From NCBI RefSeq assembly GCF_964204645.1, contig NC_134032.1, positions 9,722,275-9,786,274 of the forward strand: DNA of 64,000 nucleotides. Direction: 5' to 3'. The stretch comes from Tubulanus polymorphus (taxonomy: Eukaryota; Animalia; Nemertea). A program made the position numbers and the translations under genes. This document shows positions 1-64,000 of the stretch, one piece after another. Numbering within the stretch: the first letter of the stretch is position 1; each line of letters starts with the position of its first letter. Below the pieces are notes generated by a model. It had not been told where the DNA came from. It did not search any database and saw only the letters and a list, made by a program, of their open reading frames with translations.

Positions 1-3000
1 ATTGAAGCGGAGCTTGGAGTTACTATATTATGTTTCATTATCCTGTAATTTAAAATTCAAATATTCTATTTTCTAAAACTGATCAGTCCCCCACCTGACT
101 CCAGTGGGTGTGATTTAGTTTGTTATGGAGCTACAACCGCTCAGCTTTTACAGCAAATAAACTTGAGATAAAAAAAAAAGAGTCGCATGCGGAAAGCGGA
201 TGTTTAACTTCGTTCATCTCATTATGACGTCATCATCAACACCGTAAATCTCATTTTGACGACGTCACCATCGCATTGCTCACATATTATGTTAAAGAGA
301 AGATGGCCGGCTGGCTCCGTAAAAATATGATATAAAAAAATTCAATGGTTACTTGCAGAATAAGACGACTGCCTTCATGAATTTCGTTATGCATCATACA
401 TAGACACTTCAGGAAAAGATGGCTGCACCCATAATGTCCCAATGGCATCATCAAACGACACTTACAACTCGCCAAGAAGATATGGCCGCCTCCGTTTACC
501 AAGACATGTCAGGGATAGTCCTACAGTTCCCACTTTTAAAAATAGGTTAAAAACTTTCATGTTTCCTAATGCTTTTATTCTTTAGCATGCTACAGTGTTT
601 TAGGTTGGGGTAGGAATTAGTGTTTTATGTAAAGCGCAATAGGTCTTTTTTTAGAAAATAGCGCTATATAAAAGCATATTTAATTATCATTATTATCATT
701 ATTAATATCATCATCATTACAATTATTATTATTATCATTATCAAACGCCCCATGACATCAACAATTTATACTCATAGATTCTTCTAGAAATGATTACTTT
801 CTCAATGATTCTCTAAATAACAACAACAAATTGCTAGATCGTTTTAGAAACTATCGGAGCAATGAGTGCCATCTTCTCCTGAGAGGTCCAAACCCACTTG
901 GATTGACCGGAACAGGATTTCCATTGGAGCTTTTGGTAATGCCAGCGTACCTCTAGATGTTGAAAATGCAGTAATAACTTAGGGGGAAGCGACCTTAGGT
1001 ATCATCTTAGTTACTTAAATGTAAAAGCAAGAGAATGCTCTATCCCAAGATCGGCAACTTAATTAGATGAACATGAGCACTTTCAACTTGAGTTTTAGAC
1101 TAATGTAAAAAAAAGTTGTTTTGGACTTGCAGATCTAGACTTGAAGAAGCAAAACCTTCAATATCCCCATCGCAAAGTTCCCTGAATGTAAGAGTATTCG
1201 GAATAACTAAAATGCAAATAAACGCGTTTAGCAAAAGAATCCGAATATCATTAGGCATCCCAACTCACGAAGGCACGTTCACTACTAGCCATTATCCGCT
1301 CGACAGAATCAACAAACCGGTCTATCGGATTCTACTCGGTCGGTTGGGGGTTACTGCCTCGTGGCGCTGAGTTACCGCAGACCGTGTTAGTTCTACAGGT
1401 AAACAAACACATTCATAGTAATGCAGAGCGCTGTTTACTAGCACCGCGTACAATCCGGCATCAATCTATAGATTACATGTGTTCACGTCAATTTTTACGA
1501 GGCGATTATTTCATTCCTTATCTGTTATCGGGGTGACTTCTTTATTCGTTTCCGACGCCGCAATGATGAATGTATCTTCAGCAAATTGTCAGACAAGGAA
1601 GCTCATCGTAGTTCAAATAGTTGAACGAATTCTTGCCACTACGTCGGCATTAGGTAGCCTATCGAATTCAACGAACCCAACCTACCACATTTCATAATAA
1701 CGACGAAATTGTAATGATTATTTTTACCCTCCACCCACTGAGCGCCACGCGGGACATTAGTAATTGTTGTAATGACTATGGCTCTTGTAATTCGGAGACG
1801 TTCCCATTCGGAGATTGGACACCTCCAACAAGTATAAAAACGTATGGATGAATTCATATCAAAATGGATCCATTTGACATCCTTTAATGAGGTCCCAGAT
1901 TCGTTGAACAGACGTAACAGCCTTCACAATCCAAATGACTTGATCAAAAGCGAAAATTATGATTATTCACTAATGACGAACTCCACATGCTCGATGACCT
2001 CGACAATATATCCAGCTTCGTCGCATTCAAGAATTTGTCAAAGTTTGACGTATTCAATATGCTGATGGTTTCTGGGGTAAGAGGCCATTTAATAGTTTGA
2101 GTCGAACCGACTAATGGAATGTTCAAGTGAAATATCCATGAATTAAATATCCATCCACGTTACAAAATGGAATCGATAAAAGGCAATATCCTTTTGTTGT
2201 CCAGGATTATATGCCATTTTCTGACGGATCGGGGTCGAGCCGTTTCGGAGATTGCCGCTTATGCGCGGCGCTTGGAGTGTCCTTTAAAAAGCGCCAGGCA
2301 TACACGTACACATGGGAAAATCCATCGAGCACCGTGCGCGACAATCAAGAGGCCTCCAGATTCTCAAGGTCGTGACGTCATCGCAATCGTTATAAGGAGA
2401 GCGATGGAGAATGTCAACAAAAAGTCGATACGAGATGGCCGTTTGAATAAATCTGTCGATGACATCATCACGTTGCTAGACTCGTCCAGGAAACATATAC
2501 CTCGCCATAAATCCCCTTGGATATCGGTGACGTCTATCAGCACCTTCACAAAAGATGGCTACGTCTTTAAATCCGCCTATGACATCGCCAACTTACCCCG
2601 ATAGACCCTTTCATAATAAGAGGTACCTGGTAATAAATTCCACTGACATCATCAAACTGACCTTTACACTTTTAAAGAAAAGGCAGCTGCCTTCATAAAT
2701 CCCCATGACATTATCAAATTGCTATTGCGCAAACTTCCACAAAAGATGGGACCCTTTTCTAACTTCCACAAAGGATGGCTGCTTCCATAAATCCCTCTAT
2801 AACAGTATCAAAACTGTCAAGTACTTTTGGACAATTAATAATCATGTCAACGATGCCCCGCCAGAAACCAACCACTCTAACCCCTCCCCGGCAACAATTA
2901 TGTCTTTCTATCGTGTGCGATGGAATGGCAGGTTACAAAATGAGCTATCGCGTTACGGAGTGAAGGAACAGCCGAGATCTTGTACACAATATTCACCGAA

Positions 3001-6000
3001 AGTAACGAATACACACAGATCTCCATTCCATATCTCACTCACAACAGACGGCACGAACAAAATTGCTTGTATGGTATCCATGGTAACCGAATAAGACAAT
3101 TTCACCGAGCGTACACGGTGTTGTAAAGCAACCGGTATTTTTTCCATCCATCCTTTGCATCTATCTATTTTCCGACGAGAGATGACAAGTGCTCGGCTTG
3201 TGTCTGCGTGTGTGTGTGTACAAGATCTCTTTTTGATGACGTCGACATGTTTACTTCAAAGATGACCTCATTGCAGACGATATAAGAATACGCCGTCATC
3301 CGAACGCTAAGTCTGAAGTTTCAGCTGACAACGAGGACCGAAATGAGATTTAAATGGTCATAGCTTAACAAGCCTTTACCATAGCAGGACTGTGCCAAAA
3401 TCAGCTTGTGCTTTTTTGCATGATCTAGAATGGGCTTAACCTTATGTCATTTGAAATTCCGAAATGGAACAAAAAGCATTATGTGGACTTGTCCCAAAAT
3501 TGAGCTTAGTCCGGTCTTTTGAGACCGTGGAACTGACTCCAGCCAGAATTCGACTCCTAAAGTTCTACATAACCGATATTACAACTTTATTTCTTTCTGT
3601 CGGTTTGTCGGTGTCAGCATCGAGCCACTTGTCGTCTCAGAGTAAACTAATTTATATTCGGAATATAGAGCGAATGGAAGAAATTATTTGAAGAATGTTA
3701 ACAAACAACGCCCGACAAACTTCACCGACACCGAGTGACACCGAGTCTAATCCTCAAGCGTGGGCGGCCGAGAATTAATATTTAACGAGCTCGTTCTCAA
3801 GACTGTTTGTTAACGGGGGAGAGTATGGAGGAGCGTTCATCTAGAAGCGCAGAGCTTAATACGAGAGACTCTTACCGCAGTCGTGCGCTGATATGTGGTC
3901 ACCCAGAACCAACGAGTTCATTCTAGTCACTGCTCTCCCTCAAAAGCTGTGGGAAAACGAAGACCAATGGCGGGCCTAGTCACGCCAAGAACCTATTTTA
4001 CAAAGGTGAGGAAAGAGAGACGTCAGATGATACACGAAAAGGACTCGTTGTGGGCGTGGTGTTGGCCGCGGCGAAAGTCATCGTGGAAAATTGGCAATCG
4101 ATTCGGAAAATACAAACATGTACGATTGAGAAAGACACCGACAGAAAAGCAGACGAATTTTTCTACGAAATCTTATACCACGTGACAGAACTGAGACCGA
4201 TCAATAATTCACTGAGCGTACATAATGAGCGTAGGTTTCACGGACTATATACAACAGCGAGGCGGCGGAGGAGTTAATAGGTTAATTAGTAGCTGGTAAT
4301 TAGCGCTCGAAAATGTATATATATTATATATCTACGCACAGAACGCGATGTGGTGTATGAATGGGTGTAACCTGATCGAGGCCCGACTTGTCCTGAATTA
4401 TTGACTACATTTTCAGACTAGATACCAGCAGCAAGAGACGTATATCAATCTGCAATCGACTGACTACGAATAATCAGTGTAAGGCGGTACCAAGCATTGC
4501 GAAGGCAGCGAAAACGCCTCGCCTTTTGCCTATCCAATTCGGTGTTTCCGCGAGGTCAGAACTAGTTCATCAGATGTCAGCCAGCAAAAAAACTTCTGAA
4601 TTCCATGTGCCTTGAGCCTTTTTTCGGAGCAGTCAATAACAATACATATAGGTATCCTCATACAAACAACTGGAAGGCGAAAAGTGTCAATGTGGCATTA
4701 TATTTGACGCAAAGAAAACGAACGAAATTTCTTCTTGCGCCAAGGTTTCTTCTAGTCTGTCATTCCTCCCGCGATTGGATGAATCTTCGATCTCAGTCCC
4801 GTGGAAAACGGATGAAGGCTTTGGGCGCAGAAAAAAGCTTCTGGATAATCTTAGATCGGAAGTGTTTCGCGCAATATGCTACGGCGTGCACCTTTCATCA
4901 CGCTCTCCCCGAGGGGTGCTTTGTAAAGTATATTCCTTGTTCCCAAAACCATGCAAGGCGGCCTTGGATACCCGAGCATACTTTGGGACAATCTATGTTT
5001 GAAATTAACTTCTGCAAAGCAGAACCCTTTTGGCCTAGCCCGGTACTTGTGTTCCTGTAAATCACATTTTCGTTCCCAATTCTGAAATATAGCATTCTAT
5101 ATTTTGGACCATCTACATTGGCAGGTGTTATTCTACCTGTTTGGCATAGCTCTTCCTCAATGGGTACTGCTTTGTAAATCGTTTTTTCTAGTTCGCAGTC
5201 CTGAAGAGGACAGGCTCAAAAAGGTCCATAAATCTGGCAGCGATGTCTCAATGGCGCTTATCGGCACAGGAGGGAGGTGCGGCAGGTGAAAGGATAGATC
5301 GATGCAGTGCGAAACCTCTCGAGCAGAATTCCCATTGTGGCAACGATAAATCGAATCGCTCGCTGGAGGAAACCACTGCCGACAAAAGACCGCCGCATTG
5401 TCTGCAGGTCAGACGACTGAGAAAACCGATAAATCAAAGAAGTCCCTAATTATCATTAATGTTCGATCTGTTAACGACGATATATAGCGTTTAAATGAAC
5501 AATACTTGAACGCGGAATGGTTATCCTTAAGATGAGAGAAATAAATCGATTAAATCGATTTAAAACGTCAGAATTCAAAAATTCAAACCAGGCATTCAAC
5601 ACATTTTCAAAGGTAATCGTCGACACTTCACACTACAATGGCAAAGCGGCGTTTCCGGGCTACAGAAACATTTTTGTTCTAAAAATACACTATGGCACGC
5701 AATATTTACTCAAAAAATGGATTCCTAGGCAATTCTGTGCTAGGTTTCCAGTTTCTGCGATGACTTTCGCGGAAGCGGTCTGTCGCTAGATCGAGCCCTA
5801 GGATACAGCGTGTCACTGCAGTCAGGAGAAAGAGGCGATACAGATATTACACATAGTGCAAGCTTAAGAGTTGATTAAATGCGAGAAATGCAATCATATT
5901 ATCAGAGGACGACCAACCTCCCGCGGGAACAGTTCATACCGTAATCTTACAGCGGCTCGGAGCGGTTGTATCAGTACAAAGAACTGAAACGAGTGAAACT

Positions 6001-8027
6001 TTTAGAAGGTGCTCGTAGAGGCAGAAACTAACATGCTAGAAGGTCATCAGAAGGACACTACTCAAACTCCAGTCAGAATTAGATCAATGATAACCTCTTC
6101 ACTTAACGCAGATGGGTGAACTGTATTTCACAGAAGTTGGGGTATATAGACAGTTAAGTAAATTTGAGACTATAGTGAAACTCTACCCCCAGTTCGTGTC
6201 CAAGTACTGATTTACAGAAGAGAATTCTAAGAATAGAGAAGATCCGACTAAAGAGTTACCTCATTGAAAATGAACTAATATAGCTCATCAGTTAATTCAC
6301 AACTCTGGAACTGGTTCCAGTAGACTGCGGTTAAGTTGAGGCTGTTGAGATTCTACCCAGTCAAGTACGAGTATGTATAAGTTTTGAGAAATCATCAAAT
6401 GAAATAGACTGCGTGTACGGATGAAAAGCTTTTCCAAACAGAAAATTCCCACCGAGACGAAATAGGAGAAGCAGTGTCTACACTGTGTATGTACGATGTG
6501 TTATTACGCCGTTGAGATGATCGAAAATCTTTCGCCCGATATTTATATATAAATCTAAATCCCTCAGCGTCGACAGTTTGTATCGGGATTGATTTCGAAT
6601 AATTGTAGCCGATTCGAAGTCTGTAAAATCGATTTGATCTCCTCCTCCTGCGGGGATGTGCGTACCAACCGTGGCGGAACTGGGTCAGTCGTGAATACAA
6701 TTCCTCTAGAAATGTACCAGTCCCTGAAGCCTGATTAGGCAACAAAATCTCCCAACCTGATTAGGGGACATAGTCTTCCATATTTCCTAAACCCCTTTTC
6801 AGTTTTCAACACCAACTCCGGGAAGGATTTCACCAGTCACAACTAAGTCTTTCTTACCCAAGACTTTGCCAAATGCAGCTGCTGGGAGATCATAAATATA
6901 TCTAAGGTTGGGAGGTTTTATTGTGTGACCGAATGTGAGCTTTTGTAACAACAGAAAAAGGTCAGTATAAACGCTCAGTATTCTACACCAACGCCGGGTA
7001 TAATTTGACCTGTCTACCTAAGAGATAGGTTCAACATTATTTCCCAAGGTCTATCTCAGTATTTGACAAAACTCGAGTTTATAGAATTCCACCTCAACGA
7101 ACTCTTACCCCAGAATGTTGCCTACCGCAGCTGCTAGGGGATCGTGTTTCTAAGGTTTGGAGGTCATATTGTAATAAGAATCTAATCTTTTTTCAACAAC
7201 AACAGCAAGAAAAAGTGAGAAAAAAACTATTGTTGAACACGTGTACGGAATACGTATTGACTAAAAACAACACGCAGAAAAATTCGTGACCATCGAACAA
7301 GAAAATAAAAATGCCCTCCTAAAAAAAATATGAAACAATAGACTGCACCGGAGGTATTCGATTCGCTGACGGCTGTAAAGGATACCACAATATTACCGCT
7401 GAACAGAATCCGAGAACAGCCTGAACTGTGAAAGTAAAACGTAATAACGTAATCTCTGGAATGCGGAGATCTATATATAAATCTATAAATGAAAAATATG
7501 CGCGTTATATCTTAAGGGACGATAGACGTCCCTCAATACCACCGACCCTACCATACCAGATGGCTATATATTTATACATAGATCCTTCTCATACCATCGT
7601 ATCATCTTTATTTCATCATCATTATCATCATCCATCAAAATTGTCGATGTTGACCACTTCGGGAAATATGGTCATAATCATCAAAACTTCCACAATAGCT
7701 ATTTCCATAAACTCCCCCATTCGACATGGTCAAAATTGCCACCGAGACACTTCGGGAACAGAAGGTTGTCTTCATAAATCCCTGATGGCATCATAAATTT
7801 ACCTACAAGCGCTTCAAATAATTGGTTGCCTTCGTGAATCCCCTGATGACATCATCATTATATAAACCCCAGTATATCCTTTTAGAAAATAATAGCAATT
7901 CTCATAGACTAACTTGAAAAAGAGGTTGCTTTTCGGCATCTATATATCGCCCAGACTCCATTTCAAAGAAGCTTTGTGTTAAGAAACTGGCCCCCGAGTA
8001 GGGGGAACTTTATTAAAGATCCCTTAC

Positions 8028-8534
8028 CTTAGCATATGTGGAGGAATAAGGCTCGTCGAACAGGGCCCAAATTTTCGGCTTCACCTTTTGCCAACAGGTC
8101 AACGAGCTTTCATTGACCTCTTCCCAGCCGAATTTTTTCATGATTTCCTCTTCGGTCGGCTTGTCCGTGTCCAATTCTAATCTATCCAAAATGGCCAGCG
8201 TTTCCTGCGTGTCGCGATGCGTCGTGTAGGTCATCCAACAACACGGCTCGACCTGATTCGAGTCCAGACCCCAGAATTCGAGCTCCTCTTCGAAAAGAGG
8301 GCCGCACACGTCGGTCGGGTAGTGCAGCTTTCCTGTGCGATAGTAGTTCAGTATTTGAGCGAATACGCCCGGGTGACGGTCGAAGAAGTACTCGTTCAGG
8401 ACCGGGTCGTAGTTGGCCAGCGCTTCGGTTAGACGAGACAGTCTCGTCGCCGGGATCTTCTTCAAAGTGGCCTTGTAAGTTTCGTGACGGATCCCGCCGA
8501 CATTTATGATGACTCGGTTCTCGGCGTCAGTCAT
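8028..8534 (-). CDS. Shaw: Shaw/Kv3-family voltage-gated K+ channel, first coding exon (T1/BTB tetramerisation domain); no later exons were found in 1-8027, so they presumably lie left of the window
   Basis: Translation [31 protein letters not shown]...[53 protein letters not shown]...[14 protein letters not shown] is the invertebrate Shaw T1 domain. The exon ends at an AAG|GTAAGG donor (GT at 8027-8026). Confidence 0.96.
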
Positions 8535-9291
8535 CGTATCGTCGAGTCCCCGGGTCTCCTTCGCAACAACTAATAGGCGGGCAGCGGATTATTCGACTGA
8601 AAAAGCCGTCTACTGAAAATCCGTTAGAAAACCGTTACGAATCACGCGTATTTAAATATTCGAATATTCGAACCGCCGCCGGGGAAAACCTTTCGAACGT
8701 TCTAAAGCCGACCGTTAATACGCCGGTGGAGATTTCTATTTTCGTCCGGTTCTAAATCCTTCACAAATTCCGGCGTCGCGAATTTCCTGCGAGCCCGATT
8801 TAATCGTATATATGGATCGTCGATCAACGCGGGTAAATGCAATTTACAACGCGACGACTTACAGAACTATAAATATCCATCATCAACTCTCGGTGTTCGT
8901 CCGGCGAGTAACGCCAGTATTCCCTACCGTATCCGCTTCCCATAGCATCTGATTTGCTATTATTATTATAATTCTTATCATTAATATTTCAAATATTAAT
9001 ATCTTAATATTGTCGATAATATTTTCTATTTTCTTATTCCGTGTACATTAAACAAGGCACTCCTATCACAACACAATATTTATGGGGGAGCGGGCCCAAT
9101 CTTCGCGAGCATCGAATTTCCGAAATCGTTGGCGCAAAACAACGACCGTTTTTTCCGATTGCAGACGTCGTGGGTCGGCATCAGCGTCGTAGTCCGAATC
9201 CGCCTCTGGCAGGCACGTTCAATCCGTAAATGCCAAGATCACTGTTGGGAATGTCGTCTGTATTACGTCGCCGCCGCTGCATGTTCACAAC
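8535..9291 (-). other. Probable long 5' UTR portion of the Shaw coding exon, containing a 33-aa uORF (9282-9181)
   Basis: Polypyrimidine acceptor gtttttcAG|G at 9293-9292. The uORF reads MQRRRRNTDDIPNSDLGIYGLNVPARGGFGLRR*. Confidence 0.5.
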
Positions 9292-11121
9292 CTGAAAAAC
9301 AGAAAAAAATGGAAGGAAAGAATTAGATAAGAATTTCGGATTTTAGGGGGAAAACTGGCAAAAGTCTCGCAAAAAGAGTAAGGAATGTTCGGAAAATTTG
9401 AATTATCGTTCTTTCACTTCAAGCAATGTACGACTTGTTTAAAACCTTGCATCAAAATTCCAGATAATACCTCATCGATGGAAACTGTCCTCCTTTATTA
9501 TTTCAAATCCTAGCTAGGCTTCTACGTCACCGTCAGTGGATTTACGGAAGCGGTCATCTTTTCTGGACGGGTATAGGATCAATTTGATGACGATATTGGG
9601 ACTTTGAAAAAGGCAGCCGTATTTTCTAAAGCGTATGAGTAATTTGATGATATCAATATCATCGTGATGTCATTGATTTACGAAGACAGTCTTGTTTTCT
9701 AGAAGTAACGAAGGGGAAATTAGATGATGTCGCAGGGGGAAGTATGAAGTCGGCTTTATTTTCTAGCATCGATTTTAAGATACCATACGGTACGCAAGCG
9801 GCCATCTATTCGGGAATCAGGACCATAATGAACCATAAAAAATTGAACTAATGATTAAGAACGATCGATATTCGAATGCGCTAGTTTTCGGACACGCGTA
9901 CTGAATAAAAATGAAATCAACCGTTCGCAAACAGTTTGAACAGCGCGCGTGCACGTGAGTGTACCTCGCAGCAAAGCACCGGTGTTGACAGCTTGCCTGG
10001 ATCTAAAAACTGTCACTCGTACAATTCAATCGTTTCCAACAATCTGTCACATCCATGTAATAGCAATAATTAAGCCGGATTTTTGTTATATTTAGTTTAA
10101 AGGCATTAATACGTCGGAATGGATAGGGAACGAAATCAGCTTAGACCGGTCTTATAGAGAGCCGAAATGGGATTAGAATGGTCATTTAGTTTTTAAATTC
10201 GCCGTAGAATCTAAAAGAGCTTAGACTGGTTTAAAATCACTTAATTGGCTATAGAACCAAAACGAGCTAAGACTGGTCAGATAAGCTTTAGATGAGCTCA
10301 AACGGGTCATAAATGATTTCCGATTGGTTATAGAATCAAAATTAGTTTATGCTGTCGAATGTCATCTATAGAACCAAAATGAGCTTAGACCGGTCTTAAA
10401 TTATTGTATTGGTAATATAACTAAAAACATCCTTCTTCTGATTTTCTGATCTAAATGATACGTATGTTCATAATACAGTGCGCCGGTGCAGGGAAGGAAG
10501 CAACATCAAATATAGAACTGACATTTAAAATAATCCCTGGGTTCAGCCAGATTTTCTTGGATTAACGTTGTGACTACGGAGTCACTCGTACGATGAATAG
10601 ATAAGAAATTCTATACGTGAAAAAAAGCAACAGGTGTCAAAAATATATGTATTAATATTCCATAGATTTGTTGAAATTGCCTATCAAATCCACTCCCTCT
10701 CTCCCTCTCTTCCTCGTCCAAAAATTGACCCCTATCTTACTCTCTCGCCGTCCTCTTCTTAGCCCTATTCATCGTTTCTACACTCATCTTCACTTTCTAC
10801 CCTTCCTCTATCTCCCTCTCATTTCCCCCCTCAATATCTCTCTCCCCATCTCCCCTCTCGTTCGCCCATCTATGACTGTTTGTTCGCTCCTCCTTTCGTC
10901 CCTATACCTCTCCCTTTAAACCATCCACTCACCAAATCTCTTATCTCCCGCTCAATTCATATTTCTCACTCTCCCTGTTTCGGCTCAGAACAACACTTTC
11001 AATAATTCCCTAAGTTCACTTTTTGATCTCGTCGATAAACGATTGTGAACGATGATTTCACACGATATACACGATCACGATATTATATTACAATATAAAT
11101 ATATACGCGTATAGAGCTTAC

Positions 11122-11440
<319 letters not shown>

Positions 11441-11751
11441 TCGTACGCACTACGCTCTTTGCCTCTCTCGTCTATCTCAGTGTAACGAGCGATATTCTTG
11501 TGTGTGTTGCGTTGCTGCTGACGTTTACTTGTCGAAACGTTGCCGTTATTATAACATAGCGTGCGCGCCGCTGCCGCCGCTCTGTGTTGAAAGCAAGCGG
11601 TAGCGGCAGCGTTCGTTGCCAGTGGCAACGACGTTGAAAACCTATCAGTTACATCGACAACACGCACACAGGTTGGAACCGCTGGCTGCGGAGAAGGTTT
11701 GCTACGACAATAGACGTCCTCGTCAACGCGTTAAAACACTCATCCTCGTGT

Positions 11752-11901
<150 letters not shown>

Positions 11902-12093
11902 CAATCTCATACATATCCTAATGGCATTATTGCGTAGTACAGAGATATTGAGCATCCGCCCCCGACAGGGGTGGCTGCCGAGTCTAGCGATGCCATCGGG
12001 TTCGAATCACTGCCGGTGACTGGTGGGTATCGATTCGCTTTTTTTGTTGGATGACGGGTATCTAATTACGGGTTTTTTGTCTGTAACGATGAG

Positions 12094-12575
12094 CCAGTGG
12101 TGGATCTAGAAAATATGAAAGGGGAGCCACTTGAAATAAAAAGAGATTTGTTGTTCTCAGACAATAGCCGCTTCGACGAAAATTTGTGGGGTCCTAAGCC
12201 AGAAAACTTGATGATGCTGTTAGATGGTATTTCCTGCATTCAAAATAAGTTTTTTTCAAAAGATCCCTTACACTTTCCCGATATTTTTCTCATCAACACT
12301 CGATCGAAAAAGGGTTGGCATACCCAATCCGCTCGTGAGAAATGTCTCATTGGTCATGTAAGATCGGATCCGATCAACTCGCATAACATTTTAAGGCCCC
12401 AAAAAGATGCGATGCAATTGTAACCAAGCATTTTAGATTCTTTCAACCAAAGAAAAACATATTATAGAAGGGCCGTTGGGCGTCCTCAGTTGGTACCGAA
12501 TTTTTTACGGGAATGGTTTTCGGGGAAAGCTAAAAATGTAGAGGGTAGCACGTGCCCCATGGATCCGCGCCAGGC
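12094..12575. mobile_element. Degenerate hAT-like MITE (CAGTGGTGGATCTAG ... GGATCCGCGCCAG); a related GGCGGATCC-type element lies at ~27352-27593
   Basis: Imperfect terminal inverted repeats of the common CAGTGGCGGATC type; no clear TSD. Confidence 0.4.
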
Positions 12576-13534
12576 TTTGGTAATAGGATAGACAGAAGGA
12601 CCCCATATTATAGCCTAATGTATACATAATTCGCAGAGTTCCATAATTCAATGGAGTATGTGGGAGGTGAGAGAAGATTGAGGAGTGTGACGGAACGTGA
12701 AGACGTCAAGTATCATGCAGTACATTTCTTTGTCTTAATTTACATTTTTCGGAGTGTATATTAACGTTTCATGTGGATGTGATATTGTTTAATAATGCTA
12801 AATATAATTCTCTTGTAAATTCATCAGCCTGATACTGATATGTGAAAAGGGGCATCAACATCGATGAGTTGTTTGTATTAATTGGATTAGGTTATTAGTT
12901 GTGCTCAAAAGTAATATCAGTGTCACGAACATGTCAGTGTCAAAACATGTCAGCAGTACTCATACAGTAGTACTCTCTCCATTATATATAAACAAAAATA
13001 TTGTAAAGCACACGGTTTTCTAGTTGGAGTTGTAAGATAGAAGTTGAAAATAAATCATCTAAATTCAAGATCATGACGTTATTTCAATGATGAGAAAAGG
13101 ATAAGTTATTCACGCGGATGATACGTACAAAAAACAGCGAATTACACAATTTTAGGGACCGAATCGTGGGCGGAGGGCCGATAAAGAAAGGATGGTAAAA
13201 TGGGGGATGTTGCGAAAGGAAGGAGCGGGTGATGGATATTCTTCCTTCAAATATCCGTCGGGTATTTGAAGAAGTGCAACTCTTCTTTCATAGATATTCC
13301 CGCTCAAAGAGAAACTCTATTCGATTCGCATCAACAGTGTCAAATCATGCGTACAGCAGAGAGATACGCGGGTGTTAAAAATGTGATTAAGGAATTACCC
13401 GAAAACCATTCGCTACGTGCAGTAGATTGGTTGGGATCGGTCGGAAACGTGATCTAGAACGAGAATATTTCTTGGTGAACTATTCGTTCAACAAGGAAAC
13501 TGGATGCAGAGTTACATTAAAAGCCTGAACAACT

Positions 13535-14040
13535 TTGCAACTGGGTTCAGAGATATTTCAAACCCACACAACTATGGAACTGGGTCCAGAGTTATATCAA
13601 ATCCACACAACTGTGGAAATGGGTTCAGAGATATTTCAAACCCACACAACTATGGAACTGGGTCCAGAGTTATATCAAATCCACACAACTGTGGAAATGG
13701 GTTCAGAGTTACATCAAATCCACACAACTGTGGAAATGGGCTCAGGGTCAAATCAAACCCGCACAACTGTGGAACTGGAACCAGAGTCATATTAAAAACC
13801 ACACAACTGTGGAACTGGGTCCAGAGTCAAATAAAACCCAAACCACTGTGGATTTGCCGCATCTAGAGTCAAATTAAACCCGAACAACTGCGGAACTGGG
13901 TCCAGGGTTCAAAGATTCATTAGAACCACAAACAGACACACACCGTCGAAAGGGTCTAGATTCATTTTAAACTCATATAACTGTCGCGGAATTGGGCCCA
14001 GAGTCAAATTAAACCCGTACGACTGCTGAACTGGATCCAG
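13535..14040 (+). repeat. 39-bp minisatellite (cacaactgtggaactgggtccagagtcaaattaaacc-type)
   Basis: About a dozen degenerate units; source of the repetitive ORFs 13504-13866 and 13535-13795. Same family at 30048-30445. Confidence 0.9.
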
Positions 14041-14439
14041 GCACGAACGGATTGTGTTTTTTTTAGTAAACGACACAAAGAAAAATAAATGTGAAGCTCC
14101 ATCAATTTATTATAGTCTGTTACACGTGGAAAAACACGGCAAAGGCGTTGCGCAGAGCGAGAGAGTGAGAAAGCCGAACGGGCGATGATTTCTCAGAAAA
14201 ACTGACGACATTTATCAAAGGAACTAGTGCGAGAAGATGTCATCACGACGAGAGTGGCGAAGGTTGATTTATCGAGTAAAACGAGAACCAACCGACGTCA
14301 CTGAAAACCCGACAACGACGCTACTGCGGCAATCTAGAGCGTTCTACCTGTAGCCGAAGGAGATGACCTGGTTAACCTAGTTTGGCGTTCGCTCTACATT
14401 TGAAATAGGCCATGGCGCGGCTATTGTGGCGATCGAGGA

Positions 14440-14990
14440 TTCCACTTGTGGCAAGTCACCGTGGGCAAGTAGGGATCCACTGGGTGCAAGAACATGAACG
14501 TAATGGAGAATAAATGAACGGAAATTGTCCAGGTGTCACTATAGTGTGCAGTAGGACTCTTACTAGTGCGGATATAACGGATTCCACTTGTAACGAGCCA
14601 GAAGGACATTCTATGCGATTATGTTAATTTTCTTTTCTTTGATTTTATCGTGAATACTGTAATCCACGTTTTGCCACAAGTGTAGTTAGAGTGTATTAAA
14701 TCTTATCTATCTTACCTTTCATCAACTATTGCGGCAATGGAAAAACTCACTTGTGGCAAGAGAAGATCCACCAGGTGGGCTAGTGTGCAGTAGGACATCA
14801 ACTTTTGCGACAATAGAGAATTTCACTTGTGGCAAGTGAGGATCCACCAGGTGTGCTAGTGTGCAGTAGTAGATCGTTTGCGGTATGTAGGAATCGACGT
14901 ATAGCGAATGTACAGGTAGCGCTTGTGTGTAGTACGACATCGACTACCACTACAAATTGCGACATCCACCTGTGACAAGCCTGGCAGGGC
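14440..14990 (+). repeat. Degenerate tandem repeat family ttccacttgtggcaagtgaggatccaccaggtgtgctagtgtgcagtaggac; second cluster at 40888-41265 in a WDR48 intron
   Basis: Direct comparison of the two clusters. Confidence 0.8.
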
Positions 14991-17320
14991 TAGTAATTGA
15001 AGTTAATAGGTTCTCCGTGATAAGAACAACTCATTCTTGCTGCGAAAGAACACGAAGCAAAAAATCCCGTCCAACCGATCGGGTTTTTTTACCAGACTGC
15101 TATCAGGTACGCATTCAGCGCGGAGATGACTTTTGTAATGGTGAAATCGCATGATGAAAATAGTTCGCCCTGTCGTTTGTCTGGCCGCGCTGAATTATGG
15201 GTATCGTGTCTTCTCCGAGAGTGGTGATCAGTCAGTCGGCAGATCGGAGGACGCGCGCGCGTTACCGTCAACGACTGATGTTGTTCGCCGGGATTAGCCG
15301 CTTTTCGCATCCCGCGTGCAACACTTTCGACGTCGTTGCCTGGTTACGATAAACACCTGCGAGTAACAATAGTCGCGATGTCGGGTGTTTAATTGTTCTA
15401 TGCGTGTGAGACGTCAATTTTCATTCCGCCGCTTGCGCAAGAGTTAATTGAGTTTGTTACTGCCAGTGAGACGGGGGCCCTGGACGATGTTGTGGAAAAT
15501 GGAAAATGATGGCACTCCTATGAAAAAAACTGTCGTTTACTTACTGATTTAAGATTAATTTCGTCCAAATCTAAGTACGACATTTCAACCAACTAGTCAA
15601 AAAACCCGTTATCGCTGCATTGCAGCTATATTTGAGTTTATTACTGCCAGGGAAACGGGCCCTGGACGATGTTGTGGAGAATGGAAAATCTGTTATCCTT
15701 TTGGGGCGATTCGCGATGTTTTTGAAAATAAATCGTCAACGAGAACAAAATCCTGCCGAAAGATAAACAGCCGTCGGTAAACGAAGTTGAAAAAAAAGCG
15801 TCGACGCTTTTAATTATATGATACCCCCTAATTTGGGGTACACATCTCCCAAATAGTATCATACATATATGTATTGAGAAAGGGCGTCCCAAAAGACAGC
15901 TCATCGGAAAACACAAACTCATTATTTTGGAATCAGACCCTCGACCCACCACTGTGATAGATTGTAGATTGCAGCCAGCCCCCGGCAAGCGAGGTCTGGG
16001 ATAATCTCCGGCAAGCGAGTATATAATGGTATCGATAGCCAATTTACCTAATCGTGACGTGTAAATTAATCTGACCAACCGTAACGGATGGCGATAGCGG
16101 TGGTCAGCGAGAGATGGAGAGAGAGAGAGTACGGGGATAAATCGATGTGTATTCCCTGCTGGTGTTGATGGTTTACCAGCGATTCAATTGCGCTCAAGTG
16201 ATGCTACGCGGTAATTGAGCATTTATAGATCGCCGTGTTACGAACAAGCTTTTACTCGATAACCAGAGGAAACAGGTGCCCGTATCGATCCGTGTTTGAC
16301 CGGTAGGGCAATTATAGTTGGCCGCGCAGACGATCAGCGCCAGCCGATAGAACACCGAGCAGAGAAGTCTAAAGCTGAAAGCCGTATATTTTCAGAGTGA
16401 GTTCAGAGACGGAGTCTTGATATGAGTAGAAATAGGTTGCATTTTGTAAATCGCAATAAAATATATAATCACTTTAAATTCATCAAAAACCCCAGCCGCG
16501 ATCACACGAGCATTTTCGGCTCGGGCCAAATTTGTACCGGCCGGATATTCGTATGGTCAATCGTCGGACGTAAATCAGAGAGGAAACGATGTCCTTCGTT
16601 GCCGCCGCTATACCCCTCCAGACGAAGTCTGGATGATCACTTATGTGAAGTGGAGTTGATAAAACGTCTATAGTGCCTGGTGTGTTTGTAGTTTATTTTC
16701 GATTAAAAACCTCTCAAGTGCTGATAACGATACACGAAGCCTGGACAATCGCTTTTTATTTTCATTCCTGGCTGCAGATCAATTCCTGAATTATATATCC
16801 AACGCAGTGATACGAGTTATAGTGTGTTCAGGCATATTCAAAAACTGATCAATCCTCAATTCAAACTGTCAACCGTCACTAGATCCATCATCCATCGCGC
16901 GCATACGAACCTTCGATGACGTCATGTATTTTCTGCCAACGTCCGACGATTTGTCAGCGCGACTGGCTTCCGGTTGTCGCGCAAATAATCTCTTACTCGC
17001 TGGCGCTGTGTCACCGGGAGTACGGCTGATCGCAAAAACAAACAAAAGCCACGGAGAAACAGAGTGTCGATATAAAACACCGATTGCGCTCGTGGCGAGG
17101 CTTGAACAGCCATAGTTCCGGCAAAACACACCATACAAACCGGGATATGACATTCCGTGAAAAAATATGGCTGCTTCCACAAATTTCACAATGCCATCGC
17201 CACAAAAGTGATGGCCCTTACTACGTTGATTTCACAGACCACTATAGATATGTAATTCACTCTTGAAAAGGTGCGTTCAAAAATACATCAATTATATTTT
17301 CAAATTACTCAATTAGTACT

Positions 17321-17645
17321 CGGCAGGGATTCGAACCTGATGGCATCGCTGGAATCAGCCACGGCACGAAACCCTGTCACATTAGACCGGGTGCGAAGGT
17401 ACGAGCGCTGATTTCCGCAAGAAAACTTGCGGCACCAATCAGATTGCCCGTTGTATAATCGCTGAGACGCAAGTTTCATGGATAGATTAAAAATGCAGGC
17501 TTAAATAAAACAGGGTTTCTGATTGGCTAATAATTAAAAGCATCTGAGATGCAGATGTACCAGCGCACCTAGGCTAGTGAGGCAGGTTTTCGTACCGTGG
17601 GGAGTCTCGATGCCATCAGGTTCGAATCCCTGACGGGGAGGAAGC
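17321..17645. mobile_element. MITE, second copy of the 43691-44025 family
   Basis: TIR cggcagggattcgaacctgatggcatcg / cgatgccatcaggttcgaatccctgacgg; internal sequence aligns with the 43691-44025 copy. Confidence 0.8.
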
Positions 17646-20335
17646 GGAGAAAATGACTGACTCCACGAATCCCTCATCGACATCAAATTACTATACACAC
17701 TTGTATGAATGATGGCTGCCTCATTGAATCCCCGCGTGACATCATCAATTATAGGAAAGACGTCCGTCTCCGCAATCCCCAGATGACATCATCGAAAATT
17801 ACTAATTGCATTGATCTAAACATTCTTTCGGGAAAAGATTGCCGCAAATAATGATAATTCTTAAAATGACATCGAATCTACTCGTATCTAGTTTTTCTAG
17901 ATGCAGCAATTCCATTATCTCCTTATGATTAACTAACATTCTGGAAGGCTAGTTGGCGCACGGTCAAAGCCAGGGATCGCGAACCTGAAGATAATATCGG
18001 TACTACCGCACTGGGCCATGTCTAAAGGGTGGTTTCTATGGTCTGACCCCAGGTTCCAGCCACTGGACACTTGTCTCGTCAATCCGGGGGGTTCTTGGGT
18101 TCGAGTTCTGGTGGCGACGGGGATTCTACCTGGGTCGAAAGTTCATCTCTGGTCGTCTCACCCACTTTGGGAAAAAGGAAAAATCGAACCTGCTTATAGT
18201 TCCCTGCGTGGCTGCCAGCGAATTGAGCATAAAACCCCCACCCACTCTGCGTTGCCCTCTCATGTAAATTGCCTCTTTTCAGATGCATTTCTTCAGAAAT
18301 ATCTAATACGTATGGTGGAGACCGTGGACCTCGGCGTGGCTGCTTTATCCGATGATTTAGCTTCCTTTTCCTTTGGACCCGGTATTTGATTATATCGTAA
18401 ATGTTTCCTGATTACGCAGAGGAATCCGTTACTCCTCGTCATATCGACTTACGCTACTACTAATTAATCATTATACAGTTAATGATAAGATGTTACATGA
18501 GATCTGAACTATCAACGCTCCCTGCTTAAAACGGTAAAGGTGAAACAACCACGTGCAAATTGCATACCGAAGGAACCGCATTTTGTTGTCGATAAACTAT
18601 TCGTTTACGTCTTATTCTCCTTCTAAATTGCCAGCAACATTTCTAAATTTCATAGGGAAGTCATCTTTTCTAGAAGTATCTATAAGGCAATCTGATGATA
18701 TCATAGGGGGTTTATAGACGTGGCCATTGCTTGTGTTGAATTGGGATTACCGGAGACAGCATACTGTCTGGCGCGGTCTTAAAATCAATCACGCCATATA
18801 GGATCTAAAAGCAGTCGTGAGCTTTACCCAAAACCGATCCAAAACGCGCGCAAAAGTGACGTACAGGAAATAAACAAATCGCGGAACCTGCTAAAAGCCG
18901 CAAACAACAGCCCTAGATATGACGCGCACAGAATTTCTGATGGCTTCAATAATTAATTCCGACATTTTCAGAATCAGTCGAAAAAATTTACGGCCATAAA
19001 GCCTCTGTACGACACGTCACGAATTGCACGCAGGCCACGCTAGAATATCGCCGAGTTTCAGCAGCCTTATCTCCGCTAGTCGGTGCACGCCAAGCACTCG
19101 GTTCGGTGGATGGGTTTATCTCGGTCTTGACTGCCACGAAAACAGACAAGAATATATAAACCTTCCCGAGACAACAACGCGAGCGCCTGATTTCGATCGG
19201 GAATTCGGCGCCGCCGTTTTTAGCGAATCTCGCCCGGCTTTCGTGAACGTACGTGACACTTTTGACAACCGAACCGGAAAATGTCATTCACAGCCAGTAT
19301 ATCGTTAAGCCACGCCTCATAAGCGCCGGCCGAATATTCAAACGACAAGTACGAACTACTAGCAATATCATCAGTCAGTGGCCCTAAAGATGGACAGACT
19401 CAGTGCACAATAGGTGTAATGAGTTCGAAACCTCATGATTCAGGACACTTCTTTCCAGCAGCCTTATTTGCGCATGTAAGTTAGTCAGGATATTAAGTTA
19501 GTCAGGATAGTAAGTAATCAGGATATTAACACAAAAAGGAGGATCCAAATCGGGCAACTGACAGCGAAAATAGAGAAATACATGTGCCAGGTTCAACTGT
19601 TGAAGCTCTTCACAGCTTCATGGATTCAAAGATACTGCCATGTCTGACACTGAATGGGCTTTTATACCACCAGTGGGCCTTTAATTCTGAACGACCACTT
19701 ATTGAAAGTGTGCTGGTAATAGAATATCCAATGCCCGATGTTTTTTGTTCGTGTTTCAGACGAAGTACCGTACACAATTTGTTAATTCTGAACAATCGTT
19801 TCTTGAAAGTGAACTGATAGAATATCTAACATATCTCATTCATTTTCGATTAAAAACGTATTAGGAGAAGTACTGGACGTACCATTACCGATTGGCAGAA
19901 TGGTGATGGAATTTCCGAGGTTTGCAGATCGATATCTGCGTTAGAAAATGAGTTTCCCAAGGCGGAGAGAATCGTGGAATTAACTACGAGCGTCCTGATA
20001 AAATGTGTTGTCGGAACCGGGAATCTTGTACGTCTGCTATTAGACCACTATTGGAACACATCCTCTGAGACGGTTAACGGGGCTTATCTCCTCGCAGCAC
20101 ATTCCGCCGATCCTCGTTGTCGACCCGCGACCACAATCTGTTGACAACCTGTGTTTTGAATGCGTGGTGATAAAATATGTCTTGCGACTGGCGTTTTTGC
20201 GTGTTTTTTTTAAATCAAAAATATCTCGAAGTTGCGAACACTAGTGAGGTTTGGACGATCACAGATCGAAGTATGTTAATGAAATTTCTAATGCCTGGCG
20301 TTTTTGCGTGTAGTTTACTTTCAATCAAAAATATC

Positions 20336-20660
20336 TCAGCTGAAGTCCTGAACACATGTGAAGTTCGGATGTTCACTTTTAGAAATGTCTTATGTCTCGT
20401 AATGGTAGTTCATTTTCATTTTGAAATGTCTCAGCTGAAGTCCTGAACGCAAGTGAAGTTTGGATGTTCACTTTTAGAAATGTCTTATGTCTCGTAACGG
20501 TAGTTCATTTTCATTTTAAAATGTCTCAGCTGAAGTCCTGAACACATGTGAAGTTGGATGTTCACTTTTAGAAATGTCTTTGTCTCGTAATGGTAGTTCA
20601 TTTTCATTTTAAAATGTCTCAGCCGTAGTCCTGAACGCGAGTGAATTTTGGACGATCACT
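20336..20660 (+). repeat. ~95-bp tandem repeat, about 3.5 copies
   Basis: tcagc(t/c)g(a/t)agtcctgaac unit starts at 20336, 20431, 20526 and 20619. Confidence 0.9.
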
Positions 20661-23600
20661 TTTCAAAGCGTGCCAACCAGGTTTCTAATGTCTGGAGTTT
20701 GGTATATAAAATCCGTGCTTCCGCGGCTGCTGGTTCGGAGTCTCTAAAAGTTGACACCATGGGACCATTTTCTGGGAGTGACGTCGCTGGTCGACAAACT
20801 CCGCGCTGCGCATCTGTGCGTGGAAGGATTGCGTGCGTGTGTGCGTGCATGCCAAGAGAGATGCATAAAACATGAATTATTTGACGAAGTTGCTCATCTG
20901 GCGACCATTAACAGAATATAGTAATAAATCGTAGTGTCGACGCCGTAGATATATCTACCACAGCGGGGAAGATGGAGAAGCTGATGATCCAGCAGCAAGA
21001 ATATTGAAATCGAGAGTCATCGGTCATCTTGCAAGAGGGATTGTTATAATGACCGCGAGTGCTTTCTTTGCATATAAAGCGGGTATCAATCTGCAGTGTA
21101 GAACGTACGGCTTCAGATAAACACGATTGTTGTGCGAATTGGGTATACCGGCACACGCCAGATGGCGTGACGATATACTCCTATGTATTGTTAATAACTT
21201 TTAAGTATTTTATCAAGACAAGTTTATATTTTCTGATGATTGTAAATATTTCATATTTTATGGTCCCCCTTCGTGTACCATGAGTGTAAATAACATCCTT
21301 ATCTTATTAATCCATTTAATACGTAGTGAAAATGTCGTTCATTTTCATTGAACTTTTCATTGACTTAAGCCTCCCAAATAGATATAAGATTGACTTTCCC
21401 ATCGAGTATATGGTATTGTTAATAACTGGAAATTGATTTACTTATGAGAACAGTTAATTTGAATTTGATTGAATAGTAGAAATTGAGCGCGGTAACGGAG
21501 TAACCACTGACGCGCCGGGCGGATCGACACCGAATCCTCGCTTGCCACAGTAGCGGTGCCGGTACCCCACCTTATGAAAATGTACCGATAAAATGTCAAA
21601 TGTTTGATGTTCTTAGCATATTTTCAACTCGAAATGTCTCCTGTGAAATCCAGGACGCGTATGCAGTCTGGATGAATTTGAAGAATGGTGACAAAAATTT
21701 CAAATGGGCCCGAAGTTATGGGCTGAGGTGATGATGTGTATGTAGGGTTCGGGCAGAAAACCCGCATAATGAGAGGCTCGCAATCCCTCAATCTACAAGT
21801 ATAGTACGTAAAATTGTACCATTTGCGAGAGTAATTAAGTTTTCCGAAACACTGCGCAACTGATTTCAAGATTCTGTCGTATGAAGACGCTACGTAAACT
21901 TTCGCAGTAGTACTCCTGAACTGTAATATTTTATGAACTGACCACTATGCTGTATACGACCACTATCTGCAACAACGAAATCCACAACGTCGACGCCGCG
22001 TTTCCAATCAATACATAACAACACTCTTACTGCGGTAAGTCTAATTATGAGAAGTGCTGCGGTAGCTGCTTATCTTTCCACGAGGACCACGACAGTAATC
22101 CTGTATACACTAATTTACATCTCGTTGCGGTTGCTGAGACTGGGCGCAAGCCAAACGACGGTTTGCGCAGATTATCAGCTCCCGCACGGCGCTTGCTGAA
22201 CTGTCGTTGATTCCTTTCCTCTTGTACGGATTTATCGAGGTAATGTTCTGTCACGGTTACGTTTACCTACGAGCAATCACCTCAAGTCGAGATGATTGCT
22301 CGTAGGCAAAACTCAGTCCAGCTCTATAAAAACATCGGGTAAACACTGAAGAGATCCAGCAAACTCGGTAGACATCTAGAAAACTCAGTAATCATCATTT
22401 TCATCGCCATCAAACCCGATCGATCCTCAGCAAACCTCAGTAATTAACAAAATCAATAACTAAATATCGAAGACTCCAGTAAACTTAACCAGCCGACATT
22501 CGGTTAAGACAGCCAACCTTGGTAAATCTCTGAACATCGAAAATTTCCAGCAAACATTGGTGAAAACTCAGTAAACATCGTTATCGTCGCCATTTAACCT
22601 CGTCAAACCTCAGTAAACCACAGACGACCCAAGTAAACCTCAGAATTTTAACAAATCTTAGTGCACATCAAAATCAATCACCATCAGTGCCTAAGCATCA
22701 ATCTAAAACTCCAGTAAAACTTCGTTAAAATCGGAAAATTCAGCTGACATTCGGGAACACGACCAAACTTGGTTGATCTAGCAGATATCAAGACACTCCA
22801 GAAAGCGTCGGTAAACCCCAGGAAACCTGAACAAACCTTAGTAAATCTGCCCGTTTTCTTCGGTTCAGATTCACTAGAAGTCTACGGTGGTTCGAATCCG
22901 AAAGATTGAAATAAAAATTGTTCCGAAGAATGCCGCTACACAGATCGCTATCGTTCTTCTACAGCAACCAGAACGATATCATTGAAAACAATTCAAATCA
23001 AACCGTACACAATGAATACATACCGAAATAAAGACATATGGAACGGCAATTATTTGATCAGGCGGAATAAAGTGAACACGGTATATTTAACCAGTACGTA
23101 AATGGCGTTTGAATGTATATGTTCAAACTCAATAGTAGCTACCGCAATCGATATATCGTCGTATTATTTAGATAATTATTATAATATAATTATTCAAGTT
23201 ATTGCAAATACGGCTGTTACTGTTTGAACTCCAGGTACATGTTACAACACTATACTGTAAGTGCCAATTCAAAGTGTTCATGGTAATCAACTAGTGATTT
23301 GAAATCGTGCCCTATCCCTTTTATGATGGTTGCATGGGAAAAAAGAATTTTCGAAATTAGACTTCGATTTCTTTTATGGAAAGTGTCCATAAGCAGGCCC
23401 ATGCCTAGTACCCCACCCCGCTCTTTGACGCCAAATTGTAGCGAAAAAGCCAAATTTTCAGCCCAAATATGCTAGAAGTTCTGAAATCGTTCTCTTTTTA
23501 TCTTTATATCTATTTTCTCTTGCTTCTCGAATATTCAAATAATTTCTGCGCGAGTATTCCCACCCGACATGCTTCAAAAAATTCCACTTTCAAGAAAATC

Positions 23601-24429
23601 GCCCCCGCCCCCAGACATGGCTGGCAACGGTCCTGATAAGGGCCATTTTATGATATGTCATGTGAACTACCCTCCGGGGCTAGCCCATCATTTTTTGAGA
23701 GTTCAAGATGATGAAATAAAAGGATTTGATGATGTCAGCTTTATGAAGGCAGTTATCTTTTCTAGAAGCGTCTACATGCGCACAATTTGAAGTCGTACAA
23801 TGACAGAATGACAGTCACCTTGTCCAGAACCGTCTCAAAACAATATTCTGATGGGGATTTATGTAGGCAGCCACTTTTTTCTGGTAGGTAGAGGTAATTT
23901 GATGATGTAACGAGGAGATCATCTCTCGCTCTCTAAGCGTATACACAGATTTATGTATACCGCCTGTGATGTTCGCAATCTCGGTGCGAGGAGGAATTGC
24001 GGGGATAGGCGCAGGATCCATCCTTCTCGAGACTGACATCGCCGGACATAAAAACGTCGCATTTTACGCGTTACGATATTCGTCGATAAACACATTCCTC
24101 GAGCGATTTTACGACATACGATCTACGGCTTCGGAATATCAATCGGGTAACCCGGGCAACCCGGACCGCGCGCAAACGACTCCGATAGTCGGCTATATTG
24201 GATTATTTTCTATTTGATCTGAAAAGCGGAAACTAAATTGTTGTTCCATCATTGCGGCTATCATTCACGGCGGATGCTATTTTTTTCCAAAGAGGACAGC
24301 GTGATTTATTTTTAGTTTGTGTTGTTTTGATCGATAAATGGGAAGAATGGCGGCTAGTCGAAAATCAGCACAGTTCTAAAAGGTTATTAACATCAAACAT
24401 CAGCCGACATTTGGAAATTCATTTACGAC

Positions 24430-25100
24430 ACCTATAGAGATTTCCAGAACAGATGGCTGCCATTACGAACTTTGGTTTCCGTATAGTTAGTAGACTATGT
24501 GGTCTGAACTACACTCTTTCGGTCTTGTGCATTTCACGGGTCGGCCACCTTGCAACTAGGTCTGGTCTACAGCGACCGCTCTCAATCCCGTCAACTATTT
24601 CCGGACTATATAGTTCTGACTAACAGACAATCGGTTCGCGAAGAATTAACTTCTATTAAGGCGAATGTCGACGTTCATTATTACCGCTAAGATATAGTCA
24701 ATCTACCCCTATAGACATTTCCAGAAAAGATGGCTGCCTACATAAATCTTCAAATCTCCCCGGGACATCATCAAAGTAAACCTATAGACGTTTCTAGAAA
24801 AGACGACCGCTTCCATAAATCCCGCTTAGAACATCGTGTTATTCCTACATATACATCCCTTTAGAAAAGATGACTGCCTTCATACATCCGCCTATGATAT
24901 CGTCAAATTACCGCTACATGCCTTTACAGAAAGATGCCAGCATCCCAATTCGATCGGGCTATGACACTTTAAAATAATGCCTAAACACATATATAGCAAA
25001 ACATGGTTGTCTCCGTCACTTGATCAAATTGCCCCTATGACTTAAAGATTAGACGACTGCCTCCATGAATCCCCCCATGACATCATCAATTTATCCTCAC
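24430..25100 (+). repeat. Degenerate ~65-bp tandem/dispersed repeat family (consensus approx. atgacatcatcaaattacccctatagacacttctagaaaagatggctgccttcataaatccccct)
   Basis: Related clusters at ~400-520, 750-810, 2500-2830, 7550-7930, 9560-9770 (-), 17660-17800, 18650-18730 (-), 23700-23900 (-), 35190-35410, 38240-38560 (-) and 39170-39345. Confidence 0.85.
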
Positions 25101-27780
25101 AGGCTCCCCCACGAAAGATGCTAACAACCGACCTTAAGTAGGGGAATTTTGCAACTAAAAGGATTACAGATTAGACGTCGGTTGTATTGGCGCGCGGTTC
25201 TCGAGAGGGTCTCCACTAGCATAAAAATATTCTCAAGTCACCAACCGGAAAACAGCGCGCGCAGCACTTGAGAATATCATCTGACAAGACGAGATCATCG
25301 TAGAAGCAGACGGCTCTAGTGTAAGAAGCAATTACCGGACACGAGACAGAACGCGGAGACGGAGAGGGAGAGAGGGACAGATAGAAGAGAGTGGCTGAAT
25401 CCATATCATTAGTAGAACTCGGGAGAGACGGTTGTTGTAGCGGTTTTCTATCATTACGCGCCACCGTGGTGACCGAGCGAAGAGGAAAAGAGACGCAGTG
25501 CGCGCGGTGAATTACAGGGTTTCGCCGCGTGAGTGAAACCGACGACGTTGTATATTTCTATAAGGGTCAATTATCCGGTGTAAGAGGACTCGATTCCTTC
25601 ACTAACTTCATCATTCCCGAGCAGTAGTATAAAGGATTGTTGGCAACCCGACAAGTTTATCATCGGATGGTGGTTCAAGATTTTCAGCTACTGCTCGACC
25701 AAAGTGTTTACAGGTGCAATTACCTGTGGCATGCAAGTTACCGGGACGTCCGGTTGTGGCATGCTAGATTGACCTATTCTGTTGTCTAATACCCAAGTGC
25801 TGTCTACTTAAAGCAAGCGAGGTTCCCAGATGGACCCAAGTTGTTGATTGGTTTAACAGGCTTTACGTAAAACATTGGCGAGGTGCCCGATAGACCCATT
25901 ACATACAGTAAAGACGTCTGCACTCACTTGCCACAGGCAGAGTCCACTCGTGTAACTCGATGTACTCTTGCACGCGTCTGCCTGTGGCAGGCGGGTACAT
26001 TGTAATTTATATGATGTAACACGGTTGTTCGTTTAACTCGGTGTTTTATCAGTAAAGTTTATGCGTCTATAGTACACAATACACAACTCGCGGCTCGAGT
26101 CGGTTGGGAATCACGTCTGACAGCTTCAAAATTAACTACATCAAACTCTACCCGAACATCGACATCAATCGCAACCATTTGATCATCGAAGAAATTGTAT
26201 AAAATTCGCATCCCGGCGGATTCTTCCGCTTCTTTTTCTCGTTACAAAACGGCAGATCTGCGGAGCTTGAAAGAAGACATCCATTCCCAGGCGTGCAATC
26301 ATATGCAGCCCCGATCCAGGGTTTGGTCAAATCATATTCGTTCTTCGCACCATGTTCGTTATATTTTCTGTCTGGTCACCTACAAATGAAGCACTATAGA
26401 AAAAACTTAAAGCGGAAACCGCTGAAAAGTCCAGGGCGGATCGAGGATTTTCAAATTGGTGATGCTTTGATGGTCCCCCAGAAAATTCTGAGAAGTTCTA
26501 TTCTCATTTTCGCGCATGCTGAGCGTTTTAAATCACTGTTTGATCACCTCATCATGTTTACAATGAACCTCGTATATTTGAAATGTACCGTTGAAAATCC
26601 GGGAATAAATGATACGAAGGATATTTCCAAAGAAAGGGTGTTCTAGGACCCAAAGCACTAGCTGGATCAGCGCCTTAAGTCCGAGTTGAAGATCATCCCG
26701 AGGGGAATCATAAAAACTGCAGTAAGAGAAAGTCCAACGGAGGGCAATGATTTCTTTGGGAAATACCGTAGGGTTCCAGAAGAGAGACCACATGAAGAAG
26801 CGGTCCTTGCTGTGGATCACCATAACAAGGGGGTTTCCAAAAAAGAGATGATGCCGTAAAAAGACAATCCCATTCGGAACAAAAGGTTCCTCATACAAAT
26901 AATACCACCATATTTACCACTCTTGTAGTAAATAAATGTAAAGAAATAAAACATGACATAACATGGATCCCCGAAAGCGCAGCCGAACATGGTTGCATAC
27001 ATAAATGACAACTATGGGACCCATCATTGGATCTCAAACCAGGATCTTCCAACATGGGCGCAAATGCCATCGCGAGGTCCCTTTCACGAGCTATTCACCG
27101 TGCCTAGTCATTGGTGACGAACAGAGAGGTTGATCGCACTCAGACTGATGAACGTCGAGAGGGGGATACGAGCAATTGAATCCTCGTCAACTCAAAGATT
27201 CAAGATACATCATGAATACGTCATTGTCATTGAAATTAATAATTTACAGCAGAGAGGAATCCTGTCTACGTTACGAGATTCTTATAGTGTTGTTGAACTA
27301 AGCCATGTAGACCCAGTTAAACTTTACGGTTGAATTTACACAGATATCAATCAGGGGCGGATCCAAGTAGAGGATGTAGGAAGCACCCCTCCTAAAAGTT
27401 GCCCTGAAAGTTAACGGGAAAATGTTAAACATTAACTTGACACCTGAATAAGTTTAAATTCATAAGCCGCTTCCCTGTTTTTTGCCAAAAAAATATTTTC
27501 CGATGAGCTTTCTTTTGGGGTACCCTTTTCATTATATGATATGCCCTATTTTGGGTCGCGCAGCCCTCCCTGCAGACCCTAGAACCGCCCATGCAATCAG
27601 CGTCCTGGAACCGCCTCTTCAGACATTCACCACTGTAATGTGAAGCTTGGACAATCGCTTATTGAAAATATGCAGATAATGTCTGATGGTTGTAGTTCAT
27701 CTTAAACAGAAAATGTTTCATGTGAATTACGAAACGCATGCGAGTGATAAGTATGAACGATCTGAAGTATGAAGACTTCT

Positions 27781-27943
27781 GGATCCGGTTCCACAGTTCT
27801 TGATTAAATCTGACTCAGAGTTAGTTTTTAACTCAGGGTCAGAAACTAACTCTGAGTTAGCTGACTCCGAGTTAGTTTTAACTCTGAGTTAGGAAATTTA
27901 ACTCTAAGTTAAAAGTTAATCAAGAACTGTGGAACCGGGTCCC
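27781..27943. mobile_element. Palindromic MITE (Harbinger-like termini); related copy at 29953-30066
   Basis: TIR ccggttccacagttcttgattaa / ttaatcaagaactgtggaaccgg with internal aactctgagtt repeats. Confidence 0.75.
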
Positions 27944-30900
27944 GGTTGTCAGAACGATAACTTTTTGACAGCATCGCTGTGAATGTCCATTGTCTGGTGT
28001 TTGTGACGTTCATCGCAATTATTAAGAACGTCTCCGACGAAGAAGTGAACTAATGTAAAGTGTGAACTATCTAAAATTGGTGTTAACAAGGGTTCACGCA
28101 GTAGAACAAGAACATTCATTTGTACTTATTCCACTCTTAAGTCAATTTCAACTCGCACGCACCGAGCCTGGATATTGGAAAAAGAAACCTGATAAATGTC
28201 AAATGCCATTTCCTGAAGGGTGGGCATGTGACATCACTGGTAACCATTTACATCCATGCGCTATATAGGTGACGTCATCGAAAACACGACAGAAGCAGAC
28301 GATCGATTTTCGAGCACCTGTCGATCATAAACTTTCACCACTCGATTCAGTGATAATTCTCTCAAGTTACAAACGATCGATCTATAATACTGAATATCCT
28401 GTGTTTGCACTAGTGCACGCTGAGCAGTATACAGCTCGCGTGTGTTAATTCTTCTATAACAGGATTGCCTTCGAAATCGTATTCACAAAAACCCATCACG
28501 AATAGCCCAACGCATACGGCGCAAGGAAACGCGGAAACACGGAATCAAACATGTTCATGAGCATTGTTTCCCGAAACCACGTTTCTCGTTAAAACGCACA
28601 CGGCACGCAGGAAAATGCTCAGAAATACATTTCTGACGCCGATGTCCAAGTTTCCTGGCATCGTGCGCTAGTATGAAAGACTTGCCTAATGTCTGGGACC
28701 AGCGGAAATGCTGTTGAACGGCGATGCGTTTCTGACTCTGTCAATAGACCATCGCGCATCATGACGATTGTCGATAGTTAAGACCAGAAAATTCGTTTTT
28801 CGTTTTGAATGTGTAAATAAGTTTCAATCATATTGTATAAGCAATCTTGTTGACCAGACGCTACCCTGATGTCAACGACCGGTGGAGGGCTACCTTAATT
28901 CTCATTCAGACTTTGATACCAATTGATATCGACCTTGGTGCATGTAGTAGTTTTGGCCAGAATTCAATATCTAAAATAGCAGTCTAATTGAAAATGAACT
29001 ATAAGCCATTCTGATTACATGTATGAGCATATTTTGATATCTTTGAGAATTATTGAGCTCTCAGAAGCGTACTACTTCTCGTAGACATTGGTGGTAAATC
29101 AGGCCTGCTTATTTTATCTCGGCTGTTTAAGGCTACTCCTGGATTCTACCATTTCGAAAAAGCCACCCATGCGTGTTAAGCTATTCAAATGATATCCGTA
29201 TCCGGTACGCGTGCATGGATAAGCGACAAGTTTGATGTTTGGATACTTAAAAATATTGTGTAACAGCTTGGGCTGAAATAGCAAAATCCTGACGCACGAT
29301 GAACTTGTATTGAACTCATTGTTATCTGGGCGGGACCCCCGTGTCTGGGTGCATACGTGTGGACGTATATAGAAATACGTATGAGAAATTGTAGACAAAC
29401 TAAAAAGGGTCGTCTCTATGCACGAGCTCATAATCCATCCTGGTGGTGGGGAATTCTAACGTCCCCCCCCCCCCAAAGATTTCAGGTCGTTTAGTCGGAA
29501 TAAAGTAAAAAACCCACAAAATAATGCGAAAACTGAGATGAGAATTTTACGTTTCGGTCTCATTCTACAGGCCATTTTCAAAAACAGAAAATGGCCCATA
29601 GCATTGGGCGGAAACAAATTCTCATTATGTTTTTCATTATATATTGGGTCTTCATTATTAGACAGTCATATGTCCGCGGAAACCAACATATAGGCTACTT
29701 GACACTGAAAATATGAAAAAAAATTATCATGGGTAGGCCACAACGAAAGGTCTGCATTGAGATCATAAAACGCTTTTACGCATTTATGTTTGAAAAACTA
29801 TTAAGTACATTTTACATATACATCGATCAAACACAACGGCTGTTGCAGTCTGTACTTATCTGAACTTCATTCTCCCACAATAAGCTTAAAAACCCCATTC
29901 ACCAACATAAAAAAACATCTAAGCGGATTAAACCTGCACAATTTGTACAATTGGGTCCAGTTCCACAGTTCTGAGTTAAGATTTGACCCTGGGTTAAAAC
30001 ATTGAAAATGAACTAACTTTAACTCAGAGTTAACTCTAACTCACAATTACTGTGGAACTGGATCCGGGGTCTGAATTCAAATTAAACCCATAAAACTGTA
30101 GAAGTTGATTCAGCGAGATAAATTAAATGCATACCACCGTGGAACCGAGCCCGGGGTCACATTGAACTGAATACTGTGGATTGGTTGCTGGATCCAGAGT
30201 CAAGCTCAACCCACGAAACTTTGGAATTTGATTCAAAGACAAATTAAACCCATACAAACTGTGGACCTGGGCTTAGAGACAAATCAAACCCCCGTGATTG
30301 TGGAACTGAGTTTAGAGGTAAACCAAACTCACTGGCACTGGGTTTAGAGACAGATAAAACCTACACAAGTGTGGAACTTGGTTCGGAGACAAATTAAACC
30401 GACACATAACTGTGGAACTGGATTTAGAGTCGAATTGAACCCGACTGCGATATGTTACCAGTCTCCTATGCAATCTGGCTAAATACATAATTACTACTTC
30501 CGTCTGGATCCACGCGCGGCGTACCTGACAATTTATATATTCAAAATGTAAAGTATGTTTTGTCAATACAAATAAGAGTGCAAACCAAAAGTAATTCTAT
30601 AGTAAAACGTCGATGTATAATTAGTTCCTGCGAGCATGTGTCCTGTAAGAGCAGTACTATTATAAAGCTGCCTGTCTGCGCCGCTGAACTCATGTCAATA
30701 CTAACTTTACCCGTGGGAAAATCAAATAAACTCTTATTATATCTCTATTCTATAACGAACGCTAAACACGCCGCTGCAAAAATAGATCGCCATTGGTCCA
30801 ATCACACTGTTCATTATATGCTTACCTTTGAATTTTATCATCACGTGATTGATGGATACGCGTATACAGCGCCGTCTGCTGGGCGTTTGGAGAACTGTAA

Positions 30901-33269
30901 GCGACGAGCCGTTCTTCCGGTTGGGATCGGCTAAAAGGGTGACCACTTGAGTCTCTTGGTATTAATCCAAATACAATTCCTATTCGGTTCTTCTTGTGAA
31001 ATTCAGTTTCCCGCAGAGTATTCAGCTTTTTTCCACTTTTATGAGACTTGTGGTGAATTCCTCCATTAGATTCTGGAGTAATCCCGGCCGATCTGCACGA
31101 ATCTATTTTCTAGCGCTGCGCATTCCAGGCAGTTCTTCGACCTTTCGAACGGTAGAAAATGCAACAGATCTGCTTATTGGGTCTTCGTAATCCACAAATC
31201 CACGTGGATCGAAATGCCGATCGTTTCGGGCGGTAGCGCACGAATTGGCAAATCCGTGCTAATCCACGGATATGATATTATGAAATTTATGACTAAGTAA
31301 CAGACAATCCTGCACTGGCACACGATAATCTAGAGTAGTTCGTGTGTATATAGTTATTGCAAGAACGAACCTAGACGATGTTTCAAAATTTACACACAAT
31401 CTAAGTACGAATGCAAAACGCTTACCCAGGGATGGATCCAAAATAAAACGGTCATTTTTATCTGCGAATCAATTGAAATTTTAGCGTAGACATATACTAT
31501 CGACGTTTATGAAGCGAACGTGTACTGCAGTAGTAGGTAGTTATTTCCAGTAGTAGTTGTTAAAAGCCAGCTGCTTACTAACACTGCTTCACTGATGTAG
31601 TAGTGCTCCGGCGGGAAGCCTGTACGGTATGGCGCGGCGCGCGCGCGCGTGGTTGGTATAGCTCTACACGCAACCAGCCGTCTAAGACGCTTTGCCAATC
31701 GTCCAGTTCGACTTAGTGTTTGTAACGCGATCATCCTATTCGCTCGGAAATTAAAGAATTCGAGGATTGTACGCTAGATTCCATTGGCGGCAAGCTCAAA
31801 TTTGGTTAAGGCCATGTTCACTTTTCAAGGCCATATCGCCACATCCAGAAACGGCTTGAAATCATCCAGCTAGCGGCAAACGACCTGCAGTGAAGGCCGA
31901 TGCCACCATCTGCGCTTTGTCACCGTCCAGTTGTTTTTGTTTTAGTAAAGCGGTCATCTAAATCGATCAGTGAATAAAGAATTCAATGATTTATGTCAGA
32001 CTCCGCACTTTCAAGGCGATCACCACATCGCCATCGCCATAAAACACACCGTTAGTTCGAGGGGCCACTTTTAGTTGGATTTCCCATACGGCTTGCAATC
32101 ATCTAGGCCAGCGAACGATCTGTAGTGAACTGCCCACAATGGATTGGCTACAGTGCTTTTTCGCCTCTGTTCTTGGCGTGAACATATGCCATCACATGCA
32201 CAGCGAGGGGGCTTTGAAATGTTTTTGCAACCCCTAACTTGTGACGAGGACCCTCTAGATTTAAAATACATGTACATGCAATTGGCAATGCCAGACGATT
32301 TTACATTTGTAAGCATTTCTAGAGAACAAATATATCAACAATTATCTTTGGTGTACATGTGTATGTAATTCGTTTAGAAAAAAACATTTGACATTTATTT
32401 ACCATAAACTAGACATTATTTTCAATAAAATTTACATTCAATTTCTTAATGCGAAACAATTCGAGAACGTTGTTATTCATATTTTTGAAACAATCGGATT
32501 ACAATTTCATCTGCACGTACAATTTAAAATAAGCTCACGAAATTTTTTACAATGATTTTAAAATGGAAAATATTAAGCATATTCTATATATCATCTGTTT
32601 CACTAAAATATCAAATATGATTGAGACAATGTGTTTTAGTTTACAGCTGTAGCGCTCCGGAGACACCTTGCCCACCTGGAACGGGTCTGGAAATATAGTC
32701 AATCTGACAATTTCAATACTCAACGCCCCCTGGTGAACACAGGAACCAATGATATATATCTTCCTTATAGTCGCCACAATCATAGACCACGTCGTAAGCT
32801 ATTACTTTGCAACAAATTGGTGACAAAACACGCATAGATCCCGATATAAATGGAAGTGCGGCGTAATTTCACCATTCAACGCCCCCTGGTGAACGTATGC
32901 ATAAGCCAATGATCGTGGAAATCAGCACGCCGATAAATAAACGTGTCACGATCTACAGCTATTGATAGCAAAAAACAAAATATGCATGATAGGTACCAAT
33001 ATAAGTCGAAAATTATAATGTACATGTACATGTATTTCAATAGTTAACTCTCCCTGGTGGGGAGAATTCCAAAATTCCATGAGTAGGCCTTGTTAGACGT
33101 ATCCAATACATATATTCCATGGGAGCGGGTGTGTCATTGACGACAAGTTTAAACCTGTTGACATTTTCTTTAAAAAATCATTCTCCAGAAAAACAACTGA
33201 TTAAATATATACGAGTTGGCTGGCAGCGTAAAAATTGACTGATCCAAAAACCTGGCGGATATTCTTTAC

Positions 33270-33580
33270 TCAAATTTCAATGTAATGTAGGCTATATGAC
33301 AAACCATTAAGAACTGAAGTGACATTTTTGGAACCCATGAAAACCTTCAATGTGCCCAGTACTGACCTACCACAATTGCCACAAGTTATCTCGATTCCAA
33401 TCGGACCGATTTGTGGGCTCCAGATGCAAATACATAAACCAAATATCAAGTCCACACATCCACAGAGCGTGTCAAAAACATCCCAATGAAACTACATAGA
33501 TTCTGCCGATGAACGGGCTGATAACGGACGAAAAGTGAACGCAAAATAGCCCGCTGGGCACTTCACCCCGGTTTGCTACA
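33270..33580 (+). mobile_element. Possible Helitron/HINE (DINE-1-like) 3' fragment
   Basis: Ends in the short subterminal stem-loop tagcccgctgggcacttcaccccggtttgcta followed by an A-rich flank; resemblance only. Confidence 0.3.
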
Positions 33581-35775
33581 AACGACTGTTCAACCCGCGG
33601 TACAAAACTAGATCAACCAAACCAAAAATGACTTACCTTATCGAAGTAATACAAAGATAAGTATAAATAGAATCACAAAAAAACTTACCTCACCTTAAGA
33701 GAACTTAACGACAGACAGTTAACTCGGAGCCCACCCAGATCTAGCAATAAGGCTTAAGATTTTACCGACACACTTCTTACCGATAGTATATATACAATAC
33801 ACGTGAAATTGTGTAGGCCAACTTGATACGAGAGACCCATCTAAAATTATTTTTTATATTTTCACTCAAGGCAGGCCCTAGGGCAGAGGGAGATTTGACC
33901 TTCTAATACTGAGGCTCTCGAAGCGTATCAGATCACTGAACCCACGTGCTGAAACGCGTCTCGGGTTACGAAGTTGCAGCGCTGACCCGAATAAGACAAA
34001 ACCTCGCTCGCCATCGGGTAGACGGAGGCGCTCATCGACGGTGAAAGTTTGGAAGGCCATAATTTCTTCGATTTCCTCCAATCAGAGAATATCTGGGGGT
34101 ACAGGCTCACCAGCGAATTGAAATCAAGCCACATCTTACAGAAGTAGAATTCAGCCCGTACTTTCTGACGTGGAGAATAGATAAGTTCAAAACGTCCGCT
34201 ATCTACAAAGATCAAAAGCTAATTTTATTTATCAAAATGAAATCGATAGACACGACGTTTCGAACGAGTGTCTTTTGATTTAAATATTTGATAGGTACGG
34301 AAGAGCAATGCGGCCAACAACATTTTATTATCTATTTCAAAAGTCGACTTTTCGAATTAGTAAGTCGCCTTATCAATGGTTACCGCTCAAACTGCGGCAA
34401 GATTTGGGGGTTTGTACCGACCCGATATGCTGACGCGCGCGTGACAAAAAAAACCCCAGCAATTCAACAGTCCAAAACAACTACGGACGGAAAGAAACAT
34501 TACGATAAATACAAATAATAATCAAATATCAATATATATTTTTCAATAATAAACAATGAATTTTATTTACAATATACAATGTATAACACAATTTCGAACA
34601 TATTATCAAAGTTCCACCAACTAACATTTTCATCAGTGGGATTTTTCGTAATCATTTCAATTTTTTTTCATTAATCATAAATATTCATTAAAATATTTCC
34701 TAAATGCATATAACTTTTTTTCGCGTCCAACTTTTACATAATATTCACAACGCTCGGCGACTAAACACGCGTTTCGAAAATTTTTACTAAGAAGTTCTTG
34801 AATCAAACTCTTAATCATCAGTATTTGCCACCAACTCGGAGGTCACCACTGTTGCAACTTGAAAACAAATAACCTTCCTGTCAATAACTAGTTGATAGCC
34901 TAGTTTTTTTTGAAAGCTGAAACAAGTTTTGTATATCAAAAACCAATTCTTAACTTCAACTGAAACTCTTAACTCAGTATTTGCCACCGACTCGGGGGTT
35001 GCCACGGTTAACAACTCGAAAATAAATAACCTTCCGATCAATCGCTTCGATTGATAACCTATTTACATTTAACAACATTTTGTTCTTGTTTTCCGTCGAG
35101 AAATATGAAGAGAAGGTGAACTTAGAAAAGTTTTCCGGGGCAAGAAAGAACGAAAAGTCCCCGACGACGAAACACGTAGAATAGAAACGTTCCAGAAAAA
35201 GATGTCAACCTTCGTAAATCAACCTGACATTAAAACATCGATGACGCAATTGCTCTACGGACACTTCCAGAAAAGATGAATCTCCTTATGACATAATCAA
35301 ATTACTCCCATTGACTCTTTCAGGCAAGATGGCTACCCCTGTAAATCCCAACCCGATGATACCATCAAATAACACCCATAGACACTTTCATAACAGATGG
35401 CTAAATCCAACTCAACTGTCTCAGATCCGAAAAAGTTCCCGATTCGTGATCCGGGGTTCGCCGGGCAAAAACTGCGTGAGGCCCGAAGGTACGCCTGATC
35501 GTACGTCAGGGCCTCGTTCACGACTGTGTTAGACCCGCGTGCCCTGATTATCTAGCGATCGACGTGATGGTTTTAAAAACACTTAAAAACAAGATTCGAA
35601 ATCTCGCGTAAAAATATCCGCCACCACACGCGGAACGACGAGAAAAATTGCCCCCGCTTCGCTCTGACCCGACCTGGCGGAGTGACCGGCGTGGTAGTCC
35701 GGGCGGACACCTCTCGGAGACAACATCGATACGAACACTTTTAACCGGTCGCAAGCGCCGGACTTAGAATCGGTC

Positions 35776-44466
<8,691 letters not shown>

Positions 44467-45330
44467 TATATTCGGACAAGCCGTGTGAACTACGTCATCG
44501 TTTTACGCGCACTTTTACTTATTTTGCAACTCGAAACGAATCGTCGATAGCAGAAGATTTCATATGAACATAATTTATTATTTTTTTATTGAATCTAATT
44601 AATCAAAAGGATACTAATATAAAGCAGAGTAAAGGGTGGAATAAGATTAAAAGAGGTAGATTGGAAAAAATAAGGTCTCGTCATTTCGTTTTTCAATCCA
44701 CGCTTTAGATGCTCATAACCCGGAAACGTGTTGAAAAGAGTTGCATATGAGCTATCCACGTTCCCCTCTCGACCCGTTACTCTCTCGACCCGTTCCCGTC
44801 TCGACCCTACCGTACGATAGCGCCACCACAGTCGATTATTTGAACCATAACACTTGCGCGTATCGGATTCGGTTTTCACAGAACGATCAGTGACACTTCC
44901 CAACAATTTTAGAACTTGATTAGATTCTTTAAACTTTTGATTGAAAAGATCGAATGAGGAAATCACCTCCAATGTGAAGAAAAGTAAAAATTCAGGATGC
45001 GAAAAACAATTTCCCGTCGAAATTTCCTCCCAGAATCTGGGAAGAATATATTCACTGTTTAAAAGCTTTACACTAATTTCAAATGAATTACACGAGTTGA
45101 ATTATTTTGGTTTCTTAGAAATAAAATCAACTTTATTTAAATCCTTCAAACCATGTTCCTAAAAACGACCCAGCCCGCGGCATTTTAATTGGGACATGTT
45201 TCATTGTGCCATTTATCAATTCAAATGTAATTCATCAAATTTATGAAAAAAAAATTATTGTATAAATTTTGCAAAAAAATTAAGATCTTGTTCAATTTTA
45301 TGACGCGTTGATTTCTAGATCACGTTGTTC

Positions 45331-46365
45331 CCCACACCATGTTCCCGTCTCGACCCTTCAAATCTGGCTCTACTCTCTACACAGTCCCGTGGACCCTATG
45401 TTCCCGTCTCGACCCTTCACATCTGTCTCCACTCTCTACACAGTCCTGTGGACCCTATGTTCCCGTCTCGACCCTTCACACCTGTCTCTACTCTCTACAC
45501 AGTCCCGTGGACACCATGTTCCCGTCTCGACCCTTCTAACCTGTCTCTAGTCTCTACACAGTCCCCTGGACACCATGTTCCCGTCTCGACCCTTTAAACC
45601 TGTCTCTACTCTCTACACAGTCCCGTGGACACCATGTTCCCGTCTCGACCCTTCAAAACTGTCTCTAGTCTCTACACAGTCCCGTGGACACCATGTTCCC
45701 GTCTCGACCCTTCAAATCTGTCTCTACTCTCTACACAGTCCCGTAGACACCATGTTCCCGTCTCGACCCTTCACACCTGTCTCTACTCTCTACACAGTCC
45801 CGTGGACACCATGTTCCCGTCTCGACCCTTCTAACCTGTCTCTAGTCTCTACACAGTCCCCTGGACACCATGTTCCCGTCTCGACCCTTCACACCTGTCT
45901 CTACTCTCTACACAGTCCCGTGGACACCATGTTCCCGTCTCGACCCTTCTAACCTGTCTCTAGTCTCTACACAGTCCCCTGGACACCATGTTCCCGTCTC
46001 GACCCTTTAAACCTGTCTCTACTCTCTACACAGTCCCGTGGACACCATGTTCCCGTCTCGACCCTTCAAAACTGTCTCTAGTCTCTACACAGTCCCGTGG
46101 ACACCATGTTCCCGTCTCGACCCTTCAAATCTGTCTCTACTCTCTACACAGTCCCGTAGACACCATGTTCCCGTCTCGACCCTTCACACCTGTCTCTACT
46201 CTCTACACAGTCCCGTGGACACCATGTTCCCGTCTCGACCCTTCAAAACTGTCTCTAGTCTCTACACAGTCCCGTAGACACCATGTTCCCGTCTCGACCC
46301 TTCAAAACTGTCTCTAGTCTCTACACAGTCCCGTAGACACCATGTTCCCGTCTCGACCCTTCACA
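45331..46365 (+). repeat. ~60-bp satellite array (about 17 units) inside the Sola-like element
   Basis: Unit ccatgttcccgtctcgacccttcaaacctgtctctactctctacacagtcccgtggaca; source of the MFPSRPF... ORFs. Confidence 0.97.
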
Positions 46366-48104
46366 TCCGTTTCTAGACAGTTTCTGGGATACTCTGACAT
46401 ATCTAATCGGCTTGTAATATTTCCACTCAGTGGGACGAGCCTTTAAAAAAGATGGAAATTAATATTAAAATTGGTCGAATATTCATTGATTAAAAAGATG
46501 AGAAATCTACAAAATCGATGCCGACGGATACATGTATACATAAGGAAAATTTCTACAATTTTCAATCAAACTCAGTGAAATTTTCAGGAATATGCACCAT
46601 ACACATTACAATGAAAACTCATTAGAACGAACTCAAAGAACCAGAAGATTACAACCGACATTGTCCTAATAGTCGAAATTCTAGATTTTTGATAATCGAT
46701 AATTCGGTAGGTATATCAGAAGTATAACTAGGCTACAATGTTCCTTGGCTGAATCCCATGGTCTTCAATACGAAAGGCTTTCATTCTCATCTTAATTTTC
46801 TTTTTTTTTGACGCCTTATAAAACGTTACCATTATGAAACCTAAACAATGCTAACCATTCAGCGTCATTTTACAAACGACAGCCGTAAATCGATGTGCAA
46901 AACGTCACAGGTTTATGTGTACACAAACAAGCTATCTGGCAAAATATTATTGACATAGATGTAGAATGGCTTCCTGTGATTATATAATGACCTATATTTG
47001 AACGTCGAAATGTTATATTGCATTAAATATCATTAGAAGACGTATTGTAATAGTAAAGGATGTATGATTATATCAGAAGCGGCAGGCATAAATAGAAATG
47101 ATAAGTAAATCGGATTATTCGGTTAAATGGCGGATGTATACACGATGCAGAAGTCTGATATAAAAGTCAGACCCTGACGTGGGCATGCCGGTGGAATGAC
47201 GAAGCTATCTACGATGTGTGTAGGGCCGGCGTGAATTTCATCAGCGGCTACAAGCGGTCAATATGAAAATGTGTAAACATATAATTTCAATATTCAATCG
47301 TTTGTGAAAATATGTTTGATATTAGGAGTATGCAAGTTTCGTGAGATTAGCAATTTATAATAGCATAGCTGTCATATACGGCTCCGCGTCCTCTGATGGC
47401 ATGTGTATTAGGTGACAATTCAATTCAATTCTTTATTGATCCTTATTACATTGAAATTCCGGGATAAAATTCCCAAATTCAATAAATACAAATTTTGAAA
47501 TAAATTAATACAACATACATGACACACGGGTAATTCATACAGAACAACATAAGCATGTTATTTTAAATGACAATGTCTACTTCAACCCACCCAGACTCAA
47601 GACTCTAGGATATCGAGTGACAGCCAAACCCGTGGCCCGGGCCCGGGGACCGGGCCGGCTGGCTAGGCCACACGATATGCTCGAAGTCATGATGAAGCAG
47701 ACATCAGAAGAGCTCTTTCTTCATCCATGGAGGCAATGAAGTTGCAGACCAGCTTAGAGGCATAAGTAAATGAAGTCGGTCGCAAGTTCGCGATCAATTA
47801 TTGAGAATTTTCAATAAAAAAATTTAAACCACTACTAGAGTCGAAGACCTGTATCATCTACCCAATCGCCAAATCTCATCATTCCCCAAATTTCTTAAAA
47901 CTTCGATTTCAAATTTGCAATTCCACATTAGCTTAGCCCAGAAATTCTACACTTTTTTCTCAGGCGTCAAATAATTTTCTAAAATTAATTTTCTTGTTTC
48001 TGCCTGTTGTAGCCCGACAAATCGTGAATGACAAATCATTACTTATATCGAAATATCTTGATACAAGATACGTAACACCATCTTAATGGCTTCACTAAAC
48101 CTGT

Positions 48105-49535
48105 GTCCACTAAAAATGTCGAGACGGGAACATGGTGTCCACAGGACTGTGTTGAGAGTAGAGACAGGTGTGAAGGGTCGAGACGGGAACATAGGGTCCA
48201 CGGGACTGTGTAGAGAGTAGAGACAGGTGTGAAGGGTCGAGACGGGAACATAGGGTCCACGGGACTGTGTAGGGAGTAGAGACAGATTTGAAGGGTCGAG
48301 ACGGGAACATAGTGTCCACGGGACTGTGTACAGAGTAGAGACAGGTTAGAAGGGTCGAGACGGGAACATGGTGTCTACGGGACTGTGTAGAGACTAGAGA
48401 CAGGTTAGAAGGGTCGAGACGGGAATGTTGTGGGGTTGCTTTCGGTTCTCCAACAATGTTGTGGAGTTGAGTTTCTCAACCAATTGTTGTGGGGTCACGT
48501 TGCGTTCTCCCCTCGTGTTGTCGTTGTTGGTTCCGATTAATCCGATAAGTGATATCCCTCTGACTCCGGAATAATAACAACTCTTCTCGTGGGTCTACGT
48601 TCTTTCTTTATTTTCCCGCACAATTCTTATTCCTTCCTACAGCTCGTATTTTTAGGCTTCTCCGCCACTCTAGCATCTCTCTCCCCCTTACTGTGCTGAC
48701 CCTCCCTTTTTATCTTATATCATGTTACTCGTGACGTATACTTCTACATATGTTATACGTCACGAGTTTATTACTTGTTTACTTCCTAGCCATACCAGAG
48801 CTCAAGGCTGCCGCTATAACCAGCAACCCTACGCAGATACTCACGTCACTTTCACCTATCTTCTATTCAGTGTCTGGTGTGCGACGTAAGCATCTACGTA
48901 GGTTGTTTACTAACTTCAGCCACTGCCCTGAACTCTGGCTTCCCTCCCTCTATGCAAACTACTAATTTATCACCCCAATAGGAACATGGTGTCCAGGGGA
49001 CTGTGTAGAGAGTAGAGACAGATTTGAAGGGTCGAGACGGGAACATAGAGTACCTGTCCACGGGACTGTGTAGAGAGTAGAGACAGATTTGAAGGGTCGA
49101 GACGGGAACATAGTGTCCACGGGACTGTGTAGAGAGTAGAGACAGGTTAGAAGGGTCGAGACGGGAACATGGTGTCCACGGGACTGTGTAGAGAGTAGAG
49201 ACAGGTTTGAAGGGTCGAGACGGGAACATGGTGTCTACGGGACTGTGTAGAGACTAGAGACAGGTTAGAAGGGTCGAGACGGGAACATGGTGTCCAGGGG
49301 ACTGTGTAGAGAGTAGAGACAGGTGTGAAGGGTCGAAACGGGAACATGGTGTCTACGGGACTGTGTAGAGACTAGAGACAGATTTGAAGGGTCGAGACGG
49401 GAACATAGTGTCCACGGGACTGTGTAGAGAGTAGAGACAGGTTTGAAGGGTCGAGACAGGAACATAGTGTCCACGGGACTGTGTAGAGACTAGAGACAGG
49501 TTTTGAAGGGTCGAGACAGGAACATAGGGTCCATG
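48105..49535 (-). repeat. Inverted copy of the ~60-bp satellite array, split by a solo LTR
   Basis: Reverse-complement units at 48105-48425 and 48981-49535. Confidence 0.95.
48426..48980 (-). mobile_element. Solo LTR (Gypsy-like) inserted in the satellite
   Basis: Interrupts a repeat unit with a 4-bp duplication GGAA (48422-48425 / 48981-48984). Termini TGTTGTGGGG ... CCCCAATA; AATAAA on the minus strand near 48607. Confidence 0.7.
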
Positions 49536-49920
49536 GAGAAAGACCCACGGGATCTGTAGAGAAAGATAACGCGTCATGAATTTAACAATCATCTTTATTT
49601 TTTTTGCAAAATTCAGACATTAATTTTCTTCATAAATTTGATGAATTCGAATTGATTAATGGCAATAAACATGCCCCAAACAAAATGCCCCGGGCCGGGT
49701 CGTTTTTTGAAAAAAACGGTTTGAGAGATTTAAAGAAAGTTGATTTTATTTTTTAGAAACCAAAATAATTACACTCGTGTAATTCATTCAAGATTATATT
49801 TGAAACTAGTTTAGCTTTACCAGTAAATATATATTATTTCTGGGAGGAAATCTCGACGGGAAATTGCTTACTTCGCATCTTGAATTTTTACTTCTGTTGA
49901 CATTGGAGGCGTTTTCTTGG

Positions 49921-50118
49921 TAAGTGCAGATCCACACCTCTCGTGATTGACGCAATCTGCTGAATGACAGAATCCAGGCTAAAATCTTTCTAGTGAAGAT
50001 ATCTAAAAATTAACCAATGGCAAACCACTGAATTGCTGAATTTTGAATCTGAAATACGTGTTGATATTAAATGTAATTGATTGAACCGTTTACGCGGGGA
50101 GGTGCGGATCTGCACTTA
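49921..50118. mobile_element. MITE nested in the right TIR of the Sola-like element
   Basis: TIR taagtgcagatccacacctc / gaggtgcggatctgcactta; absent from the left TIR. Confidence 0.8.
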
Positions 50119-50607
50119 AGCTTATACCGTTTCCATCATTCGATCTTTTCAATGAAAAGTTTTCAAAAATCTAATTTGATTTTTTAAAATTGTTGGTAGG
50201 TTCACATGCGAAAAACGAATCCGATACGCGCCGTAGTGTTTTAGTTCAAATAATCGACTGTGGTGGCGCTATTGTACGGTAGGGTCGAGACGGGAACGGG
50301 TCGAGACAGTAACGGGTCGAGACGGGAACGTGGATGGCTCATATATATATATGCCCATAGCTGGAATTGTCGGACTAATGGACCGGACTTTGGTAACATG
50401 TACTCCTATTGATTCGGACTGGGGTTGAAATGTGTTCAGATAATCAGTTTTCCGATGAAAATCATCAGTATTACGAATATTTTTGAATTCATTTAACATT
50501 TAGATGCACGGTTGCAGAATGAATCTTTTCGATGATAATTTAAATTAGTCTCGAGTTAGGCCTAGTGTTTGACCCACGCATGAGGTTAACCCCATTTGGG
50601 GTTAGAT

Positions 50608-50841
50608 CACAGGGACCTGACAAAAAAATTTTTGACCCCAGTATCCTAGGTACTATCCTCTTTATGTATTTTTGGTACTATATATAAAAAGACTTGAAGC
50701 GGATTGGATTATCAATAACGAAGTTACGAACTGTTGAAGTGACATACCTGTACAGATCTGACGGAGAGTTGGCTCCTTGTTTTTTTTATATATAGTACCT
50801 AGGATACTGGGGTAAAAAATTTTTTTTGTCAGGTCCCTGTG
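50608..50841. mobile_element. MITE with 8-bp TSD (P-element- or hAT-like)
   Basis: TIR cacagggacctgacaaaaaaa...ccccagtatcctaggtactat and its reverse complement; TSD ggttagat at 50600-50607 and 50842-50849. Confidence 0.9.
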
Positions 50842-51099
50842 GGTTAGATGTCAAACAATGATGGTTGTCTAACATCGCTAGAATGCCGGGCTAGAATGCC
50901 TGTTGTATTTCATCTGAGATAAGCAGTTTATCCAAATTGGCATTAATTAACGGGTATCGTGGATGTTACGATTGACCAATGATATTCAAAATGGGGGGCC
51001 AGATTAAGTGTCTGGCATTACTTCATGAACGCCGATCAGTGTTCACCTCCTGTCGATATCATACTAAGGTAGAACTCTGTAGTCTACCCCTTCAAAAGT

Positions 51100-52320
51100 T
51101 CGACGCTTCCAGAACAATTGCAAACATGCGATCTGTAATACAACAGATACAGCTATTTAACAGTCTTATCAAGCCAATACTTATATACGGTAGTGAAGTT
51201 TGGGGTCTTACAGGAATAACACCACTTATCAAAAATAATATGACAATTTACCTCTTGCGGCCCGCTTTAATCTAACAATAGCACAAAAAACGATGAATAG
51301 ATTCTGTCGTTCCATTCTTGGTGTACATGCCAAAACACCTACTTTACCGGTACTAGGAGACCTTGGTATTTACCCGGTCTATGTTGATAGTTTGACATCC
51401 TCAGTGAAATATTGGTTAACAGTCACGTCAAAGTATAATCATAACTCCCTTGTTTATCAAGCTATGCTAGAATCCTACTCCATGTATAAAGATAAAAATG
51501 TCATTAACTCAATATCTGCTATTCACGCAATACTTAATTACTTTGGATACTCTGAACTATGGCACAATAATGGGTCCCGGAATATTGTAAAAGCTACCAA
51601 ATCAATTAGACTATCTTTACAGGCTGACTTCAGAAATTATTGGAAAAATGAAATATCAGATTCAAAACATAGTAGATACCAATTTTATAACAAATATATG
51701 ACTGACTTTAAACTAGAAAAATATCTCATGTCTAATGATTTTTACCAAAAGTCAACAATGGCTAATTAAGTTAAGGACTAGTTCTCATAACCTCATGATT
51801 GAAAAAAGGGCGGCACCTATCAATAACTACTGAAAACCGTCTGTGTATAGTATGTAACGCTATAGAGGATGAGGAACATTTCCTATTCAACTGCACTAAA
51901 TTTGATGAATAAAGAAAGACATACAGACTTGATACACAAACTTTGATGGAAATTTTCAATTCAAACAATAACCCGAACATTTACTAAAATTTACCAAAGT
52001 CTGTATGTCCCTGCTGTAAGGTCCATTATCTAAAGTTGCCATAGCTATCTTTTTCTGTAAACAATCTATATTAATATGTGTATGTGTGTGTATATATGTA
52101 TAACTGCCGATATAGTATTTTTTGTTGAAACTTTCGAGCCATGCATATAGTCTATCGTATTACATGTATATCTGTTTTTATATTATTTTTGTGTGCTTGT
52201 TTATCAGATGTTAATGATTACTATTATTTTATATTTCTCACTCTGTAAAATTTATGTATGTATAAATGTCAGTCACAAACAGTGCAATTGTTTATACTGA
52301 ATAAATATTTGAATTGAATT
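51100..52320 (+). pseudogene. 5'-truncated, frameshifted non-LTR retrotransposon (LINE) ORF2 C-terminus and 3' tail
   Basis: LFNSLIKPILIYGSEVWG, RFCRSILGV...VLGDLG.YP, SSHNLMIEKGR and RLCIVCNAIEDEEHFLFNC (C-terminal Zn knuckle) in shifting frames; aataaa followed by a (ttgaa)n tail at ~52300-52320. Confidence 0.88.
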
Positions 52321-52511
52321 GCGAATTGCGACCCGTTTGTTGACGTCCTCTATCCACCTGCAGTTTATAAATGTCTTCCTGTCTTGTTAGGCTTCAGAAA
52401 AACAGATCTTCAGAGACAACTATTTCTATGATCAGATCATTTTTTATTCCTTTTCGAGCTTGAACCAATTAAACAATGTGGTGAATAATTGAAATAGATC
52501 GAGTATCGATG

Positions 52512-52951
52512 TTAGTTAGGACAGCAAAAGCCAATAAATCTTGAGCAACACAAGTTTCGTGCGGGTCCACCAATCAGCCAATAGGTTGACGACTTTCCCT
52601 CACAGGTGCAATGAACTCCTCTCTTTTCAACCTCAACTTCTGCAATAACAATATTGATAAAAAGTCGCATTTTCCAAGCCTCTCTTCCTTGTATGACATC
52701 TCCAACGCCGCTGCGCCCGATGTGATGTACAAGGGACCTCCAATTATCGTGATGTACATTTAGTTCGTCCAGGAAAGTTAACGTTTCGCTTGGCATCAAC
52801 TTACGATCAAGTTCTGGACTCGATTTATATATGACTTGAATTCAATTAAACTCGGAATTTCACAGGATAATTTTGAACAAAAGTTACCTTCTGCAGCGAT
52901 GGCTCCAATGACCATAAACAAGGCCAAGGCGATGAAAAGAGTCTTGTACAT
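52512..52951 (-). CDS. Secreted six-cysteine peptide precursor (63 aa), similar to sea-anemone APETx/BDS beta-defensin-fold toxins; coding exons 52951-52888 and 52639-52512
   Basis: Spliced product MYKTLFIALALFMVIGAIAAEEVEVEKR|GVHCTCEGKSSTYWLIGGPARNLCCSRFIGFCCPN. Acceptor tttcAG at 52956-52955, donor G|GTAACT at 52887, acceptor ttgcAG at 52641-52640, phase-1 consistent. AATAAA at 52448-52443; candidate upstream UTR-exon donor GTAGGT near 53413. Confidence 0.85.
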
Positions 52952-54265
52952 ACTCTGAAAGTAGATGAGAATTTCTATGATACATTTATTTCATTTCTAA
53001 AAAGTAGAATACAGCAACTGTTGGCTGCTTTCATTTATTTTACTACTCTCTTTGTCTGATAAAGATAGTATTTGAGTAAATGTTATTTTTTGATCTAGAA
53101 ATCAGAAAGCAACGCTAGACCCCTCTGTAGGCATTCGAACCTGATATTATCATGACACTGCCTCCATGCGAAACCCTGTCGCGGTAAACCTATCCCCAAC
53201 AGGCATGCACACACTGTAGTAACGAACCTGGGGCCGGTTGCATGTAGTCACGGATAAGACCGGTCTTAGTTCTATAGCCAATCTAACAACTTAAGATCAG
53301 TCTAAAGATTTAAGTCCACTTTTGGAATTAAGCCACAACTTTGCAACCAGTCCCTGTTTCATTCCTGAGTCACCCCTACTTCTGCTACTCATATATAGAG
53401 CTTAGTCACCTACCACAGATTTTTTGAGCGTCTTGTTGATGCGATCCACAACAATGATTAAAGGCAGAAAATAATCGTTACATATAGTGTAGTGAGCGTT
53501 TTTTACATAAGCATCTTTGAAGAATTTTGGAATAAATCATCCAAGTTGCATCGGATATTCACATAATCCTGCTGAATATTTTCAGGCATGTAGGACTTAT
53601 ATAGAAGAAAAAATAATTTCAGAAAAAATAATTTCGTTTTCATTATTTCCATGAATCCTTTGTTTGAGTGTCATATGAAAGTCTTGTAGTCACATTTACA
53701 TGTATATTGTCACATGCTGCAAAAGGAAAGGGAAGACCGAAGAATCAAACCCAGCCAATTACAGACTGCGATTTCTGTGGTTACAAACATGCAGCCGGAA
53801 AAGAAAGATGTCCCGCGTATAGTTAAACCTGTCAGAACTGTAACGGTCGGAATTACTTTAAAGCAAAATGTAAGAAGTCGAAAATACACGCAGTGGATAT
53901 TTCGAGTGAAAAACCGCTCGACTATGGAGACGACTGCTGGCTTAATGCTGTGCAGGCTGACACGAAAGCGGTTTACATGCACGGATGCAAGTGAATGATT
54001 GCGATATCAAATTTCAAGTCGATAGCGGAACTGATACGAAACTGTTTGATGTGCCTCACTCTAGTTCGAATACCCTGTTCAGTTTGTGACAGAAAGTTTT
54101 CTGATCGTGGAAAGAAGGCTCTTCCAATCGTGATCGGTCCCCTCCCATAGATGAGCTCTTTCACCCATATTAAAGTCAAACATTTTAATTGAATTAGCAT
54201 GGAATATATTCAAATTTAGTAAGGTTATTCATAGGCGCCTAAATGTATTTTGCTTATTCTACTCT

Positions 54266-54671
54266 AGTAATAGGGGTAATGGGCTTTCAGATCAAAGGTC
54301 GAACGGTCGAGCCCATTAAAAAACAAAATATTAAAAGTAATTAAAAAACTATAATATATTTTCATAACCGCGTGCATTTTATATCAAAACTAAATATTTA
54401 TTCTAAGATATCAATAATATAAAAAGCATATTGTATTAAATCAATTGGTCGCTCCGCTTCGCCACCGCTCCGCTCCGCGACCAATTGATTTAATTACAAT
54501 ACACAAATTCAAATAATCAAATATATTCAAATGATAATAATTATTCTATTATTCAACTGAAATGCACGCGGTTATGAAAATATATTATAGTTTTTTAATT
54601 ACTTTTAATATATGTTATTAATGAACTCGATCATTAAACCTTTAACCCGAAAGCCCATTACCCCTATTACT
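54266..54671. repeat. 406-bp nested inverted repeat (fold-back)
   Basis: Perfect arms 54266-54288/54649-54671 (23 bp), 54328-54379/54560-54611 (52 bp) and 54435-54452/54477-54494 (18 bp) around the loop tccgcttcgccaccgctccgctcc. Confidence 0.95.
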
Positions 54672-54751
54672 CTTAAAATATTCACATAAATGAATAACAT
54701 TTAAATCATTGAACTTCTAAAATCAATTTTAATAAAAAATATAGTATTAAA

Positions 54752-54925
54752 ATGGAAGCAAATAAGTACTACTGCCCAACATGTAATATTGATATAGACA
54801 AGTCTCAAAAAGCAAGACACAATAAAACTAAAACACATTTGTTTTTAATCCAGTTGGTTAAAGCAAAAACATTTATCGAATTAAGGAACTCAACACATAG
54901 TGAAAAATATGTTGAATCGTTATAA
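54752..54925 (+). CDS. 57-aa single C2H2-type zinc-finger microprotein (below the ORF-track cutoff)
   Basis: MEANKYYCPTCNIDIDKSQKARHNKTKTHLFLIQLVKAKTFIELRNSTHSEKYVESL*; C-x2-C-x11-H-x5-H; preceded by TAAAATG. Confidence 0.65.
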   Translation: MEANKYYCPTCNIDIDKSQKARHNKTKTHLFLIQLVKAKTFIELRNSTHSEKYVESL

Positions 54926-55880
54926 ACACCCGATAATACTCAGCTATATAGTTGGTTGTATTAGCTCTAGTAAACATATGTTACCAGCTTATATTTCAAT
55001 TGTAAAGAGTTAATTAATTTCATTAATCTAAATGCTTTTATTATTGTTTTTTTTCAACTTCAACACGTTGTGTATACAGCGAACGTAGCGAATCACAAAT
55101 CTCATAATTTACAAGTCCCAACACGCTTGTTCTAGATGTTTATACTAGAACATGATTCTATTTGAGCCTATATACATTCAATGTACAGAGCCATAGAATA
55201 AATCTATAAATTCACAGCTGTTACAGTTGTTACTATAACGACGAGACATTATTACACGTCATAATCAGAAACGTGTAGAATATTCTAGAACCGGAACTAG
55301 ATGGCGTGGTATAATCAACGACGTGTCATTCTAGAAATCACCCCGGAAATGGATATACGCTGTAATATTGTGCTCAGGATATTCTATCTTTCGAAACGAA
55401 ATAAGGAGTTTATAGTTTACAATTATAAATCTAAATGTAAGTACTGTTTGTTGTAGTTATTAAGGCTATTAAATACGAAACCTTTAGATATATTTAAGCG
55501 TATTTAGAATATCTTTTAGATTGCTAGAGTTACCGCTAATATCTTTTAGGTTAATAAAACGTCATACACATCAAGAAGCGATAGAGAAACTCAAGATACT
55601 CTTTCTGACTGAGGAATCAACAGCAATGGATATCAAACCAATAGAAATTAGCACAAGAAACACAAGAATCGCCAAAGATCGTCGAAGAAACTATATAAGA
55701 ATTTCAAAAACATTAAGACTCCAATGATTAAGTTTAACATTTGTTGATGTAGTTAAATATTTACCAGCAATTGAAAAAATGTTTGTAATTATAAATTGTA
55801 TTTATAGAAATCAAATGATGTATTGGAAGAAACGGCCGAACAACTTGTATAATGTATTGTGTAAATCTGATTGATGAATT

Positions 55881-56350
55881 TTTATGTTCGGTCGTTTCTA
55901 TTCAGAATGAATATATAATTATGATTAGCGCATGCGCATTAAGCAAAAACGCTCCTATAAGAGCGGTTTTGCCTAATGCGAACACGTTTAGATATTTTAT
56001 GTCGGTCGTTTCTATTTACATAATTATATATTCATTATGTAAATATAATTATGATTAGCGCATGCGCATTAAGCAAAAGCGCTCCTATAAGAGCGGTTTT
56101 GCCTAGTACACATGCGTTTGAATTTTCTATGTTCAGTTGTTTCTATTTCTAGAATGAATATATAATTATAATTAACGCATGCGCATTGATCAAAAGCGCG
56201 CACGAATGCGCGGTTTTGCCTAATGTGAACACGTTTTGATATTTTCTGTGTTCGGTCGTTTCTATTTTACAGAATTTACAGAATGAATATATAATTATGA
56301 TTAGCGCATGCGCATTAAGCAAAAGCGCGCATGAATGCGCGCTTTTGCCC
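55881..56350 (+). repeat. Four tandem ~117-130-bp units, each with a (G/A)CGCATGCGC motif and a stem-loop
   Basis: Motifs at 55928, 56058, 56175 and 56304; hairpins at 55943-55972, 56073-56102, 56191-56218 and 56319-56348. Confidence 0.93.
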
Positions 56351-56487
56351 AGTGGTATTATTTAGATATCAGGAAATCGAAACTGACTTATCAAAAGCAG
56401 CGAGGAATGAAAAAGGATGACGTTAGTCGGAGAAATGGAAGAGGATTATAAAATATTAACCAATTTAGTAAAAAATACGTATAATAA

Positions 56488-57153
56488 ATGGAACCAGAAC
56501 AACCACAAATTATCAATATTACAAATAACACTGGCGTTATAAACATATATTACAAGAAGTGTTCTAAATGTGAATTAAATAAATCATTAACAGAATTTAG
56601 TAAGCGTAAGATTAGCAAAGATGGTTTTCAAAATTGTTGTAAAACTTGTGCTAAACTATACACCAAACAATATCGAGAAGATAATATAAAACATTATAAT
56701 TATTATATGACAAAATATATGAGAGAAAGATATCAAACAGATCTTAATTTTAGATTGAAACAATGCTTAAGGACTAGAATAACACAATTATTCAACAAAG
56801 AAACACATTCAGAAACATTAACTAATTTGTTGGGTTGTTCAGATGAATTTCTCAAATCATGGATTATATATCAATTCGATGATAAAATGAATATAGATAA
56901 TTATGGGGATTATTACCACATTGATCACGTGTTACCAATATCTAAATTTAACATGAATGATGAATACAATAAAAAACTTATTTGGGGTTGGAAAAATTTA
57001 AGACCTTTAGAAAAGAAAGAAAATCAAACCAAATCTAATAAACTAGATTTACAGTTATATTTAGAACAGTTAACAAAAGCAAAGAAATTTATTGATCAAT
57101 GGAATAATAATCCAAATAATGAACAATACGTTGAGTTTTTAATGAGTGGTTAA
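56488..57153 (+). CDS. Zn-ribbon plus HNH-like (endonuclease VII-like) nuclease of the type common in giant DNA viruses and phages
   Basis: KKCSKC...EF.K...SKDG.Q..CKTC N-terminus; YHIDHVLPISKF...WKNLRPLEKKENQTKSNK HNH-type core. Confidence 0.8.
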   Translation: MEPEQPQIINITNNTGVINIYYKKCSKCELNKSLTEFSKRKISKDGFQNCCKTCAKLYTKQYREDNIKHYNYYMTKYMRERYQTDLNFRLKQCLRTRITQLFNKETHSETLTNLLGCSDEFLKSWIIYQFDDKMNIDNYGDYYHIDHVLPISKFNMNDEYNKKLIWGWKNLRPLEKKENQTKSNKLDLQLYLEQLTKAKKFIDQWNNNPNNEQYVEFLMSG

Positions 57154-57378
57154 AGAATAATATATCTCAAATAAAATATAATAAAAATTACATACCTTCA
57201 ACTATCTATTATTTCTATTTTAATTTTTAATATTTTCTTTTCAAAAAAGAATACTTTATATCACAAATAAAAAATACTAAAAAAACAATAACTAATACTA
57301 GAATTCTTTAGCTTTAACTAGCTAGTATCATTTGAAGAATACTTATAATACTATTCTTATTAAATTTCTCTAATATAA

Positions 57379-57981
57379 ATGTCTAAGAAATCGAATAAGA
57401 ATAGTATTGATATTGAAAAGACATTAGATGATTTGGGTATAAGTGATAATAAAGATACAGTTGCAACTAATTGTGCTCAAGTTAATAACAATATAGATTA
57501 TGAATACTATTTATATTGTAAGCATCATCTTGAATTATTAATTGCTGGCGGGAAATCTAAGGACTTCTTAGGAAAAATAATAACTTTTCAAGAATTAGAT
57601 AATATGAACAAAGAAAAAGTAATAAAATATTTTAAGATTTATGAAGAGTCAAGATTAGCTAGAATAAACGACTCTATAAGTGATGGTATTGTCAAATGTT
57701 ATTCTAAATTATGTAACCAGTTAATACCAATTGATGATGAAAATAAATTATATAATGATTTGAAAAATGACTATTTAGTTATGACTGAATTACAAAAATG
57801 GGTTGGATACGCTTCATTTCAATTAGGATCGGTTATGACATTAATTTCTACTGGAGTTATAACATTTTCGAACATCAAACCTATGGAATATAAATCAGGT
57901 AAGAACGAAACAGATGTACTACAACAAAACGTCGAAACAGAAAATGAATCAGAACAAAAATTAACTAAAATAAATGAGTGA
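57379..57981 (+). CDS. Viral hypothetical protein with a C-terminal hydrophobic segment
   Basis: Intact 200-aa ORF with TAAATG start and hydrophobic stretch VGYASFQLGSVMTLISTGVITF. Resembles uncharacterised ORFs of invertebrate Polinton-like elements (from memory, unverified). Confidence 0.75.
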   Translation: MSKKSNKNSIDIEKTLDDLGISDNKDTVATNCAQVNNNIDYEYYLYCKHHLELLIAGGKSKDFLGKIITFQELDNMNKEKVIKYFKIYEESRLARINDSISDGIVKCYSKLCNQLIPIDDENKLYNDLKNDYLVMTELQKWVGYASFQLGSVMTLISTGVITFSNIKPMEYKSGKNETDVLQQNVETENESEQKLTKINE

Positions 57982-58360
57982 TGGAGTTAAGAAAAAGGCT
58001 AGATCCGAGAAACAAATTAAATGGGCAAGAGAATTAGGTAAAAGATCATCAGAATTAAAAAAAGCTAAGAAAAAGAAATTAACTGATATAAATGAATCAC
58101 AGAAATTATCTGATGGTGCCGTACAGCACCCACACGGTGGTATTGAAACAAATAATAATCCATCTAATAGATTCAGCACAGCTGAATCTCATAATTACTT
58201 ATATATTACAATTGGGTTAATCACAATTATTATATTATCCGGTGTAATATATAAATCAAAATTCAAATCCGATGATAAAGATGATTCTAATGATAATAAA
58301 CCTATCATACCAGAAAATAAATCAAATGAAACTAAATATAAAATATTATTAATGGATTAA
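57974..58360 (+). CDS. Small basic single-pass membrane protein
   Basis: Lys-rich N-terminus, TM segment YLYITIGLITIIILSGVIY, TAAATG start overlapping the upstream ORF. Confidence 0.75.
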   Translation: MSDGVKKKARSEKQIKWARELGKRSSELKKAKKKKLTDINESQKLSDGAVQHPHGGIETNNNPSNRFSTAESHNYLYITIGLITIIILSGVIYKSKFKSDDKDDSNDNKPIIPENKSNETKYKILLMD

Positions 58361-58363
58361 AAT

Positions 58364-59452
58364 ATGATGAAAAAAGAACAATATTTAAGAGAGTTATATT
58401 ATAACCCAGAAAGTGAAGTATCATATTCAAGTGTTTCGGAATTATGGGATAAAATTAAATCTGATAAAGAAAAAATAAAATATAGTGAATTAAAATCATG
58501 GTTACAAAATCAACCCACATATCAAATTCATAAAAAGATGGATAAAAAATATTTAACAAGAAAAGTTATGGTTTCATATATCGATCAGCAATGGCAAGCT
58601 GATTTAATTGACATGAAAAACTTAGAAGAATATAACAAAGGATATTTCTGGATACTAAATGTTATAGATATATTCAGTAGATACGCATGGAGTATCCCGA
58701 TTAAAAATAAAACTGGTGTAGAAGTAACAATTGCTTTCAGATTAATATTTAAAGAAGCTATTCCAGATAAGATACAATTTGATGAAGGTAAGGAATTTTA
58801 TAACAAACATTTTAAAAAACTATTAACTGATAACGATGTAGAATATTTTTCAACACATTCAGATAAAAAAGCATCTGTTATAGAAAGATTTAATAAAACA
58901 TTGAAAACTAGAATGTGGAAATATTTCACCGCTAATGAAACATATAAATATATCGATGTGTTAGATGATTTAGTTAAAGGTTATAATAATTCTAAACATA
59001 GTTCTATAAATATGAAACCTATACAAGCTAGAAAAGAAGAAAATTCAGAAATAGTTTGGAATAATTTATATGGAGCATTTGTTACACATGATTTTGGAGA
59101 ACCTAAATTTAAAATAGGACAACACGTTAGAATTTCTAAATATCGAAAAACATTTTATAAAGGTTATACCCCTAATTTTACAGAAGAAATATTTAAAATT
59201 AAAAAGATAATATTAACTAAACCATTTGTTTATAAATTGTTTGATTTAAAAGATGAAGAAATATTAGGTTATTTTTATGAACAAGAATTATCATTAGTAC
59301 CAAATCCAGATGAAATAGAATACAAAATAGAAAAGGTATTGAAAACAAAAACTCTTAAAGGAAAAAAGTATTCTTTGGTGAAATATAAAGGATATGATGA
59401 TAAATTTAATGAATGGATTTTATCTAGTAAAATTAAAAGAATAAATGAATAA
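58364..59452 (+). CDS. Retroviral-like (rve, DDE) integrase with C-terminal chromodomain, Polinton c-integrase type
   Basis: WQADLIDM, VIDIFSRYAW, IQFDEGKEF and SVIERFNKTLK give an intact D-D-E triad; YKIEKVL...YSLVKYKGYDDKFNEWI chromodomain. Confidence 0.96.
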   Translation: MMKKEQYLRELYYNPESEVSYSSVSELWDKIKSDKEKIKYSELKSWLQNQPTYQIHKKMDKKYLTRKVMVSYIDQQWQADLIDMKNLEEYNKGYFWILNVIDIFSRYAWSIPIKNKTGVEVTIAFRLIFKEAIPDKIQFDEGKEFYNKHFKKLLTDNDVEYFSTHSDKKASVIERFNKTLKTRMWKYFTANETYKYIDVLDDLVKGYNNSKHSSINMKPIQARKEENSEIVWNNLYGAFVTHDFGEPKFKIGQHVRISKYRKTFYKGYTPNFTEEIFKIKKIILTKPFVYKLFDLKDEEILGYFYEQELSLVPNPDEIEYKIEKVLKTKTLKGKKYSLVKYKGYDDKFNEWILSSKIKRINE

Positions 59453-60056
59453 AGATTTATTTATATTTGAACCGCATAATATGTTAGTTACTGGAGTTAC
59501 GAATTGTGGTAAAACACATTTCATATTAGACTTGTTAGAAACTATTTATAAAAATCATTTTGATAATATAATATTATTCTGCCCAACTTATGAAATGAAT
59601 AAAACATATAATAGAGATATAGTTAAGATAAAAAAGTTTATTATATTAGACCCTAAAACAGTAAAAGAAAATTTAGATAATTGTATAAAAATTACATTAG
59701 ATATTTATAAAGGATCAAATACATTATATATTATTGATGATTGCGCAAATTTACATGATTCTAAAATTAAAGAAAGCGAGTTATGTTATTTAGCTTTCTC
59801 TGGTAGACATTTTGGGATAACAACATGGGTTTTAAATCAAAAATATAATTCAATTGTTAAAGATTTTAGAGAGAATATAAGATTTCTAGTTTTATTTTAT
59901 AACAAAGATAGAAAATCTATGCAACAATCATTGGAAGAAAATCAAATTATACCTACTGAATTACATGATGAATATATTAATAAATTAAAAAATAATAAAG
60001 GTTCAAAATTATTAATGAGATTACAATTTCCCTATGAATATAAATTTATAAAATAA
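59445..60056 (+). CDS. A32/FtsK-HerA-type DNA packaging ATPase
   Basis: Walker A GVTNCGKT, Walker B YIIDD, SGRH arginine finger, WVLNQ sensor, FRENI. Confidence 0.93.
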   Translation: MNKDLFIFEPHNMLVTGVTNCGKTHFILDLLETIYKNHFDNIILFCPTYEMNKTYNRDIVKIKKFIILDPKTVKENLDNCIKITLDIYKGSNTLYIIDDCANLHDSKIKESELCYLAFSGRHFGITTWVLNQKYNSIVKDFRENIRFLVLFYNKDRKSMQQSLEENQIIPTELHDEYINKLKNNKGSKLLMRLQFPYEYKFIK

Positions 60057-60072
60057 AATCCTAATTCAAAAT

Positions 60073-60667
60073 ATTATAGAATTAGATATATATTAGATAC
60101 TGTATATTGATGGATGAGTGGATGAATTGGATGAATTGGATGAATTGGAAGAGTGGATGAATGGAAGAGTGTAATAATATATAATTTACATATGTTTTTT
60201 ATTTTTAAAACAGTAAGAGTTTGATTTGAAGATGTCATATAATAATAAATATATTTTTATAAAATAATAAAATGACAGATAATAAATGACATATAATAAA
60301 AAATATATTTTCATAAAATAATAAATAATAAAATGATAAATAATAAAATGATAAATAATAAATATATTTTTATAAAATAATAAATAATAAAATGATAAAT
60401 AATAAAATGATAAATAATAAATATATTTTTATAAAATAATAAATAATAAAATGATAAATAATAAATGTCATATAATAATAAATATATATTGTGTTAAATT
60501 TAATAAAGAATAAAAATATTATATTTATACTCATACTATTCTTCCAATTTATGTGTTAAAAAGTAAAATATATATATTATTATACTCATTCACTCTTCCA
60601 CTCATCCAATTCATCCAACTCTTCCAACTCATCCATTCATCCATCAATATACAGTGAATTCTATAAT
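60073..60667. repeat. Large imperfect inverted repeat between convergent genes, with internal AT-rich tandem repeats
   Basis: actgtatattgatggatga (from 60099) vs tcatccatcaatatacagt (to 60655); attatagaatt vs aattctataat; mirrored ggatgaatt/aattcatcc repeats; internal aaataataaaatgat repeats. Confidence 0.9.
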
Positions 60668-60671
60668 CTTT

Positions 60672-61742
60672 TTAATTTTCATTTTCATATTTTTCTTTAA
60701 GCTCATTGTATTCAAAATATATATCCCTTTGTATTTTTATTGATATAATTCCTGAACGATTCCCGAGTTTATATTTATAGAATTTTGCTCTTGAAAATAT
60801 TTTTGGAATATAATTTTCGATTTCAGTTTTAGATGGATGTTTATTTAAAAATTCTCTAAAATCATCATATTTAAGTTCAAATAAGTTCATTGCATAACTT
60901 ACATTTGGTTTAAAGTTATCTAACTTTTTCAATATGGTAACTATATCATTACTCGAGAAATAATCTATAAATGTTTTTCTATACCACCGATAATCTAATA
61001 TATTATTATTATTAAATTTTGGATTTATAACTCTTGGATCTTCTATAACACTATCTGTACCAATATGTTTAATTGAGTATTTATGATTCAATTGTTTATC
61101 ATATATTACATATTCTTTACATTTTTCACACCAAGATTTAAATACTTTTATTGCATGGGCTGAATCATTTCCACTTTTTGTTTTTAATTTATAATGTTTT
61201 GCCCAATTAGCCTTTGTTATACATTCATTACAGAAAGCACAATAATTCTGATCCTCTTTACATTTATCTTTATATATATTGGCATATGTTTTTACTAATT
61301 GTAAAATATGTTCATCTTTTTTGATGTGTAATAAATAATCATTATAATTATCAAAATCTTCTTCACAATACATACATCTGATGTTATCTTTTGGTTGAAC
61401 ATTTGATTTTTCTATTTTAGGTTCAATATTATGTTCTATTTTAGGTTCAATATTATCATCATCATTCGATGTAGAAGGTATAACATTATCTTCTATTTTA
61501 GGTTCAATATTATTATCTATTTTTGTTTCAATATTATCTTTTATTTTAGGTTCAATATTATCTTCTATTTTTATATCAATATTATTATTACGTTCAATTA
61601 AATATTCTTTGTATTGATTTAATTCATTTAATAAAAATGTTCCAATATATTCATTTATTCTTTTATAAGGTATTACATAATACAAATCATCATTGATTTC
61701 TTTATCAGCTTTGATTCTTTCATATACTTTACCTCCTTCCAT
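60672..61742 (-). CDS. Viral multi-zinc-finger protein with NIEPKIED repeats
   Basis: CMYC...HIKKDEH, CAFC...HYK and CEKC...HKYSIKH fingers; 8-aa tandem repeats; TAAATG start. Confidence 0.8.
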   Translation of the reverse strand: MEGGKVYERIKADKEINDDLYYVIPYKRINEYIGTFLLNELNQYKEYLIERNNNIDIKIEDNIEPKIKDNIETKIDNNIEPKIEDNVIPSTSNDDDNIEPKIEHNIEPKIEKSNVQPKDNIRCMYCEEDFDNYNDYLLHIKKDEHILQLVKTYANIYKDKCKEDQNYCAFCNECITKANWAKHYKLKTKSGNDSAHAIKVFKSWCEKCKEYVIYDKQLNHKYSIKHIGTDSVIEDPRVINPKFNNNNILDYRWYRKTFIDYFSSNDIVTILKKLDNFKPNVSYAMNLFELKYDDFREFLNKHPSKTEIENYIPKIFSRAKFYKYKLGNRSGIISIKIQRDIYFEYNELKEKYENEN

Positions 61743-61774
61743 TTATTATATATATTTTTATTAAAGTTAAAATT

Positions 61775-63022
61775 TTAATACATAACACTATCTAATTGTG
61801 AATTTAGAATATTTAATTGCGCGTCAGATATAATATAAATATGCATTTTAAAATTTTTAATTCCCTTTTTCTTTGTCATGAATAATTGTATTCCATCTTT
61901 TGTATTTTGTAGTTTTTTTCCAGAACCATGTAATGAATTATCCTCTGTTGTTCTAAAATCTAACCATAATGCATATTTATTACCGGTATAATAATCAATT
62001 TGATTAATGTTACAATTTTCAAATGATTTTACTTTTTCATTCATAAAATGTTTTTTAATTTCTACCCATTGATCTATCATTCTCATTCCTTGACAAAATA
62101 TTTTATTCGCTATTCCTTCGATAGTTATTTCTACTTTTGTTATTTCAGGATTATAATAATTATCAACATTTATTGCACCATTAGTATACGTTCCAATAGT
62201 AAAAAATATTAATATACCTTTAATAGATCTTCTAGGAAAGTTAATATTCTCATTTATTATTTCATCATTTGCATTAATAGTAACAGTTTTAAATTTATCA
62301 ATATAATCATATAATAATGAAAACCCTTGATTGTATTTAGTTTGAATTATACTTGAAATATTTTCATCAGTTACTGTATCATATTCTAAACATATATTCG
62401 ATAATTTATAACTCATATCTTTATTAACACTAGATATTACAATTTCATTTACAGGAGCAAATGTTATTTCGAATATAATATCTTCTTGAATTGCGTATTT
62501 ATATAAAGGTGCATTATTATTTATCAATTCAAAGTCTAATGGAATTTTATATTTGCTTCCATATATACTTTTAATCAATTTATCTACATCATTAGTTAAT
62601 ATTGCGCTATTAGCTTCTGATCTTAATTTATTTTGGTTTTCTGATTGAATTCCTTGAAATATCATATTATTTCTATTTTCTTTAGTTAACCACAAATCTT
62701 TATAATGCATAAATAAATTATAATCATCTAATGAGAAAACTGTTTCTGGACCAATCTTTATTGTTAACTTTTTAATCAAATATCTTCCAACATTATCAAC
62801 GACATAATTATTATTATTACCGATTACTTTTATATCAGCTGATAAATAAATACTGTTTGGAACATAAAAAGTATTTTGTGTTAATCTAGGAATTCTAACG
62901 TATAAAGTTTCATCGGGATTGATATTAGAAGGGTTATGAGTAATTATATGATGTGATCTTTCTGCTTTAATAGCATTAGATATTCTATGATTCTTAGAAG
63001 GATTGATATAACTCCCACTCAT
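61775..63022 (-). CDS. Probable major capsid protein (double jelly-roll)
   Basis: 415 aa, beta-strand-rich, next to the packaging ATPase and integrase. Motifs ITHNPSNINPDETLYVRIPRL, NVGRYLIKKLTIK, LSNICLEYD and YALWLDFRTTEDNSLHGSG recall capsid-like ORFs of invertebrate Polinton-like elements; needs profile/structure confirmation. Confidence 0.75.
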   Translation of the reverse strand: MSGSYINPSKNHRISNAIKAERSHHIITHNPSNINPDETLYVRIPRLTQNTFYVPNSIYLSADIKVIGNNNNYVVDNVGRYLIKKLTIKIGPETVFSLDDYNLFMHYKDLWLTKENRNNMIFQGIQSENQNKLRSEANSAILTNDVDKLIKSIYGSKYKIPLDFELINNNAPLYKYAIQEDIIFEITFAPVNEIVISSVNKDMSYKLSNICLEYDTVTDENISSIIQTKYNQGFSLLYDYIDKFKTVTINANDEIINENINFPRRSIKGILIFFTIGTYTNGAINVDNYYNPEITKVEITIEGIANKIFCQGMRMIDQWVEIKKHFMNEKVKSFENCNINQIDYYTGNKYALWLDFRTTEDNSLHGSGKKLQNTKDGIQLFMTKKKGIKNFKMHIYIISDAQLNILNSQLDSVMY

Positions 63023-63046
63023 TTATTTAACAAAAAAATTAATTAT

Positions 63047-64000
63047 TTATTTTTTGATATTTTTTGATATCATATTTACTAAACCAAAAATAATAGCACT
63101 TACAACTGTAATTAAAAATAAAATAATATGTTCAGCAGCAAAGTTAATAATGTTTCCTGCAGATTTCAATATAAAACCAACAATTGAAGCAATAACTCCT
63201 GGTAAAGCTGCAGCAGATTTCTTTGATAGTTCCCATAAATATTTTGCTAATTTCTTTAAACCATCTTTAACTTTATCTTGTATAGAATTATTACCTGGAG
63301 GTTTATCTGGTTTATTGGGAGTAGGAGTAGATTTTAAAGCATTTGATATTGCTAAACCAATTGTTGTAAATACCATAGTTACAGCTGTTAGAATTGAAAG
63401 AATTGTTATTCCTTCTAATTCAAATAATAACTTTATTCTGTCTTTTAATGATATTTCAGAATTTGGTTTAATCAACAAATCTTTAAAAATAACTTTTAAT
63501 CTATTAATATTATAATCATATGATTTTAATAATAATTTAATTTCTTCTTTTTGTAATTCTATGTTATATTCTAAATCATCTTTTTCTTTTTCTAAATATG
63601 CATTTCTTTTTTTAAATTCAATTTCTTCAATAACTTTATTATCTCTATCTAATTTTAATTGTTCAATTTCTTTTCTTGATTTTAATAATTCATCTTCTAA
63701 AGTTCTAATTTTTAAATCTCTTATACTTTTATCATGCGCAATTTTTTCAGATGCAAGTCTTATACTAATAATTTCTCTAATTGCTTTATCAGAAAATATA
63801 TCTAAATCTTCTAATTCTTGATCTGTTGCATCAAGTAACCCATTCGGTAAAAGTTTTCAATTGGAACTTTATTTGATTTAGGTTTACTAGTTTTGGAAGT
63901 TTTATTCAGTAAGTTATCTAAACGTTTTTCTAATTGTGATTGACTTAAATCATTATCAATTTGTTGAGTGTCTCTTCTCGATGTTTCCGGTGTTGAAGAT
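63047..64000 (-). pseudogene. Coiled-coil protein with C-terminal hydrophobic/amphipathic helices; apparent frameshift near 63850; 5' end beyond the window
   Basis: The frame is open from 63856 to the stop at 63047 (KLLPNGLLDATDQELEDL...SLKDRIKLLFELEGITILSILTAV...) without an N-terminal ATG. Upstream sequence 63999-63850 is open in the adjacent frame (SSTPETSRRD...KVPIENF). Confidence 0.7.

Follow-up and report, generated by a model that had tools for sequence, protein, structure and literature searches.

A poxvirus-late-type start signal on the genes of an endogenous Maverick/Polinton in the nemertean Tubulanus polymorphus

Whether Maverick genes are expressed as those of an autonomous nuclear virus or of a parasite of a larger virus is a question that a precise promoter makes testable. 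The locus studied here raises it directly. Within the window, by which we mean the whole 64,000-nucleotide stretch analysed, six genes of an integrated element have TAA directly 5' of their ATG (56488, 57379, 57974 and 59445 on the forward strand; 61742 and 63022 on the reverse strand). Which RNA polymerase reads these starts?

A multi-copy Maverick/Polinton and its genes

The element is a multi-copy endogenous Maverick/Polinton with its left end at position 54266. Its hallmarks are an rve integrase (PF00665, above cut-off), an A32-like ATPase, and a double-jelly-roll (DJR) capsid protein, and its AT content is 76%. Among raw reads spanning 51000-60100 (run X6; the starts of the capsid and 356-aa genes fall outside), 1448 have loose ends before 54266, and their flanks are mixed (agreement 0.34). 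Read depth over 54.3-54.95 kb is ~2x the interior depth, as a repeat present at each end would give; the right end lies outside the window. The left terminus, AGTAATAG, begins with AG. Maverick/Polinton terminal inverted repeats start with AG, and insertion of these elements produces a 6-bp target-site duplication. We also considered the terminal palindrome as an independent MITE, a reading that is disfavoured because depth stays high to 54.95 kb and no major loose-end site occurs at 54671 among the sites listed. The features are as follows.

54266-54671, no strand: left end, AGTAATAG terminus of a 406-bp imperfect palindrome (AGTAATAG...CTATTACT), from raw reads; arms 76% self-complementary
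54752-54925, +: 57-aa zinc-finger-like ORF with a TAAAATG start (weak zf-U1/zf_UBZ matches, below cut-off)
55899-56378, no strand: four ~125-bp tandem repeats (family D3) with GC-rich hairpins, from repeat analysis
56470-56490, +: bipartite promoter-like site (sequence context); A/T block, T at -12, TAAATG
56488-57153, +: predicted 221-aa Zn-ribbon/HNH-like endonuclease (HNH_4 E = 0.028, below cut-off)
57361-57381, +: bipartite promoter-like site (sequence context); TTT at -14 to -12, TAAATG
57379-57981, +: 200-aa conserved core protein of a 24-member family, predicted all-helical; C-terminal -INE and stop over the next TAAATG
57956-57976, +: promoter-like site within coding sequence (sequence context), AAAAATT..TAAATG
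57974-58360, +: 128-aa protein with a hydrophobic stretch; homologues in L001, L003, and L004
58364-59452, +: rve integrase with chromodomain (PF00665 E = 2.6e-9; PF00385 E = 7.8e-5), ending in -INE and stop
59427-59447, +: promoter-like site within the integrase coding sequence (sequence context)
59445-60056, +: A32-like packaging ATPase (PF04665 E = 4.5e-11)
60672-61742, -: 356-aa protein (ORF) with short repeats, zinc-finger-like motifs, and a TAAATG start; homologues only in L001, L002, and L004
61740-61760, -: bipartite promoter-like site (sequence context)
61775-63022, -: 415-aa DJR major capsid protein (predicted structure and Foldseek)
63020-63040, -: bipartite promoter-like site of the capsid gene (sequence context); T-run ending 6 nt before TAAATG
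63047-64000, -: 3' part of a conserved core gene that starts beyond the window (tblastn, 69% to an L003 ORF over 63068-63853)

The capsid model (pLDDT 84) has DJR capsids as its top Foldseek matches (E 1e-18 to 1e-15, TM about 0.6), and its relatives in sequence are Maverick-type loci. Homologues of the HNH-like gene are confined to motif-bearing loci (L001, L006, L007, and L014), and a homologue search with this gene gave three matches and no named poxvirus relative; the same search with the deoxynucleoside kinase of L003 gave 38 matches, again with no named poxvirus relative. The model of the 200-aa core protein (all-helical, pTM 0.52) has no fold match at E<=0.001; therefore, no transcription-factor role is suggested for it. 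PDB profile searches with two conserved families of unknown function returned no matches. The frame of the core gene at 63047-64000 is broken near 63.8 kb in this copy, and its L003 counterpart encodes 485 aa.

The related loci are all partial (1-14 kb), and the right part of the window's element lies beyond the window. No cysteine protease was seen in the part within it, and no pPolB was found there or in L001-L005. A pPolB is present in the motif-bearing relative L067 (35% to the pPolB of L028), which overlaps L034 at 98%. IMG/VR scans with the capsid, pPolB, and ATPase gave no matches, and that with the integrase only two unrelated contigs; a phage collection held no capsid match. The presumed-RNA run X8 yielded a single contig, with matches at two 18-20-nt pieces.

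A bipartite start signal that follows a lineage

Six of the eight listed ORFs start at TAAATG, compared with 18/358 (5%) of the other ATGs on both strands of 54672-64000. The binomial probability of 6/8 comes to 1e-6 with p=0.06 and to 2e-4 with p=0.15. A sequence-only reading of this DNA had roughly estimated that TAA would precede an ATG about 6% of the time at this composition; our count over the same interval is 24/366 with all ATGs included and 18/358 without the eight starts. The contexts that it gave for all eight starts match the sequence, as do the overlaps that it described: ORF 57379-57981 ends in TKINE and stop and ORF 58364-59452 in KRINE and stop, each over the next TAAATG. The two remaining ORFs have variant starts, TAAAATG at 54752 and TAAAATATG at 58364. 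The latter, the integrase start, reads TAAAAT-ATG; L004 has the same variant, and L001 has TAAATG.

The start signal in the window is bipartite: an A/T block at -18 to -12 with T at -12, then TAAATG. T occupies -12 in 6/6 window TAAATG starts versus 7/18 internal TAAATG (P=0.016), and -18 to -12 is A/T-only in 5/6 versus 1/18 (P=8e-4). This upstream block and its T are features that the earlier reading had missed.

The TAAATG start is a lineage trait. Across the window's capsid clade (15 sources, assigned by capsid tree or identity), it is found in 49/59 homologue-supported ORFs versus 4.5% of other ATGs, whereas two sister groups have it in 0/32 and 0/72 (0/104 together). The AT-rich members of the sister groups have it at 0/20 starts, and two unrelated AT-rich integrase-bearing viral contigs have TAAATG at 1/19 starts. 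Within the clade the motif is kept across GC 0.20-0.44, including 2/3 starts in L006 and 3/4 in L007 at GC 0.40-0.44. Twelve of 80 homologue-supported starts are without the exact motif; several are broken-gene fragments, and five are TAAAT-A/TAAAAT variants.

The upstream part is shared as well. Over 74 motif starts, A peaks at -18 to -16 and T at -12 (81%). T at -12 is found in 49/55 clade starts versus 35/103 internal TAAATG (P=1e-11), in 17/21 versus 9/32 at loci with GC >=0.30, and more weakly in a distant motif group (11/19 versus 10/35, P=0.045). T-runs end 6-8 nt before TAA in 23/26 cases. Position -3 is T in 50/59 clade starts, versus A/G in 26/32 and 61/72 sister starts, and 7/9 divergent gene pairs among those listed contain CATTTA...TAAATG, 15-30 nt apart. 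Motif-bearing elements are rejected as one capsid clade (p-AU 0.001). In interleaved relatives without the motif, 20/32 genes have a TATA no more than 14 nt from the ATG, and some of these TATA lineages have a VLTF3-like gene.

In vaccinia late promoters, TAAAT(G) overlaps the start codon and a conserved T lies about 10 nt farther upstream (PMC11980589); the T-rich core is separated from TAAAT by 5-7 bp (PMC5294985). The poxvirus RNA polymerase reads TAAA directly (PMC12917281). The element's T at -12 from the ATG lies 9 nt before the T of TAAAT and 10 nt before its first A. Judged from published descriptions, the element's signal matches the vaccinia late promoter within one base (PMC11980589). 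Vaccinia and mpox share with the element TAAAT over the ATG, usually followed by G, and a T-run about 10 nt upstream (PMC11980589, PMC5294985), but here the signal sits on an element of the ~20-kb class in which no RNA polymerase was detected. The A-run at -18 to -16 is closer than the intermediate core, at -26 to -13 from the start site (PMC12917281). The earlier claim of a promoter-like, poxvirus-late-like architecture is upheld and strengthened by the upstream T-run, clade conservation, T at -3, absence from AT-rich sisters, and the back-to-back TAAATG of divergent genes.

Which polymerase reads the signal

The genes begin at a two-part signal of poxvirus-late type, so a helper's RNA polymerase is likely to transcribe them. 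Judging from sequence, this helper is probably a co-infecting poxvirus-type cytoplasmic virus, unseen so far in this animal, and such transcription would make the element a virophage-like parasite. The helper polymerase would start inside the AAA of TAAATG, and its slippage would add a 5' poly(A) leader, which would make up for the absent 5' UTR and put a purine at -3. Integrase, ATPase, and capsid, together with the DNA polymerase in L034/L067, would be made only during helper infection, and the rve integrase would insert new copies. A scan of motif-locus ORFs (partial loci) gave no match to TBP, TFIIB, VLTF3, or RNA polymerase.

Groups with and without the motif could not be told apart by their counts of AATAAA, T5NT, and CpG relative to synonymous shuffles. 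AATAAA, counted as a test for nuclear transcription, occurs 30 times in the window's genes versus 28.8 expected and is hardly depleted in control groups (O/E 0.83, 0.94, and 0.52; z -0.4 to -1.8). The clade is poor in T5NT (O/E 0.39-0.44), but also in A-runs. A mimivirus-style 3' hairpin was rejected as a general rule; 3/23 folded intergenic gaps had z below -4, and two of these follow the ATPase.

The same signal might instead be a late promoter that serves transcription factors or a polymerase encoded by the element itself, with or without host Pol II, the pox likeness being inherited or convergent and no helper being needed. The motif is found alike on every gene class, such a gene could lie in the right half beyond the window or in the missing parts of the 1-14 kb related loci, and sisters L016/L017/L018 have a VLTF3-like ORF (weak in L016 and L018: E 6e-4 and 4e-5, below cut-off). 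We consider this unlikely. The 15 ORFs in 11.5 kb of L003 include no such factor, nor do the other scanned motif loci, and the upstream block, 9-15 nt from the initiator, is too near for canonical TBP-TFIIB-Pol II (about 24 bp, PMC7163114). Moreover, where the initiator is fused to the ATG, a 5' UTR can arise only by polymerase slippage, of which poxvirus polymerase is capable (PMC7163114). The helper might also be a large cytoplasmic DNA virus of another lineage with a similar late promoter (for example an egovirus, an asfuvirus, or an unknown lineage of Pokkesviricetes); the searches made linked no poxvirus to this host. Close poxvirus relatives exist, the paper describing them making no mention of promoters (10.1101/2024.03.23.586382), and ranavirus polymerase promoters have likewise been reported to contain TAAAT (PMC5294985). 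Nevertheless, this alternative is improbable: late initiation in ASFV uses TATA and leaves a median UTR of 9 nt, the late motifs of mimivirus and CroV differ, and it is from poxviruses that TAAAT fused to ATG, with a T about 10 nt upstream, has been described.

Least probable is that TAAATG serves translation or is a by-product, through stop-start coupling on polycistronic RNA or an AT-rich Kozak-like context. Genes are tightly packed (8/74 motif starts overlap the upstream gene and 5/74 lie within 10 nt after it), and the element is AT-rich. However, in only 2/74 motif starts does the TAA double as the stop of the upstream gene, on which count stop-start coupling was rejected, and 20/74 face a divergent gene; AT-rich sisters have the motif at 0/20 starts and keep A at -3; and a fixed T at -12 is unexpected for a translation signal. 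This explanation is already largely refuted.

If the preferred reading, transcription by a poxvirus-type helper, is true, a strategy seen in the endogenous virophages of protists would extend to animal germlines, and poxvirus-type viruses would be expected in hosts with no such record in the searches made. A broader and more tentative possibility is that the members of this animal Maverick family are endogenous hyperparasites, with a promoter dialect that follows the helper: TAAATG would correspond to poxvirus-type and the interleaved TATA to asfarvirus-type polymerases, and the dialect would have switched three times or more on the capsid tree. In that case, undiscovered poxviruses in marine invertebrate phyla could be predicted from the promoter logos of integrated Mavericks, and animals would have an inherited, infection-triggered antiviral layer.

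Comparison with known elements and viruses

Our literature searches found no paper describing a poxvirus-late-type start signal on a Maverick. Integrated small DNA viruses that are proposed to reactivate when a large virus infects are known from the mavirus/CroV pair, and endogenous Polinton-like viruses (PLVs) of Tetraselmis are a further proposed case (10.1101/2025.10.09.676808). Virophages and PLVs are reported to share regulatory elements with their helper (PMC11464507). The element's capsid is not of virophage type: the mavirus capsid is only 9-10% identical and comes at rank 47-49, and other DJR capsids match at least as well.

PLVs associated with poxviruses exist in insects (PMC11296320). 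Entomopoxvirus-associated AHEV_PLV1/2 and CBEV_PLV1, from insect occlusion bodies, are proposed poxvirus parasites and share a Polinton-type capsid module with the element (Barth et al. 2024, PMC11296320). Compared by description, they differ in having a tyrosine recombinase/primase-helicase end module or no integrase, where the element has rve; promoters and motifs go unmentioned in the main text of that paper. With Maverick/Polinton (Polintoviricetes; adintoviruses, PMC8502044; group 2, 10.64898/2026.06.19.733378) the element has in common the rve integrase, A32 ATPase, DJR capsid, AG-starting end, many integrated copies, and pPolB in the motif-bearing relative L034/L067. The main texts of both papers leave promoters unmentioned, and the element differs in carrying a poxvirus-type start signal on nearly every gene. 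From the protist virophages and PLVs it is set apart by its animal host, its Maverick-type capsid, and a signal that is poxvirus-type rather than mimivirus-type.

A multi-copy endogenous Maverick

From 54.3 kb onward, the GC content of the window falls to 18-31%. The gene content of the element that begins here is that of a Maverick, with genes for a chromodomain-bearing rve integrase, an A32-like ATPase, and a 415-aa protein whose structure model (pLDDT 84) matches double-jelly-roll capsids. Its genes include:

56488-57153 (+), HNH-like gene
58364-59452 (+), integrase
59445-60056 (+), ATPase
60672-61742 (-), 356-aa gene
61775-63022 (-), capsid

In run X6, a different sample under the same species label, 1448 raw reads stop at 54266 and their flanks are mixed; therefore, AGTAATAG is the element's left end. 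Mean depth over 56.5-60.1 kb, at 90% likeness, is ~65x that over 51.0-52.2 kb, and hence there are tens of element copies. The window contains the left part of the element, whose right part extends beyond it. The first 406 bp (54266-54671) form an imperfect palindrome, with the terminal sequence repeated in reverse, reminiscent of the hairpin telomeres of poxviruses. Read joints at 54840/57047 (187 reads) and 57135/55135 (163 reads) show other copies arranged differently around the HNH-like gene. Four ~125-bp repeats with GC-rich hairpins (55899-56378) lie upstream of the first long gene and have no match in related loci, and a high-copy host tandem repeat with 35-42-nt units (53264-53306) sits 1 kb before the element's left end. 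In four relatives, the ATPase gene is followed by an inverted repeat or a strong hairpin, possibly a terminator or an origin:

Window 60099-60655, inverted repeat with 85-nt arms
L001:3688-3852, hairpin, z -5.3
L004:3163-3275, hairpin, z -7.9
L003:9173-9340, hairpin, z -2.6

TAAATG starts as a lineage trait

The sequence-only reading had described eight gene starts in the element, most of them TAAATG (TAA directly before the start ATG), and all eight contexts were exact on re-inspection. The motif occurs at 6/8 of these starts and at six of the seven window ORFs of at least 128 aa, against TAA before 18/358 remaining ATGs (5%; 54672-64000, both strands); the binomial chance of 6/8 is 1e-6 at a rate of 6% and 2e-4 even at 15%. 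Two window genes do end in -INE*, as had been claimed, because the next gene's TAAATG falls inside them; this ending is also present in the related locus L004.

A capsid profile search yielded 80 loci from metagenomes and 3 from genomes. In these 83 loci and the window, ORFs of at least 90 aa were called from the first ATG, and TAA before ATG was counted. As TAA is an in-frame stop, an ATG after it is called as the first ATG, a bias that holds equally for control groups. Group counts use 41/84 sources, leaving out near-duplicates (L002, L013, L017, L031, and L052) and short or broken loci. In the window's clade (15 sources, defined by capsid tree or identity), the motif precedes 49/59 ORFs with a homologue in another locus, versus 4.5% of remaining ATGs. 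Two sister groups have it at 0/32 and 0/72 ORFs; their AT-rich members (GC 0.26-0.31) score 0/20. Two unrelated AT-rich viral contigs have it at 1/19, and seven distant loci, taken as a fourth group, at 19/21, a count that is circular as a test since the group was selected by motif. Among 12 starts lacking the exact motif, several are broken-gene pieces, and TAAAT-A or TAAAAT variants account for five, three of which are at integrase genes. The motif is a real, strong, lineage-wide feature and a lineage trait.

It is also part of a two-part signal. Across 74 TAAATG starts, an A peak at -18 to -16 from the ATG (62-70%) is followed by a T peak at -14 to -12 (61-81%) and a mixed spacer, and T-runs of at least five end 6-8 nt before TAA in 23/26 cases. 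T occupies -12 in 6/6 window motif starts and in 49/55 clade starts versus 35/103 internal TAAATG (P=1e-11). The same holds in less AT-rich clade members (17/21 versus 9/32) and more weakly in the distant motif group (11/19 versus 10/35).

The close relative L003 also carries a deoxynucleoside kinase gene (10340-10981; PF01712, E=2e-31) that begins at TAAATG. Capsid homologues (54%) in cluster P0045 come from short contigs, where they are labelled as hypothetical proteins of Bartonella; they are probably host-animal DNA within those assemblies.

Capsid tree and TATA-type relatives

On a capsid tree of 29 rows (LG+G4, one long branch), a single clade of all 17 rows that bear the motif is rejected (p-AU 0.001), and at least three changes of motif state are needed. 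Either promoter-type switching or capsid-gene swapping between elements would yield this pattern. Relatives interleaved with motif rows (L015, L016, L018, L019, and L044) have TATA at most 14 nt from the ATG in 20/32 genes versus a 7.7% background, even at GC 0.47-0.49. This fits the ASFV late initiator, given as TATA with a median 9-nt UTR in PMC7163114, but the match is less specific than TAAATG; TATA near the ATG also occurs in 22/72 outgroup-clade genes and at several starts of locus L085. Weak Pox_VLTF3 matches lie in L016:6543-7052 (E 6e-4) and L018:5082-5579 (E 4e-5), and a two-sequence HMM of these ORFs found no homologue in other loci.

Probable transcription by a helper virus

The motif might be a by-product of translation, either stop-start coupling or a Kozak-like context, which we consider scarcely credible: TAA doubles as the stop codon of the upstream gene at only 2/74 starts, 20/74 face a divergent gene, and in 7/9 divergent pairs listed the motifs stand back to back, 15-30 nt apart. 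A Kozak-like context is expected to have a purine at -3, as do 87/104 sister starts, whereas 50/59 clade starts have T. That the element's own transcription factors use the signal is unlikely. No Pfam match to TBP, TFIIB, VLTF3, or RNA polymerase was found in 9 window ORFs and 61 + 17 locus ORFs, except the VLTF3-like matches in the non-motif L016 and L018, although every locus scanned is partial; no poxvirus polymerase subunit gene was seen in the part of the element within the window. A helper (a co-infecting large DNA virus supplying RNA polymerase) of non-pox type is very unlikely, and poly(A)-signal depletion did not separate nuclear from cytoplasmic transcription.

Motif, spacing, conservation, and multi-copy integration are established directly; from these sequence features, we think it fairly probable that the polymerase of a poxvirus-type helper transcribes the element upon infection. 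The integrated element would stay silent until infection of the cell by such a virus, whose polymerase would then recognize the A/T block and TAAA, start within AAA, and slip to produce a poly(A) leader, as described for vaccinia in PMC7163114. Genes without a 5' UTR and with T at -3 could be translated because this leader would be added. Most likely, this Maverick behaves as a virophage would towards a poxvirus-type virus.

No description of TAAATG or poxvirus promoters in Mavericks was found in the literature searched, which mostly excluded subscription papers. PLVs occur in entomopoxvirus occlusion bodies (Barth et al. 2024; PMC11296320); neither "promoter" nor "motif" occurs in the main text of that paper, whose supplements may bear on the question. 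"Promoter" has no match in the accessible text of PMC8502044, 10.64898/2026.06.19.733378, 10.64898/2026.10.13.758929, or 10.1101/2024.03.23.586382, nor "transcription" in PMC11161782.

In vaccinia late promoters, TAAAT(G) overlaps the start codon, the 10th nucleotide upstream is a conserved T (PMC11980589), and a core containing T lies 5-7 bp away from TAAAT (PMC5294985). The element's T sits 9 nt before the T of TAAAT and 10 nt before its first A. The late class fits the element better than the intermediate class because the intermediate core is positioned further out (PMC12917281).
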